Source: Desulfatiglandales bacterium
Lineage (GTDB): Bacteria; Desulfobacterota; DSM-4660; Desulfatiglandales; Desulfatiglandaceae
DNA: 64,000 nucleotides
Assembly: GCA_963666345.1 (NCBI GenBank)
Contig: OY762721.1
Span: 3,232,001-3,296,000, forward strand
Direction: 5' to 3'
Shown here: positions 1 to 64,000 of the stretch, piece by piece
How the letters are laid out: every line of letters begins with the position of its first letter
Position numbering within the stretch: the stretch's first letter is position 1
Notes under the pieces: model-generated
The model's database searches: none
What the model was told of the DNA's origin: nothing
What the model saw: the letters and a program-made list of their open reading frames with translations, nothing else
Position numbers and translations under genes: made by a program

Positions 1-1663
1 TTATGTTTCTGTTTTCCAGGAACAGGCCCGTATCGAGATAGTCTGAGAGATTAACCAGAAAAAGACATCCGTATTCACTCACCTCGGTAAGCCTGCCCCT
101 GCTGCCATGCTTCTGATACTGGGATTTTCCTTTCTGCCTGCTTTTTACCTTGAGAAAGATCTTTTTCCTGTCCACTTCCATTATTTTCATCACGGTAATT
201 ATGATATGATCCAGCCGTGCCAGGGCCTTTGAAGTACCAACCGTTTCAGGGGCCGAATATTCCTGGATGTGGATGTCGCCCTCATAAATATCAATTGCAA
301 CATTGTATTCCGGTATGTCCGCGTCGTAGACTCGGTAGCAGCTGACCGACTCCTTTTTTATCCATTTTGAAAGGGATTTGAGGTTCTTAAGAAGCCTGTT
401 TCCGAACGCCTCGGATTTGTCGAGGCCCGGGTCGTGCGAATTCAAAAGGGTGGAAGAAGCTGATTGCGGTTCAGAAGATTCAGGTATGTCAAAGACATTC
501 AGATGACATTCGATAGGCCCGTTATAAAGCATGTGTCTGCTTACCGGATTCATCCCCAATGATTTTTCAAGGCCTTTGCCGGAGGTGAATACACCGGCAT
601 TCCAGCCCTTAAATCGTCTTCTGAGTTTTCTGCCCAGGCATTGATAAAGATAGTTCAAGGGTCTTTGTGAACCCATCCTTTCTCCGTAGGGAGGATTGAC
701 CACAATGAGCCCGGTATCGGACCCCTTTATCTTTGACAGTCGGGAGGAAAGCATTCCCAGTTCCTGCCTTTCCACATGTATGATTCCGTCCAGGCCTGCC
801 TCCGTGATATTTTCAAGGGAGGAACGAATCGCCTTCAGGTCTGCGTCAAAACCATGGATTCTGGGCCATTTTAACGCTTTGGCCTCGACCCTGCGTGTCT
901 TGGCGTCGGAAAGGAGCTTTTCCCACGTGTGAAGGGAATGTCCCTTCCAGCGGGTAAAGCCGAAGTAATCACGGTAGAGGCCGGGAGCGATTCCTCCATA
1001 TATGAGTGCGGCCTCTATCAGTAGCGTGCCTGAGCCGCACATCGGGTCGAGCAGCATATGGTCGCTGGGAAAATTTTTTGACCATCCCGACAGGATCATT
1101 AAGGCTGCGGCAAGGTTTTCCTTCAGGGGGGCCTGTCCGCCTGATTTTCGATAACCCCTTTTGTGAAGGCCGTCACCTGACATGTCGACACTGAGGGTTG
1201 CAATGTCGTGGTCAAGAAAAAGATGAAGGGAGATATCCGGCCTTTCAGTCTGAACCGATGGCCTGATGTCGTATCTGGCCCTGAACTGATCGACCAGTGC
1301 ATCCTTTACGCGGAGGGCTGCATATCTGGAGTTGTTTATGGCGGATTCCCTGGATGTGCATCTTACTGAAAAGGTCGTTTCCGGTGAAAGGTGGTCATCC
1401 CATTTTACCGTATCGGCGCCGGCATACAGGGCGTCTTTGTCGGCTGCTGAAAAGGTCGCAAGCGGCTTGAGTATGCGCGAGGCGAGCCTCGACCAGAGGC
1501 AGGCGAGGTATGCATTTTTGAGCGGGCCGGAGAAAAGAACCGCACCTTGCATCTTCTTGATAGATTCAATGCCGAGAGAGGCCAGTTCGTCGTTTAGAAG
1601 AACTTCAAGCCCTGATGCACAGGTCGCAATAAAATAATCGTATTTTCTTTGATAAGTGTTCAT
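1..1663 (-). CDS. rlmL: Bifunctional 23S rRNA methyltransferase RlmKL (runs off window start)
   Basis: Not in the ORF track; translated by hand from ATG at 1663: MNTYQRKYDYFIATCASGLEVLLNDELASLG (RlmL N-terminus), DPMCGSGTLLIEAA, NPPYG, and the RlmK-type CYRVYDADIPEYNVAIDIY near 290-340. Confidence 0.9.
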   Translation of the reverse strand, partial: MNTYQRKYDYFIATCASGLEVLLNDELASLGIESIKKMQGAVLFSGPLKNAYLACLWSRLASRILKPLATFSAADKDALYAGADTVKWDDHLSPETTFSVRCTSRESAINNSRYAALRVKDALVDQFRARYDIRPSVQTERPDISLHLFLDHDIATLSVDMSGDGLHKRGYRKSGGQAPLKENLAAALMILSGWSKNFPSDHMLLDPMCGSGTLLIEAALIYGGIAPGLYRDYFGFTRWKGHSLHTWEKLLSDAKTRRVEAKALKWPRIHGFDADLKAIRSSLENITEAGLDGIIHVERQELGMLSSRLSKIKGSDTGLIVVNPPYGERMGSQRPLNYLYQCLGRKLRRRFKGWNAGVFTSGKGLEKSLGMNPVSRHMLYNGPIECHLNVFDIPESSEPQSASSTLLNSHDPGLDKSEAFGNRLLKNLKSLSKWIKKESVSCYRVYDADIPEYNVAIDIYEGDIHIQEYSAPETVGTSKALARLDHIIITVMKIMEVDRKKIFLKVKSRQKGKSQYQKHGSRGRLTEVSEYGCLFLVNLSDYLDTGLFLENRNI

Positions 1664-2169
1664 GCTTTTCAAGTATCACCCGGTAGACTATAGGGTAACG
1701 ATCAAATAGTCCACACAAAAAGGGATGATTCGTTAACCAATGCCTCCTGAATTCTCAATGAAATTTTTCGATCCAGATGCTTTTGCTTTAATAAGCAGGG
1801 CCAAGTTACCCGCTATCGCAGCAAACTATTGACAGATAAGGAGTTTATGCTTAATCTGGATTGCAATAATCACCTTGTTTTTTTTGCTATTCCATTATGG
1901 AAAAGCTGATCCTCTGAGCAAGGCTGGGGAAAATGGCGCTGCTTTAATGGATCGAAGAGCCTGCAATACATACGAAGATTTCCGGATGGAGCGTTCGGCC
2001 GCCAGCATTGGGCTTAACAGCCTGTTTTTCACTACTTTTGCTGACAGCCGAGCGCTGATAGCAAGAACTGATATTTTAAGTGTCTAAAGTTTCGGATCCG
2101 GTTTTCTTCGCACCCGGTCCTTTGGGCCGGGATTCTTCACTGGCCAAACATATCCATGGAGGAACAGGA

Positions 2170-2496
2170 ATGAAATTTAACGATGTGAATGCGGTTTTTT
2201 CTTCAATACCCCAGATCTTTGACCCGAAGGCCGCCGGGGACATGGAGGCGATATTTCAGTTCAATATAACCGGGGAGGGGGGAGGAAACTGGAATCTGAC
2301 TATCAAAAACGGGACCTGTGAGGTAAGGGAGGGCTCACACGAATTCCCTACCGTCACGCTGATTATGGATTCCGATGTCTGGCTTGCCATGGTGAAAAGA
2401 GAGATCAACGGTATGCAGGCCTTTATGAGCGGAAAACTGAATGTCAGGGGCGATATAATCCTGGCACAGAAGATTCCCGACCTCTTCCCCTTTTAG
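2170..2496 (+). CDS. SCP2 sterol-binding domain protein
   Basis: FDPKAAG...FQFNITGEGGG.W...AFMSGKL.V.GD pattern; ATG at 2170 follows a GGAGG-like RBS. Confidence 0.85.
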   Translation: MKFNDVNAVFSSIPQIFDPKAAGDMEAIFQFNITGEGGGNWNLTIKNGTCEVREGSHEFPTVTLIMDSDVWLAMVKREINGMQAFMSGKLNVRGDIILAQKIPDLFPF

Positions 2497-2585
2497 ACGG
2501 AAAAAAGTACTATGATGTCATTTCCGGATGAGCAGTCAGCTGTATCAGACCCGGGGCGTGATATGAGTTTCTTTTCCGTTTATAT

Positions 2586-2960
2586 CTAAATCCCGCGTGC
2601 CTTTTCCTTTGCCTCCTGTTTTTTTTTGCATGTTATGCAGAGAGTGGTGACCGGGCGCGCATTCAGCCTCTCCTCCGATATCCCCCTGCCGCAGACTTCG
2701 CATCTGCCGTATGTGCCATCTTCGATCTTTTTAAGCGCCTCTTTTATCTTATTGATTAATTTACCTTCTCTTTCCTTTATCCTGAAGATAAAATCTTGAT
2801 CCGATTCAAAAGACGCCTGGTCAGCAATGTCGGGCGATTTTTCAATCATGTCAGCGGCGTTTATTACTGCCTCACCAGACCCCTTAATAAGCGCTTCAAG
2901 TCTGTCCGTGAGTAACCTTTTAAAATGCTCTCTTTTTTTTTCCGTAAGGGTATTTTTCAA
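2586..2960 (-). CDS. dksA: RNA polymerase-binding transcription factor DksA
   Basis: DxxDxA (DIADQA) coiled-coil tip, C4 zinc finger CEVC...CITC, RLNARP; AGGAGG RBS before the TTG start. Confidence 0.9.
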   Translation of the reverse strand: MKNTLTEKKREHFKRLLTDRLEALIKGSGEAVINAADMIEKSPDIADQASFESDQDFIFRIKEREGKLINKIKEALKKIEDGTYGRCEVCGRGISEERLNARPVTTLCITCKKKQEAKEKARGI

Positions 2961-3408
2961 AGGGAAACCTCCTTGTAGATATCTGAGGTAAATCCATTTT
3001 GATTTTTGCAGGTTCAGGTAAAGGGGGTTAAAGGAGCCTGAATGTAACTTTCATAGCGCCTGAGGTCGAAAAAGATAAATATGACCTGCTGCCGTTGATT
3101 AGGTGAAGGGGCTCCTTAAACAATATCATTATACAACAACCAGTCAGGTTTTATCCAGGAATTAAATCATGGGATGTTCCGGCTTTACCAAAAAACATCT
3201 ATGAAATAAGGCGTTGATCAAGTCAAGTCAATTTGTTTTATCACGTCACTTTAATAATTCCCTTTTTATATAGGGAGAATCCGGGTATTATAATTACATG
3301 TATCATCTCTTAACCCCCCGGGCCCTTTTCCCGGGCTGTTAGCGAGGAGAGCCAGGTAAAGGCGTGCCGTATCTGCTCTTTGCGCAACCTTTGAGGGATT
3401 TATTGGAA

Positions 3409-4332
3409 ATGGATGAGCAAAGAAGATTGAAATTTTTAGGAGCCATGATCGGAAGCGCTCTGGGGGACGCGATCGGTGAGCTTGCCTTCCTCAATCCTGA
3501 AAAAGGGCTTTTGGAAGATATTCTCTCAGAGATCCCGGAGCTTTGCTATACGGTCGACACTGCCATGGCTATCGGTCTGGCAGAGGCGATTTCACAAAGT
3601 GCCGGGATAGATGAAAGGTTTCTAGGTGACACATTCGCAGCTAATTATTTTAGGGAACCGTGGCGGGGATATGCAGCCGGCCCCCCTGCCATCTTTTCCG
3701 CGGTCAAAAAGGAGGGAACAACCTACTCAGATGCCGCCGCAAGGATGTTCAAAGGCATGGGGTCTTTCGGAAACGGGGCTGCGATGAGGATAACTCCGGC
3801 AGCCCTTTTTTTCTATGATTCAGAAGAACTATACGAACAGGTGTCCGCGGCAAGCAGGGTGACCCATGTTCACCCGGTGGGAGTGGATGGAGCGGCGGTA
3901 CTGGCCCTGGCTATTTCAAGCGCGTTAAGGTTTGAGAGTACCGAAGAATTTCCGTTTCATGATTTTATGGGCTCGCTGATTGACTTTGCAAGGACAGCAG
4001 AGATAAGAAAGAAGCTTGAGCAGGTCCATGATCTGTTTGTTTCGTCTGCTGGTCCTGAAAGGGCCAAAGGGCTCCTGGGCAGTTCTGTGGCTGTCCAAGA
4101 GTCAATGCCTTTTGCACTTTATTCCTTTTTGTCGCACAGGGATTCCTATGAGGACTGTCTTTTCTGTGCCGTATTAAACGGAGGCGACCGGGACACCATC
4201 GGCGCAATGGCGTGCGCCGTGTCAGGGGCCTACCTCGGAATAGAGGCTATCCCCTGGAAGTGGAAAGAAAAGCTTGAAAACAGATCTTATATCGAACACC
4301 TGGCTTTCGTACTCGAAGATATCATATATTGA
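3409..4332 (+). CDS. ADP-ribosylglycohydrolase (DraG/ARH family)
   Basis: GSALGDAIG, GNGAAMR, THVHP, GGDRDTIGAM motifs; canonical TDDT motif reads TVDT; ATG 3409 preferred over GTG 3364. Confidence 0.9.
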   Translation: MDEQRRLKFLGAMIGSALGDAIGELAFLNPEKGLLEDILSEIPELCYTVDTAMAIGLAEAISQSAGIDERFLGDTFAANYFREPWRGYAAGPPAIFSAVKKEGTTYSDAAARMFKGMGSFGNGAAMRITPAALFFYDSEELYEQVSAASRVTHVHPVGVDGAAVLALAISSALRFESTEEFPFHDFMGSLIDFARTAEIRKKLEQVHDLFVSSAGPERAKGLLGSSVAVQESMPFALYSFLSHRDSYEDCLFCAVLNGGDRDTIGAMACAVSGAYLGIEAIPWKWKEKLENRSYIEHLAFVLEDIIY

Positions 4333-4392
4333 TGAAAGTGTTTTGGCGATAATAGTTAGACAAAATTTTCCATAGATAGGAGGAATTCAAGA

Positions 4393-4935
4393 ATGTCTGA
4401 ACTTTTCGAAGACATCATGCAAAGACGAAGCATCAGAAGGTATGAACCGAAAGCTGTGCCTGAAGATCAAATTGAAAAGATCCTTGAAGCGGTAAGATGG
4501 GCCCCTTCGTGGGCAAACACTCAGTGCTGGGAGATCGTACTTGTGAAGGATGAGGCCGTTAAGGAGAGTCTGAGGCAGACGCTTCCGAAAACCAACCCCG
4601 CCTCAAAGGCCATAGCGCAGGCCCCTGTTGTTTTTGCTCTCTGCGGAAGGTTGAAATCTTCAGGCTATTACAAGGATCAGGTGACCACGAAATTCGGGGA
4701 CTGGTTCATGTTCGACCTCGGGATTGCGACGCAGAACATCTGCCTGGCAGCAAAAGATCTTGGCCTGGGAACGGTTATAGTGGGACTCTTTGATCATGAC
4801 AAGGCCGCTGAAGCGTTGAAACTGCCTGAAGGATATGAAGCGGTCTCACTTATACCTGTGGGTTATCCGGCAAAGGATTCCCCTGTCCCCAAGAGGCGCG
4901 AGATAAGTGAATTCACACATCATGATCATTTCTAG
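4393..4935 (+). CDS. Nitroreductase family protein
   Basis: RRSIRRY, APSWANTQ.W, GLGT, GYP motifs; AGGAGG RBS. Confidence 0.9.
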   Translation: MSELFEDIMQRRSIRRYEPKAVPEDQIEKILEAVRWAPSWANTQCWEIVLVKDEAVKESLRQTLPKTNPASKAIAQAPVVFALCGRLKSSGYYKDQVTTKFGDWFMFDLGIATQNICLAAKDLGLGTVIVGLFDHDKAAEALKLPEGYEAVSLIPVGYPAKDSPVPKRREISEFTHHDHF

Positions 4936-5005
4936 CCCTCATTTATAAGGGGGTTTTATTCAAGTATGGAGACCCTGGTCTTATGAGCCGGGTCGGAAAA
5001 AAAGG

Positions 5006-5174
5006 TTGACGGCTTCGTAAAAAGTCCAACTGTCCCGCCTCGGGCGGGATTATGCTTCATCTTTCGTCATTGCGGCGTACTTATAAGTACGCCTCATTCC
5101 TCAAGATTTGCAAGCCTTGCATTTGGAGCTTTTTACTGTGCCGTGTCAATTATGACTTTTTGCGGGTTCATCAA
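5006..5174. mobile_element. MITE-like intergenic element, copy 1
   Basis: Imperfect terminal inverted repeats TTGACGGCTTCGTAAAAAGTC ... GACTTTTTGCGGGTTCATCAA; AAGGTT at both junctions; first 27 bp identical to 22509-22535. Confidence 0.75.
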
Positions 5175-5365
5175 GGTTGGACTCCTCGCTTTTTTCCATC
5201 CTTTCCAACTAGACCCAGGGGTTCCCTTCCGCTGTTTCAGGTATCCCGGAAGGGGGCCTTTGGATGATCTCCCGTCAGTCACATATTCGGACAAAAAAAC
5301 AGCAAGGCTATAATTTTTAGGTTATGTCTTAGATGATATAACTAATTAATATCATTAGAAAATTT

Positions 5366-5394
5366 TTGACATCTCTTTCCGCGGACGTTATGAT
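5366..5394 (+). promoter_or_regulatory. sigma70 promoter upstream of aor
   Basis: TTGACA-N17-TATGAT. Confidence 0.65.
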
Positions 5395-5748
5395 TATAAG
5401 CAATTTTCCGGGATGTTTCAGATCTTCAGGCAGCTCTGCCGAAATTCAAGGCCGGGTTGAAACGTGGTGAGAACCGCTTTCTGAAACGTAATCATAAAGC
5501 TCAGGGGTCGCTTATCCGGGATATACTGTTGAACTTCTTTCTGAATCCGGCTTCATTTTGCATATCGTTCTCCTGCTCCCTTTCTACAGACCTCTGTCTT
5601 AACAGCTCCATTTAAAAAACCCTTGGTTTTGGGGATCCGACTGTTGATTGAGTCATGAGACGGGTGCATATGGAAATATATACTTGGAACTGAGATAACA
5701 AGGACAATCGTTTTAAACATTACAGAGGTTTTTGAAAAGGAGGTTCAA

Positions 5749-7485
5749 ATGGAAAAGATACTTAGAATCGACATGGGGGCTGAGGGCGGTCCAAAGGTGA
5801 CCGAGGAGCAGACAGGAGAATATGCCGGCCTGGGTGGACGGGCGCTGACATCTGCCATGGTGTATAAGGAGGTGCCGCCGCTTTGCCATCCCCTGGGTGC
5901 GGACAACAAGGTCGTAATCGCCCCCGGTCTTTTAAGCGGTTCTATCGCCGCCATGTCCGGCAGGCTTTCGATCGGCTGTAAGAGCCCCCTTACAGGCGGT
6001 ATAAAGGAGGCCAATTCAGGCGGACAGGCCGCGCAGGTGCTCGCAAGGCTTGGTTATGCGGCCGTAGTGCTTGAAGGTAAACCTGCCGACGATACCCTGT
6101 ACCGGATTGTAATAGACAGGGAGGGGGTAAAGATATCACCTGACAACAGCCTCAGGATGCTTGGAAATTATGACCTGATCGACAAGGTCAAGGGTGAGTT
6201 CGGAGACAAGGTGGCCTGCATCTCAATAGGTCCTGCAGGCGAGATGAAAATGGCGGCGGCATCCATTGCCTGTACTGACGTGGAATTCAGGCCGACAAGA
6301 CACGCCGGCCGGGGCGGAGTGGGAGCGGTCATGGGTTCAAAGGGTGTGAAGCTGATCGTGTTGGATGATAAGGGCATGAAAATGAGGGCGGCAAAGGATC
6401 CGGACAAGTTCAAAGCGGCGAACAAGTCGTGGGTTGAGGGATTGAGAAAGCATCCGGTTACGGGAGAAGGACTGCCGGCCTACGGTACCAATGTCCTTAC
6501 AAACGTCATAAACGAGGCAGGTGCTTATCCCACCAGGAATTTTTCAGAGGGCCGCTTCGAAGGAAGCGCCAAGATAAGCGGAGAGACCCTGGCCGAGACG
6601 GAGACCTCCAGGGGTGGCCTTGCCACCCACGGCTGCCACAGGGGTTGTGTCATAAGATGTTCAGGTACCTATGTGGACAAGGATGGCAATTTTCTTACCA
6701 AACAGCCTGAATACGAGACCGTTTGGTCCCATGGAGGTAATTGCGGAATAGACGATCTTGATTCCATTGCCATGCTGGACAGGCTGGATGATGACTTCGG
6801 ACTTGATACGATTGAAATGGGGGCGACCATCGGTGTTGCCATGGAGGCGGGTATAGCCAAATTCGGGGATGCCGAGGCGGCCATAAACCTGGTAAAAGAG
6901 GTGGGAAAAGGCACTCCGCTTGGAAGGATACTCGGAAATGGTGCGTCTGTAACGGGAAAGGTCTTTGGTGTCGAACGGGTTCCCGTTGTAAAGGGCCAGT
7001 CCATGCCCGCCTATGATCCAAGGGGTATCCAGGGTATCGGAGTGACCTATGCGACGAGCACAATGGGAGCCGACCATACAGCAGGTTACGCAATAGCCAC
7101 TAATATACTGGGTGTGGGCGGGAGCGTGGATCCCCTTAAGCCTGTCGGGCAGGTGGAGCTGTCAAGGAACCTGCAGATTGCAACTGCCGCGATTGATTCC
7201 ACCGGCATGTGCCTTTTTATAGCCTTTGCGATCATGGATCAGCCTGAGACCTTTCAGGCCCTGATCGATATGATAAATTCCTTTTACGGTCTTGAACTTA
7301 CGGCCGATGATGTTACGGAGCTTGGAAAATCGGTCCTGAAAAACGAAAGAAATTTCAATGCTGCTGCAGGTTTTACATCAAAGCATGACAGGCTGCCTGA
7401 GTATTTCAAAAATGAGGCGCTTCCTCCTCACGGGATAAAGTTCCAGGTAAAGGATGAAGATCTCGATCAGGTCTTCAACTGGTAA
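5749..7485 (+). CDS. aor: Aldehyde:ferredoxin oxidoreductase (tungsten-type AOR family)
   Basis: KSPLTGGIKEANSGG, AGRGGVGAVMGSKGVK, C-x2-GC-x3-C (CHRGCVIRC), EYET, DDFGLDTIE, MPAYDPR motifs. Confidence 0.93.
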   Translation: MEKILRIDMGAEGGPKVTEEQTGEYAGLGGRALTSAMVYKEVPPLCHPLGADNKVVIAPGLLSGSIAAMSGRLSIGCKSPLTGGIKEANSGGQAAQVLARLGYAAVVLEGKPADDTLYRIVIDREGVKISPDNSLRMLGNYDLIDKVKGEFGDKVACISIGPAGEMKMAAASIACTDVEFRPTRHAGRGGVGAVMGSKGVKLIVLDDKGMKMRAAKDPDKFKAANKSWVEGLRKHPVTGEGLPAYGTNVLTNVINEAGAYPTRNFSEGRFEGSAKISGETLAETETSRGGLATHGCHRGCVIRCSGTYVDKDGNFLTKQPEYETVWSHGGNCGIDDLDSIAMLDRLDDDFGLDTIEMGATIGVAMEAGIAKFGDAEAAINLVKEVGKGTPLGRILGNGASVTGKVFGVERVPVVKGQSMPAYDPRGIQGIGVTYATSTMGADHTAGYAIATNILGVGGSVDPLKPVGQVELSRNLQIATAAIDSTGMCLFIAFAIMDQPETFQALIDMINSFYGLELTADDVTELGKSVLKNERNFNAAAGFTSKHDRLPEYFKNEALPPHGIKFQVKDEDLDQVFNW

Positions 7486-7509
7486 AAAGGGCTGTTTTAA
7501 ATAAATACC

Positions 7510-7533
7510 GGGGGGTCTTTATAAGACCTCCCC
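7510..7533 (+). terminator. Hairpin downstream of aor
   Basis: GGGGGGTCTT-TAT-AAGACCTCCC inverted repeat; no clear U-tract. Confidence 0.4.
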
Positions 7534-7550
7534 TGCTTAGAGACAGATGT

Positions 7551-8171
7551 ATGTCACAGACGGAAAACGGCATATCAAAAGATCCGGAAGGAAAGCTCAT
7601 ATTGAAGATAAAGTCCGGTCCTTCAATCGATTTTTCAGACCTTTTTCAAAGAGGTTTTCAGGTCGTAACGGCCGGGGAGCGCTCACTCAAGGATTTTCTT
7701 TCCACAGAGCTGGGCCTGCTCCCCTCCTACATAGATGAAAGGGTCCAGACCATGTTTCTTGACGGAAGGGCCGTGGATGACCCGGACAGGGCAGTGGTGA
7801 GCGGAGGCTCGACCGTTTCCCTTTCAGCCGCGATGCCGGGCCTTTTGGGGGCGACTCTCAGGCGCGGGAGTTATTATGCGGCAATGAGGAAGGAGATATC
7901 CTATAAGGCCCGGAGTGTAAAGGCAGAAGACAGGAATAATATCGTGACGGTCAAGCTTTTCAATCTGATGGCAAGGGAGATCGCGCCGGAATTGGTCCTA
8001 AAGGGAGTCTGGTTAAGCGGAAAGGACCTGGCGGAGTTTCTAAAGGGGAGATCAGATCTGTTTGGTCCTCTTGTGGAGACAGCCCTTCTCAACGGCAAAG
8101 AGACTCCATCCGGTAATCTTATCGAGAGTCTATCCGGGATGGAGAGGGTTTTTTTCAGGATCGCCGAATAG
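7551..8171 (+). CDS. Hypothetical protein with a possible ThiS/MoaD-like central segment
   Basis: 206-aa ORF directly after aor; FLDGRAVDD...STVSLSAAMPG resembles the C-terminal half of a beta-grasp domain. Confidence 0.6.
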   Translation: MSQTENGISKDPEGKLILKIKSGPSIDFSDLFQRGFQVVTAGERSLKDFLSTELGLLPSYIDERVQTMFLDGRAVDDPDRAVVSGGSTVSLSAAMPGLLGATLRRGSYYAAMRKEISYKARSVKAEDRNNIVTVKLFNLMAREIAPELVLKGVWLSGKDLAEFLKGRSDLFGPLVETALLNGKETPSGNLIESLSGMERVFFRIAE

Positions 8172-8174
8172 GAC

Positions 8175-8417
8175 TTACCCACCTGCAACAGGCGGAAAAA
8201 CACCCAGACGATCACCATCTGAAAGGCGCTTTTCACCGGCTTCCTTCTTGCCGTTGAGAAATATCAGCTTGACTTTTTCAACAGACACCTCATGTTCCTT
8301 TAAGAGTTCCCATATGGTCGTGCCTTCTTTTACCTCCACCTCAAGCACGCCCCCTGATTTTTTTACCCCGGCTGCGACACGGGAAAGGGATGCATATAAT
8401 CGCAATTCTATCTTCAT
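8175..8417 (-). CDS. MoaD/ThiS family sulfur carrier
   Basis: C-terminal LSDGDRLGVFPPVAGG; ATG 8417 has an AGGGA RBS (alternative start 8435). Confidence 0.9.
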   Translation of the reverse strand: MKIELRLYASLSRVAAGVKKSGGVLEVEVKEGTTIWELLKEHEVSVEKVKLIFLNGKKEAGEKRLSDGDRLGVFPPVAGG

Positions 8418-8582
8418 TTTGATTCCCTGACTCATTGTAACGAGGAATTAAAAAAGATGTCTTAATTACCTTCTCTTCATGTTATAATATAATCACCAAA
8501 AGAACAAATTCCTGACAGCCTGTCAATTTCATAATAAACAGCAGACCGCTGGATCGATCGAACGGGGAAAACGGGGATAATT

Positions 8583-9455
8583 ATGAAGCAGATCCGTCCG
8601 GGAAAACTCCACGATCCCATAAGGGAAGATTCCTTGTTCGTAAAGGACCCTGCAGGACGAAACGTCCGGGTAATTTATGAAGAAAAGGCGGAAACGATCT
8701 CCGAAAAATATGGCGTTTCATTGCATGATGTTTTTGCCGAATCGCTCAGGATAGGGATTTTTCCCTACCGCTACATCAGAAACAGCGATTCTCTCGGTTT
8801 CCAGGATCAGCTGAAACTGGCCGAATCGCATGTGGCCGTAGTAGGTGCGGGGGGGCTTGGTGGTCAGGCCATTCTTCTTCTGTCCAGAATGGGGATAGGA
8901 AGGCTTTCGGTAATAGACAGTGACAAATTTGACGAAACCAATCTCAACCGGCAGGCATTGAGCAGCAAGACCTCCCTTGGAGTCTTCAAATCTCAAGAGG
9001 CTTATGATCTTGTACGATCAATTAATCCGGCGGTAGAGTTCTTTGCCCACAGGTTAAGACTTGATGCGTCAAACTGCGGATCGGTTCTTGAGCGTGCCGA
9101 TGTCGTTCTTGATTGTCTTGATAATATAAGAGACAGGTTTGTGATTGAAGAATGTGCAAAGGCACTGGGAAGGCCTCTTGTCCATGGTGCGGTCGCCGGG
9201 TTTGAGGGGCGCGTCATGACAATATTTCCAGCGGACAGCGGCTTGAGTTCCCTATACGGGGAAAGGGCTCAGGAGAGCGAAAACCATGAGAGCGCTGAAA
9301 AGTCGATGGGTGTAACCGCCCCTGCCGTCTCTTTTATAGCAACCCTTCAGGTGATGGAGGCAATAAAGATTATACTGGGCAGGGGGAGAATTATGAGAAA
9401 CAGGATGCTTAATTGTGATCTGGAGACTGGTGAGATAACGGAGTTCAGCCTTTAA
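8583..9455 (+). CDS. HesA/MoeB/ThiF family adenylyltransferase
   Basis: VVGAGGLG, DSDKFDETNLNRQ, DCLDN motifs; divergent from the MoaD-like gene. Confidence 0.9.
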   Translation: MKQIRPGKLHDPIREDSLFVKDPAGRNVRVIYEEKAETISEKYGVSLHDVFAESLRIGIFPYRYIRNSDSLGFQDQLKLAESHVAVVGAGGLGGQAILLLSRMGIGRLSVIDSDKFDETNLNRQALSSKTSLGVFKSQEAYDLVRSINPAVEFFAHRLRLDASNCGSVLERADVVLDCLDNIRDRFVIEECAKALGRPLVHGAVAGFEGRVMTIFPADSGLSSLYGERAQESENHESAEKSMGVTAPAVSFIATLQVMEAIKIILGRGRIMRNRMLNCDLETGEITEFSL

Positions 9456-9490
9456 ATGAAAATAAGTCAGGATGAAAACTGCCTGAATGG

Positions 9491-9527
9491 AAATCCCGGC
9501 CCCTCTTCCCTGAAGGACCGGGGTTTT
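9491..9527. terminator. Probable bidirectional terminator between convergent genes
   Basis: AAATCCCGG...CCGGGGTTTT imperfect inverted repeat with A/T flanks. Confidence 0.45.
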
Positions 9528-9544
9528 GATATAATAGTGTCAGT

Positions 9545-10030
9545 TTATTTCAAGCATTGGCCCTTTTCCGGACCTCTTCCAAAACGGTCTCCTTTACCGC
9601 TTTTGAATTTATGTCCCCTCTCAAGCCCGCCTGCGAGGACCCTGACGCGCTGTTCAGGGGTAAGCATGTTGAGGATTGATATCCTGTGGTCAATCGCCTT
9701 TTCCTGCATCCGGCCCATTAGTTCATGGATCTCTTTCTGTTTTGCCTTGATGGCGGTTACGTCGGCTTCCTTCTGCAGCCAGAGCAGTTTCATCTCCGCC
9801 TTTTTCGCCACCAGTTTACTGCGTATAGGGATGGTATCCTTGATATGGGTTTCCCTTAGAGCCCTGACCGTGTCGAGCTGTTCCTGAGTAAGATCAAGAG
9901 AGGAGGTGAAGTCGCGCATGCCCCAGGGAGGTCCCTGCCGGTCGCCTTTCCTGTCCCATGGGTCTGCCATGACAAAAGTTGCGGAAAGAAAAACCATCAG
10001 TGTTGAGATAACTATTACAGTCTTTTTCAT
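9545..10030 (-). CDS. Periplasmic Spy/CpxP/ZraP-like protein
   Basis: Signal peptide, LDLTQEQ and MLTPEQR (LTxxQ) motifs; divergent from a sensor kinase/sigma54 regulator pair as in zraP-zraSR. Confidence 0.8.
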   Translation of the reverse strand: MKKTVIVISTLMVFLSATFVMADPWDRKGDRQGPPWGMRDFTSSLDLTQEQLDTVRALRETHIKDTIPIRSKLVAKKAEMKLLWLQKEADVTAIKAKQKEIHELMGRMQEKAIDHRISILNMLTPEQRVRVLAGGLERGHKFKSGKGDRFGRGPEKGQCLK

Positions 10031-10069
10031 TTGATATCCTCCAGTATTTTTGATTTTGCCTGACTATAA

Positions 10070-10085
10070 AGCATGATCTGTGCCA
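10070..10085 (-). promoter_or_regulatory. sigma54 (-24/-12) promoter of the ZraP/Spy-like gene
   Basis: Minus strand TGGCACAGATCATGCT fits TGGCAC-N5-TTGCW with correct GG/GC spacing, 40 bp upstream of the ATG. Confidence 0.75.
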
Positions 10086-10347
10086 AAAAACCCGATAAGT
10101 ATGTAACCTTTTGGTATTACAGATTATAACTACGGGGAAAGATCCAGGGAAAAGATGGTTTTAGGGAGGTGTTCGGTGCAATAAATGTCGTTGAAGGGCT
10201 TTTTGTTCGACAAATTCGTCGAAATTTCGTATCTTTTTTATTCAGAAAAGGTGAAGCAGGTTGATAGGGGCTGTTAAGGTCAGGTAAACCTTTCAAGCAT
10301 GGTATTTGCATGAATTTACCGGACAAAACGGGTGGAGACAGAGGTGA

Positions 10348-12063
10348 ATGGGAAAAAAAGACGGAAAACCGGGTTCTGGGTCGGGAAAGACAGAACCGCG
10401 TTCAATTTTTCAGCCTGTTGCAGTAGCACTGGTCTGTGTGGTCCTTATCATCCTTCTTGCCTTTATCGGAATGATCAATCTCAAGGGACTGCACGACAGC
10501 CTGGTGGGTTATATGGAGACACGGGGTCTCCACCTGATAAGGGATGTGGAACAGTCTTCCGAATATTATCTGAAAAGGTTAATGCAAAGTGGTCCGTCCG
10601 GAATAGATACTGAATTCAAGCCGGTTTTTTCAGAGAGCCTGTCACTTCAGGAGGCGATGGTTATCGATCTCATAGAGATTGCGCGTAAGATCGACTTGTA
10701 TCAGGGAACTGAACCTCTCACGGACGAAGAGGTCGGATCCATTGCTCGGGCAGAAGAAATCCGGCTCATTGCGGTCGTTGATTCAGCGGGGGTGGTAAAG
10801 GCGAACGGATTCGTGGATGGGCATCTGCTGGGCCTTGCCGAACCTGTGGTAAAGGGACATGAAAAAATTGTTGTTGATCTCTTCGGGCCGGCCGCATTTT
10901 TGAGGGATACGGGTGCCTTGATCCTGAAAAGAGAAGGAAGGCAAGGCGCTGTAATATTGGGCCTTGACAGGGAGGGTATAAGGTACAGAAGTGTTATGGT
11001 GGCTTTTCAGGCGGCAATCGAAGATATCGTGAGGGAAAGTGAGACCGCATACTTTGCCGTTATGGACCAAAACCGGAAAATAATAGCGGGAATAGGTGAT
11101 TTTTCAGGGATTGAAAGGGTTGATAACCCTGCCACGGAACCTGAGAAGATAACAAGAAGGGGGATATCTTCCGAGGGAGAACATATGCTGGAGATAAGTG
11201 CACCCATTGGTCTGGGGCCTGGGGCCCATGGAAGGGCCGTAGTAGCATTTTCAAGAGAAAGTTCAAACCGGATCCTGGAAAAGATACGCAGCGTGCTCTT
11301 TGCCTCGATGGTCGTTGTTGTCTTTATCACGCTCCTTTCCATGTTTTTCCTCTACCGAAGCCAGAAAAGACACCTGAAGGGCATGCGCGAGATGGAAAGG
11401 AGGCTTCAGCAGGCGGAAAGGCTTTCGGCAATGGGGCGTCTTGCAGCCGGTGTGGCCCATGAGATCCGAAATCCCTTAAACGCGATAAGCATGGCCACCC
11501 AGAGGCTTCAACGCGAACACAAAGAGGAACTTATGGGTGTCATCAAGGAAGAGATAAAGAGACTCAACCTGATAATAGAGGAGTTCCTCCAGTTTTCCAG
11601 AACAGACAGATTGAACTTTCTGAATCAGGACATATCCGCCATAGTAAATCAGATAATCCTGCTGGTGCAGGATGAGGCAGAGGCAAAGGGGGTGAAAACG
11701 GATCGGTTCATCCCTGATTCTCCGATTATGGCCCCTGTGGACAAGGACAAGCTCAAGCAGGCCCTTTTGAATGTCGCAAAAAACGCACTGGAAGCGACGG
11801 GTGACGGTGGCTCCATCAGGTTTTCCCTTAGAGAAAAGGATAGACATTGGGTATCTATAAAAATATCCGATACAGGAGAAGGCATCCCCGAAGATAGAAT
11901 ATCCCGGATTTTTGATCCTGACTATACCACAAAGGAGAAGGGCCTCGGCCTTGGCCTTCCCATAGCAAACGAGATAATAAGGGGACACGGGGGTGAGATA
12001 GAGGTCCTAAGTCTGCCGGATTCAGGTACCACTTTTGAAATACTTCTACCGAAACTGATATGA
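10348..12063 (+). CDS. Membrane sensor histidine kinase (ZraS/NtrB-like)
   Basis: Two TM segments; H-box AHEIRNPL, N-box NVAKNA, DTGEGI, GLGLGL. Confidence 0.92.
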   Translation: MGKKDGKPGSGSGKTEPRSIFQPVAVALVCVVLIILLAFIGMINLKGLHDSLVGYMETRGLHLIRDVEQSSEYYLKRLMQSGPSGIDTEFKPVFSESLSLQEAMVIDLIEIARKIDLYQGTEPLTDEEVGSIARAEEIRLIAVVDSAGVVKANGFVDGHLLGLAEPVVKGHEKIVVDLFGPAAFLRDTGALILKREGRQGAVILGLDREGIRYRSVMVAFQAAIEDIVRESETAYFAVMDQNRKIIAGIGDFSGIERVDNPATEPEKITRRGISSEGEHMLEISAPIGLGPGAHGRAVVAFSRESSNRILEKIRSVLFASMVVVVFITLLSMFFLYRSQKRHLKGMREMERRLQQAERLSAMGRLAAGVAHEIRNPLNAISMATQRLQREHKEELMGVIKEEIKRLNLIIEEFLQFSRTDRLNFLNQDISAIVNQIILLVQDEAEAKGVKTDRFIPDSPIMAPVDKDKLKQALLNVAKNALEATGDGGSIRFSLREKDRHWVSIKISDTGEGIPEDRISRIFDPDYTTKEKGLGLGLPIANEIIRGHGGEIEVLSLPDSGTTFEILLPKLI

Positions 12064-12171
12064 GCCTTGAGATGCCTTCGGCAAATCAACCCCTTTACCG
12101 ATACCGAAATTATTCAACACAGACAACCACACAATCATTTTACATTGTACACAGATCCGGGAGCGGTTTAT

Positions 12172-13536
12172 ATGAACAGACCCACAATACTTGTAACAGA
12201 GGACGGAAAGACTCAGAGGGAGATGCTGAGGGATTTTTTGGTTGGCGAGGGCTATGACGTCCTGGAGGCGGAAGACGGAAAAAAGGCCATAGCCAGGGTA
12301 AAGGACAGCCACGTGGATATCATCTTGCTCGACTACAAGATGCCTTCCATGGACGGCATGGAGGTGCTTAAGGAGATGAAATCCATAAACCCGGAGATAG
12401 ATGTTATCATGATGACCGCCTACGGTACGATAGAGACCGCCGTAAACGCCATGAAAGAAGGGGCCTATGACTATGTCACAAAACCGGTTGAGCTTGATGA
12501 ACTCCTGGTTCTCCTTGAACGAATTTCGGAAAAAAGGGATATAATAAGAGAAAATGAGATATTGAAGGATAATCTGAGAGATAAGGGGGTTACGGCGGAT
12601 CAGATCATTTATCAAGGCCGTGCCATGGAAGAGGTCGTAAACATGGCCGGCAGGGTGGCGGCAAGCCGCGCAGCCGTGCTCATTCGTGGTGAAAGCGGGA
12701 CAGGTAAGGAACTCATATCAAAACTCATTCATAACCTGAGCCCCCGGTCCGAAAGGCCTATGATTACTGTCAATTGCGCGGCCCTTCCCGAGACCCTTCT
12801 TGAAAGTGAGTTGTTCGGTCACGAAAAAGGGGCCTTTACCGGCTCCACTCAGAGAAGAATAGGCCGCTTTGAAGAGGCTGACGGAGGCACACTGTTTCTG
12901 GATGAGATAGGGGAGCTTTCCCCGGGTGTGCAGGTGAAGCTTTTAAGATTTCTTCAGGAAAAGGAATTTCAGCGTCTGGGCGGCAACCATACCCTTAACT
13001 CCGATGTGCGGGTAATAAGCGCCACCAACAGGGATCTTGATGAGAGATTGAAAAACGGTGATTTCAGAGAGGATCTCTACTACAGACTGAATGTGGTGGT
13101 AATCACGGTACCGCCTTTAAGAGAGAGGAAAGAGGATATCCCCCTTCTGATTGATTATTTTATGAAGGCCTATTGCAGGGAAAACGGAAAATCGGTAGAT
13201 GCGGTAAGCAGGGAGGCAAGGGATCTCCTTATCAAATACGATTACCCGGGTAATGTGAGAGAGCTTGAAAACATCATCGAAAGGGCGGTCGTCATAACAA
13301 GGGATTCCATTATATCAAAAAGGGACCTTCCATTTCAGGCAGAGCCGGAAGAATCGTTCAAAGGGATTGTTCCAGGGAGCGGGACCATAAAGGAAAATGT
13401 CGAAATGCTTGAACGGGGCATGATCGAAAGGGCCATGAACGAGTGTTCCCGGCACCAGACAAGGGCTGCCGAGTCGCTCGGTATAAGTGAGCGGATGCTG
13501 AGGTACAAACTGAAAAAGTATGGTTTTAAGAAATGA
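12172..13536 (+). CDS. sigma54-dependent response regulator (NtrC/ZraR family)
   Basis: Receiver domain (LLDYKMP), GESGTGKE, ESELFGHEKGAFTGS, FLDEIGE, C-terminal Fis HTH; ATG at 12172. Confidence 0.93.
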   Translation: MNRPTILVTEDGKTQREMLRDFLVGEGYDVLEAEDGKKAIARVKDSHVDIILLDYKMPSMDGMEVLKEMKSINPEIDVIMMTAYGTIETAVNAMKEGAYDYVTKPVELDELLVLLERISEKRDIIRENEILKDNLRDKGVTADQIIYQGRAMEEVVNMAGRVAASRAAVLIRGESGTGKELISKLIHNLSPRSERPMITVNCAALPETLLESELFGHEKGAFTGSTQRRIGRFEEADGGTLFLDEIGELSPGVQVKLLRFLQEKEFQRLGGNHTLNSDVRVISATNRDLDERLKNGDFREDLYYRLNVVVITVPPLRERKEDIPLLIDYFMKAYCRENGKSVDAVSREARDLLIKYDYPGNVRELENIIERAVVITRDSIISKRDLPFQAEPEESFKGIVPGSGTIKENVEMLERGMIERAMNECSRHQTRAAESLGISERMLRYKLKKYGFKK

Positions 13537-13615
13537 GAAAGATCTCCAGATAAGTCGAAGTCGATAAGAGGAAAACAGGTATATTGCACGGGACTGATAC
13601 AGTTGTAATCCATGA

Positions 13616-13690
13616 GGGTTCAAGGATCCGGGGATTCGAGTGAAATGCCGAAGGCTCTGATAAAACCCTCAGGAATTAAATCCTTGGACT
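13616..13690 (+). repeat. Degenerate octamer repeats plus collapsed four-helix-bundle gene remnant
   Basis: AGGGTTCA AGGATCCG GGGATTCG AGTG followed by a sequence reading EMPKALIKPSGIKSL, similar to ETMLKAMIKSLERKP at the end of the 14369-14578 remnant. Confidence 0.5.
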
Positions 13691-13722
13691 TTTTCTCCGG
13701 CTACATTGAAGAACAGGCAAAA

Positions 13723-14217
13723 ATGGAAATCAAAGAAGGATATATACCAGGGTCGATCGGTAGGATCGCCGAGCTTCACGGCACATACTATTGCGATAAC
13801 TGGGGGTTCGGACTTTTTTTCGAGGCAAAGGTGGCCGGGGAGCTTTCGGAGTTCCTTGGGAGATACGATAAGGGGCGTGACCGTTTTCTGACCGCGTGGA
13901 CGGATGAAAGGCTGGAGGGCTCCATAGCCATCGACGCGCTTCATGCGGACACGGAAGGGGCCCATCTGAGATGGTTTATCGTCTCTGAAAGGCTCAGGGG
14001 AACCGGGGCAGGCGGCCTCCTTATAAACAATGCAATCCATTTCTGCCGTAAAAAGGGATACAAAAGGATATTCCTGTGGACCTTTGAGGGTCTGGATGCT
14101 GCAAGACACCTCTATGAAAAGGAGGGGTTCAGGCTCGTTGATCAGAAAGAAGGTGCTCAGTGGGGTACTGAGGTAAAGGAGCAGCGTTTTTTACTTCCGC
14201 TTGATCGGATCTATTGA
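13723..14217 (+). CDS. GNAT family N-acetyltransferase
   Basis: HLRWFIV...RGTGAG acetyl-CoA motif, LWTF.GL.AARHLYEKEGF; ATG at 13723. Confidence 0.88.
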   Translation: MEIKEGYIPGSIGRIAELHGTYYCDNWGFGLFFEAKVAGELSEFLGRYDKGRDRFLTAWTDERLEGSIAIDALHADTEGAHLRWFIVSERLRGTGAGGLLINNAIHFCRKKGYKRIFLWTFEGLDAARHLYEKEGFRLVDQKEGAQWGTEVKEQRFLLPLDRIY

Positions 14218-14220
14218 AGC

Positions 14221-14241
14221 TCCCGGCAGCAAGCTGCGGGG
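14221..14241. repeat. GC-rich palindrome (REP-like hairpin)
   Basis: TCCCGGCAGC-AA-GCTGCGGGG immediately after the GNAT stop codon. Confidence 0.45.
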
Positions 14242-14368
14242 AATCTCCAAATGTGGATCATCTCCAAAAGAGTTGATCTAAATGAAGGATTCTTCGCCCT
14301 CGCTTAGATCAGCTCAGTTCCACTGCTTTGCAGCGGGTTCCCGGTTTCGAAGGGTCAATGGTTCGAGG

Positions 14369-14578
14369 TATGGGGGGAAAACTACTATAAAGTATATGAG
14401 ATTTTTCTATATTGCATATGGTTCAGTCTGTGAATCGGAAACCCGAGCCATGATATCAGGTGACCTGGGTTATGTGGAAAAACAGAGGCTTCAGGAATTA
14501 GGAGGGGAAATCGGGGATGTCGAGACAATGCTCAAAGCAATGATCAAATCCCTGGAAAGAAAACCCTCGAATCCTTGA
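14369..14578 (+). pseudogene. 3' fragment of a four-helix-bundle (23S rRNA IVP-like) gene
   Basis: YGGKTTIKYMRFFYIAYGSVCESETRAMISGDLGY...EIGDVETMLKAMIKSL resembles the C-terminal half of that family; N-terminal half absent. Confidence 0.75.
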
Positions 14579-14644
14579 ATCCTGGAACCCTGGAACCCTG
14601 GAACCCTGGAACCCTTGGACCCTTGGACCCTTGGACCCTTGGAC
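14565..14644 (+). repeat. Octamer tandem repeat, 10 units
   Basis: CCTCGAAT, CCTTGAAT, 4x CCTGGAAC, 4x CCTTGGAC. Confidence 0.95.
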
Positions 14645-14708
14645 CCTCTTCGCCAACTAAGTTGGAGAAGAACCCCAAATGTCAAGTTTTCAAAAGAGGA
14701 GGTTAAAG

Positions 14709-15209
14709 ATGGCACAAATAACTTTTAAAGGCAACATCGTTGAAACAGTGGGCGATCTTCCGGCAAAAGGCTCTGTTGCTTTCCCCTTTGTTCTTACAAA
14801 GACCGAGCTTTCGGAGTGCACCCTAGCCGATTTTAAAGGAAAAAGAGTTGTTCTCAATATATTCCCCAGCATAGACACCTCAGTTTGCGCCGCATCGGTC
14901 AGGAGATTTAACCAGGAGGCAAGCGAGCTTGAAAATTGTGCTGTTCTGTGTATCTCGGCCGACCTTCCCTTTGCACATGAAAGGTTCTGCGAGGTGGAGG
15001 GCCTCAAGGACGTGATCCCCCTGTCGGTGTTCAGGTCCCCCGAGTTCGGCAACGACTACGGCGTGACCATGACGAGCGGCCCTTTGAGGGGGCTTCTGGC
15101 AAGGGCGATAGTTATTGTTGATGTATCAGGTAAGATCACCTATACGGAGCTTGTGCCTGATATAGCCCATGAGCCCGATTATGACTCGGCCCTGGCATCC
15201 CTTTCCTGA
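14709..15209 (+). CDS. tpx: Thiol peroxidase (atypical 2-Cys peroxiredoxin)
   Basis: FPSIDTSVC, ISADLPFA..RFC, GLLARA motifs; GAGGAGG RBS. Confidence 0.95.
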   Translation: MAQITFKGNIVETVGDLPAKGSVAFPFVLTKTELSECTLADFKGKRVVLNIFPSIDTSVCAASVRRFNQEASELENCAVLCISADLPFAHERFCEVEGLKDVIPLSVFRSPEFGNDYGVTMTSGPLRGLLARAIVIVDVSGKITYTELVPDIAHEPDYDSALASLS

Positions 15210-15271
15210 TGTTTGAGTCGGTAAAGGCGGGTATTTATGCGGAGACTATTAAAAGGCCGGTTTTTTGAATT

Positions 15272-15508
15272 ATGAACGGATGCAGACACAGGAACCTGGA
15301 GACACTGCCCGGAGAAAAGAAAAGGGTTCGCTGCAGGAGATGCAACCTCGTCATTTCCGCGGAAGAGCTGGGGGGAGGATATTGCCCCGAGTGTTACGAG
15401 ACAAGCGGACTTCGGCATTACGAATTCGAGAATATTTCAAATGATGGAGAGACCCTTATCCGATACAGGTGCGAAGAGTGCGGAGAGGTCCTGGAGTACA
15501 AAAAATAG
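15272..15508 (+). CDS. Small zinc-ribbon protein
   Basis: Three CxxC motifs (CRRC, CPEC, CEEC); directly upstream of uvrA. Confidence 0.6.
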   Translation: MNGCRHRNLETLPGEKKRVRCRRCNLVISAEELGGGYCPECYETSGLRHYEFENISNDGETLIRYRCEECGEVLEYKK

Positions 15509-15530
15509 GGCGACAGGCCCTTGAGACCTT

Positions 15531-18383
15531 ATGTCAAGAGAATTCATAAAGATAAGAGGCGCAAGACAGCACAACCTTAAAAACATCTCGCTCGATATCC
15601 CCCGCAACAGGCTTGTCGTAATCACAGGACTTTCAGGATCGGGAAAATCCTCGCTCGCCTTTGACACCATTTACGCGGAGGGGCAGAGAAGATATGTGGA
15701 GTCTCTTTCAGCCTACGCAAGACAGTTCCTGGAGCAGGCGGAAAAACCGGACGCAGACTCCATCGAGGGCCTTTCCCCCGCCATATCGATAGAGCAGAGG
15801 ACCTCCAGTAAAAACCCCCGTTCCACGGTGGGCACGGTAACGGAGATTTATGATTACCTTAGGGTCCTTTTTGCCAGGGCGGGCAGACCTTTCTGTCCCA
15901 ACTGCAATCTGGAGATAAAGGCCCAGACCACTCAGGAGATCGTGGACCGGATAATGTCCATTGAAGAAGGGGCAAGGATCCAGGTGCTTGCCCCGCTTGT
16001 GGATGGGAGAAAGGGGGCCCATGCAAAACTTTTTCAGGGACTTAGGAAGGACGGCTTTACCAGGATCAGGATAGACGGTGAGGTAAGACTCCTTGACGAA
16101 GATATCGTGCTGGAAAAAAACAGAAAGCATGATATAGGCGTCATAGTAGACAGGCTCGTCATAAAAAATGAGATCAGGCAGAGACTGACCGATTCCGTTG
16201 AGCTGACCCTGTCACTTTCACAGGGAAAGGTCCTGATCGACCTTGGTGATAAAAAAGAGCTGTTCTTCAATCAGGAGGCCGCCTGCCCGGAGTGCGGTCT
16301 CAGCATTCCTGAACTCACACCACAGATGTTTTCCTTTAACAACCCTAAAGGTGCCTGCCCCGAATGCGGGGGGCTAGGCTCAAAGCGCTATCTTGACCCG
16401 GAACTGATAATTCCCGATCCGAAGAGGTCCCTAAAGCAGGGGGTAGTGGCCCCCTGGGCCGGCAGGAACGGACACTCTTTCTATTATCAGCAGATGCTTG
16501 ACTCGGTATGTAAAAGATATTCCGTTGATCCCTACGGCGCATTTGAAAAGATACCTGAAGAGGTAAGGGGTCTTTTCCTGTATGGTACGGGAAAGGAAGA
16601 TGTGGATTTCAGATTTGAGAGGGATGACAGAAAATACTCATACAAAAGGCCTTTTGAAGGCATTATCCCGAACCTTGAAAGACGTTACAGAGAGACTGAT
16701 TCCTATCAGGTGCGCGAAGAGATCGAAGAGTTCATGAGCATAAGACCCTGTCCCTCCTGTAATGGGGCCAGGTTGAGGCCTGAAACCCTGGCGGTCAGGT
16801 TCAGCGGCAAGGCGATAAACGAGATAACATCCATGTCGGTGGAAAGGGCGGTGGCGTTTTTTGAGCACCTGGAACTGGGTCCCATGGAAAAGGCGGTTGC
16901 CGGCAGGGTCCTAAGGGAGATAGGAAGCCGCCTCGGTTTTCTAAAGGGCGTAGGTCTGGAATATCTCACCATTGATCGCGCGGCCTCAACCCTGTCAGGC
17001 GGTGAAGACCAGAGGATAAGACTTGCCACTCAGATAAGTTCCGGTCTGGCAGGGGTGCTCTACGTGCTTGATGAGCCGAGCATAGGCCTTCACCAGAGAG
17101 ACAACCTGAGGCTTTTAAAAAATCTGAGGCATCTAAAAGAACTCGAAAACACTGTCCTTGTGGTTGAACATGACGCCGAGGCCATCCTGTCGGCCGACCA
17201 TGTCATAGACATGGGCCCCGGGGCCGGTATAAAGGGCGGGGAACTTGTCTTTGAGGGCAGCCCTGAAGAACTTTTAAGGGATGAGAAATCCCTTACGGGA
17301 AAATACCTTTCCGGCAGGCTCAAGATACCGGTGCCTGCGACAAGGAGGAAAAACAGCCGGGGCGCGATCCTGATCAAGGGGGCAAGGGAGAACAACCTTA
17401 AGGGTATCGACGTCCGGATACCGCTTGGAACCCTTACCTGCATTACGGGGGTATCGGGTTCCGGCAAGAGCAGCCTTGTAAACGGGATACTGTTTCCGGC
17501 CTTAAGCCGGCAGCTTTACCGTTCAAAAGCGCGGGTGGGTCCTGTGGAAGGAATAGAAGGCATTCACAGGATCGATAAGGTGGTTAACATAGACCAGAGT
17601 TCAATAGGAAGGACCCCGAGGTCGAATCCCGCCACCTACACAGGGGTCTTTACACATATCAGGGAGCTTTTTTCCATGCTGCCCGATTCAAAGATAAGGG
17701 GGTATAAGGCGGGAAGATTCAGCTTTAATGTAAAAGGGGGAAGATGCGAGGCGTGCAAGGGGGACGGCATAATCAAGATAGAGATGCATTTTCTTCCTGA
17801 CGTGTATATCGCCTGTGAGGCGTGCAAGGGGCTCAGATACAACCGGGAGACACTGGATGTGAGATTCAAGGGGAACAGCATCGCGGATGTCCTTGATATG
17901 ACCGTAAACCAGGCCCTGGGTCTTTTCGGGGCCATCCCTTCCATAGCGGGTAAGCTTCAGACTCTTGTCGATGTCGGGATGGGATACATAAAGCTGGGGC
18001 AGCAGGCAACCACGCTCTCGGGAGGAGAGGCCCAGAGGGTGAAACTGGCAAAAGAACTGAGCAAGAAAAATACCGGCAGGACCCTTTACCTGCTTGATGA
18101 ACCTACCACCGGGCTTCATTTCGAGGATATAAAGAAGCTCCTTGAGGTATTGAATCATCTGGTTGAACTCAATAATACGGTGGTAATCATCGAACATAAT
18201 ATGGATGTCATAAAGACGGCGGACCATGTTATCGATCTGGGCCCGGAAGGGGGGGAGAGGGGCGGAAACGTGGTCGGGTGCGGGACACCTGAAGAGGTCT
18301 CGCGGATCAAGGGCTCTTACACCGGCATGTATCTGAGAAAAATCCTTGAACCTGGCATAAGGCCTTTACATGTTGGGCTTTGA
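15531..18383 (+). CDS. uvrA: Excinuclease ABC subunit A
   Basis: GARQHNLKNI, GLSGSGKSSLAFDT, zinc fingers, two LSGGE.QR ABC signatures. Confidence 0.98.
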   Translation: MSREFIKIRGARQHNLKNISLDIPRNRLVVITGLSGSGKSSLAFDTIYAEGQRRYVESLSAYARQFLEQAEKPDADSIEGLSPAISIEQRTSSKNPRSTVGTVTEIYDYLRVLFARAGRPFCPNCNLEIKAQTTQEIVDRIMSIEEGARIQVLAPLVDGRKGAHAKLFQGLRKDGFTRIRIDGEVRLLDEDIVLEKNRKHDIGVIVDRLVIKNEIRQRLTDSVELTLSLSQGKVLIDLGDKKELFFNQEAACPECGLSIPELTPQMFSFNNPKGACPECGGLGSKRYLDPELIIPDPKRSLKQGVVAPWAGRNGHSFYYQQMLDSVCKRYSVDPYGAFEKIPEEVRGLFLYGTGKEDVDFRFERDDRKYSYKRPFEGIIPNLERRYRETDSYQVREEIEEFMSIRPCPSCNGARLRPETLAVRFSGKAINEITSMSVERAVAFFEHLELGPMEKAVAGRVLREIGSRLGFLKGVGLEYLTIDRAASTLSGGEDQRIRLATQISSGLAGVLYVLDEPSIGLHQRDNLRLLKNLRHLKELENTVLVVEHDAEAILSADHVIDMGPGAGIKGGELVFEGSPEELLRDEKSLTGKYLSGRLKIPVPATRRKNSRGAILIKGARENNLKGIDVRIPLGTLTCITGVSGSGKSSLVNGILFPALSRQLYRSKARVGPVEGIEGIHRIDKVVNIDQSSIGRTPRSNPATYTGVFTHIRELFSMLPDSKIRGYKAGRFSFNVKGGRCEACKGDGIIKIEMHFLPDVYIACEACKGLRYNRETLDVRFKGNSIADVLDMTVNQALGLFGAIPSIAGKLQTLVDVGMGYIKLGQQATTLSGGEAQRVKLAKELSKKNTGRTLYLLDEPTTGLHFEDIKKLLEVLNHLVELNNTVVIIEHNMDVIKTADHVIDLGPEGGERGGNVVGCGTPEEVSRIKGSYTGMYLRKILEPGIRPLHVGL

Positions 18384-18408
18384 CGGAGAGATGGTTTCGC
18401 CGTAAAAG

Positions 18409-18441
18409 AAAAAGGGCCCCGATTTAAGGACCCTTTTTTTT
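18409..18441. terminator. Bidirectional intrinsic terminator between uvrA and atpE
   Basis: AAAAAGGGCCCC...AGGACCCTTTTTTTTT. Confidence 0.7.
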
Positions 18442-18448
18442 GGGTATC

Positions 18449-18814
18449 TTATTTGAACACCTGTTCGATGATCAGATCGAAACTGGGGATCTTGAATACC
18501 ATGATAAAGCAGATGACCAGGGCGTAGATACAGAGGGACTCGATCAGGGCCAGTCCGATGATCATGGTGGTCATAATCTTTCCGCCCGCCTCCGGGTTCC
18601 TGGCAGTACCCTGAAGGGCGCCGTTGATGGCATTTCCCATGCCGATTCCGGTTCCAAGGGCCGCTACCCCTATACCGAAACCGCAGGCAATGGCTATCCC
18701 GAAGAATATCCAGAGTCCCGCCGCCTGAGCGGACCCGTCGGATGCCGCCGCAACCGATGCCATCCCCAGAATCATGAGCCCTGTGAGGATTCCAATAAGT
18801 GTTTTCTTAGACAT
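18449..18814 (-). CDS. atpE: ATP synthase F0 subunit c with N-terminal extension
   Basis: GxGxGxG helix, ARNPEA loop, IGLALIES carboxylate. Confidence 0.95.
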   Translation of the reverse strand: MSKKTLIGILTGLMILGMASVAAASDGSAQAAGLWIFFGIAIACGFGIGVAALGTGIGMGNAINGALQGTARNPEAGGKIMTTMIIGLALIESLCIYALVICFIMVFKIPSFDLIIEQVFK

Positions 18815-18890
18815 GTAAGCCTCCTTTCAGATTGTTATTGTGGCCTTCTTCCTAAAAGCGCCTTTTAAAAAGGCATGAAAAAACGTTTCA

Positions 18891-19580
18891 TTAATGGGCC
18901 TCTTCCATGGCCCCTACAAAATACATGATTGAAAGCAGCATGAAGACCAGGGCCTGAATAAAGCTCACCAGTATCCCCAGAAAAAGTATCGGGAGCGGGG
19001 CCAGATAAAGACCTGCAAGCCCGAAAAGTATCGTGAGAACCATTTCCTTTCCGAAGATATTGCCGAAGAGCCTGACACTGAGCGACATTATCCTGGCGAA
19101 GTGGCCTATCAGCTCTATCGGGAACATAAGCGGGGCGAGCCACCAGACGGGACCGAAGAAGTGTTTGATATATTTGGCCCCGTGAAATTTTATCCCTATG
19201 ATATGCGTGTATACGAATGTACACAGCGCCAGGGAAAGGGTGGTGTTGAGATTCGCCGTAGGAGAATTGAATCCGGGAACGAGTCCTATCAGATTGGAAA
19301 CCAGGATATAGAGAAACACCGTGGCAATAAAGGGAAAGAAGAACCTTCCCTCCGGACCGGTTATCTCGACCATGAAATTTTCAAGTCCTTCAATGATGAC
19401 CTCCAGGACATTCTGTCCCCTGGTCGGGATAAGCTTGACCCCTTTCGCGAAAAGGACGGCGCAAACGATAAGTATTGCCATAATGAGCCACGAGTGAACT
19501 ACATGAGAATTATTATGCGCGAAATGCTCCAGACCGATCGATGAAAGTATGGCGTCTAAAAAGAAAAGAGGATGCTCCAT
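18891..19580 (-). CDS. atpB: ATP synthase F0 subunit a
   Basis: SNLIGLVPG, PTANLN, SLSVRLFGN, IQALVF motifs. Confidence 0.96.
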   Translation of the reverse strand: MEHPLFFLDAILSSIGLEHFAHNNSHVVHSWLIMAILIVCAVLFAKGVKLIPTRGQNVLEVIIEGLENFMVEITGPEGRFFFPFIATVFLYILVSNLIGLVPGFNSPTANLNTTLSLALCTFVYTHIIGIKFHGAKYIKHFFGPVWWLAPLMFPIELIGHFARIMSLSVRLFGNIFGKEMVLTILFGLAGLYLAPLPILFLGILVSFIQALVFMLLSIMYFVGAMEEAH

Positions 19581-19583
19581 TAT

Positions 19584-19976
19584 CTAAATCGCCTCCCTGG
19601 ATGATGGTTTCCAAATTCTGATGATACCCAGACAAAGGATACTTAAGACGATAACTGAAAGACCTATTACAAGGCCGACAGGATGGATCCATTCCCTGCT
19701 GACGAGAAGATATATGATTATTCCCATTACGGCAAGGCGAAGATAGCATTTCCCGATTATAACGGCCTTTTTCGCACGAAAGGTGCCGTCCTGGGCAAAA
19801 CCGTTACGGATGGTCTTCTGAAAAAAATGAAAATTCAGAATTATGAGCAGGCCACCGAGTATTATGCCCATTGTAAAGGATTCGGGCATAAGCATGAAAC
19901 TAACCGAGGCGAGGCCCAGGAGAACTAACCAGTTAAGGATCTTGAGGTTGCTGAACGCTTTCTGCCAATCCATCAA
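19584..19976 (-). CDS. atpI: ATP synthase protein I
   Basis: Four-TM protein immediately upstream of atpB. Confidence 0.75.
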   Translation of the reverse strand: MMDWQKAFSNLKILNWLVLLGLASVSFMLMPESFTMGIILGGLLIILNFHFFQKTIRNGFAQDGTFRAKKAVIIGKCYLRLAVMGIIIYLLVSREWIHPVGLVIGLSVIVLSILCLGIIRIWKPSSREAI

Positions 19977-20191
19977 AGCTTTTTCGCCCTTTTGTAAAGG
20001 ATATAAAGATTCCTGAAGGCAGCCGCTATTCCAAAGCCTAGAAAAATGAGCGAAAACCAGGGCTGGGTATTGAACCTTTTGTCGATATAATAACCCACAA
20101 GCGCCCCGATTGCTATTGACAATGCCATGGCGAACCCGATGGAACTGAGGGATCCTAGGGTCTTGATAGCCTTTTTAAGGTCTTCATCCAT
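19973..20191 (-). CDS. AtpZ/AtpI family protein
   Basis: G..IGALVGYYIDKRFNTQPWF.LIFLGFG..AAF pattern; first gene of the atp F0 cluster. Confidence 0.85.
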   Translation of the reverse strand: MDEDLKKAIKTLGSLSSIGFAMALSIAIGALVGYYIDKRFNTQPWFSLIFLGFGIAAAFRNLYILYKRAKKL

Positions 20192-20280
20192 TTGTCGGAT
20201 CGGGGCTGCTACCTTTTTCGGTAGGTGAAAAACCGAACTGTGTTTATCACAAAATTCCCTTTCTGGTCAACACCTTTTTC

Positions 20281-21561
20281 TTACATCGAACGCATGACCG
20301 CCCCCGCCTTTTCAACCGTATCCCGAATAATTTCCTCGGTATGCGCGGTGGACAGCAGCATGAGTTCATATGGCGAAGGGGCGATGTAGACTCCTCTGGA
20401 AAGCATTCCCCTGTAAAATCTGGCGTAAAGATCTGCGCTTCCCGCCTTTGCGGTGGAAAAATCATAAACAGGAGATGAAGAAAAAAACAGGGTACCCATG
20501 GATCCTATGTGGTTTACGACTGCGGGAACCCCAGCCTTTTTCGCCTCCGCTTCAAGGCCTGAAAAGAACATGTCTCCTATCTTCTGAAGGTACTCATAGG
20601 GCGGATCGTTTTTAAGCACGTTCAGTGTGGCAAGTCCTGCGGCCATCGCAAGCGGGTTGCCCGACAGGGTGCCGGCCTGATAGATGTTACCTTCGGGCGC
20701 CATCTTTGACATGATATCGGCCCTTCCACCGTATGCCCCCACGGGGAGACCTCCTCCGATGATTTTGCCGAGGCATGTTATATCAGGGGGTATCCCGAAT
20801 AGGGACTGGGCGCCTCCCGGGGCCACCCTGAATCCGCTTATTACCTCGTCAAATATGAGGAGCGCCCCGTTATCGGTCGTCAGGGTCCTGAGACCTTCCA
20901 GAAATTCCCTGTCGGGAATTACCAGCCCCATGTTCCCGGGGATAGGCTCAAGAATGACCGCTGCTATTTCACTTCCCATATCGGCGAATATCTTTTTTGC
21001 CTCATCCAGGCTGTTGAACGGAAGTGATATGGTGTGCCTGGCAAGGTCTTTGGGAACCCCGGGGCTTCCGGGGATTCCGAAAGTGGCAACACCTGAACCA
21101 GCCTCTACCAGCAGGCTGTCACCATGACCGTGATAACATCCGTCGAATTTGATTATCTTTTCCCTGCCGGTGTATCCTCTGGCAAGCCTAATTGCGCTCA
21201 TTGCGGCCTCTGTGCCGGAGTTGACCATCCGGATCATTTCTATGGACGGCATCATTTCCACAATGAGTTCGGCCATCTCAATCTCCAGTTCGGTGGGGGC
21301 CCCGTAGCTCGTCCCTTTTGCAAGCTGGGTCTTAACGGCATCCGTCACGTCGGGATGCCCGTGACCCAGGATCATCGGTCCCCAGGAACAGACATAGTCA
21401 TTATATTCGTTTCCATCCGCGTCCTTGATGACGCATCCCCTGGCCCCGGTAATAAAGGGGGGTACCGCTCCTACAGCCTTTCCGGCCCTGACGGGGCTGT
21501 TTACCCCTCCGGGGATGAGTTTTTTTGCCTTTTTAAACAATATTTCCGATTTTGATGACAT
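20281..21561 (-). CDS. hemL: Glutamate-1-semialdehyde 2,1-aminomutase
   Basis: PGGVNSPVRA, NSGTEA, GCYHGH, FDEV, GKIIGGGLPVGAYGG, YQAGTLSGNP. Confidence 0.97.
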   Translation of the reverse strand: MSSKSEILFKKAKKLIPGGVNSPVRAGKAVGAVPPFITGARGCVIKDADGNEYNDYVCSWGPMILGHGHPDVTDAVKTQLAKGTSYGAPTELEIEMAELIVEMMPSIEMIRMVNSGTEAAMSAIRLARGYTGREKIIKFDGCYHGHGDSLLVEAGSGVATFGIPGSPGVPKDLARHTISLPFNSLDEAKKIFADMGSEIAAVILEPIPGNMGLVIPDREFLEGLRTLTTDNGALLIFDEVISGFRVAPGGAQSLFGIPPDITCLGKIIGGGLPVGAYGGRADIMSKMAPEGNIYQAGTLSGNPLAMAAGLATLNVLKNDPPYEYLQKIGDMFFSGLEAEAKKAGVPAVVNHIGSMGTLFFSSSPVYDFSTAKAGSADLYARFYRGMLSRGVYIAPSPYELMLLSTAHTEEIIRDTVEKAGAVMRSM

Positions 21562-21648
21562 TCGCCTACCTCTTAGATTTTTTCGTTATAAAAATGTTCT
21601 TCTTAAAGCCGGTTGGGTAAAAGTTGCCCTGTGCCGCCCCTGTTATCC

Positions 21649-22113
21649 CTAAAAATACTCCATGCTCGTCTTTTTAAACTCCTTTTCACTGAAAAGCAGT
21701 ATATAATCGTCTATTTCGATTAAACTGGACATGTCTTCGGCAATGTCATAGCATTGCTGCCTGCTGTTTCCATGTACCATGGTATAGAGATTGTAGGGCC
21801 AGTCCCTGTGTGGGACCCTCTGGTAGCAATGGGTGACCTCCCGGAATTCCGCCATCTTAGTTCCGACTTCGTCCACCCGGTGTTCCGGAACCTTCCATGC
21901 GATCATGGCATTTGAGCTGAAACCCGCCTCCTGATGTCTCAGGGTTGCGCCGAATCTCCTTATGATATTGCGTTTCTTGAGTCTTTTTACTGTATCGATG
22001 AATTCCTGCTCGCTTATGCCGATCTTTTGGGCAAGGATTTTAAAGGGTTTTTTGTGAAGGGGTATGTCACCCTGGATATGAGAAATAATTTTTTTTTCCA
22101 GCTCTTTGGGCAT
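21649..22113 (-). CDS. ahbB: Siroheme decarboxylase subunit (Lrp/AsnC-like, AhbB/NirH type)
   Basis: RRFGATLRHQEAGF..NAM..W, VTHCYQR, WPYNLYTMVHG, EFKKTSM. Confidence 0.8.
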   Translation of the reverse strand: MPKELEKKIISHIQGDIPLHKKPFKILAQKIGISEQEFIDTVKRLKKRNIIRRFGATLRHQEAGFSSNAMIAWKVPEHRVDEVGTKMAEFREVTHCYQRVPHRDWPYNLYTMVHGNSRQQCYDIAEDMSSLIEIDDYILLFSEKEFKKTSMEYF

Positions 22114-22508
22114 GATTCACCTGTAAAATTGCTGTTTACCCCGGTCCCTTTACAAGACAGTAATATGTAATGCGCGAGTATATTGAGCAAGCAGGATATC
22201 ATGACCCTGATCCACCATCAAGAAATGATATGCCGCTTAAATAATGTAATGCTCAATCGCGGCTGCCCGGCGTCCTGCATCAATCATCTTACCTGTGCCC
22301 GGGGTTAAACCGGAATCGTGGGCCATGTTTGATCTTATTTTTATCAGTTGCCGGGTCTTGGGGTGCCTGGAAATGAGATTCAGGCCATAGGGGTATGCCG
22401 CAAGATAAAAAAACATGGGTTGATTTGCGGGGCAATCTCCTTTTAGTATTTGATTTATTGTGGGAATATCGGATAGTATCTCCTTTGTCAAGACAGATGC
22501 GGTTAATC

Positions 22509-22602
22509 TTGACGGCTTCGTAAAAAGTCCAACTGCCGTCCGACGGGCTCACGGCGTATGAACTTTCTATTGTGCCGTCTCTAATTTTTACGAATGCATT
22601 AA
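22509..22602. mobile_element. MITE-like intergenic element, shorter copy 2
   Basis: Starts TTGACGGCTTCGTAAAAAGTCCAACTG (identical to 5006-5032), shares TGTGCCGT, ends TTTTTACGAATGCATTAA; AATCTT at both junctions. Confidence 0.75.
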
Positions 22603-22751
22603 TCTTCCCCGTTATTCCCACAGAGCGATTTCGCATGGATTGATGGAGGACCAAAAGACCTGAACCGGACCTTAAGTCGCATTGATTCAACCAAAAGGGA
22701 AACGTGACAGACCGGGAGCAGGGATTTGCGGCCCTGCATGAGGTATTTTTG

Positions 22752-23129
22752 ATGCCTGTTTTTCAGAAGATCGTTGAAAAGAGAATAAAAGAGGCGCAGG
22801 AAAGAGGAGAATTCAATGACCTGCCCGGTAGCGGGAAACCTCTCGAGATCGAAGATGACAGTCGTATACCGGAAGAGCTCAGGCTTGCCCACAAGATACT
22901 CAAGAACGCCGACTGCCTTCCTCCTGACCTGCAGCTGAGAAAGGAGATACGGCAGATGGAGGATATGCTCGATAATATACCGGATGAGAAAGAAAGGTAT
23001 CTTCATATAAAGAAGATTAATTTCAAGATAATGAAGCTTAACATGATGGGCAAAAGTTCCCCTTTTTTAGAGGAGAATCAGATATACTATAAAAAGGTAT
23101 TGGAGAAAACAGGAGACAAGTACCCCTGA
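22752..23129 (+). CDS. DUF1992 domain protein
   Basis: IVEKRIKEAQERGEFNDLPGSGKPL...ELRLAHKILKNA..LPP. Confidence 0.85.
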   Translation: MPVFQKIVEKRIKEAQERGEFNDLPGSGKPLEIEDDSRIPEELRLAHKILKNADCLPPDLQLRKEIRQMEDMLDNIPDEKERYLHIKKINFKIMKLNMMGKSSPFLEENQIYYKKVLEKTGDKYP

Positions 23130-23342
23130 GTCATCATCAGGGTACGCCTGACTCGGCACTGCCCGGCATACTGCCGGCGAAACGGCGGGGCAGACCGAAA
23201 TCCCTTGGGTCGACGTGATACTGCGGATTTTGGGGCAAGGGACGCTAAGAGTAACGGATAGGAGATTTGCATGAACCGGTTATGCAAACAGGAGGGGGTT
23301 CAGCAGACGCTGGATCAAATTAATTGAAAGGAGTGATTTTTT

Positions 23343-24593
23343 ATGGAATGTGATTTTAATGCCTTTAAGATTGCACAGGAACAACTGGATGATGCCGCGG
23401 AGACTCTGGGGCTTGATGAGGCAACCCATGAACTGCTGCGCTGGCCGATGCAGGAGATCAAATTTACCATGCCTGTGAGGATGGATGACGGTTCCACCAA
23501 GATATTTCATGGGTTCAGGATAAAATACAACACGGCCAGGGGGCCTGCAAAGGGGGGCATCCGCTGGCATCCTGATGAGACCATAGATACGGTACGGGCC
23601 CTTTCCGCGTGGATGACCTGGAAGACCTCGGTTGTGGATATCCCGCTTGGAGGAGGAAAGGGCGGAATTATTTGCAACCCCAAGGAGATGTCCGAAACCG
23701 AAAAGGAAAGGCTCGCAAGGGCCTATGTAAGGGCCATAGCAAGGGAGATAGGGGTCACAAAGGATGTGCCCGCCCCAGACGTATACACGACACCTCAGAT
23801 CATGGGCTGGATGATGGATGAGTTTGAGACCATCACGGGTGAAAAGCATCCCGGGGTAATAACGGGAAAACCGATACCGCTCGGCGGCTCGCAGGGAAGA
23901 GGGGACGCCACCGCAAGGGGTGGAGTCTATGTGGCCCAGGAGGCATCCAAGGCGCTCGGGATAGAGCTCAAGGGTGAGGCAATGGCCGTCCAGGGCTTTG
24001 GAAACGCGGGTCAGTTCGCGGCCAGACTTGGCGAAAAGATCCTCGGCATGAAGTTAGTGGCCGCCTCCGATTCAAAGGGCGGGGTCTATAACAGCAAGGG
24101 CCTCAACGTGGAAGAACTTATCTCTCACAAGGAGATAAACGGCAGTGTCACAGGCTTTAAGGGAGCGGAGGCGATCAGTAACGAAGAGCTGCTCGAGATG
24201 GAGGTGCCGATGCTCTTCCCCGCAGCACTTGAAAACGTGATAACCGAGGAAAACGCCCCGAGGCTCAAATGCAAGATCCTGTGCGAACTTGCAAACGGCC
24301 CCACAACTCCTGAGGCGGACGACATCCTTTTTGAAAAAGGGATCTTCGTGCTGCCCGACTTTCTGGCGAACGCGGGCGGGGTTACTGTTTCCTACCTCGA
24401 GCAGGTGCAGAATACCTATAACCTCTACTGGGAGATAGATGAGATCCACTGGAGGCTGAAGGAAAAGATGACCCGCGCCTTTAAGAGCGTATACGAGATG
24501 AGCAAGAACAAGAATACCGATATGCGCAAGGCTGCATATCTGGTGGCCGTTGCAAGGGTTGCCGAGGCGTGCAAGCTGAGAGGCTGGGTATAG
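23343..24593 (+). CDS. gdhA: Glu/Leu/Phe/Val dehydrogenase (glutamate dehydrogenase)
   Basis: GPAKGGIR, MTWK, GGGKGG, DVPAPD, QGFGNAG, ANGP, ANAGGV. Confidence 0.92.
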   Translation: MECDFNAFKIAQEQLDDAAETLGLDEATHELLRWPMQEIKFTMPVRMDDGSTKIFHGFRIKYNTARGPAKGGIRWHPDETIDTVRALSAWMTWKTSVVDIPLGGGKGGIICNPKEMSETEKERLARAYVRAIAREIGVTKDVPAPDVYTTPQIMGWMMDEFETITGEKHPGVITGKPIPLGGSQGRGDATARGGVYVAQEASKALGIELKGEAMAVQGFGNAGQFAARLGEKILGMKLVAASDSKGGVYNSKGLNVEELISHKEINGSVTGFKGAEAISNEELLEMEVPMLFPAALENVITEENAPRLKCKILCELANGPTTPEADDILFEKGIFVLPDFLANAGGVTVSYLEQVQNTYNLYWEIDEIHWRLKEKMTRAFKSVYEMSKNKNTDMRKAAYLVAVARVAEACKLRGWV

Positions 24594-24642
24594 GGCGAAC
24601 TCGAATATCAGGTTGAGCCCGAAGAGGGTCGGTTGTTGAAAT

Positions 24643-24710
24643 CGGGATTCACGGGGTAAAGGATTCGAGTCAGGCACTTGGACACTTGACCCCTGGAATC
24701 CCCGGGCCCT
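24643..24710. repeat. Degenerate octamer repeats in inverted arrangement, no internal gene
   Basis: GGGATTCA CGGGGTAA AGGATTCG AGT ... ACTTGGAC ACTTGACC CCTGGAAT CCCCGGGC; same family as 14565-14644. Confidence 0.55.
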
Positions 24711-24787
24711 TTTTCAACTATTACGTGGAACAATTTAAGGTCATTTAGGTAGCTTTGACCGCTTTTGCAGGAATGGCTTTTTTTTGA

Positions 24788-25498
24788 ATGGAAAGACTAG
24801 ATCAGAAAATGCATGAAAGATATGTGAAGGCTCTGATGGATATAAGCCAGGCCATCACCTCGGATCTGTACATCGAAGATATCCTCAAGCTGATAGTCAT
24901 GGTAACTGCCAAGGTTACCGGGGTGGAGATCTGCTCTTTATGGTTGATGGATGAGACTCATAGGCCGCCCATGATGAGGCTCAAGGCGACCCAGGCCCTT
25001 GACCCCGTCTACATGAAGGACAGGTCCCTAAATATGGACGAGGGTGTCGTGGGATACGTCGCCACCACCAATGAACCTCTTATCCTTAAGGAGCTCATGA
25101 AGGAGCCCCGGTTCAAGGAAAAGGAGATGGCCAAAAAACTGGGCCTTGTTTCCATGGTAAGCGTGCCCCTCCATGTCAAGGAGGAAAAGGTCATAGGTGT
25201 GCTTAACTGCTTTACCTCCGAGCCTCATGCGTTTTCCGAAACAGAGGTGAACCTCATAACAACGGTGGCCAATCAGGCGGCAATCGCCATCCATAACACC
25301 AGGCTTATAGTCCGTACAAAGGTGATTGAGGAGGAACTGGAGGCCAGAAAAGATATTGAAAAGGCCAAGGAGATACTGATGACGAAAAAGGATCTTCCGG
25401 CCGACAAGGCCTTCAGGTGGCTCCAGAAAAAAAGCATGGACACAAGACAGTCGATAAGAAAGATCGCCGAGGCGGTAATCATTTCACAGGACCTTTAG
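24788..25498 (+). CDS. GAF and ANTAR domain protein (putative RNA-binding antiterminator)
   Basis: GAF (EGVVGYVA...SVPL...IGVLN...ANQAAIAI) plus ANTAR (RKDIEKAKEILM...AFRWLQKKSMDTRQSIRKIAEAVI). Confidence 0.9.
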   Translation: MERLDQKMHERYVKALMDISQAITSDLYIEDILKLIVMVTAKVTGVEICSLWLMDETHRPPMMRLKATQALDPVYMKDRSLNMDEGVVGYVATTNEPLILKELMKEPRFKEKEMAKKLGLVSMVSVPLHVKEEKVIGVLNCFTSEPHAFSETEVNLITTVANQAAIAIHNTRLIVRTKVIEEELEARKDIEKAKEILMTKKDLPADKAFRWLQKKSMDTRQSIRKIAEAVIISQDL

Positions 25499-25615
25499 CA
25501 GGTCCCCATCCCATATAACTTCTAATGCGCTGCGGCACGGGCGCTCTTCTTTCGCTTGGTTTGTCGATCGTTTGGACATATAGGATTCTAGGGCTCAAGG
25601 GGCCGAGGGGTCAAG
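25342..25615 (+). repeat. Direct repeat, left copy (ANTAR gene 3' end plus downstream DNA)
   Basis: Matches 41754-42015; 4 mismatches over the 157 coding bp, more diverged downstream. Confidence 0.93.
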
Positions 25616-25972
25616 CGTTTCACGTATTTTTCTCCAATACTCAAAACAAATAACCGTCCCAGCCTCACCCCTTAAATGACACCAGGTTTTGAGCCGGTCT
25701 TTTCCCCAGAACAAATTATCTCTCATATTTGAAAGAAAGACACCTGCATCCAAGGCAAACATGGATATGCCGAATATGTCTATAATTTTTAGGGTGGAAG
25801 ATATCCTGTCGGGTTGAAATGAAATCACGGTTCGATTGTCGGCCTACAGAATATCTTTATTATTTTTGGTAGAGATTTCACTGTTGGAATTAATTATAGG
25901 TAATGTTAATATAAATTATTAATGCTAGGGCTTAATTACAGAGACCTCTATTTTTGTTGAAATATTAAAAAG

Positions 25973-27103
25973 ATGAATGAGGCGATGATGGGTTTTTTGG
26001 GTTCTTTTATGGAATTTGAAATCGTCGGCAATAAATTATGGCGTATTATTGCGCTATTTGGAATTATACTTATTTCATTTATTCTTGGAAAGATCCTGAA
26101 GTATATCCTACAAAAATCGGCCGTCAGGGTAGAAAACCTTCAGCGCAGGGTATTAGGGGCAACATTAGATGCTTCCAGTCGTGGAATAGTTTTTTTATTC
26201 TCTGCTTTTGGAATTTCCCTTGGGCTAGCTTTTTTAGAATTAAAGTCCAAAGTAGTTGCAATATCGGAAGTTGCAAGCGCAATCCTTGTGAGCATTGGTA
26301 TCGGTTATTTTCTATTCTGGCTGGTGGAGATTCCCAGTAGATGGCTAGCTGAAATTGCGGAAAAAACCGAGAGCAAGCTGGATGACACTCTGGTTCCTAT
26401 CATAAGAAAAAGCCTGCGAATCACCATAATCATTCTTGTTCTAGTTCAGATTGCTCAAACATTGAGTGATAAACCCATTACTTCAATCATTGCGTGTTTG
26501 GGGATTGGTGGCCTTGCCTTTGCTCTAGCAGCACAAGACACGATCAAAAATTTTTTTGGCTTTATTGTGCTTTTAATTGATAAACCATTTAAGATCGGCG
26601 ACCGTGTTGTTTTTGAAGGTCATGACGGGCCTGTTGAAGAGATGGGTTTTCGTTCAACGAAAATTAGGACATTGGATGGTCATCTTGTGGCGGTTCCGAA
26701 TGGTCAGCTTGCCAACCAGGTCATAAGGAATATAACAAGCCGTCCATTTATTAAACGGACGGTCAATTTGACAATTACCTACGATACACCACCTGAAAAA
26801 ATTGACCGTGCCGTTGAGATTCTTAAAGAGATTTTGGATAACCACGACGGAATGGCTGAAAAGCGTCCGCCGCATATCTATTTCAATGATTTTAACGCAG
26901 ATTCTCTCAATATCATTGTGATTTACTGGTACCACCCTCCCGATTATTGGGATTACATGGCTTTTTCTGAAAAGTTTAATAAAGAAGTTTTTCGAAGGTT
27001 TAATGAAGAAAAAATTGATTTCGCATTTCCGACCCAAACAGTATATTTGGCAGGAGATCCCTCACGACCTTTAGATATCGGGATCAATAAGGAAGGTGCT
27101 TGA
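25973..27103 (+). CDS. Small-conductance mechanosensitive channel (MscS family)
   Basis: LGIGGLAFALAAQDTIKNFFG, PFKIGD, GFRSTKIRT, VPNG, FAFPTQT. Confidence 0.92.
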   Translation: MNEAMMGFLGSFMEFEIVGNKLWRIIALFGIILISFILGKILKYILQKSAVRVENLQRRVLGATLDASSRGIVFLFSAFGISLGLAFLELKSKVVAISEVASAILVSIGIGYFLFWLVEIPSRWLAEIAEKTESKLDDTLVPIIRKSLRITIIILVLVQIAQTLSDKPITSIIACLGIGGLAFALAAQDTIKNFFGFIVLLIDKPFKIGDRVVFEGHDGPVEEMGFRSTKIRTLDGHLVAVPNGQLANQVIRNITSRPFIKRTVNLTITYDTPPEKIDRAVEILKEILDNHDGMAEKRPPHIYFNDFNADSLNIIVIYWYHPPDYWDYMAFSEKFNKEVFRRFNEEKIDFAFPTQTVYLAGDPSRPLDIGINKEGA

Positions 27104-27379
27104 TCAGATCATGACGCCATATCATACGCGAAGATTTCGTTCGGCCTACACCGCAGAGTTCCAGACAAGAGGATTAATCTTCTTATATTTAGCAACTTTA
27201 ACGGTTATAACAGGCATTACCCTGCATATTTTATGAAGATATTATTCATTTTCAAATTCCATCTATAGTTCACTGTTTTATAGTCTTTATTTTTTGGTGC
27301 TGATATCTTTTTTGCACTCTGAATAAGATGGTCTCTTTTCCCTTTCAAAAAAAAATATATCAAAACGGAGTAATCGACT

Positions 27380-28381
27380 ATGTCAGGAACAGATGTGTTG
27401 ATTATGGCCATCTTTTTGATTGGTCTTTTGGGATTCTCAGCTTTTTTTTCAGGGTCCGAGACGGCCCTCATGTCCATTAGCAGGCTCCGGCTAAGACATC
27501 TGGTCAAAACAAAACCAATGCGAGTGAAGCTTGTCGAGCGTGTTTTGAAAAGACCTGAAAAGCTCATCGGGACTATTCTACTGGGAAACAACCTCGTAAA
27601 TGTGGCAATGTCGGCTATTGCAACTGCGCTTGCCATCTCCATGTGGGGAGACAAGGGCATCGTCTATGTAACAATTGTCTTGACCTTTGCAATTTTGATA
27701 TTTGCCGAGATTACTCCGAAGGTTTATGCAAAATATTTTAACGAACGCGTCTCTTTTCTTACCGCACCCATTCTCAACATACTCATGATTTTTTTAAATC
27801 CTGTCGTAATTATCGTGACCTATCTCAGCGGCAGGATTCTATTTTTATGTGGTATTGATGTGTCCAAGATCGAAAAACCTCTGATGAGTGAAGATGAAGT
27901 TCTCACATGCATTAAGATGGGCTGGAGCGACGGTACGATTACCTCTGAAGAAAGACTTATGCTTTCAAGGGTTTTCACTTTAAATGACAAAGCCGTTGGT
28001 GATGTAATGATACCGAAAGAAAAAGTGATGAGTATCGATTCTGATGCACCCCTTGAAAAGATTTACAATGTCATCGTAAGGACGGGGCACAGCCGTTTTC
28101 CTGTAGGGGATATCAATAAGTCGGATTTCATAGGTTTTATTCATGTAAAGGACCTTTTCCGAGTGAAAGATGAAAAAGGCGCTGACTTTTTAAAAGATTT
28201 TATAAGGCCTCCTTACTTTGTGCCGGAAAACAAAAAAATTGATGCCCAGCTAAGGGATTTTCAAGCGCAGAAACTTCATCAAGCCATTGTTAAAAAAGCT
28301 GATGGTTCCATTACTGGTTTGATTACTCTGGAAGATATCCTGGAGGAACTTGTAGGAAGTATCCAGGATGAGCATGATTAG
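27380..28381 (+). CDS. CNNM (DUF21)-CBS domain protein
   Basis: SAFFSGSETAL, TILLGNNLVN, FAEITPK, HSRFPV, GLITLEDILEELVG; ends without the CorC/HlyC domain. Confidence 0.9.
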   Translation: MSGTDVLIMAIFLIGLLGFSAFFSGSETALMSISRLRLRHLVKTKPMRVKLVERVLKRPEKLIGTILLGNNLVNVAMSAIATALAISMWGDKGIVYVTIVLTFAILIFAEITPKVYAKYFNERVSFLTAPILNILMIFLNPVVIIVTYLSGRILFLCGIDVSKIEKPLMSEDEVLTCIKMGWSDGTITSEERLMLSRVFTLNDKAVGDVMIPKEKVMSIDSDAPLEKIYNVIVRTGHSRFPVGDINKSDFIGFIHVKDLFRVKDEKGADFLKDFIRPPYFVPENKKIDAQLRDFQAQKLHQAIVKKADGSITGLITLEDILEELVGSIQDEHD

Positions 28382-28404
28382 ACAACTCAAGCAAGGAGGA
28401 AAAA

Positions 28405-29442
28405 ATGTCAGCGAATTCAAAGGGATTGGATAGAAGGAATTTTCTGAAATTTGCAGCACTTGCAACCGGTGGCGCCGCATTACACGGCAGTTTGTCTTTC
28501 CCGGGTGCGGCTCAGGCAGGTGAAGAACCGGAAAGCCCGATTTATCTCGCTCTGAACATGTCCAAGGTGTCCAATAATGAGGAAAGTTTCAGGCTGATGA
28601 AAAAGGTCGGTCCGAAGGTCTGCATTACCACTGCGACCCATTCGGGATTTGTCGGCTTTCAGGCAAACATCCAGACAGGCATACTGCCTCTTGCCGGCAG
28701 ATATGGGGGCGGCAAGGTGCATATGGAAAAGGAACTTAATCCCATACGAAACTATCAATACACCATGTGGAGACACTGGCAGGATCATGATGATTTTCAT
28801 CAAAAGCAGTTTAACCGTATCTTCGAGCTCTGCGGAAGCTGCCTGGGTATGGTGATAGAAGGGCCTTGGGAGCCTGTCTACAGGATTGTAAAGGCAAAGA
28901 TGGTTCCTATAAGGTCAATGGGGCAGATTGTCGATCTGGCAGGGGATATCCGGCAGAAAAAGGACTTTATTCGTTTTGCCACACCACGGAGATGCGTGGC
29001 CATGGCCGAACATACGGTGATGCCTGGAAAAGAGAAGGAATTCGAACAGGGGGCGATTGCAACAATGGAGGCACTGTCCGATTCCACCGGGTTTCTTGGG
29101 TATATGATTCTTAAGCAGATCGGGGTCTGCGCCCTTGGAAGCTTCATGATGGATCCTAAGTCAATGGCTGAAAGCCTTCAAACCTTGGGTGCCAATCCGC
29201 CGGAAAATCCCAGGCCCCTGTTCGAGACTCCCAGTGCTAGGCCTAGTCCACCTGAATATCTTATACACAGCGAATGGGATGCAGCGGAAATGGCGCAACT
29301 GGGTTTTGCCAAAGTCCTTGTAAATAACAGGATCAGGAAGATTCATGATGACGGGGTCATGGCTCACTTGATTAGAGGGCCTTATATAATGTTCTTCCAG
29401 CCGATGATGGAGGAGCCGGGCTGGAGGTCTATGATCTCCTAG
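28405..29442 (+). CDS. sor: Sulfur oxygenase/reductase (SOR) family protein with Tat signal peptide
   Basis: DRRNFLK Tat motif and AQA cleavage site; SOR motifs VGPKVC, GFVGFQ, RYGG, W..W.DH.D.H (H-x3-H), CGSC, GPWEP.Y. Confidence 0.88.
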   Translation: MSANSKGLDRRNFLKFAALATGGAALHGSLSFPGAAQAGEEPESPIYLALNMSKVSNNEESFRLMKKVGPKVCITTATHSGFVGFQANIQTGILPLAGRYGGGKVHMEKELNPIRNYQYTMWRHWQDHDDFHQKQFNRIFELCGSCLGMVIEGPWEPVYRIVKAKMVPIRSMGQIVDLAGDIRQKKDFIRFATPRRCVAMAEHTVMPGKEKEFEQGAIATMEALSDSTGFLGYMILKQIGVCALGSFMMDPKSMAESLQTLGANPPENPRPLFETPSARPSPPEYLIHSEWDAAEMAQLGFAKVLVNNRIRKIHDDGVMAHLIRGPYIMFFQPMMEEPGWRSMIS

Positions 29443-29510
29443 ATACTGAAGACCGGCATTCATTCGGATTTTGAGCAAACGGAGACTTTGACAACGGAGA
29501 GGCTTAAACA

Positions 29511-31637
29511 ATGTCTATAAAAGAGTTCCGGCCGGGAAAACCCTACCCTCTGGGTGCGACCTTTGACGGAGAAGGAACCAATTTTGCCCTTTTTTCAGAA
29601 TGCGCGGAAGGAGTCGAACTGCTCCTTTTTGATCACAGTGAGGATCAAAGGCCGACAGATATAATTTCATTAGGGGAAAGGACCGCCTTTGTCTGGCATC
29701 GCTATATACCTGGAATAAAACCCCCTCAGTTTTACGCCTTCAGGGTCAATGGCCCCTATGAACCTGAGAAAGGACACAGATGCAATCCCTCAAAAGCCCT
29801 CCTCGACCCCTATGCTAGGGCTATTTCCGGAACCATTCAGTGGAATGATGTGCTGTTCGGTTATACACTGGGTAATCCCGATGAAGATCTCAAGCCAGAT
29901 GAACGGGACTCCTGCCCCTATGTGCCCAAATGCGTTGTTGTGGATCCCTCATATGACTGGGAAGGTGACCTGCTGCCCCGGATTCCCTGGGATGAGACCG
30001 TCATCTATGAAGCCCATGTTAAGGGCTTGACAATGAGACATCCGGAAGTGGAGGAAGAAAAACGCGGAACCTATGCAGGATTATGCGCCCCGGCTGTCCT
30101 CGATTATCTGAAAGGCCTTGGGATAACCGCTGTGGAGCTTCTCCCTGTTCACCAGCACGTGGACGACAGGACTCTTGTGAACAGGGGACTTACAAATTAC
30201 TGGGGATATAATACCATCAGTTACTTTGCCCCGGATTGCCGCTATTCCAGCTCGGGCGGCAATGGAGAGCAGGTTCAAGAATTCAAGGACATGGTGAAAG
30301 CCTTTCACAGGGCCGGCATCGAAATGATACTCGATGTAGTTTACAATCACACGGCGGAAGGGAACCAACTAGGCCCCACCCTTTCCTTCCGAGGCATCGA
30401 TAATATGTCTTACTACCATCCTTCCCCTGATAACCCCCGCTATTACATGGATTTCACAGGAACCGGGAACAGTTTGCGTATGTCGCATCCTAACGTTACC
30501 CAGCTCATAATGGACAGTTTGCGCTATTGGGTGATGGAGATGCATATAGATGGTTTCAGGTTTGATCTTGCATCGACCCTCGCAAGGGAGCTTTTCGAGG
30601 TGGACAGGCTATCAGCCTTTTTTGATATCATCCAGCAGGACCCTGTTCTGTCAAGGGTTAAGCTCATCGCTGAGCCATGGGATCTGGGGCCGGGCGGATA
30701 CCAGGTCGGAAATTTTCCACCTCTCTGGACGGAATGGAATGGAAAGTTCCGGGATACTGTCAGGCATTTCTGGAAAGGTGATGAGGGTCAGGTTTCTGAT
30801 CTGGCTTACCGGTTGACGGGTTCAAGTGATCTGTACCGGGACGACGGTCGAAAACCTTATGCCAGTATCAACTTCGTTACCTGTCACGACGGATTCACAA
30901 TGAATGATCTTGTAAGCTATAATGAAAAGCACAATGATGCGAATCTTGAAGATAACAAAGACGGTACTGAGAACAACATAAGCTGGAACTGCGGTGCGGA
31001 AGGGCCTGTTGATGATCCTGAGATAATCGGACTCAGGACCCGTCAAAAAAAGAACTTTCTTGCAACCGTCTTTCTCTCCCAGGGTGTGCCGATGCTTCTA
31101 GGAGGAGACGAAACAGGCAGGACCCAACAGGGCAACAATAATGCCTATTGCCAGGACAATGATATAAGCTGGTATAGCTGGGATCTCCAGGAATCTGAAA
31201 AGGGTCTGCTTGAGTTCAGTCGATCCCTAATTGCTCTGAGAAAGAGACATCCTATCTTCAGGCGGAGGAAATTCTTTAAAGGTCAGGGTTTTTTCGGGGC
31301 CGAGTTAAAGGATCTGACCTGGTTGAAACCGGATGGAGGAGAGATGTCGGATCCGGACTGGAAAGATCCCGGCCTAAGGACCATCGGAATCTTACTGTCG
31401 GGCGATTCTATAACCGAGACCGACCGATCAGGCAGGAAGATCCTTGACGACACCTTTTTGATCCTCATGAATACCTTTCATCAAATGATCCCTTTTAAGA
31501 TGCCTGCATCGGAAAAACCTTGGAAACTGGTATTCGATACCTTTCGGGGAGGCTTTGAACAAGACCATGAGGTAAAAAGAGAGGTTATTTACAGCCTTGC
31601 GGCACGCTCTGTTTCCCTATTTCAAAAACACAGGTAG
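29511..31637 (+). CDS. glgX: Glycogen debranching enzyme (isoamylase, GH13)
   Basis: [51 protein letters not shown]. Confidence 0.96.
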
Positions 31638-31709
31638 GGATAGATGAAAACGCGAGCTTAAACGACTTATATGCATCACCTTTTTGTTCAACATTGAAAG
31701 GAGACGGCC

Positions 31710-32006
31710 ATGAAACAGAGAAAATCGAAGGGTAACACCGGAATGCGAAGGGTCACTTTCTCGCTTGATGCGCCTCAGGCAAACGAGGTCTATTTGATGG
31801 GGGACTTCAGTGGTTGGAGGGCTAAAACGCATTCCTTGAAAAAGAACCGGGACGGGATATGGCAAAAGATCTTGATGCTTGAGCCCGGCCGGTACGAATA
31901 CAGGTATCTGGTCGACGGAGACTGGTGGAATGACCCCCAAAACGACCAGATGTGCCCCAATTGTTTCGGGACACAAAATAGCGTGATCAGGATAAAGGAA
32001 AAGTAA
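31710..32006 (+). CDS. Glycogen-binding (CBM48/AMPK-beta-like) domain protein
   Basis: APQANEVYLMGDF.GW...LEPGRYEYRYLVDGDW..DP...NCFGTQNS. Confidence 0.85.
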   Translation: MKQRKSKGNTGMRRVTFSLDAPQANEVYLMGDFSGWRAKTHSLKKNRDGIWQKILMLEPGRYEYRYLVDGDWWNDPQNDQMCPNCFGTQNSVIRIKEK

Positions 32007-32032
32007 CCGGTTTTTTCTCGGATCCCGACGAA

Positions 32033-32992
32033 ATGTTAAATTATTTCTTTCTGATAATTGGATTTTCCTTTCTGATCAAGGGTGCCGATTTTCTGGTTGA
32101 AGGGGCATCATCCCTTGCCAGGCGGTTCAATGTTTCCGACCTGGTCATAGGCCTGACTATAGTGGCCTTCGGGACTTCAACGCCTGAACTTTTTGTGAAC
32201 ATCCTCGCAAGCTCCAAGGGCAGTACGGATATTGCCATAGGTAATGTCATAGGAAGTAATATAGCAAATATTCTTCTTATCCTGGGCATATCTTCGTTTA
32301 TATATCCTTTGACCGTGACAAAGGGAACGGTGTGGAAAGAGATCCCTTTAAGTCTTCTGGCCGCCATTGTCCTGGGTTTTGTGGCAAATGACCGGATAAT
32401 AGACGGAAGAGACCCCTCGGCCGTTACGAGGATAGATGGCCTGATCCTTCTCTCTTTTTTCTTAATATTCCTCTATTATTCGGCAAGTATTGCAAAGAAG
32501 ATAGAAGGTATGGAGGAACATGTCACTGTTAAAGTCCAGGGGTTAAAAAAGGCGTTTCTTTTTATCACAATCGGTCTAACCGGACTGACCCTGGGGGGGA
32601 AGTGGATCGTTGACGGCGCGGTTCATTTGGCCACCAATCTGGGAATGAGCGAGTCCATGGTGGGGCTTACGATCGTGGCACTTGGTACCAGCCTGCCGGA
32701 ATTGGCAACATCAGCCACGGCTGCATATAGGAAGAATATTGAAATCGCTGTTGGAAATGTCGTGGGTTCTAATATCTTCAATATCCTTTTCGTGCTCGGC
32801 ATAAGTTCAACGATAAAACCTCTTCCATTCAAGACAAAAAACAATGTAGACATCGGTATGGTCATTCTGGCCAGCCTGCTCCTTTTTTTGACTATGTTTA
32901 CAGGAAAAAGAAGGCAGTTGGAGAGATGGGAAGGGTCTTTTTTTATTATTATCTATGCTGCCTATATTATCTTCCTTATTGTTCAGGGCTAG
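32033..32992 (+). CDS. Calcium/sodium antiporter (YrbG/CaCA family)
   Basis: Two alpha repeats GTSTPE / GTSLPE and GNV.GSNI.NIL. Confidence 0.93.
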   Translation: MLNYFFLIIGFSFLIKGADFLVEGASSLARRFNVSDLVIGLTIVAFGTSTPELFVNILASSKGSTDIAIGNVIGSNIANILLILGISSFIYPLTVTKGTVWKEIPLSLLAAIVLGFVANDRIIDGRDPSAVTRIDGLILLSFFLIFLYYSASIAKKIEGMEEHVTVKVQGLKKAFLFITIGLTGLTLGGKWIVDGAVHLATNLGMSESMVGLTIVALGTSLPELATSATAAYRKNIEIAVGNVVGSNIFNILFVLGISSTIKPLPFKTKNNVDIGMVILASLLLFLTMFTGKRRQLERWEGSFFIIIYAAYIIFLIVQG

Positions 32993-33074
32993 GAGACTGA
33001 ATGGCCCGATTACCCGATTGAAACAGGGGGTATAGTTTTATGAGTTCTATTATAAGACTCGGGGGTATTTTGTA

Positions 33075-33707
33075 ATGAAGAGGTTAAACAGGACATTCCT
33101 GACAGGCCTGGCTGCTATTCTGCCGGTTACGGCAACAATCTATGTCCTTTACCGGCTTGTACTTACAGCAGAGACTTTTCTTGGAAAGGGTCTTCGATTA
33201 CTTCTTCCGGCGCATTTTTATTTGCCCGGCATGGGGGTTCTGGCAGGGCTTATAATAGTATTTTTTACAGGATTGCTGCTTCACGCCTGGATGGTGCGGA
33301 CACTTTTTGAATGGGGAGAAGGACTGCTCTACAAAATCCCATTCGTCAAATCGGTCTATGGTGCCTTCCGGGATTTTCTTAAATTTGTTTCCGAATCGGG
33401 AGAAAGCTCAGGCAGGGGAAGCCAAGTGGTTATGATTAAAATTGGAAATTCTGAAATGGAGATGATGGGGCTCGTCACACGCCGCGATTTTACAGGTCTC
33501 CCCGCCGGGATAGGGTCAGGAGAGCACGTTGCGGTCTATTTGCCGATGAGTTACCAATTGGGAGGTCATACGGTTATTCTGCCGAAGTCCTGCCTGCGTC
33601 CTGTTGAGGTTTCTCCGGAAGAGGCAATGCGATTTATACTTACGGCAGGGATGATGGCCAGGCCTCACAGTCCAAAAGAGAATGCCTCGAAAATAATGAG
33701 AATATAA
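33075..33707 (+). CDS. DUF502 domain membrane protein
   Basis: FLTGL..ILP...T, IPFVKSVY, VAVYLPMSYQLGG, EEAMRFILTAG. Confidence 0.85.
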   Translation: MKRLNRTFLTGLAAILPVTATIYVLYRLVLTAETFLGKGLRLLLPAHFYLPGMGVLAGLIIVFFTGLLLHAWMVRTLFEWGEGLLYKIPFVKSVYGAFRDFLKFVSESGESSGRGSQVVMIKIGNSEMEMMGLVTRRDFTGLPAGIGSGEHVAVYLPMSYQLGGHTVILPKSCLRPVEVSPEEAMRFILTAGMMARPHSPKENASKIMRI

Positions 33708-33847
33708 ATTTAGAATGTGTTTTTGTCATGTTGCATGTAAAAATGGATTAAGTATCTGCAAGCGGCTGTGAAAATGTCGGTGGTGTTTTTCCGCCTGCCG
33801 TCAATGTCCTTAGAAGGTGCATATGGTTTCTGTAAGGTCACTCTCAA

Positions 33848-36800
33848 TCAGTAATCCCATTTCCAGTTTAGCCCGATACCGCCCTGTCCATTTTTCCCCA
33901 TGTCGGTCTCGACGGCAATATGGGGGGTTAGTTCTATCTCAACAGAGACTTTGCCCGTATCGGGACCCATGCCTTGTTCAACCTCCAAATATACATTATC
34001 CCTTATGTATTTCCCTGCGCTGACCGAAGGCTCACCGCTTTTATCATCCGATTGTTTTATGTTCAATTCATCCACACCTATAAGACTTCGAGTTCGATCC
34101 ATGAAACTAAACATACCACCTCCGCCCCTTAATGAATCTATTGCTTGCGCCAGCCTGAAGGCCTGAAGAGGGGTTATGTCGGTTGCACTCCGGCCGAAAA
34201 GAAGGTGGGCCATAATTTCATCCGGAGGCATCGGCGGGTCAGACTCCATATCCATTTTGAATGTTGAAAGGTCTCCAGATACGAGGATGCGGTAAGTTAT
34301 GTCAGAACTTTTGTGTTCAGCTATCGCGTCGAATTTAGTAGATGCGGGTGTGCCGCTATTCAAGTTGACTGATCCATTAGTAAGGGAAAAGGATTTTCCA
34401 AAAAAATTATAACGTCCGCGGATGACTGATAGCGAACCTGTAACAGCAGGTTGCTGTTCACTTCCTTTGATGCCGACTTTTCCCTTCCATTCCGAATCAA
34501 GACCTCGACCTCTGACAAAAACCTTTCCCGGAATTTCTAATAATATGTCGAGGTTTAACCTGCCTTTAGTCTTCAATGGCGGACTTCTTTTGGGCGGAGA
34601 TTTCTGAACTGGCATATTGATCTCTTTAATATTCAGGTCCCTTGCATCAGGAGGAAGGCTCTCGGGTATGCGAAGTGCGGCAGGTCCCAGAGTGAGAGAG
34701 CCCGAGACATCCATCCGCTCCATTGAACCGGATAGATCCAGTTTGCCACTTGTTGTAACCGTCAAATCATCCCTGCGAACAAGAGAGGCGTTATCCATTA
34801 GAAGTTCCAACTGGAAGGGCAAAAGCTTCTTTGGAAGCAAATTGATTGACCCTTTGGCAACAATCGTGCCCTTCTCCCCATCCGTTGCCCGGGCCTTTTC
34901 CAGAATGAGCTTGTCTTCGATCAAGCCGGCAACTATCTGTATGTCCTTTATTAGGGTTCCACTCCTGACATTTTCATATATCCCGTCGGAGAGTAAGACA
35001 TGGCCATTGAGTGAAGGTTTTTCCATGGTGCCATCAATGGCAAGATCAATCACCAGATTTCCTTTCAGTGTGTGATCTTCCAGATAAAAGAAGGAGGATA
35101 AATGCTCGAGTTCCATTTCAGCGAGAATTCGACCTTTTAATCCATCTTCTGATCTGAGAGAAAATACAAAGGGCAAAAAGGATAAGTCGACAGGTAGATT
35201 AAGGCCGGCCTTTAAAGGTTTATCCGCAAGATTTGCAAGGGTTAGATCTGCTTTAAGATCATGGTTTTTAAGGGTTATATGGGCTAAGAGATTTGCCGGA
35301 GGGAATTCTTCAGAGAGGGTGCCCTTGAATTTGAGTTTTTCAAGTTGAATATCCATGTCCGCTTTTGGACTTGTAATTAGGCCTTCTATGTGAAGCCGGG
35401 CCGTTGCCGTACCGGACACCTCTGGATACCCAAAGGCTTTCAGGAAAGAAAGAGACAGTGTATCGAGTCGGGCATCAAACGTCATTGTTTCAGATTCCAA
35501 TCTGCCGAATGCCTCAAGATGTCCATCATCCAATAGGAAATCAGCCCTTTCAAGGATGTAGTTCTCGGATATTTTCCGAATGACAACAGGCTCTCGCGCG
35601 GAAATCGTGAATTCCCCGAAATTGCCTTTCAACTGAGTCAGCCGGAGGTCATTGCTTCCGGGCATTAATCCGATAGAACCCGTGGTATCAAACTGAAATT
35701 CCTCCTTATAATACCCTTGGGCATGGGCTTTGAATGCCGCTTTTTCTTTTTGACCCTCGGCCTTCAAAATCATGTGACCGATTTGAAGCGCTTCCTTTTT
35801 GAAAGAATTTATCTCAACTTCAGCATTACCCTCAGGTGCCTGAAGAACATTTTTCAGGCTTAAACTTAATGTCAGTGCTTCAACGGCTCCGTATCCGGTA
35901 TCCAATCCCTTTCCTTGCAAATCAAGTGCTACATCCTGTCTTCCTCCGGCATCTGATAGAACGATATCAAATCGGGCATTTCCTTCAACCTTTTTGCCGA
36001 AAAGGGCAGAAAAGGATGCGAGATCAATGCAGCTGCCGCGTAATGCACCTTTTGAAGTATGTCGTTTAAGATCGATTTCGAGATCTCCTGTCATCTCAGT
36101 ACCAAGGGAGCTTGCTGAAAGGTCATTGAATGACAATCGGGGACTGATGAATGTGAAATTTGAAGCCGCCTTAAGAGAATGCCCTGGGCCCTGGATATGG
36201 ATCTCTAATTCACCTTCAGGTTCGTGGAACAAGTTTCTAGCCATTAAGGATAACTTGGCTTTGGAAACATTTATATGCTTTATGCGCAGATGGCTCAAAT
36301 CTGCCTGGGCGGTTATCTTGGGGTTTTTCAAGACTCCTCCCACATCTACTTCCATTTCAAATGCGCCATTGATGGGTCTTCCTAAGGTTTTTGAAAAGGC
36401 TGCCAACCTGGGAATGCGAATTAGTCCATGAGCCAAGATATCCCCGGCTGGAATATCAAGAGAAGCATCGGTTTCTATTTCTCCCACAACAGAGCTGATC
36501 GCCAGATCCGTTACTGTAAGGTGTCTGCCTTGCTCAAGTCTCATATGGCAGGCATACTTCAGATCCTCTTCCAACACAGGAGCAAGCGATTCCGGCAGCG
36601 GCTCAACTACGGCAATTTGACCCTTTATATCCGCTGAAAGACTCCGTGACTGGAGATTACCATTAAGATGGGCGTTCATTATCGCTTTGCCATGGACCTT
36701 TGTCCCGATGATATTTGATAGATTAGATAGGTCGTGTATCACCATTGAGGCATCTCCCTCAATGAAGGAACTTCTGGAATTCAATTGACCCGAGAAATGT

Positions 36801-38230
36801 GCAACAAAATCTTTGCCAAAAACTTTTAACTCATTGACATTAATTGGGCCTCCCTTTTGGGCCTCCGCGGACAGGAAAAAATGGCATTCATCCGCCGGTA
36901 TCAGCGCTCCTCGGGTCTTGTGTGCAAGACCTTTTACGTGGCCCTTTATTTGACCTGAAAGGCCTTGGTAGTTTGAAGCAGACATCAAGGTGGGAGTTAA
37001 TCGGGCATTAAGGAAGAGATTTGAGGCATGAATTTTACCCACTCCCGGTTCCTTCAGCGTGACTGAAAGGGTCGCTCTTGGTTGTTTAAAGGTCCCCTCA
37101 AGCCGGCCCTGAAGATCCAGCATTCCCTGAATCCTTTGATTAACGAGCCCTTTGAAGCGGGAGAGGTTATCAATTTGCAGGTTGAAATCGCTTTGTATAT
37201 GTCTTTTTTCTAATTCGATTCGACCTGCGAGGTTTAAAGTGATTCCGTTATTCTTAAGAAAGACACGTTGTATCTCTATGTTATGTCCAGCGTGAATCCG
37301 GCTGTTGAAATGGAAAAGGGTCTTCTGACTCATGTTAAATGCTTGAATATCTTTTTCAAAAAGCCTTTGAGATAACATGACATGGCCATTCCCCTTTAAA
37401 CGCAAGACGTCATTAATCATTACCTCCAGTGCGGTATCAATGGACCCCAGCCTATCCGCCTCAGCTTTCAGATGCCCTTTCCAGAAGCTGATGGGGCCTT
37501 TACCCTTTAATGAGATGGTAACAGGCCCGGTGTCTTTAACTCCCATAAGATTCGTTAAGAGACCATCTTTTTCCTCTTTAGCCCCTAGATCAAATTCAAT
37601 CTCCGGGATTGTTCCGCCTGCCAGGGACCAATCAATATAATAGAAGGCATTCGTGCCGTCTTTCCGGTCGATGTGCAGCGAACCTTTAAGCGTTTTTTCA
37701 TGATCCCCAGCGGTCGTTTGCCCTTTCATGGTGAAAATTGCCTTAGACCCCAGTATGGACTCTCCTAAATAAATACTTTCCAAGTTAAGCCGATGGATGT
37801 GTAAAGGTGGTATCGAATCTGATAATGTCATCTTTCCCGGTTTTCGTTTCTTTTTCCCGCCACGGGCAGTTGGGAGATGTTTTAAGTGAACAGCGGTTGC
37901 GCTTAGTTCATCGACATATATCCTTCCTTTTATCAGGTGATTGGGAGACCAGCTAATAAAGATGTTTTTCACCACCAGCCACTGGGAGCCGCGGTCGCTG
38001 ATGGTAAATTCATCCAATCGGATATTGAAGGGAATGATTCCGGTGATTTTGCCGATTTTGACCTGAAAGGAAGGATCTTTACCCAATTGTTGTGAGATCC
38101 ACTGAGCTAGAAAGTTTTTGCCCAACTCTGTCTGGGCCAGTCCCCAAATTGTCCCTGTTAGAATAAGCAGGATGGAAATGATCAAGACCAACCATTTGCA
38201 TATTTTTTTCAAATGTGTCCTGTAATCCAT
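33848..38230 (-). CDS. tamB: Translocation/assembly module TamB
   Basis: 1460 aa; N-terminal TM anchor; DUF490-like C-terminus (VFVRGRGLDSEW.G, AGKYI, GIGLNWKWDY); adjacent to an Omp85 gene. Confidence 0.88.
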   Translation of the reverse strand: MDYRTHLKKICKWLVLIISILLILTGTIWGLAQTELGKNFLAQWISQQLGKDPSFQVKIGKITGIIPFNIRLDEFTISDRGSQWLVVKNIFISWSPNHLIKGRIYVDELSATAVHLKHLPTARGGKKKRKPGKMTLSDSIPPLHIHRLNLESIYLGESILGSKAIFTMKGQTTAGDHEKTLKGSLHIDRKDGTNAFYYIDWSLAGGTIPEIEFDLGAKEEKDGLLTNLMGVKDTGPVTISLKGKGPISFWKGHLKAEADRLGSIDTALEVMINDVLRLKGNGHVMLSQRLFEKDIQAFNMSQKTLFHFNSRIHAGHNIEIQRVFLKNNGITLNLAGRIELEKRHIQSDFNLQIDNLSRFKGLVNQRIQGMLDLQGRLEGTFKQPRATLSVTLKEPGVGKIHASNLFLNARLTPTLMSASNYQGLSGQIKGHVKGLAHKTRGALIPADECHFFLSAEAQKGGPINVNELKVFGKDFVAHFSGQLNSRSSFIEGDASMVIHDLSNLSNIIGTKVHGKAIMNAHLNGNLQSRSLSADIKGQIAVVEPLPESLAPVLEEDLKYACHMRLEQGRHLTVTDLAISSVVGEIETDASLDIPAGDILAHGLIRIPRLAAFSKTLGRPINGAFEMEVDVGGVLKNPKITAQADLSHLRIKHINVSKAKLSLMARNLFHEPEGELEIHIQGPGHSLKAASNFTFISPRLSFNDLSASSLGTEMTGDLEIDLKRHTSKGALRGSCIDLASFSALFGKKVEGNARFDIVLSDAGGRQDVALDLQGKGLDTGYGAVEALTLSLSLKNVLQAPEGNAEVEINSFKKEALQIGHMILKAEGQKEKAAFKAHAQGYYKEEFQFDTTGSIGLMPGSNDLRLTQLKGNFGEFTISAREPVVIRKISENYILERADFLLDDGHLEAFGRLESETMTFDARLDTLSLSFLKAFGYPEVSGTATARLHIEGLITSPKADMDIQLEKLKFKGTLSEEFPPANLLAHITLKNHDLKADLTLANLADKPLKAGLNLPVDLSFLPFVFSLRSEDGLKGRILAEMELEHLSSFFYLEDHTLKGNLVIDLAIDGTMEKPSLNGHVLLSDGIYENVRSGTLIKDIQIVAGLIEDKLILEKARATDGEKGTIVAKGSINLLPKKLLPFQLELLMDNASLVRRDDLTVTTSGKLDLSGSMERMDVSGSLTLGPAALRIPESLPPDARDLNIKEINMPVQKSPPKRSPPLKTKGRLNLDILLEIPGKVFVRGRGLDSEWKGKVGIKGSEQQPAVTGSLSVIRGRYNFFGKSFSLTNGSVNLNSGTPASTKFDAIAEHKSSDITYRILVSGDLSTFKMDMESDPPMPPDEIMAHLLFGRSATDITPLQAFRLAQAIDSLRGGGGMFSFMDRTRSLIGVDELNIKQSDDKSGEPSVSAGKYIRDNVYLEVEQGMGPDTGKVSVEIELTPHIAVETDMGKNGQGGIGLNWKWDY

Positions 38231-38234
38231 ATCT

Positions 38235-40087
38235 CTAAAAGGCCTGTCCTATGCTCACATAGATCTGGAAAGGATCATCGATGTCTGTTCTTCGGTTTAT
38301 CGGAATGCCAACATCAAGACGGAGAGGACCTATGGCGGTAAAGTAACGAAAGCCTATCCCTCCGCCCCACAGCAGGGTTTCATCAAAATCAGGAAAGGCC
38401 GCCTCAAAAGCACTCCCTCCGTCAATGAAAGTTACCATGCCGATTTTTTCGGTGATCTTTACCCTCAGTTCCGTACTCATTGTTATGAGTGATCTCCCAC
38501 CTATTGGTTCGTTATTGCGGATCGGACCAACGGATTGAAAGGCGTAACCACGTATAGAGCCTCCGCCACCCGCATAGAATCTTATATCGGCAGGTACCTC
38601 ATCCCTCTCGCATCCGCCTGTGGTCCCCAGTGCCCCCCTTAAAGCTAAAATGATAGACGGAGATCTCGAGATGTCGATGTACCGGCTGTACTGGGCATAA
38701 CCTTTATAGAAAAACAGGTCGTTTCCATAGAAATCGTAGAAAGGGGCTATCTGCAGGACCATACGACCACCCCTTGCTGGATCAAGAAGCTGATCACTCG
38801 TATCCCACTGAAAATGAACGGGAAAAGAAATCAGGTCAAAGCGCTCCTCCTGGCCGAACTGTTCAATTTTCGACAGCCTTAAGCCTGGTCCGGCACTAAG
38901 ATGCATACGGTTGGCAAAGTTGCGTTCGATTTGCGCTATTCCTGTGATATTACGACTCTTAAATGCATCCGGACTGTCTTCAGCAAGACGGATATTCAAA
39001 AGAAGCGCTTGGTCGGGTCGCAAGAAGTCAGGTCTACGAAACATCCCCTCAGTGGCAAGAGTAATCCCGGATGCCGATCCTGATAGTTTGAGGCGTTCGC
39101 CTCGATCCAAGATATTTCGATGCTCCCAAGACAGGTTGACCCCCGGTCCTTCATCAGTCTGGTAGCTGGCACCTCCTTTGATGGTTCGATGTTTACGCTC
39201 CTTTAATTTCACCTTAATGGGAACCTGCCCTGTTTCATCAATAACCGCTCCTTCTTTCGCATTTACGGATGCGAAAAGGCCTGTTTTCATCAACCTTTCT
39301 TCAAGCATCCTTAAAAGACCGCCATTGAATCGGTCGCCTTTCTTCCAGGGGAGCTTGCTGCGTATATATGATTCGATTACAGACTCAAGTCCTATGAAGT
39401 CCGTGTAGCCGAATTGAGCCTCTACCCCCGGCTGAACGGCAAAAGACACACTTAGTGAGCTTTTTTTATGATCTACTATTGCCTTCGGGTCATCTACTTT
39501 AGGAAATGGAAAACCTTTCCTTCGATACCAACCGGCAATCGCGATCTTGGCTTCCAGGATGGGTTTGCTTTTTGCAGGCTTGTTTAAGGTTAAGCCAATA
39601 TCAAAAATATCCGGGGCATTAATGATTTTTGCCTTGTCATCCCGAATAATCTGAATGTCTACGGATTCCAAAATGTAGGGAGGGCCTTGATTTATACTGA
39701 TTGTAACCTTTACCGGCCGAACATCTGGATCTATCTTGGAGGTTATTTGTGCGCCATAAAATCCCTGTGACCTGAGTACTTTCCGGAGGGTAGGGATATC
39801 CTGATTGACGCGCCTATGTAAAAGATTCATGGAAAGCGGTGGGGGGTCTCGAAGAGATACTGTCTTTGATACAGTCTCAAGGAGGCCCAGAAGCGTTCGA
39901 TCCGATACCCCTTCAATGGATACAGTATAGGAGGGCCTTTGATTTGCCAGAAGTTCGTTAGGTATTAAGGAGCCTGGAAGGATAAAAAAACCTATGGCAG
40001 ATGCTGTAGTAAAAAAAAAGAGGGGAACGATACGTTGAGTCTCTCTTTAATTAGAATGGATAACCTTAATGGTATCATTAATTTCAT
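38235..40087 (-). CDS. tamA: TamA (Omp85 family); 5' end frameshifted at a T9 tract
   Basis: RFYAGGGGSIRGY, GGRS, GPLRLDVG, YVSIGQAF; frame open up to 40046 without a canonical start upstream of 39830; ATG 40087 with RBS is in another frame. Confidence 0.85.
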
Positions 40088-40099
40088 AACGCCCTTATT

Positions 40100-40396
40100 T
40101 TATTCAACAGGATCTTCTTCTGGCAGCTTTTCCTGAACCAAGTCATTCCTTTTCAATCTGTCTATCTCTTTTTTTAAACCCCTTATCTTCAGGTATTTGC
40201 TCGCCAGTTTGGGCAGGGTGTGGATTCCAACAATGGCTGCACCGATCAAGGCTGAATAAAACATCAGGGCAGCGAGCGATAGCTGAAATTTCCAGGCAAA
40301 ATATTTTAGATCCAGCGATATATTGTTCTGTATACTGGCAACGATTATTCCTAAAATCAACAGAAACGTAACTATCAATGAGAAATACATTTCCAT
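40100..40396 (-). CDS. LapA (DUF1049) family membrane protein
   Basis: TM-IQN...LKYFAW..QLSLA-TM-coiled-coil tail pattern. Confidence 0.7.
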   Translation of the reverse strand: MEMYFSLIVTFLLILGIIVASIQNNISLDLKYFAWKFQLSLAALMFYSALIGAAIVGIHTLPKLASKYLKIRGLKKEIDRLKRNDLVQEKLPEEDPVE

Positions 40397-40444
40397 TCTC
40401 CTTTTGGTCTTCTTATGAGAGCCGGTATGAAAATGCGATAGCAG

Positions 40445-40477
40445 GGTGAGACGGGGGTATATGACCCCCTTCTCACC
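40445..40477. other. Strong intergenic hairpin
   Basis: GGTGAGA-C-GGGGGT-ATATG-ACCCCC-T-TCTCACC; no U-tract in the direction of the flanking genes. Confidence 0.55.
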
Positions 40478-40501
40478 ATAAAAATCAAAAGAGGCTGTAC
40501 T

Positions 40502-41185
40502 CTATTTTTGCTTAGAGGTTTTCTTTTCCTCCAGGCATTTCTTTAAGTAATTTCCAGCCACTTCTTTGCCACCCAGTCCGAAGGCAAGGCCAAAGGCCAA
40601 AGCCATGGCTCCAAAAGCAAGACCAAAAGCTAACGAGACAATCTCCGCACCAATACCCAACTGTATGAGGGCAATAGAACCTGAAAACACAACAATGGCA
40701 TAAAGGGCTATCTTACCCAAACCCTCAGCATTAGCCACACCTGCATTGGAGGCTGTTGTCCTGACGACAGCAGAAAGAAGATTTCCAAATAAAATCCCCA
40801 GGATCAATACAATAATTGCTGCAACTACGTTTGGTATATAAAGGAATATATCGTTGAGGATATCCGAGACAATGGGTAGTCCGAGGGCGTCCAACGAAGC
40901 GATGAGGACCAGGATCATTATAAACCAGTATGCAAGAGAGCCGATAATCTCAGATGGTGTTCTAATAATGTTCCCTTTATTTAGAAACCCTTTCACCCCG
41001 GTTTTATCTGCCGCACTGTCAAAGTGGGCAAGTCTCAGGAGTTTTACGATACCCATCTTGAACAGCTTGGCAATAATAAGTCCTGCAACGAAGATGATAA
41101 TCGCTCCGATGAGCTCCGGAAGGAAAATGGTAATTTTGGTGGCAAAGGCATCCCATGCTCCCTTTACAACAGCTGTAATCTCCAT
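40502..41185 (-). CDS. TM-helix repeat membrane protein (CmpX/mechanosensitive channel-like)
   Basis: FLPELIGAIII and YIPNVVAAIIVL repeats; AFGLAFGLGGKE. Confidence 0.8.
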   Translation of the reverse strand: MEITAVVKGAWDAFATKITIFLPELIGAIIIFVAGLIIAKLFKMGIVKLLRLAHFDSAADKTGVKGFLNKGNIIRTPSEIIGSLAYWFIMILVLIASLDALGLPIVSDILNDIFLYIPNVVAAIIVLILGILFGNLLSAVVRTTASNAGVANAEGLGKIALYAIVVFSGSIALIQLGIGAEIVSLAFGLAFGAMALAFGLAFGLGGKEVAGNYLKKCLEEKKTSKQK

Positions 41186-41218
41186 AGCTTCTCCTCCTTC
41201 TAAACCGTTAATTGATTT

Positions 41219-41400
41219 TTAATTCAGTTGTTTTGTAGTTGTTCTTATCAGGTTAAGGAATCGCAAGCTTGGCGTTCCATCTTTGGAGAATGCTTCGATT
41301 TTGCCTTCGTTAATGTCGCCTGAAAGCGTAAAGCTGTGAGTGAAATTATCATGAAAATGTTTAACTCTATGATATTGTTTGGGACTCTCTTCCTTTAAAA
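41219..41400 (-). pseudogene. Hsp20 (small heat-shock protein) C-terminal remnant
   Basis: KEESPKQYHRVKHFHDNFTHSFTLSGDINEGKIEAFSKDGT resembles the alpha-crystallin consensus YHR.ER.YG.F.RSFTLP..VD..KIEA.FKDG. Confidence 0.6.
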
Positions 41401-41753
41401 ATAAATCTAATACATTATAATTAAGGCTTAAAGTGCAGTTGTCAAGCCCAATAGGAGACAAAACATGTAAAAGGACAGATTCCAGCCTAGTTTTTTAACA
41501 ATAAAATAGTTTTAAAATGGGATATGCGCTGGATATAACAATATCAGAAAGTTTTGGTTAGAGAGCAGGAAACAACGTTTGAAACATTTGAAGATCACTG
41601 CTCAATGTTTCTGTATATCCCGGTGTCTATGAAGAAAGAAGGATTATCGAATCTTGAAATTATTCACGAACCCTTTCAAAAACCCTGTCAAATCTACCGC
41701 GCTGACCGGCTCTGCCTCTTGCAGTAGGGAAGTATGTCGAACGAAAACAGCGC

Positions 41754-42015
41754 GGCCAGAAAAGATATTGAAAAGGCCAAGGAGATACTGATGACGAAAA
41801 AGGATCTTCCGGCCGACAAGGGCTTCAGGTGGCTCCAGAAAAAGGGCATGGACACAAGACAGTCGATAAGAAAGATCGCCGAGGCGGTAATCATCTCACA
41901 GGACCTTTAGCAGGTCCCCATCCCATATAATTTCTAATGCGCTGTGCGGTGCTTTTTTCGCCGGGTTTGCAGATAGTGTCAAGGATTCTAGGACTCAAGG
42001 GGCCGAGGGGTCAAG
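41754..42015 (+). repeat. Direct repeat, right copy (ANTAR gene 3' fragment, stop at 41910)
   Basis: Matches 25342-25615 at an offset of 16412 bp in the coding part. Confidence 0.93.
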
Positions 42016-42158
42016 TGAATGACTGCATCCTCCTCCGGGATAATGGTCTGGAAAAAGACTTTCAGACAGTCCCATGCACATCGGCTCAGTTCGGACAGGA
42101 GTCGCCCGTCATAGAGGAAGGATCTCCTTACAAAGGGGGTTCTTAAAATTCCCTTCGA

Positions 42159-42875
42159 TCACTTGAAATACTTGTTGTGCTGCTCGGCTTTGAGTAGATC
42201 GTAGAATGGCTTGGTGTAGGTGATCTTGAGGTTGTCTTTTTTGGGGATGATTTCACCATTTTTCCCGACTTCATAATTGCCTGAGTGATTGAAGACATAA
42301 CGCAGTGTCAGGTCATTGCGCTCGGTTAGACGTAGGACTTTGAAGCTTGCATTGTCGTAGACCAAAGGTTCGGATCTGGGTGTGGGATAGTAGAGCAGTA
42401 CCATATGGCCCTGATTGTAAAGATGGTCGTCTGTCGCCCCCATGTAAAGCTTGTCCATGCTGACGCCCAGATCAAGCAGTGTGAAGTATTTGGTGATAGC
42501 ATACTCTTCACAATCCCCCAGACCTCGAAGAAGAAACTGCTCCCGCGTCAGCCACTTGTCATCCTCGCCCCACACCAGGCCGTCATGTTCGGAAACATAC
42601 CCGTTGACGTACAGGTTGACCTTGTCCAGCAATTCCTTTTCGGGCGGTTTTTTTGCCCGTAGATCCTTCACAAAGTTTACGTAGTGTAAAACGCGATTAT
42701 AAACGATCCTGCCATATTCCTTTTTGATCGGTTCCAGGCCGTTTTGCAACTGGTAAATGTGAACGGGTGGCGTGTAAATGTGTAAGTCGCTGGCTACGGC
42801 TGGAAGTGTTGTCAGCAAAAAGAAGGGAATGAATATGGTGAGTTTCAATTTATTTGGCCCTGGATGACGTATCAA
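42159..42875 (-). CDS. Transglutaminase-like cysteine peptidase (BTLCP/LapG-like), secreted
   Basis: Signal peptide; W...D.W.T, GDCEEYAITKYFTL, GHMVL, LVYDN (Cys-His-Asp triad). Confidence 0.85.
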   Translation of the reverse strand: MIRHPGPNKLKLTIFIPFFLLTTLPAVASDLHIYTPPVHIYQLQNGLEPIKKEYGRIVYNRVLHYVNFVKDLRAKKPPEKELLDKVNLYVNGYVSEHDGLVWGEDDKWLTREQFLLRGLGDCEEYAITKYFTLLDLGVSMDKLYMGATDDHLYNQGHMVLLYYPTPRSEPLVYDNASFKVLRLTERNDLTLRYVFNHSGNYEVGKNGEIIPKKDNLKITYTKPFYDLLKAEQHNKYFK

Positions 42876-43440
42876 TGTGTGGCATTATGGAGCAATTTCA
42901 GCGTATTTAAGGCTTAAAGGGCACCTGTTGTCAAGCCCTATCGAAATCATTCAAAATATCAGGGATGCTTCTATGGTCGGGTATCGTAAAATATCGATAT
43001 GTTCAAGAGACAAAAGATGTAACTGAAGTTGTGATATGAAAGTGACATGCAGGATAACTGCGTGGTTGTGATACGGATAGGTTGTTAAAGAGGTAAGGGC
43101 GCGCAAAATAATTTTGCCTGGTCAAACATATCAGGAATATTAAACCTGCTAAGAATATTGAAATATCTAAAACCTATGTCAATATGCATGAATAGCTGAA
43201 GATTAAAATATGTTCATATTATAATAAATATGTTATGCTTAAATTGTGTATAGAGCGATATTTAATGTCCAAGCTAAATGTCCTTGGCATTTTTGCAGTA
43301 TCTATTTTGGGATACTTACAGTTCCAGGATTCCAACCTATTGTGAAGATTTTGAAATGTTATGTTATGAGTCATGCAAGAATGTGCGCCATTGAGAAAGC
43401 CATAGAAACATGAAAGTGATGTTTGCCCTGATTTTTCCCG

Positions 43441-43760
43441 ATAAACGAGAATTTTTGCGTGATATTACGTCATATTCACCCGATCACCTATGACCAATTA
43501 TCCTTAGATAATAAAAGGGATTTTGGACAGAATAGTATAATATTTCAGTATCTTAAATTGAAACGCAGCCCTATTTTGCACATTTTTAAAGATATTGGTG
43601 CATAATTTCCTGTGTAGAAAAAGATACAAAAATGAAAGAAATTAGCCCGATAAACGAGAATTATTTCCGGATTATTGAATAAACAAGAAGAAATTCACGC
43701 TTTACCAATAAACGGGAAATAATTCTCACTACTCACTCATTATTTTTGAATAAACACCGA
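43441..43760 (+). repeat. Repeated motif ATAAAC(R)(R)GAA
   Basis: Copies at 43441, 43650, 43679, 43708 (last three spaced 29 bp apart), partial copy at 43750; CCCGATAAACGAGAATT occurs twice. Confidence 0.65.
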
Positions 43761-43768
43761 GGAGTACC

Positions 43769-44035
43769 ATGAGATCAAAAGATGAATTGATTAAAGCGTT
43801 GGGAGCTCTTCACGGGACACCAAATGCTGCAACTTGGGAAGAGGCAAAAGCTGAATTTACAGTATCTTGCCTCAATGACATCGTAAATTCAATGAGCGAA
43901 TTAAATAAAACCATACAAGACAATTCAAAATCGAATGATGCAATCGCTAATAAAGTATTCTGGCTAAACATCGTAATAGCGGCGGCGACTGTTGTTGGTT
44001 CAATTGCGACAGCGGTTATAGCATTTTCAGGGTAG
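43769..44035 (+). CDS. Cassette hypothetical protein with C-terminal TM helix
   Basis: 88 aa, GAGGAG RBS, followed by attC. Confidence 0.7.
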   Translation: MRSKDELIKALGALHGTPNAATWEEAKAEFTVSCLNDIVNSMSELNKTIQDNSKSNDAIANKVFWLNIVIAAATVVGSIATAVIAFSG

Positions 44036-44063
44036 TCTTTTATCTCGGTCTTAGAACATTAAA

Positions 44064-44193
44064 AAATAACCAGGCAATTAAGTGCGACTGGCTGTTTTCC
44101 TTGCCGATTGAAATTCAACAGTATCAAAGGTCTTCATACTTTATCGACCATCGGCGCCATTAATCAGCCAGCGCCTTATCGCCGCCGTTGGGC
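44064..44193 (+). other. attC site 1
   Basis: R'' AAATAAC, inner arms TAAG..CTGGCTG / CAGCCAG..CTTA, R' GTTGGGC. Confidence 0.8.
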
Positions 44194-44211
44194 TAAATAC
44201 GAAGGAGAAAG

Positions 44212-45114
44212 ATGAAAAAAATATTTACCATAATGCCTTTCTCTCATGAATTTCGGCAAGTCTACTCAGTGATACAAGCGGCGGCAATGGAAGCAAGCAT
44301 GTCGTTAGGTGATCAAATTGAAATTATGCAAGCAGATGAATCTATTTCCTCAAAGCCAATTGTTCAAACGGTTCTTTCAAGTCTGGATGAAGCGGACTTG
44401 ATAATTGCAGACCTTTCCCATTCTAGGCCAAATGTACTGTATGAACTTGGTGTGGCACACGGAAGGGAAAAACCAGTAATCCTGATAGGCCAAGGGTCAG
44501 ATTCGAGTATTTTTGATATTGCATCATTTTATACCTTAATTTATGACTCAACACGCATCGAGACATCATTTAAACGAAAGTTGTTTAAACAAATTATCGA
44601 TGCCATTAGTAACCCTGAAAAATTTAGCCATCCGTTCTACCGTCAAGAGCAGGGCGATATTCAAAAACCGACAGTTTTTGTTAGTTACAGTCACGCTGAT
44701 GCAGGAAGCCTTACCCGACTTCAAGTCCATTTGAGACCACTTGAAAAAGAAAACCAAATAGAGCTATGGGACGATACCAGAATTGTAGCTGGTGCTAAAT
44801 GGAAAGAAGAAATAGAGGCAGCACTGGAAAAAGCTGCAATTGCTGTATTGCTAATTAGTGCCGATTTTCTAGCATCAGACTTTGTTGTAGATAACGAATT
44901 GCCACCATTACTTCAAGCTGCAGAAGAAAAAGGTACTACAATATTGTCAGTAATATTAAAGCCCTGTCGTTTTTCGCGCGATAAAAATCTCTCTATATTT
45001 CAGGCGATTAATGACCCAAGAAAACCATTGCTTAGCCAGCCAGAACCAGAGCAGGAAGAAATGTATGCTAAGCTGGCAGAAAGAATAGAAAATGAAATCA
45101 ATGCATCAGCTTAG
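44212..45114 (+). CDS. Nucleoside 2-deoxyribosyltransferase-like domain fused to a TIR domain
   Basis: N-terminal IMPF...ADLIIADLS..RPNVLYELG.AHG..KPVILI; C-terminal VFVSYSHAD...LWDD..I.AG..W..EI..AL...VLLISADFLASDF...EL. Confidence 0.85.
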   Translation: MKKIFTIMPFSHEFRQVYSVIQAAAMEASMSLGDQIEIMQADESISSKPIVQTVLSSLDEADLIIADLSHSRPNVLYELGVAHGREKPVILIGQGSDSSIFDIASFYTLIYDSTRIETSFKRKLFKQIIDAISNPEKFSHPFYRQEQGDIQKPTVFVSYSHADAGSLTRLQVHLRPLEKENQIELWDDTRIVAGAKWKEEIEAALEKAAIAVLLISADFLASDFVVDNELPPLLQAAEEKGTTILSVILKPCRFSRDKNLSIFQAINDPRKPLLSQPEPEQEEMYAKLAERIENEINASA

Positions 45115-45203
45115 TCTGACAATCTCGTTCAGCGGGTAGCGGAAACGTCGGCCAAGATGATGCGGTAAGTTCGGGGCGCCACTTTTGACGAAAAGGGTTG
45201 GGC
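45114..45203 (+). other. attC site 2 (degenerate R'')
   Basis: GTCTGAC ... TCGTTCA / TGACGA ... GTTGGGC. Confidence 0.6.
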
Positions 45204-45219
45204 AAAAGAAGGATTCCAA

Positions 45220-46008
45220 ATGGATACTGCTTTAGGTAATAGACTCATTCAACTCCGTGCTCGAATCGTAGATGGTTTCGATGGAGGTAATTGGGAGGAA
45301 CTCGGGCTGCTTACCGGCACATCGGAATTAATTAATGGTCATCCCCGCCTTTTGAGAAGCCTCTCATGGGGTGATGAAGATTACGCTGGCAACGTTTTAA
45401 CTGTACTGAGGCGGATTGTTGAGCAGGACCCACGAACCTTGACAATCATCGAGAACTACATGGACGAGCACTTTCCAGGGGAATCAACTTACGTATCAGC
45501 CAAACCAGCTGAAAAGCGCATTACATTCGCGCCTTATGTTTTTGAAGTCCCAGATGGGTATGTTGAACTGGACCTGGTTTCCGTAATGATGCCTTTCTCA
45601 GCTGAGTTCACACCGGTATATGAGGCAATTAAACGGGCCACATCAAATTGTCGGCTTCGATGTTTACGCGCGGATGACATTTGGGAAGAGAGTACGATTG
45701 TACAAGATATCTTCAATATTATATTTCGCGCTCAGGTTGTAATTGTTGACTTTACAGGAAAGAACCCGAATGTGATGTATGAGACTGGAATCGCTCATAC
45801 ACTGGGAAAACATGTGATCCCGATTTCTCAATCACTGAACGATGTCCCTTTCGATATGCGCCATCACAGGGTATTGAAATATCTTCCTAACGCTGAAGGT
45901 CTATCAAAACTTTCGACAGATTTAGCTAAAAAACTACGACAAGTGAGTGTTGGCCCTCCATTGTCAACGCTTCCATTAAAGAGTCCAGATGCCGATACAC
46001 CATTTTAA
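45220..46008 (+). CDS. Cassette protein with an uncharacterised N-terminal domain and a C-terminal NDT-like domain
   Basis: C-terminal VMMPF...RADD...IVDFTGKNPNVMYETGIAHTLGK...PFD.RH.R; N-terminal HPRLLRSLSWGDEDY. Confidence 0.8.
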   Translation: MDTALGNRLIQLRARIVDGFDGGNWEELGLLTGTSELINGHPRLLRSLSWGDEDYAGNVLTVLRRIVEQDPRTLTIIENYMDEHFPGESTYVSAKPAEKRITFAPYVFEVPDGYVELDLVSVMMPFSAEFTPVYEAIKRATSNCRLRCLRADDIWEESTIVQDIFNIIFRAQVVIVDFTGKNPNVMYETGIAHTLGKHVIPISQSLNDVPFDMRHHRVLKYLPNAEGLSKLSTDLAKKLRQVSVGPPLSTLPLKSPDADTPF

Positions 46009-46012
46009 CAGC

Positions 46013-46230
46013 GCCCAACAATCGGATGAACTTGAGCGGGCAAAACGACGCGCCCGCCAAGTTACCCGTACAATGGCGCAGGACGCTCCGCGCCTACGCC
46101 ATTGGCCCCGCGCATTATCACCCGAATGCTGTCCGGCGCTTCGCGCCGACCATCAAGCGGCTGCAACGACGGTCGCCCACGCGAGAAAACTCGTGCGTTC
46201 GCCCGCCGCTGATCCGCGGGGCCGTTCGGT
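46013..46230 (+). other. Two tandem degenerate attC-like hairpins
   Basis: GCCCAAC..AACTTGAGCGGGC / GCCCGCCAAGTT with no R'; then AAGCGGCTGCA...CGCCGCTGATCCGC...GTTCGGT with a degenerate R''. Confidence 0.65.
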
Positions 46231-46259
46231 AACAACAGGCACAAAACCATCTGGAGTTT

Positions 46260-46940
46260 ATGATGTCATGGGATGACTATCACTATTATCAACAAGAAGC
46301 CGCCATGGAAGAATTTCTTGAGCACGAGTTGCGTCGGATTTCCGAAGAGCCAGTGTTTTATTATTTAGCGGCATATGGTGATGCGATCGAAGAGCGCGTT
46401 AAACGCTGCCTAGATCAGGCACAATCCTTGAGTGACAGGGGATACCCTGGTGCTGCTCTCACTCGTGCTGCATCAGGGATTGAAGTAACAATTCGGTTTT
46501 TTTTAGCGCGTCCTCTGGTTCAAGGTGCATTTTTATCGGACGAATGGGCAGAGCTTTTATCTCGGAAATTGTTACACGGCCGTACTGCAGATGACAGAGA
46601 ATTACTCCCTGCCATCCTCCGCAACTGGAAAATGGATATAACCAGTATCAAGTTGTCGGATGGGTCTCAAGCATGGGAACAGATAGTTAAAAAAGTGTGG
46701 CCGAGCCGCAATAGCTATGTGCACAAAGCTGACGACACTTCGAATGAAGACGCTCTTCTTGCTATTGAGTGCCTGAAGATCTTGCTCTCTCAGGTGGTAG
46801 ATCCGATCGCAAAGAAACTTGGTTTCACGCGAGAACAGACTGGGTGTTGGTCAATAGTCAATGTGGAGAATCCCCCGGATTTTCCACATCTAAATTCTCC
46901 ACGGACTTATACCCGACAAGACCCGTTCCTGCCATTGTAA
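46260..46940 (+). CDS. Cassette hypothetical protein, HEPN-like
   Basis: Helical pattern AALTRAASGIE and Rx4H motif RNSYVH. Confidence 0.6.
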   Translation: MMSWDDYHYYQQEAAMEEFLEHELRRISEEPVFYYLAAYGDAIEERVKRCLDQAQSLSDRGYPGAALTRAASGIEVTIRFFLARPLVQGAFLSDEWAELLSRKLLHGRTADDRELLPAILRNWKMDITSIKLSDGSQAWEQIVKKVWPSRNSYVHKADDTSNEDALLAIECLKILLSQVVDPIAKKLGFTREQTGCWSIVNVENPPDFPHLNSPRTYTRQDPFLPL

Positions 46941-46945
46941 GGATG

Positions 46946-47068
46946 GCACAACCATCGGGTGAACTTGAGCGGGTATAAATTGCGGTTGGCGTATTGGGCC
47001 GATTGGCCATTAGATTGGCTTTATATCAAATATTTTCTGAGCAACCCGCGAAGTTACCCGTAACGTTA
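46946..47068 (+). other. attC site 4, R' interrupted by group II intron
   Basis: R'' GCACAAC, arms AACTTGAGCGGGT / ACCCGCGAAGTT; R' is GTTA (47065-47068) plus GGC (47841-47843). Confidence 0.8.
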
Positions 47069-47840
47069 GCGCGCTAAGCGAAGCTAGGTGCATCTTGCAG
47101 GGTTAAAGTCCCTGTCGGGTAAGGGTTAGCCACCCACCCGTATCGAGTGTTGCGCCTGTGGAGGAGACGTGCGAAGCATGTCGAACAAAACAGGTGAAGC
47201 GTACACAGAGAATCATGCAGGCTGTAGGGGAGACCGTGCTCCCTGAAGTGCTGGTATCGCTTCGAGAAAAGCTTGTTCCCGGTCGCCGAGGGTTGTAACG
47301 CACGCCGAACGCAATACAAGATCATCCGTTAAAGGCGAGGATGTGAAGGACCGGCGGAGTTCTCAAGCCGTAGCATGTATGAAGAGATGTACACAAGAAC
47401 TTGGGAGGCCCACTCGACTCCTGAGGTAAATATGGGATGACGATATTGAGGCACGAAGGGGAAACCCGGACACAGGACTATGCGTAGCCCTAAGTTTGAC
47501 CTAAAGCAGGAAGGGGGACCGAAGCGGAAGTGGAGAAACCCTGGTCGTGTGGGAGTCGGATCAGGCATAGTACTCTGAGCGTGGGAAAGCCACGTACACG
47601 CCTTTACTAGGCATGGGGAAGGACCTGACGGAAGTACGCAGCCCGCAAAGGAAACTTATGCCGGACACGCAGGATCGGATTAACATAAGCAAACCTCACT
47701 GTGGGGAATAGCAATGCAGGAATTTAAACGTTAATTAAATTCGCTGTCACGGAAGCGAGTACAACCGAGGAGCCCCGTGAGGGAAAACTTCATGCGGGGA
47801 TCTGTGTGTGTGGCCGGGTAACCAGCATTCCTACCACGAC
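47069..47840 (+). ncRNA. Group II intron lacking its reverse transcriptase ORF
   Basis: 5' GCGCG (GUGYG-like); domain V GAGCCCCGTGAGGGAAAACTTCATGCGGGGATC (47770-47802); domain VI ending CCTACCACGAC; removal restores GTTAGGC. Confidence 0.88.
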
Positions 47841-47967
47841 GGCTGGCTGAGAAAGTGATATTTATTTTTTTGGTGTAGCAACACATACTTGCGACGAGGT
47901 TGCACTTCGATTTTGGCAAAAAATCAAAACAGGCTTTATAAACAACATAGCCTTTGAGGAGGTAAGA

Positions 47968-48231
47968 ATGGGCGATAGCGCAGGGAAAGCAAGAATTTTA
48001 GAAAAAAAAGGCTTTTCTTATCATTTCAGTAGAATGATTTACATAAACAGTGAAAAGAGAAAGGTTTTTAGTCACGAAGCTATTGACGACAATCCTGTTA
48101 GCTGGCTCGAAGAAAAGATTAACGAAGCAAGCGACCCAAACGATTGGCAATTTTATTTTAACGAAACCATAGATGAAGAAATCAAACGTGACGTCTTGAG
48201 AGAAATAGCTCCAACCTATGTGAGGGGTTGA
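47968..48231 (+). CDS. Small hypothetical protein (candidate antitoxin)
   Basis: 87 aa, GAGGAGG RBS, stop overlaps the next ORF start (TTGA). Confidence 0.7.
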   Translation: MGDSAGKARILEKKGFSYHFSRMIYINSEKRKVFSHEAIDDNPVSWLEEKINEASDPNDWQFYFNETIDEEIKRDVLREIAPTYVRG

Positions 48232-48881
48232 GAAACATGGATCGAGAGATACGAAATAACTTAAGGGATGAATATTTTAGGCTTCTGCCAAATATAAGAA
48301 AAATACTCGAAGAGATGGAAGCTACTATAAGCTATGCACTTGTTTCAATAAAGAAGAAACTAAAAAACCATGAACATATAGAATTGCAGTCAAGAGTAAA
48401 AGATTGTGAAAGCGCAATAAACGCGCTCAGGCCACCAGGAGGAAAATTTTCGCCAGCTAAGGCTGGGGAATATTCATTGGTCAAATTAGAAGACCTTGCC
48501 GGTGTGAGAGTCTTGGTATTTCCACGACGACTTATTGAAGAGGTCGATCAACAAATATCAATGTCTTTGCCTGGTTGGACCCATAAGCCAATTAAACGTG
48601 ATAATGCTTCAGAAGAAATATTGGTGAACAAATATTTCGGACACATAGACACTAAAAATGAAATTTATGGTGAATATCAAATTGCACCTATGTTGTTAGG
48701 ATTATTTTGGCAAGTTGAGCACGCAGTTCTTTATAAACCCAGTTCTATACTAAAAGGTATTGAGACAGATTTTTTAATTCAAGCAAAGAGAGAGGCTATT
48801 TACACGGCATTTGATGAATTTGAAAAACGATTTGAAGATATGGTCACTTTGAATATTGAAAAGGGTTATTACAAGACATAG
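48228..48881 (+). CDS. RelA/SpoT synthetase-domain protein (small alarmone synthetase-like)
   Basis: SRVKDCESA, EDLAGVRV, EYQI, FWQVEH motifs; alternative ATG at 48237. Confidence 0.78.
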   Translation: MRNMDREIRNNLRDEYFRLLPNIRKILEEMEATISYALVSIKKKLKNHEHIELQSRVKDCESAINALRPPGGKFSPAKAGEYSLVKLEDLAGVRVLVFPRRLIEEVDQQISMSLPGWTHKPIKRDNASEEILVNKYFGHIDTKNEIYGEYQIAPMLLGLFWQVEHAVLYKPSSILKGIETDFLIQAKREAIYTAFDEFEKRFEDMVTLNIEKGYYKT

Positions 48882-48980
48882 AAATGCGATTTCTAATATA
48901 AATCTCGATTGTTTGTATATGAAATGACAAATTTGATATCTTATTTTATCGCATATTTGTAACGCTTAAATCTGTTTTTT

Positions 48981-49052
48981 GCCCAACAAAGGCGTGAACC
49001 AGATTCGAAAAAGCTATCGTTTTTTTCGTCCTGGTTATGCTTGGTGTTCCAT
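48981..49052 (+). other. attC site 5
   Basis: GCCCAAC, arms AACCAG..CGAAAAA / TTTTTCG..CTGGTT, GTTCCAT. Confidence 0.7.
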
Positions 49053-49557
49053 GATAATTATCCAAGCATTGATTTGTGATTGCCTAAAAATGTCAATGAT
49101 ACCTCTTAGATACATAATTAGAAATCTGGAGCTAGAGACTTGCTGAAAATGCAAGAAACCATGAGTTCCGGATATCTAAAAGAACGTGATAAAGAGGATG
49201 ATTTATGCCTAGGTCCTGAACCTAGGAGGCAATGGAGCCAAGAGCTCGTTGGACGACTTGTGAAGGTGAAACGATGGTGTCTTATATAGAAACCATCTAT
49301 CACTCCTCCCTAAGGGTTGAAAACTGCTTAATTGCTTGTAATGCCAAAGTTTATGCCAGTTCAAAGAAGGGATGTTATGCCACGATTTTGCAATATATAG
49401 GTGTTATGAAGTAACTATATAAACATTGTTACATTTCACAACAAATGTCAAAAATTAAACAGATTTAAAGTTTGAAGTAAAATAAACCCACCCATTAAAT
49501 TCTCAATCGATAAGGTTCAACAAAATAAGTGTCATTACAAAATTTGCGGAGTGACCA

Positions 49558-50490
49558 ATGCTGATTAAAATATTAAAGATTTTACCTCCTTCCATTTCAT
49601 ATTTTTCGTTCTACGCTATCATAAGTATTGCGATGTTTTTTCGGTTTTTATTCTCGTCAGTTTATGGAGCCTTATCTCTTTCTATATGTTTGTATTATTA
49701 TTTTAAATTGGCGACATCTTCACCTCCTTTTTCTGCGTTAGAGTTGCTTGACTGGTCTATATCTCTTTCACCAGCATATAAAACAGCAATTCTGACTTCC
49801 TCCATAACGATATCTGGATTTGCTGTAGCGTTCCACACCGCTACAATAAATTGGCGGAATCAAATGAAAGCCCAGTTGAAATCTCAGGCTGCCAATGAGG
49901 TAGAAAATTTTTTTGCTTTTGTTGCTCAAAATATAAACACAACCACGATTTATATAAAATCATTAATCAAAATCGTTAACGACATCCAAAAAGAAGACTC
50001 CACTATAGAATCGATTGGGTTTTCAATTGGTTACGCCCAAGGTAAAGCACAAGAGTTTTTAGATGCGAGAAATGCTTTATCCCAAGCGTCTGTCGATGTT
50101 CATAGACTTATTGGGAAGAATTACGGTCTGTTAACATCAAGTTTTGGGCAGTTACCGCTACTTCAAAATGCTGCGAGTTCACTAACTCATATTGCGAATA
50201 AGATGTGGGTTCATATACCTATTGTCGATCTGAACAGTGATGCATATATACAGTCATTTCTTAATCAAGCAAATATGACAGAATATAAAAATTTTATTGA
50301 GACGTGTAAAAATAATGAGATTAAGATGTTCGGTCTGTCAGGTGGTGTGCAAGGCGCTTTAAATTCACCGATAATAGGTTTTTCATTCCCTCAGTTTGTT
50401 CACCTTGTTTCAAAAAAGAAAGAATTTAAAAAATATATTAGAGGACTGCATGGGCAGCTTAATGATAATGTCGAAAAAAACAAAACGTAA
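49558..50490 (+). CDS. Cassette hypothetical membrane protein
   Basis: 310-aa AT-rich ORF with about three N-terminal hydrophobic segments; followed by attC. Confidence 0.7.
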   Translation: MLIKILKILPPSISYFSFYAIISIAMFFRFLFSSVYGALSLSICLYYYFKLATSSPPFSALELLDWSISLSPAYKTAILTSSITISGFAVAFHTATINWRNQMKAQLKSQAANEVENFFAFVAQNINTTTIYIKSLIKIVNDIQKEDSTIESIGFSIGYAQGKAQEFLDARNALSQASVDVHRLIGKNYGLLTSSFGQLPLLQNAASSLTHIANKMWVHIPIVDLNSDAYIQSFLNQANMTEYKNFIETCKNNEIKMFGLSGGVQGALNSPIIGFSFPQFVHLVSKKKEFKKYIRGLHGQLNDNVEKNKT

Positions 50491-50530
50491 CATATCAAAA
50501 ATTTGATTTCTCACTTTCTACGACCTTGAA

Positions 50531-50624
50531 ATGTAACAAATCGTTGCAGCAGACCGCTTGGGGCGGCGTTCCTTGACCCAGTGCCCTCCTTGCAGTCGGT
50601 GGCCCCTGAACTCAACCGTTAACA
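50531..50624 (+). other. attC site 6
   Basis: ATGTAAC AAATCGTTGCAGCAGACCG ... CGGT..CTGAACTCAACC GTTAACA. Confidence 0.75.
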
Positions 50625-50971
50625 ATCATTATCCCTATCTAAAAGTTCAGATCAGCCATAAAAAGCAACAATGCCAAAGGTAAACACAAGAGACTCGCGA
50701 CTTTATTTTGTGGACCATTGATTGACCTGACGGGGATTACTGTTTCGTATCACAGCTGTATCCGGAACTCTGAAAATCTATTGAGGGGGTCGGAAAATGA
50801 ACAAAATGTGGCGGTGTGCTCCATCGATATGATATTTTCAGCCTTGATACGGCATGCACTGTTACTCTTGGGCACAGGGGTCTGCCTGACGGTGGAGGAT
50901 TATTTTTTGATTTTCCGATGCACATCTCGCGTTTACCTTTATCGTAAGAACCTCAATATTTCAGAATATAT

Positions 50972-51006
50972 TTGACAAAACCGCCAATCCTGACTAGACT
51001 GACTAG
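50972..51006 (+). promoter_or_regulatory. sigma70 promoter of the TA operon with overlapping repeat (candidate operator)
   Basis: TTGACA-N17-TAGACT; CTGACTAG repeated at 50990-50997 and 50999-51006. Confidence 0.7.
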
Positions 51007-51029
51007 TGTTAACTAATGGGGGAGGTAAA

Positions 51030-51281
51030 ATGAGGACAACATGGAAATTGCAGGATGCCAAGGCTAAATTCAGCAAAGTCGTTGAGGATGCATTAAAGAT
51101 AGGCCCGCAATTTGTGACTCGCAGGGGCAAAAAGGCAGTGGTTGTGGTCTCTGTGGAGGAATACGAGGAACTCATTTCAACCAAACCGTCTTTCAAGGAA
51201 TTTCTGCTTGGTTGCCCGAAGATGGGGAATGATTTTGAGCTTGAACGGAAAAAGGATCTTCCAAGGAGTATCCAATTTTGA
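51030..51281 (+). CDS. Phd/YefM family antitoxin
   Basis: WKLQDAKAKFSKVV..A...GPQFVTRRGK..VVVVS.EEY; GGAGG RBS. Confidence 0.92.
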   Translation: MRTTWKLQDAKAKFSKVVEDALKIGPQFVTRRGKKAVVVVSVEEYEELISTKPSFKEFLLGCPKMGNDFELERKKDLPRSIQF

Positions 51282-51694
51282 ACTATCTACTGGACACCTG
51301 TGTGATATCGGAACTTGTTAAGCCGTCACCGGATGCAAATGTAGTTGACTGGTTGAGCGCCACTCCAACGGAAAGATTATACTTAAGTGTAATAACAATA
51401 GGCGAGATACGAAAAGGTCTGATAAGGCTTCCGGATTCAAGGCGGAAAGTTTTGTTGGCAAATTGGCTCAATATGCTGCTTGAAGACTACCGGAGTAGAA
51501 TCTACTCAATAGATCCGGCTGTCGCGGAAAATTGGGGTACAATTCAAGGAAATGCCGAGAAAAAAGGGAAACCGATGTCTTCACTGGACAGCTTGATCGC
51601 CGCTATAGCCTATACCCACAACTTGATTCTGGTGACCAGAAATGTGCGTGATTTTGAGGCAAGCGACCTCCCGATCCAAAATCCCTGGGCGTAA
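51278..51694 (+). CDS. vapC: VapC (PIN domain) toxin
   Basis: YLLDTCVISE, SVITIGEI, DSLIAA.A, LVTRNVRDF, NPW. Confidence 0.93.
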   Translation: MNYLLDTCVISELVKPSPDANVVDWLSATPTERLYLSVITIGEIRKGLIRLPDSRRKVLLANWLNMLLEDYRSRIYSIDPAVAENWGTIQGNAEKKGKPMSSLDSLIAAIAYTHNLILVTRNVRDFEASDLPIQNPWA

Positions 51695-51711
51695 CCGGGC
51701 TGAAAAGTGGA

Positions 51712-53172
51712 TCAATCCCTTTTTTTAAGCCCTTCATAAAACCTGCGCTGGAGGTTGTCGAATCCTCCGTTTGACATGAAAAGTACCACATCCCCTTTTT
51801 CGCTCTTCTTTAAAAGCCCTTCAAGCAGCTTGTCGGTGGTCTCGAAATAAAAGGCGTCCTTTCCATTTTGAGTGAGATCCGCAACCAGCCCTTTTGACGA
51901 AAACCTCTCCTCTGGCGGGATCTTCTCCATTAAAGCTGGCTCAGGGATTAATATCATATCCGCCTTGTCAAAGGAGGCCGCGTATCTTTTCTGGAATATG
52001 CTGCGTCTGCTTGAATTTGATCTCGGTTCAAAGACCGCGACAAGGCGCCTGCCCTTGAAACGCTCTTTTACGCCCCTTACGGTCTCCCTTACCGCCGTGG
52101 GATGATGGGCAAAGTCATCGAGCACCAGGATTCCTCCTGCCTCACCAATCTTTTCCTGCCTTCTCTTTACTCCCTTGAAGGTCGAAAGCGCGCCTGCAAG
52201 GTTTTGCCGCGGTATGTCCAGATAACTGGACAGGGCGGCCGTTGAAAGCATGTTCGATATGTTGTGCCTTCCGTAGAGGGGCGTGACGATATTTAAATAA
52301 GGCTCATCTCCTTTAAGGATCAAGGCCTTTGTGCCTTTGTCGGAATATGAAATATCTTGTGCCCTGAAAAGGGCGTTTTCAGACAGTCCGTAGGTTATAA
52401 CGCGGCATCCCGCCTTTGCCGCCTGATCCATTACGGCAGGATCATCTGCGTTGGCTATGAGAAGACCGTCGGCCGGGATGATATCCATGAGCCTTCCGAA
52501 GCTTTCCTTGACATGGTCAAGGTCCCTGTATATGTCTGCATGGTCGAATTCTACGCTTGTCAGGATCACGATCATGGGGCTGTAATGAAGGAATTTGGGC
52601 CCCTTGTCAAAAAAGGCGGTATCATATTCATCCCCCTCGACAACGCAGTAGGGGCCTTTGCCCAGCCTGAAGCTGCTGTCAAAACCTGCCGGGATACCTC
52701 CTATCATAAACAGGGGGTCCATGCCCGCCTGATCAAGTATCCACGCGGCAACCGAAGATGTCGTGGTCTTTCCGTGCGTGCCGCAGATGACTATGGATTT
52801 TTTTCCCTTTAAGGCGAAACGGCTCAGTGCCTGGGGAAAGGACAGGTACGGTATCTTGAGCCTTGACAGTTCTATGGCCTCCGGGTTATGCCGGGTTATG
52901 ACGTTTCCCACTATGACAAGATCAGGCCCTGAGGCAAGATTTTCAGGGCCGTATCCCTCTGACACCTTTATGGAAAGTCTTTCCAGAAAGTGGCTCATGG
53001 GCGGATACACATTCCGGTCTGATCCGGTGATGAGGTACCCTTTGTCCTTCAGGATTCCGGCAAGAGAGGCCATGCCTGTGCCGCAGATGCCCATAAGGTG
53101 AATGTGCCTGATCGTCTTTGGTGCGCGGTTAAGCTCCGGCGGAAGTATCGTGTCCTTTTTGTCCGATTCCAA
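51712..53172 (-). CDS. mpl: Murein peptide ligase (UDP-MurNAc:tripeptide ligase)
   Basis: HLMGICGTGM, GTHGKTTT, EGDEYDTAFFDK, EFDHADIY, DDFAHHPTA, EPRSN, MSNGGF. Confidence 0.93.
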   Translation of the reverse strand: MESDKKDTILPPELNRAPKTIRHIHLMGICGTGMASLAGILKDKGYLITGSDRNVYPPMSHFLERLSIKVSEGYGPENLASGPDLVIVGNVITRHNPEAIELSRLKIPYLSFPQALSRFALKGKKSIVICGTHGKTTTSSVAAWILDQAGMDPLFMIGGIPAGFDSSFRLGKGPYCVVEGDEYDTAFFDKGPKFLHYSPMIVILTSVEFDHADIYRDLDHVKESFGRLMDIIPADGLLIANADDPAVMDQAAKAGCRVITYGLSENALFRAQDISYSDKGTKALILKGDEPYLNIVTPLYGRHNISNMLSTAALSSYLDIPRQNLAGALSTFKGVKRRQEKIGEAGGILVLDDFAHHPTAVRETVRGVKERFKGRRLVAVFEPRSNSSRRSIFQKRYAASFDKADMILIPEPALMEKIPPEERFSSKGLVADLTQNGKDAFYFETTDKLLEGLLKKSEKGDVVLFMSNGGFDNLQRRFYEGLKKRD

Positions 53173-53252
53173 GGTGTGGATCGCGCCTCCTTGTTTAAGA
53201 GCTAGGTGAACCGTAATTCCGGCTCCAACCCGTTTTGACCTGTAAAAAGTGC

Positions 53253-53281
53253 TTGCTATTTACTGATAAAATCTGTATAAA
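53253..53281 (+). promoter_or_regulatory. sigma70 promoter of rpmB
   Basis: TTGCTA-N17-TATAAA. Confidence 0.5.
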
Positions 53282-53358
53282 TCAATGTTTAATTTTTCGC
53301 AAAGGGTCTTTGCCGAGGCAGGAGCCTTTGACCTTGAGACTGTATAGGAGAATTTTTG

Positions 53359-53547
53359 ATGTCAAAAGTCTGTGATATATGCGGAAAGCGGCCGACAGTT
53401 GGATATAATGTAAGTCATGCTCATAACAAGTCAAAGACCCGCTGGTATCCGAACCTTCAAAAGGTCAGGTGTGTGCAGAACGGTCAGGTCAAGAGACTGA
53501 GGGTCTGCACCAGTTGCATAAAGTCGGGAAGGGTGGAAAAACCCTGA
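53359..53547 (+). CDS. rpmB: 50S ribosomal protein L28 (zinc-binding form)
   Basis: [10 protein letters not shown]...VSHAH...PNLQ...VCTSCIKSG. Confidence 0.95.
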
Positions 53548-53562
53548 GGCCTTAAGGTTCAG

Positions 53563-55692
53563 CTACAGCCTTTCAACGGAAAGCACGTTTTTGATCCTTT
53601 TTATCATCCTGATTATTTCCTGTAGCTGATTGAAGTTTTCCACCTCAATGGTAAACATTGCAACACCCTTCTGGTCGGTTGTGGTCTTTATGTCAGCCTG
53701 GATGATGTTGGCATCCTTCTGTGTCAGGACCGCGCTGATATCGGCCAGCACGCCTTTACGTTCTATGCTGTTAACCCTCAGTTTCGCAACGTGGACTTCC
53801 TCCGTTGTAGGTTCCCATGACACCTCTATAAGTCTTTCCGGGTCGGCGTTTTTTATGTGTCTGCACTTCTGGTTGTGAATGGTCACGCCCCTGCCGCGTG
53901 TCATGAAGCCTATTACCTGTTCCCCCGGCAGCGGGTGACAGCAGTTTGCAAAACGGATCAGCATGTCGCTTATCCCTTTCACCCTGATCCCGCGGTCATT
54001 TTTTTTCCTCTTTATCCTGTCGACCACCTTGGTTACAATGTCGTCCTTTATGCCCATCTTGGGCTTAAGGCGGCCGATAACCTGATTGGAAGACACCTTG
54101 CCGAAGCCGATATGGGCCAGCAGGTCCTCCACTGAATGAAAGGAAAGATCCTTTGTTACGGACGCTATCTGATCACTCTTTAAAAGGTTGGGCAGGGTTA
54201 TGTTGGCCTGCTCCAAAGATTTTTCAAGTATGCTTCTCCCGAGCGATATGCTCTCTTCCCTTTCCTGGTTTCTTATCCACTGCTTTATCTTGGTCCTTGC
54301 CTTCGGGGTCTTGACGAATTCAAGCCAGTCCTTGCTGGGGTGCTGTTTAGGCGAGGTCAGTATCTTTACGATGTCGCCGTTTCTCAGTTTGTACCTCAGG
54401 GGAACCATCTTTTCGTTGACCCGCGCGCCTATGCATTTTTCACCTATCTCGCTATGTATGCCGTAGGCGAAATCTATGGGAGTCGAATCCTTTGGAAAGG
54501 CCTTCACATCTCCATTGGGGGTGAATACATATACCTCGTCGGGAAAGAGGTTCATCCTTAGGGTATCGAGAAATTCTATGGGATCCTCGAGGTTCTGCTG
54601 CCATTCCACTATCTGCCTCAGCCAGGCGAACTGCTTTTCATCCGTCTTGTTGGCGATGGTGCCTTCTTTGTACTTCCAGTGGGCGGCAATACCCTGCTCG
54701 GCCACCTTATTCATTTCCCAGGTCCTGAGCTGAACCTCCATCCTCTCTCCGATCGGTCCGATTACCGTGGTATGGAGGGATTGATACATGTTTCCCTTGG
54801 GAACTGATACATAGTCCTTGAACCTTCCGGGCACCGGTTTCCACATGGAATGGATGTGTCCGAGCGCTTCGTAGCACTCCTTTATGGAATTGACTATGAC
54901 CCTGAAGGCGATTACATCATAGACCTGGTTGACGGTGAGATTCTGGGCCAGCATCTTTTTATATATGCTGAAATAATGCTTGTATCTTCCCGTTACGGAT
55001 ACCTTTATGCCGTATTCTTTTAATTTATTATAAAGGAGCCCCTTGACCTCGGTAATAAATTTTTCCCTTTCACCCTTTCTTTCTGCTATGCCTGCCTTTA
55101 TCTGCTGGTAGATCTGCGGCTCCAGATAGTAGAGACACAGGTCTTCAAGGCTTGATTTTATCCAGTGGATTCCCATCCGGCCCGCAAGGGGGGCGTAGAT
55201 CTCAAGGGTTTCGCTTGCTATCTTGTGCTGTTTTTCAGGAGGCTGGAATCCGAGTGTCCTCATGTTGTGGAGCCTGTCCGCGAGTTTTACAAGGATCACC
55301 CGGATATCGGACGACATCGCCAGGATCATTTTTCTTACATTTTCAGCCTGCCGCTGCCTGTGGCTGGTAAAGTGCATCTTGCTGATTTTCGTAACGCCCG
55401 AGACTATATTGGCTGTTTCCTCTCCGAAGAGCCTTTTTATCTCACCGATTTCCGCGTCGGTATCCTCGATCGTGTCATGCAGAAGACCCGCGGCAATGCA
55501 GACCGCGTCCATTTTCATCTGCGCGAGTATATGGGCCGCCTCAAGGGGGTGGGAAAGATAGGACTCACCGGAGAGTCTTATCTGGCCCTGATGAACCTTC
55601 GCGGAGTACACGTACGCCTTTTCTATCAGGTCGATATCGGCATTCGGATGGTATTCCAGGACCTGGTTGATGATATCATTTAATCGAATCAT
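53563..55692 (-). CDS. spoT: Bifunctional (p)ppGpp synthetase/hydrolase (Rel/SpoT)
   Basis: HD domain ([19 protein letters not shown]), synthetase (YQSLHT, EVQLRT, AAHWKYK), TGS, ZFD, ACT domains. Confidence 0.95.
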
Positions 55693-57403
55693 AAAGGTCT
55701 CTTACAATTCCTGCGATGGTTGATGAGGCCTCTTTTATAGGAATTGATTCGATCTCTTTTTCAAAGCGCATCTTCAATTCCACGATACCCTCTTTTACCC
55801 CTCTCATTCCAATGGTAATCCTGACAGGGATCCCGAGAAGATCGGCATCATTGAACTTCACCCCGGCCCTTTCATCCCGGTCGTCGATGAGCACATCCAA
55901 CCCCATATCGCAAAGCTCCGAGTATATCTTTTCAGATGCCTCCACCACATCCTTTTCATGCATCTGAAGGGGAAGGATAGTCACCTCAAAGGGAGCGATG
56001 GGAACGGGGAATATTATCCCCTTATCGTCATGATTCTGCTCTATTGCCGCAGCAACCGTTCTGCCTACGCCGATGCCGTAGCAACCCATTATTATAGGAT
56101 TTTCAGCACCCTGTTCATCGAGAAAGATGGCATTCATCGCCTTGCTGTATTTAGTGCCCAGCTTGAATATATGCCCCACCTCGATGCCCCTTCCGAATGC
56201 TATGGATCCTCCGCATCTGGGGCATGGATCGCCCTGCTTTATTACCCTTAGATCGCAGAAACTTTCCACTTTGAAGTCCCTGTCCAGGTTTACGTTTTTC
56301 AAATGAAGGTCCTTACCGTTGCCGCCTGTGACGAAATTCTTCATCCCCTCTACGGCGTTGTCCGCGACAATCCTGACTTCAAGGCCTGCCGGCCCTGCAA
56401 AACCTGTAGGGGCACCGGTTGTCTCCTCCACGAGATCGGGATCGGCAAGTTCGAGGCTTTGAGCGCCCAGGAAGTTTTTGAGCTTGATCTCGTTTATCTC
56501 ATGATCTCCCCTGACCAGGGCGGCCACGGTCCCGCCGTCCGCCGCAAAGATAAGTGTCTTTATAAGATCGGCGGGTGATACGGAGAGAAAGGAGGTCACC
56601 TGATCGACCGTCTTCATGTCAGGGGTCGGCACCTTTTCAAGCGGCAGCATCTGTTCGGCGGAGGACTTTCCCGGTCTTTCCTGAGCGGCCACTTCGGCCC
56701 TTTCCAGATTGGCCGCGTAATCGCATTCCTTACAGTTTACGATCATATCCTCGCCTGTTTCCGCAAGCACCATGAACTCATGAGAATAGCTTCCGCCTAT
56801 GGCCCCGGAATCGGCTTCAACCGCCCTGAATTCCAGTCCGCACCTCTTGAATATCCTTGAGTAGGCCTCATGCATGATTTCATAGCTTCTGTTGGCGCCC
56901 CCTTCATCCGTATCGAAACTGTAGGCGTCTTTCATGATGAATTCACGTCCCCGCATCAGACCGAACCTCGGCCTTATCTCATCCCTGAATTTGGTCTGAA
57001 TCTGATACAGGTTGACGGGCATCTGCTTGTAGGAGTGGATCTCTTTCCTTACCAGGTCGGTTATAACCTCCTCGTGGGTCGGTCCAAGACAGGCAAAACG
57101 GTTGTGCCTGTCCTTGAATCTGAGCAGCTCCCTGCCGTAGTAATCCCATCTTCCGCTTTCCTGCCATAGCTCCGCCGGTTGTACCGCCGGCATGAGAAGT
57201 TCTATGGCGCCCGCCCTGTTCATTTCCTCTCTTATGATGTTTTCCACCTTCTTCAGGGCCCTGAGGCCAAGCGGGAGGTAGGTATAGATCCCTGACGTCA
57301 ATTTCCTTATCATTCCCGCCCTTATCATAAGCTGATGGCTTATCACCTCGGCTTCAGAGGGGATCTCCTTGAAGGTGGGTATAAAATAGCTTGAATATCT
57401 CAT
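55676..57403 (-). CDS. proS: Proline--tRNA ligase
   Basis: [45 protein letters not shown]. Confidence 0.97.
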
Positions 57404-57458
57404 CTTTTCCGTTCTACCTCGTCTGGTTTATTTCCGGTGCCTGGTTCAGTGCCTTTTT

Positions 57459-58541
57459 CTATTGGAAATCCTTATCCCTGATCATCCTGTTTACCTCATC
57501 GATAAGGGCCTGAGCCAGATTGTCTTCCGGGATTTTCCTTATGACCTTTCCTTTCCTGAAAAGGATACCCTGGCCCCTGCCGCCGGCTATACCTATGTCG
57601 GCCTCTTTTGCCTCACCCGGACCGTTTACCACGCAACCCATAATCGCTATCTTGGGGGAGGCCTCGATTCCGGCAAGCGATTTTTCAACCTGTTCAACAA
57701 GCCCGAAAAGGTCTATCTCCGTACGGCCGCAGGTGGGGCATGAAATTATTTCAGGGCCGCGATGCCTCAGATCCAATGCCCTCAAAATCTCATAGGAGAC
57801 GATCACCTCCTCCACAGGGTCCCTTGTAAGCGATACCCGGAAGGTGTCTCCTATCCCGCGGGCAAGTAGATATCCGATGCCGAGCGCGCTTTTAACGGTT
57901 CCTGAAATAAGGGTGCCCGCCTCTGTGACGCCCAGATGAAGGGGATAGTCGACCTCTTGACTCAAAAGTTCATAGGCCCTGATGGTGTTTTTGACGTTGG
58001 AGGATTTAAGAGATACCTTTATCTGATCAAAGTCCATGGACTCAAGGAGCCTTACATGCTTTACCGCACTTTCCATCATCGCCTCAGGGGTGGGACGGCC
58101 GTATTTCATGAGGATATCCCTGTGAAGGGAACCGGCATTCACTCCTATCCTGATGGAGATTCCGTGCTTTCCGGCTGAATCGACCACCTTTTTGACCGCG
58201 TCCCTGCTCCCGATATTTCCCGGGTTTATCCTGAGCCCGTCGGCGCCTGCGTCCATGGCTGCCAGGGCGAGCCGGTGGTCGAAATGGATATCCGCTATAA
58301 GGGGAGTTCCAGTCCTTGATTTGATCTCTTTAACGGCGGATGCCGCCTCCGAATCGGGTACTGCAAGCCGGACTATCTCACATCCCGCCCGCACAAGCCT
58401 CCGGATCTGGTCGACCGTCTTTGATACGTCTCTTGTATCGGTGTTTGTCATGGATTGAACAGCGACGGGAGCTCCGTCGCCGATCGGGACAGATCCTACG
58501 TATATCCTTTTTGTCTGTCTTCTCGTTTTAAATGGTTCCAT
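57459..58541 (-). CDS. ispG: (E)-4-hydroxy-3-methylbut-2-enyl-diphosphate synthase
   Basis: VQSMTNT, ADIHF, RINPGN, HLGVTEAG, SCPTCGR, MGCVVNGPGE (alternative start 58556). Confidence 0.96.
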   Translation of the reverse strand: MEPFKTRRQTKRIYVGSVPIGDGAPVAVQSMTNTDTRDVSKTVDQIRRLVRAGCEIVRLAVPDSEAASAVKEIKSRTGTPLIADIHFDHRLALAAMDAGADGLRINPGNIGSRDAVKKVVDSAGKHGISIRIGVNAGSLHRDILMKYGRPTPEAMMESAVKHVRLLESMDFDQIKVSLKSSNVKNTIRAYELLSQEVDYPLHLGVTEAGTLISGTVKSALGIGYLLARGIGDTFRVSLTRDPVEEVIVSYEILRALDLRHRGPEIISCPTCGRTEIDLFGLVEQVEKSLAGIEASPKIAIMGCVVNGPGEAKEADIGIAGGRGQGILFRKGKVIRKIPEDNLAQALIDEVNRMIRDKDFQ

Positions 58542-58683
58542 TCTATTTCCGGGCAAGGCCTTTCCGTTTAATCCTTTAACGCATATTAAAGGACATGATG
58601 TTTCTTCAACTTAGTTGAAGAAGAGGATCCAAAGGAATAAAGACAGGGGGTAGATCTATCTTTTCCATGGCAAAAATGGACAG

Positions 58684-59859
58684 CTAATATAAGAACATCG
58701 GTTTTCCGCTCACATGCCTGACCTTGGGCCTGTATTCTTCGATGTCGTACAGTTCCCTGACGTCCACCCTCTTCTGGCCCGTGCTTATGGTGCTCAGCGC
58801 AATGTCGGAGTAGGTGCCCCTTGTCAGTGCTACGAGACGGCCGAAGTTTCCTCTCAGGAAAAGGTCTATAACCATATTGGCGAAGTTGACGGCTACCATC
58901 AGGTCAAGAGAATCGGGTGCTCCGCTTCTCATGAGGTATGAAAGCCTTTGATTAAGAACGTCTTCACCTGTCAGTTTCTTCAGAAGCTGGCCCGTTTCTT
59001 CACCTATGCCCCCAAGCCTGCTGTGCCCGTAGGCGTCGGCTTCTCCCGATATGAGCATGTCTCCACCCAGCATTTTTGCCCCTTCCGAGATGGTGATGAC
59101 GGCGTAGTTCTTGGGATTATTTTTCTTGTCGACCATTATGAGTTCCGCCAGTCTTCCCGGCTCAAAGGGGACCTCGGATATGATCGCCCTGTCAACCCCC
59201 GCAAGATACGCTGATATGAGAGAGGTCTCACCGCAGTAGCGGCCGAAAAGCTCTATGATGGCTATCCTCTCATGCGATCCGGTGCATGTCCTGAGGGCGT
59301 GAATGAAACCGACTCCCCTTGTTACCGCCGTTGAAAAACCGATGCAGTAATCCGTTCCAAACACGTCGTTGTCCATGGTCTTGGGAATGGCAATAACAGG
59401 AAAGCCTTCCCTGTTGATTCTGTCCGCGAAGCTGAGTGTGTCGTCTCCGCCGATGGGAATAATGGCGTCGATATCAAGCCTGTCAAGATTCTGCAGCACA
59501 TGATAGGTGAAATCCTTTACCTCTTCCCCCTCGGCAAAGGCGTCAAGGAGAAAACCGGGAGCGTTCATCTTTTTCGTGGCGCTCGGATTTGTCCTGGATG
59601 TGTGAAGATAGGTGCCACCGTACCGGTCTATGGTGCGTACATCAGCAGGATCGAGTTCCTGGACGCACCTTTGGCGACATTCAGGGTCATCCGGGTTGTA
59701 TTCAAGAAGCCCGGCCCAGCCGCGCCTTATTCCTATGACCCTCAATCCTTCGCTCACTCCCCTGTAGACAAGCGCCTTTATGCAGGGGTTGAGTCCCGGG
59801 ACGTCTCCTCCTCCGGTCAAGATGGCTATGGTCTTTTTTTTGCCTTTTTTTTGAGACAT
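58684..59859 (-). CDS. pfkA: 6-phosphofructokinase (PfkA family, probably PPi-dependent)
   Basis: [27 protein letters not shown] motifs. Confidence 0.88.
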
Positions 59860-60338
59860 TTAGAAAAATACCTCCATCCAAAAAAATCGGGCTTACCACC
59901 TCTAAAAGAGACACCTTCCACTTTGCGGATCAAGTGCCCATATTGATTTAAAATGAATCTCAAGTTATAAACGGAATTCAAAAAAACGGATGAACCGGAA
60001 TTTGGAGCCAACCATAAGTTTCAGGTGCCTCTAAAAAGACAAATCCGGTGGAATCTAAATGTTTTGGGCCAAAGAAAAAAGTAGTTCAACGCAGCCCCTC
60101 TGTCAAGGCGATTGTGGCTGGATACGACATAATGATTTTTCTTCCGGGCATAAATACTTCCCGGAGAAGAATACCTTTGCTGTCTTGATAAATTTCGTTG
60201 CGTCACCAAGACTGTCTCCTCCGGCCCGGATGTAATATGTTTTTGAGATTTTTTCGAGGGGCGGATTTTTCGGCTTTTTTGTTGACATGAATGGCTGAAG
60301 GGTTATGCTTAAAATCTTTATCAAAAGGAGGGATTTAT

Positions 60339-61517
60339 ATGGGAGCTGCGAAAAAGATAGAGGCCTTTATCAAGAAATCCTCATGGATAAGGAAGATGTT
60401 TGAGGAGGGAATCAGGCTGAAGGAAAAGTATGGCGCTGAAAATGTATTTGATTTCAGCCTCGGAAATCCGAACCTTGAGCCCCCTGAGAGTTTCAGCAAG
60501 GTGATTCTGGATCTTGCCAAAGACAGATCCCCCGGGCGGCACGCATATATGCCCAATACCGGATTTGTCGAGACCAGACAGGCCGTGGCCGATTATGTGG
60601 GAAAGGGCAACCGTTATTCCTTTTCCGCCGGAGATATAGTAATGACGGCCGGTGCCGGAGGCGGTCTGAACGTACTTTTCAAGACCCTCCTGGATCCGGG
60701 GGAAGAGGTGATAATTCCGACCCCCTATTTTGTGGAGTACAATTTCTATCTGGACAACCATGGCGGGGTGCCTGTCCTGGTCAATACCAAGCCTGATTTC
60801 TCACTTGACCTAAAGGCGATCTCAGAGGCCATAACGGAAAAGACAAAGGCGGTGTTGATCAATTCTCCCAACAACCCCACAGGCAGGGTTTACAGAGAAG
60901 AAGAACTCAGGATGCTTTCGGAACTACTTGCCCGGAAAAGCAGCGAGCGTGGGAGCCCGGTTTATCTGATCTCAGATGAGCCGTACAGAAAGATAGTCTA
61001 TGAAGGGGTGGTCGTTCCAAGTATTTTTGACGCCTACCCCGAGAGCTTCGTGGTAACGTCGTTTTCCAAGGATCTCTCGATTCCGGGTGAGAGGATCGGA
61101 TATATCGCCTCGAGTCCGGAACTGACCGACAGGCCCGCTATCCTGGCCGGTCTTGCCCTGTGCAACAGGATCCTGGGCTATGTGAATGCATCCGCCTTTA
61201 TGCAGAGGGCGATACCTCATCTTCTTGATGAGAGCGTTGACATGAACATCTACAGGAAAAAGAGAGACATCCTCTGCGATGCCCTCGGCTCTTTCGGTTA
61301 CGAGTTTGAGAAGCCTGAAGGGGCCTTTTACCTGTTTCCCAAGACTCCCATCAAAGACGATGTGCAGTTCGTATCAGTCCTTCAGGAAGAGAACATACTG
61401 GCCGTTCCGGGCAGCGGCTTCGGCGGCCCGGGTCATATCAGGCTGGCCTATTGCGTATCCGACAAGGTCATAGAAAGATCCTTGTCGGGTTTTGAAAGGG
61501 CGATGAAAAAATATTAG
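60339..61517 (+). CDS. PLP-dependent class I aminotransferase (aspartate aminotransferase-like)
   Basis: SSWIRKMFEEG, NSPNNPTG, DEPY, SFSKDLSIPGERIGY; AGGAGG RBS before ATG 60339. Confidence 0.92.
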   Translation: MGAAKKIEAFIKKSSWIRKMFEEGIRLKEKYGAENVFDFSLGNPNLEPPESFSKVILDLAKDRSPGRHAYMPNTGFVETRQAVADYVGKGNRYSFSAGDIVMTAGAGGGLNVLFKTLLDPGEEVIIPTPYFVEYNFYLDNHGGVPVLVNTKPDFSLDLKAISEAITEKTKAVLINSPNNPTGRVYREEELRMLSELLARKSSERGSPVYLISDEPYRKIVYEGVVVPSIFDAYPESFVVTSFSKDLSIPGERIGYIASSPELTDRPAILAGLALCNRILGYVNASAFMQRAIPHLLDESVDMNIYRKKRDILCDALGSFGYEFEKPEGAFYLFPKTPIKDDVQFVSVLQEENILAVPGSGFGGPGHIRLAYCVSDKVIERSLSGFERAMKKY

Positions 61518-61531
61518 GACCGGGGGGAACC

Positions 61532-61954
61532 ATGTATTCAAAAACGCTCTCTTTGAGGTTTACCAGGGATATCGTAAACGAGCCGGTTGTGGTGAACCTT
61601 GTCAAGAAGTTCGATCTCAGTTTCAATATCCTCAAGGCCACCATTTACCCCAGAAAAGAGGGGCTGATGGTTTTGGAACTTAGCGGTCACAGGAAAAATT
61701 ATGCCAAAGGTGTCCGGTACCTGAAAGACCTGGGTATCAAGGTGGAAAGTATCGGGCAGGACATAAAGCGGGATGAAAGCAGGTGCTTTCACTGTGGGGC
61801 ATGCACTGCGGTCTGCCCGACGGGAGCGCTTCATATCAAGAGACCTGAAATGGAAGTCCTTTTTGACGGAGAAAAGTGCAGCGCATGCGAGTGGTGTGTC
61901 GTGGTCTGCCCGGTTCGTGCCATGAAGGTGGGATTTAACAGGGCACTCCTCTGA
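61532..61954 (+). CDS. NIL domain plus 2x[4Fe-4S] ferredoxin protein
   Basis: FNILKA.I NIL motif; CFHCGACTAVCP and CSACEWCVVVCP. Confidence 0.88.
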   Translation: MYSKTLSLRFTRDIVNEPVVVNLVKKFDLSFNILKATIYPRKEGLMVLELSGHRKNYAKGVRYLKDLGIKVESIGQDIKRDESRCFHCGACTAVCPTGALHIKRPEMEVLFDGEKCSACEWCVVVCPVRAMKVGFNRALL

Positions 61955-62068
61955 TCATTCATGCCTTTGGAAAGCCTATTCCTTTTATCAACTCTTTGTC
62001 TCCCCGGCATTTAATGACCAGCCTGCGGCGCCGGAAGGGTGCCCGTAAATAAAAAGGATGCAGGACCA

Positions 62069-63136
62069 ATGACTGAAAGTGAAAGTCCCTCGCATGTCTT
62101 GCTGGCTATGAGCGGAGGAATGGACAGCTCTATTGCCGCCGCGATCCTGATGGAAAAGGGGTGGAAGGTCAGGGGGCTCCATTTCCTCCTGCCTGCCGAC
62201 AGGTTGATCAGGAAACAACGCCTGGAATCTACGATCAGGGTTTCAAGGTATCTGGATCTGCCGCTGGAGGTAATGGATCTGGAAAAGGAGTTCAGCGAAC
62301 TGGTGATAGATCCGTTTGTCATGTCTTATCTTAAGGGACTGACGCCCAATCCGTGTGTCGCCTGTAATGAACTTGTGAAATTCTCTTTTCTTCTTTCAAG
62401 TGCCTCTGAAAGGGGATACGGAAACATCGCAACCGGGCATTATGCCAGGTTGAAAAAGACGGATGACGGGGTGGAACTCTTAAGGGGAAAGGACAGGAGC
62501 AAGGATCAGTCATATTTTCTCCATCGACTGGACCAGAACTGCCTTGAAAAGGCCGTTTTTCCACTGGGTAATATGTTGAAGGAAGAAGCAAAAGCACTTG
62601 CAGCGGCCATGAGCCTTCCTGTCGGCACCTCCCGGGAAAGCCAGGAGATATGTTTTCTTTCTCAAAGGGATTACCGGCCGTTTGTAGAGAAATGGAGCGC
62701 TTTTCTGATAGAGACCAGGGGTGATATAGTCGATGAAAAGGGCGAAGTCCTGGGCGGGCACGCGGGTGCTCACAGATATACCATCGGCCAGAGAAAAGGC
62801 CTTGGGATAGCATCTGAAAGACCCTACTACGTCAAAGAGATAAGGCCTTCTGAAAACAAGGTGGTAGTGGCGAGAAGAGAGGATTTATACTCGACGGAGG
62901 TGACGGCGGAGGGCTTCAGATGGATAATCAGGGAACCGCACGACAGGATGATGGCGGCCTCAGCCCAGATACGGTACAGACACCCGGCAGCCCCCGGGAG
63001 GCTTGAAATCCTGTCTTCAGACAGGGTCAGGTTTACCTTTGAAAGTCCTCAGTGGGCCGTTACCCCTGGGCAGGCACTCGTCTGTTACCGGGACGACAAA
63101 GCGCTTGGAGGAGGTTGGATAGTAAGAAACTCATGA
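62069..63136 (+). CDS. mnmA: tRNA-specific 2-thiouridylase
   Basis: AMSGGMDS, TPNPCVACN, ATGHYA, KDQSYFL, SQEICF, YTIGQRKGLG, TPGQ (alternative GTG start 62039). Confidence 0.95.
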   Translation: MTESESPSHVLLAMSGGMDSSIAAAILMEKGWKVRGLHFLLPADRLIRKQRLESTIRVSRYLDLPLEVMDLEKEFSELVIDPFVMSYLKGLTPNPCVACNELVKFSFLLSSASERGYGNIATGHYARLKKTDDGVELLRGKDRSKDQSYFLHRLDQNCLEKAVFPLGNMLKEEAKALAAAMSLPVGTSRESQEICFLSQRDYRPFVEKWSAFLIETRGDIVDEKGEVLGGHAGAHRYTIGQRKGLGIASERPYYVKEIRPSENKVVVARREDLYSTEVTAEGFRWIIREPHDRMMAASAQIRYRHPAAPGRLEILSSDRVRFTFESPQWAVTPGQALVCYRDDKALGGGWIVRNS

Positions 63137-64000
63137 ATACCGGATCAGACGGAAAAAGGACATACAGGATCACGACCCTGGGTTGCAAGGTCAACCAGTA
63201 CGAATCAAACTACATTTCAAAGACCCTTGAAATGAACGGGTTGAGAAAGGCGGGGGGCGCGGAAAGGGCCGATATCTGCGTAATAAATACATGCATCGTT
63301 ACCCAGAGGGCCTCACGCCAGTCAAGACAGGCGATAAGAAAGCTTATAAGGGAAAACCCAGGTTCCACGGTTGCGGCCGCAGGCTGCTATGCTCAGGTCT
63401 TTCCCGACGAACTCAAAAAGATAGACGGGCTCAAGATTATCGCGGGAAACACCTCCAAGGGTGAGCTTCCCCGTTTATTGCTGGATGATCCTCCGCCCGA
63501 GGGCCGGGTCCTGCTGCTTGAAGATTTTGAGAAAGACATGCCGTTTGAGTTCCTGGAGCCGGTGGATTTTCCTGAAAGGACCAGGGCCTATCTCAAGATT
63601 CAGGACGGCTGCCGATCTTTCTGCTCCTACTGCATTGTTCCCTTTGCAAGGGGCCCCTTGAGAAGCCTTCCGCCTGCCGGGGTCCTGGACATGATGAAAA
63701 GGCTGGCGGAAGCAGGTTACAGGGAGGTCGTGCTTACGGGGATTCATCTGGGAAAATACGGCGTGGACCTGGGCGAAGATCTCGACCTTTCAGGCCTGCT
63801 CAAAATGATTGCCGGGGAAAATATGCCCGTGAGGGTCAGGATCAGTTCGATTGAACCAAATGAGGTGGGTGACGAACTGATCGAAATGATGGCAGGTGAA
63901 CAATGGCTCTGCCGGCATTTTCATATCTCTCTTCAAAATGGTGATGACCGGATATTGAAAAGAATGAAAAGGGGTTACGACAGCCGTGACTTTGCTAGAC
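63133..64000 (+). CDS. mtaB: tRNA methylthiotransferase MtaB (runs off window end)
   Basis: Translated by hand: TLGCKVNQYES, INTCIVT, AGCYAQ, RAYLKIQDGCRSFCSYC, LTGIHLG, RISSIEP. Confidence 0.9.
   Translation, partial: MNTGSDGKRTYRITTLGCKVNQYESNYISKTLEMNGLRKAGGAERADICVINTCIVTQRASRQSRQAIRKLIRENPGSTVAAAGCYAQVFPDELKKIDGLKIIAGNTSKGELPRLLLDDPPPEGRVLLLEDFEKDMPFEFLEPVDFPERTRAYLKIQDGCRSFCSYCIVPFARGPLRSLPPAGVLDMMKRLAEAGYREVVLTGIHLGKYGVDLGEDLDLSGLLKMIAGENMPVRVRISSIEPNEVGDELIEMMAGEQWLCRHFHISLQNGDDRILKRMKRGYDSRDFAR

Follow-up and report, generated by a model that had tools for sequence, protein, structure and literature searches.

The window analysed here, that is, the whole 64,000-nt stretch of Desulfatiglandales DNA, carries a cassette array headed by an attI-like leader of about 100 nt that is nearly identical to the region adjoining the true integron integrase of the same genome. 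This integrase (472 bits against TIGR02249) is encoded at C1:1359039-1359980, about 1.9 Mb off, and no integrase family was found among the scanned window ORFs. Since the array has an attI-like leader and no intI in the window, it was regarded as a CALIN-like cluster. The attC-like sites were called by our own rules (R'', bulged L''/L' stem, R') and from folds, with a palindrome score compared with that of control positions. One such site, located 3' of a cassette ORF, is split by an ORF-less group II intron, so that GTTA (47065-47068), the first four bases of R', stands at one end of the intron and the remaining three at the other. Intron, cassette ORFs (all of them) and the R'' to R' direction of the site share one strand. 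The features of the locus are collected in Table 1.

Table 1. Features of the split attC-like site, the inserted intron and the neighbouring cassettes (window positions).
Feature	Position	Strand	Remarks
attI-like leader of cassette array	43640-43742	+	ATAAACGAGAA-type repeats, ...CTCACTACTCACT; no intI beside
Upstream cassette ORF, 226 aa	46260-46940	+	no family over threshold
attC-like site, upstream part	46946-47068	+	R'' GCACAAC 46946-46952; L'' 46956-46974; L' 47044-47060
ORF-less group II intron	47069-47840	+	772 nt, 5' GCGCG to 3' ...CGAC
Domain I core (RF02005, group-II-D1D4-6)	47105-47369	+	105.2 bits
EBS1 UAACG	47296-47300	+	pairs with 5' exon end CGUUA (47064-47068)
Remnant of first nine codons of intron-encoded protein	47687-47713	+	KQTSLWGIA; start codon now AAG; rest deleted
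Domain V	47770-47802	+	AGC triad, 2-nt bulge, 5-nt loop GAAAA
Domain VI	47803-47838	+	putative branch A 47833; helix decayed
Last three bases of R' core, GGC (3' exon start)	47841-47843	+	
Downstream cassette ORFs of 87 aa and 217 aa, overlapping	47968-48881	+	

The split site shows the R'' and R' ends and the imperfect, bulged palindrome of an attC, with a variable loop between L'' and L' and a stem that is bulged in the folds of both strands. Its R'' fits RYYYAAC at 6/7 positions, and R''/R' pairing is possible at only 5/7. The palindrome score at the GTTA junction was -17.9 kcal/mol, below that of all 158 control GTTR positions, and the start of the site recurs 933 nt upstream, after the preceding ORF (repeat family D15). 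Consensus matching over 46800-48100 revealed no promoter-like site on the + strand within the intron; a single weak terminator-like match came up at 47890-47904. The 217-aa protein of the downstream cassette was present in one of 151 related genomes, namely its own; the sole basis for calling this cassette toxin-like, as a preliminary sequence-only reading had done, is a sub-threshold RelA_SpoT match of the 217-aa ORF (E 0.09), and the label is unsupported or overstated.

A second, unrelated insert occurs in a neighbouring attC. This element, about 152 nt long (46072-46223, + strand), is rich in GC and highly structured; it lies directly 5' of the R' GTT (GTTCGGT, 46224-46230) and has six copies in the genome, each directly followed by GTT, four of the six in the intI-linked array. 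It matched no Rfam family, the best hit being sul1 (18 bits, E 0.4).

The Rfam scan assigned the domain I region of the intron to RF02005 with 105.2 bits at 47105-47369 (gathering score 49; E 9.6e-29), and this was the sole Rfam family above threshold within the 64-kb window. Close full-length relatives score 108-114 bits with the same model. The Intron_gpII match to domains V and VI (47768-47840; 32.6 bits, E 2.9e-4) stayed under its gathering score of 40; the structure of these domains is supported by compensatory changes in 13 of 27 pairs across 16 relatives. Alignment with relatives set the intron ends at 47069 (GCGCG) and 47840 (..CCUACCACGAC). Excision at these positions joins GTTA to GGC and gives GTTAGGC, consistent with GTTRRRY; both the 772-nt group II intron and its exact placement within the R' core, as proposed from the sequence alone, were borne out. 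About 130 nt of the 772 nt are a domain IV remnant, and the ribozyme without the ORF remnant measures about 640 nt.

The 3' terminus AC is the expected AY, and the 5' terminus is GCGCG instead of GUGYG. The latter does not appear to be a defect, since two full-length copies with intact ORFs (L034 and L036) begin identically, and many members of the clade described below have non-GUGYG 5' ends (GCGCG, UCGCG). The departure from GUGYG might nevertheless be taken to mean that the boundaries are one base off, or that the GTTA junction is a coincidence and no attC core is truly split; a subgroup with UCGCG...GAG/A, in which a shared A makes the junction ambiguous by 1 nt, would point the same way. 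Such a reading is very improbable: in relatives that start with GUGCG every base of the start aligns with the GCGCG that follows the same GTTA; GTTA or GTTG precedes 24 independent junctions, against a chance expectation of about 1 in 128; and the exon end placed here is the one with which EBS1 covaries.

The domain V loop is of 5 nt (GAAAA in the window copy) and has the same length in all 16 aligned relatives. A 5-nt loop in place of the GNRA tetraloop is a hallmark of IIE/IIF introns (Nagy et al. 2013, PMC3753933, as far as the available text goes), and two further features of that group, an endonuclease-less protein and a compact ribozyme of 450-700 nt, were also found, the former in a relative's 433-aa RVT_1-only protein and the latter in the 772 nt that include the remnant of about 130 nt. 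On these structural hallmarks the lineage is of IIE/IIF type and is not IIC. That the element could be an ordinary IIC-attC or class C intron in unusual orientation might be argued from its insertion in an attC core, as in IIC-attC introns (PMC3001079, in the part available), and from the top-strand class C case cited in the available text of Sonbol and Siam (2021, PMC7923331). This is scarcely credible: RF02005 is the model matched by domain I, and RF02001 the one matched by the class C-type intron that the genome also carries; the ribozyme without the ORF remnant is about 640 nt, the domain V loop has 5 nt, EBS2 is present in relatives, and identity between the relative's protein and the class C-type protein of the genome is no more than 35%. 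The earlier proposal of an attC-targeting lineage distinct from IIC-attC is thus upheld by the RF02005-type RNA, the 5-nt domain V loop, the endonuclease-less relative protein and the sense, top-strand orientation.

A full-length relative (L013, in genome G024), 92% identical in its RNA over intron positions 3-643, encodes the 433-aa protein (P0001), which contains RVT_1 only and no endonuclease domain. A cassette-like ORF followed by an attC-like palindrome precedes it, and its junction reads ..GGCGTTG/GUGCG. In a protein tree of 74 rows (quick IQ-TREE search; 11 duplicates or second ORFs dropped), this protein falls in a clade of 32 rows with support 100, whose junctions are GTTR in 18 rows, of other sequence in 9, unmapped in 4 and too short in 1; for the 42-row sister clade the corresponding numbers are 1, 22, 18 and 1. 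Insertion sites ending in GTTA or GTTG therefore make up 18 of 27 mapped junctions in the relative's clade versus 1 of 23 in the sister clade, which includes Syntrophomonas introns (145 bits on RF02005), at most an indirect hint at class E, whose reference proteins include those of Ps.tu.I1, Cl.be.I2 and Sy.wo.I1. The remaining 9 of the 27 lie at other sequences, and the clade is not exclusively attC-specific. Outside the tree, GTTA junctions were also found for the window intron, L025, L113 and second copies in L055 and L059. Many different attC-like sites are occupied by relatives directly after GTTA or GTTG, and wherever an upstream ORF is visible the intron has the same orientation. The palindrome score placed 11 of 19 GTTR junctions in the lowest 5% of the 158 control GTTR positions, versus none of 10 non-GTTR junctions; the other 8 of the 19, several of them AT-rich, were not distinct from the controls. 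One subgroup carries AAC in place of AGC at the domain V triad position. Among the PLSDB plasmids there was no close member of the clade, the best match to the relative's protein being 43% identical.

Within the CGTTA read by EBS1 lies the GTT that is conserved in the R' core of attC. In 24 of 27 introns, EBS1 pairs at least 5 bp with its own exon, and the loop shifts along with non-GTTA exons, as in the EBS1/exon pairs ACUCUU/AAGAGU and CGCAUU/AAUGCG; this covariation supports TAACG at 47296-47300 as EBS1, which had so far been a candidate. EBS2 matches of 6-9 bp were found in L055a, L052, L053, L047 and L051, and in several relatives the EBS2 loop pairs with the L' arm of their particular attC. 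In the window copy the EBS2-IBS2 pairing is weak, with 5 bp including one G-U and an unusual spacing. The GTTR sites of the relatives and the covariation of EBS1 with the exon together point to an IIE/IIF-type lineage that homes into the top strand of attC.

No + strand ORF of at least 50 aa was found inside the intron, and the reverse-transcriptase gene is absent from it. The peptide KQTSLWGIA aligns with MQTSLRGIV, the N-terminus of the 433-aa protein of L013; the sequence-only reading was therefore right to see a stub of the intron-encoded protein here, though with coordinates off by 1 nt (correctly 47687-47713), and right to call the copy non-autonomous. The further suggestion that it could be spliced or mobilised in trans found no support in its own genome: the best match to P0001 there is a class C-type intron protein only 35% identical, neither of the two RVT_1 matches adjoins an RF02005 intron, and domain VI is decayed. 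In detail, all 12 of the 12 predicted pairs of domain V are formed in the window copy, and 5 of 15 consensus pairs of domain VI are broken or deleted, with A47833 sitting 7 nt from the 3' end. The two domains together fold at -24.5 kcal/mol (z -0.7), versus -34.6 to -46.4 kcal/mol (z -3.4 to -4.9) in three full-length relatives. They are only about 80% identical to those of the closest 5' relatives and differ in domain V sequence type, which suggests that recombination may form part of the history of this copy.

Judged from these sequence features (deleted ORF, no cognate protein in the genome, decayed domain VI), the window copy is probably a dead or inert relic. It could instead still be a working ribozyme that self-splices, perhaps hydrolytically, from the cassette transcript, a splicing-only element neutral for what lies downstream. 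The domain I score of 105 bits close to the 108-114 bits of full-length relatives, the fully paired domain V with its AGC triad, the 5-bp EBS1-IBS1 pairing and the sense orientation, which implies co-transcription with the cassettes, all speak for such activity, as does the self-splicing in vitro of ORF-deleted IIE/IIF introns, with EBS2 dispensable, described in the available part of Nagy et al. (2013, PMC3753933). We consider it a possibility of the lesser sort, because 5 of the 15 domain VI pairs are broken and the fold is no better than that of shuffled sequence, the cognate maturase is not encoded in the genome, and an intergenic attC location implies no selection for splicing. In public DNA data, contigs identical across the 5' junction came from two marine-sediment runs (X3, 46956-47230; X4, 47029-47179). 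No contig in the public runs linked 47068 to 47841, and the single RNA run covered (X19) contained conserved parts of relatives only.

Taken together, the locus likely holds a decayed, ORF-deleted copy of an endonuclease-less IIE/IIF-type intron whose clade retrohomes into the top (coding) strand of attC. The minimum of the cumulative GC skew at 2.14 Mb, beside dnaA matches, and its maximum at 0.12 Mb indicate that the + strand at 3.28 Mb is the lagging-strand template. A full-length ancestor with its reverse transcriptase would have reverse-spliced into this strand when single-stranded, and the ORF would have been deleted after insertion. The insertion would keep GTTAG of R' and alter its last two bases (GTTAGGC to GTTAGCG), and would separate the upstream cassettes from the one that follows by a structured RNA of 772 nt. 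The copy would now be immobile and, with no cognate protein and a weakened domain VI, probably non-branching, with at most hydrolytic splicing from the cassette transcript.

The insertion point lies 3 nt downstream of the G/TT crossover, which would make the intron the leading element of the downstream cassette. The intron may accordingly have arrived as a passenger of that cassette by integrase-mediated capture, ORF-less or not, and never have retrohomed in this host. Besides its position, such an origin would fit the ORF-less or fragmentary copies at or near attC in three genomes in which no cognate protein was found (best matches 35% in G000, 34% in the 89% complete G366 and none in the 93% complete G006), and also the EBS2 fit to the upstream attC arm seen in several relatives and lacking in the window. 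Ectopic insertion with EBS1 as its sole guide would account for the weak EBS2 match just as well, and the 217-aa ORF, found in 1 of 151 genomes, offers no second cassette occurrence at which junctions could be compared; arrival as a passenger is accordingly held to be rather unlikely, and insertion by retrohoming into the top strand is retained as the likelier explanation of this junction.

Capture by the integrase is also part of a wider proposal, put forward tentatively and with more doubt than conviction, that the clade is a second, independently evolved attC-specific lineage which recognises the invariant R' core on the top strand through plain EBS1 pairing and travels with the downstream cassette. 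If this is true, the integron integrase can shuffle or export the intron together with that cassette, integrons would help introns to spread, and introns would in turn modify how cassettes recombine and are expressed. Spread of this kind would explain ORF-less copies in genomes without a matching reverse transcriptase, and since such orphans recur, one may ask if introns pass from genome to genome by way of integrons.

In the available text of reviews, attC targeting by group II introns is the speciality of one class C sub-lineage and concerns the bottom strand (PMC4424553, PMC3001079). From the window copy and the introns related to it, a different ribozyme class targets attC on the other strand, by a rule that is ordinary, reprogrammable base pairing (EBS1 UAACG with CGTTA). 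As a possible consequence of the sense orientation, splicing could remove these introns from cassette transcripts, which they would then not block. In this array the lagging-strand template is the top strand, in keeping with the replication-dependent route by which endonuclease-less introns insert, and full-length members of the clade are possible natural tools aimed at integron cassettes.

The sense-strand arrangement in attC is not wholly unprecedented, the precedent in the text available to us being thin. Sonbol and Siam (Mob DNA 12:8, 2021, PMC7923331) describe, in the part available, a sense-oriented IIB intron just after an attC and, in a CALIN, class E fragments; a IIC intron on the top strand is cited there as well; a literature search that covered journals other than subscription ones retrieved no further paper on non-IIC attC-homing introns. 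Their class E fragments H.ha.F1 and H.ha.F2 (Halorhodospira halochloris CALIN) and UHB.I2 (IIB1/CL1) are likewise non-IIC and endonuclease-less, occur within cassette arrays or CALINs, directly preceded by an attC or a hairpin resembling one, and have unusual termini, as does the window intron; UHB.I2 is moreover co-oriented with the cassettes. As described there, H.ha.F1 and H.ha.F2 differ in being 5'-truncated, which leaves their 5' junction, EBS1 pairing and exact R' position undefined, and UHB.I2 differs in its protein class (CL1) and in lying after, not inside, the attC.

The IIE/IIF introns Cl.be.I2, Pe.th.I2 and Ge.ur.I1-1 (PMC3753933) share with the window clade the 5-nt domain V loop, the compact ribozyme and the endonuclease-less protein; in both, the EBS1-IBS1 pairing is critical and EBS2 covaries. 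In the available part of that paper they occupy ordinary homing sites with no attC specificity reported, and the window clade is set apart from these characterised introns by its common GCGCG/UCGCG 5' ends and its AAC domain V triad subgroup. According to the available text of Zimmerly and Semper (2015, PMC4424553), C.te.I1 of Clostridium tetani is also ORF-less in a genome without a related intron-encoded protein; it splices robustly from a coding gene, whereas the window copy, with its decayed domain VI, occupies a recombination site between genes.

The IIC-attC introns (S.ma.I2 etc.; Leon, Quiroga, Centron, Roy) are, in the available parts of PMC3001079 and PMC4424553, likewise endonuclease-less with attC as preferred target. 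They insert into the bottom strand, antisense to the cassettes, whereas the window lineage inserts into the top strand, in sense; they have a small IIC ribozyme without EBS2 and supply outward promoters, whereas the window lineage is IIB-like (IIE/IIF type); and the folded hairpin is said to be part of their target, whereas in the window lineage it is the EBS1 pairing that reads the R' core.

The element at window positions 47069–47840 on the forward strand is a group II intron. RF02005 (group-II-D1D4-6) matched 47105–47369 with 105.2 bits (Rfam gathering score 49) and was the sole Rfam family above threshold in the whole 64-kb window; a relaxed-threshold search placed Intron_gpII at 47768–47840 with 32.6 bits and E 2.9e-4, short of the family's gathering score (40). 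The intron occurs once in its 4.16-Mb genome, and no forward-strand ORF of at least 50 aa was found within it. A full-length relative (L013), from a genome (G024) of the same family as the host, aligned with the intron RNA at 92% identity over intron positions 3–643 and at 79% over 675–772, the two parts being separated in L013 by about 1.3 kb coding for a 433-aa protein (P0001) with an RVT_1 domain and without an endonuclease domain. This alignment puts the first base at 47069, with GCGCG opposite GUGCG, and the last at 47840, the 3′ end ..CCUACCACGAC being the same in L013; the group II assignment, boundaries and GCGCG start of the sequence-only reading were thus borne out. Since GCGCG also begins L034 and L036, both full-length with intact ORFs, it is not damage; copies L025 and L016 share it, and other lineage members start with UCGCG or UUACG. 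KQTSLWGIA (47687–47713), previously read as a stub resembling the N-terminus of an intron protein, indeed aligns with the N-terminal residues of P0001, MQTSLRGIV. AAG has replaced the start codon, and a deletion runs from about codon 10 to just short of the stop.

All ORFs in 43769–51694 lie on the forward strand, with short spacers carrying imperfect palindromes. The segment 43640–43742 is almost identical to the region adjoining the genome's true integron integrase gene (C1:1359039–1359980, in coordinates of the window's own genome; 472 bits against TIGR02249), and no integrase gene was found in the window; the array is thus a CALIN-like cluster with an attI-like leader and no integrase. That integrase gene, the only true one in the genome, may be a pseudogene because of one in-frame TGA. 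Two cassettes that precede the intron, at 44212–45114 and 45220–46008, code for a TIR-domain protein (ThsB-like, PADLOC E 1e-23) and an AbiJ_NTD5-domain protein, and the last (51006–51694) a Phd/YefM-PIN toxin-antitoxin pair, so the array has defence-type cargo.

Features of the split attC-like site and copies of the GC-rich element
Feature	Position	Strand	Remark
GC-rich element, window copy	46072–46223		
Upstream cassette ORF	46260–46940	+	precedes the split attC-like site
R″ (GCACAAC)	46946–46952	+	after the ORF
L″/L′ stem with bulged bases	46956–46974 with 47044–47060	+	
R′, first part (GTTA)	47065–47068	+	then the intron
R′, last part (GGC)	47841–47843	+	after the intron
GC-rich element, other copies	C1:1351364–1351515, 1352235–1352386, 1353436–1353590, 1358537–1358688	−	
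GC-rich element, other copy	C1:3098500–3098651	+	

The start of the split site recurs behind the preceding ORF (repeat family D15). Its bottom strand folds into a bulged hairpin of the attC type, and its palindrome score (−17.9 kcal/mol) is under those of all 158 control GTTA/GTTG positions of the same loci. The R′ core reads GTTAGCG with the intron in place and GTTAGGC without it, removal restoring the core as had been proposed. The canonical attC crossover is at G↓TT, and the intron is inserted 3 nt 3′ of that point.

Also observed were six copies of a GC-rich element about 152 nt long that contains several hairpins (GATGGCACGG...CGCGGGGCC); every one sits in an attC or at the attI junction, directly 5′ of an R′ or attI-side GTT. 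Five copies hardly differ, while identity falls to 86% for the window copy; no Rfam family matched. The element resembles either a second insert that targets attC or a complex attC module of an unusual kind. A short integrase-like fragment (C1:3097163–3097258) adjoins another copy.

Relatives of P0001 were sought in one genome per species, giving 598 relatives, with 78 loci kept; 5′ junctions were mapped by blastn and two nhmmer profiles, and a protein tree of 74 rows (11 duplicates or second ORFs left out) was obtained by a quick IQ-TREE search. In the clade with L013 (support 100; 32 rows) 18 junctions were at GTTA or GTTG (GTTR) and nine at other sites, with four unmapped and one too short, whereas the sister clade (Bacillaceae, Syntrophomonas and others; 42 rows) had one, 22, 18 and one, respectively. 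About one site in 128 would carry either 4-mer by chance. In addition, five introns absent from the tree have GTTA junctions (that of the window, L025, L113, and the second copies of L055 and L059). Many upstream flanks are textbook attCs, such as the fully paired GCCTAAC...GTTA↓GGC of L034. Palindrome scores fell in the lowest 5% of controls at 11 of 19 scored GTTR junctions and at none of ten non-GTTR junctions; the other eight GTTR junctions, AT-rich sites resembling attCs by eye among them, were indistinct from controls. As side observations, L038 (1307–5499) carries a UCGCG-type attC intron twice, head to tail, with no gap between the 3′ end of the first copy and the 5′ end of the second, and in L060 the gene for an attC intron's protein contains an unrelated intron of RF01999 type.

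The loop holding TAACG (47296–47300), the EBS1 proposed earlier for exon CGTTA, covaries with the final 5′ exon bases across the lineage: UAACGG/CCGTTA, UAACGCC/GGCGTTA, UAACAC/GTGTTA and UAAAUG/CATTTA, and ACUCUU/AAGAGU, CGCAUU/AAUGCG and CGUACU/AGUACG in members at unrelated sites. Pairing of at least 5 bp (at most one G-U) was found with the own exon in 24 of 27 introns, as against 97 of 492 mismatched intron-exon combinations. Several members also show pairing between the L′ arm or spacer and a second loop, EBS2, located 5′ of the EBS1 stem (9 bp in L052, 8 bp in L055a, 7 bp in L053, 6 bp in L047 and L051). The lineage thus reads the conserved CGTTA of R′ through EBS1 and, in some copies, a particular attC through EBS2. 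In the window copy EBS2 pairing is weak, and its insertion looks either guided by EBS1 only or followed by exchange of the upstream partner. The window intron belongs to a distinct sense-strand attC-homing lineage; the core of the sequence-only interpretation was right.

Class E-like affinity had also been suggested. A 5-nt loop in domain V (DV), shared by the window copy and all 16 aligned relatives, is a named hallmark of IIE and IIF introns in the part of Nagy et al. 2013 (PMC3753933) used here. Together with the compact ribozyme, the endonuclease-less protein and the RF02005 domain I (RF02001 in the same genome's class C-type intron), this is evidence for a IIE/IIF structural type. Sister-clade Syntrophomonas introns score 145 bits on RF02005, and Nagy et al. 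list a Syntrophomonas wolfei intron as class E; putative class E membership is a lead. Separately, the position of the DV catalytic triad is AAC, not AGC, in full-length L013, L033–L037, L040, L045, L046 and L060, many AAC members also starting with GCGCG or UCGCG in place of GUGYG. The window copy carries AGC and a DV sequence of the other type, although the nearest relatives of its 5′ 640 nt are in the AAC subgroup.

Domain I of the window copy scores 105 bits, against 108–114 in close full-length relatives, and all 12 DV pairs are formed. Domain VI (DVI) is degraded, with disruption or loss of five of its 15 consensus pairs (GGGGGG to UGUGUG with a 2-nt deletion, plus one C-A mismatch), and the DV+DVI fold has −24.5 kcal/mol (z −0.7), against −34.6 to −46.4 kcal/mol (z −3.4 to −4.9) in three relatives. 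No cognate protein was found in the genome, the sole P0001 match, 35% identical, belonging to a class C-type intron at C1:2.892 Mb. Given this decay and the missing protein, the copy cannot move: with its ORF deleted it is non-autonomous, as anticipated, and the trans-splicing or mobilisation envisaged for it finds no partner in the host. Judged from these structures, branching would be doubtful and hydrolytic self-splicing possible. At C1:3645120–3645797 (L002), a kbl-like gene (2-amino-3-ketobutyrate CoA ligase-type) is split by a second ORF-less RF02005 intron of about 680 nt (182.6 bits), which has the same orientation as the gene and retains an N-terminal stub of its protein (MNGYRESDSPIV...); as no cognate reverse transcriptase was found in the genome, this housekeeping-type gene may rely on protein-independent splicing. 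Elsewhere, a c-di-GMP-I-GGC riboswitch (C1:2891325–2891400, L005 664–738) with 70 bits against a gathering score of 59 precedes a terminator-like hairpin and T-run. Immediately behind these (L005 782 onward), a full-length class C-type intron (RF02001) with a 508-aa protein begins with GUGCG, so that c-di-GMP may gate transcription into this intron.

Endonuclease-less introns are known for a preference for the lagging-strand template. By cumulative GC skew, the origin lies near 2.14 Mb, close to dnaA matches at 2.154 Mb and 2.163 Mb, and the terminus lies near 0.12 Mb. The forward strand therefore serves as lagging-strand template at 3.28 Mb; it is the sense strand of the intron and the top strand of the attC, and is single-stranded more often than its complement. 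This fits the replication-dependent priming described for endonuclease-less introns in the section of PMC4424553 consulted.

Other ORF-less relatives were found. In G366 an 803-nt copy lies at ..GATTGTTA↓GUGCG....GAU↓GACGCG, with an attC-like palindrome upstream and a restored core GTTAGAC; the copy in G006 is 5′-truncated. No close P0001 relative was found in the G366 assembly (89% complete; best match 34% identical), and none at E 1e-20 in that of G006 (93% complete). These orphans depart from the rule, as worded in the relevant passage of Zimmerly & Semper 2015 (PMC4424553), that ORF-less bacterial introns almost always co-occur in the genome with a related protein. One explanation, from the insertion point just past the crossover, is that the intron would move with the downstream cassette.

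Known IIC-attC introns, in the passages of PMC3001079 and PMC4424553 considered, target the bottom strand and have an orientation opposite to that of the cassettes, whereas the window lineage uses the sense strand. The portions of Sonbol & Siam 2021 (PMC7923331) drawn on describe a sense-oriented CL1 intron directly behind an attC and class E intron fragments in a CALIN, and cite one top-strand class C case; beyond that paper, a literature search outside subscription journals found nothing on non-IIC attC-homing introns. The novelty of the window intron is thus somewhat below that first claimed. The EBS1-R′ rule, not defined in those portions of PMC7923331, is found in the window lineage.
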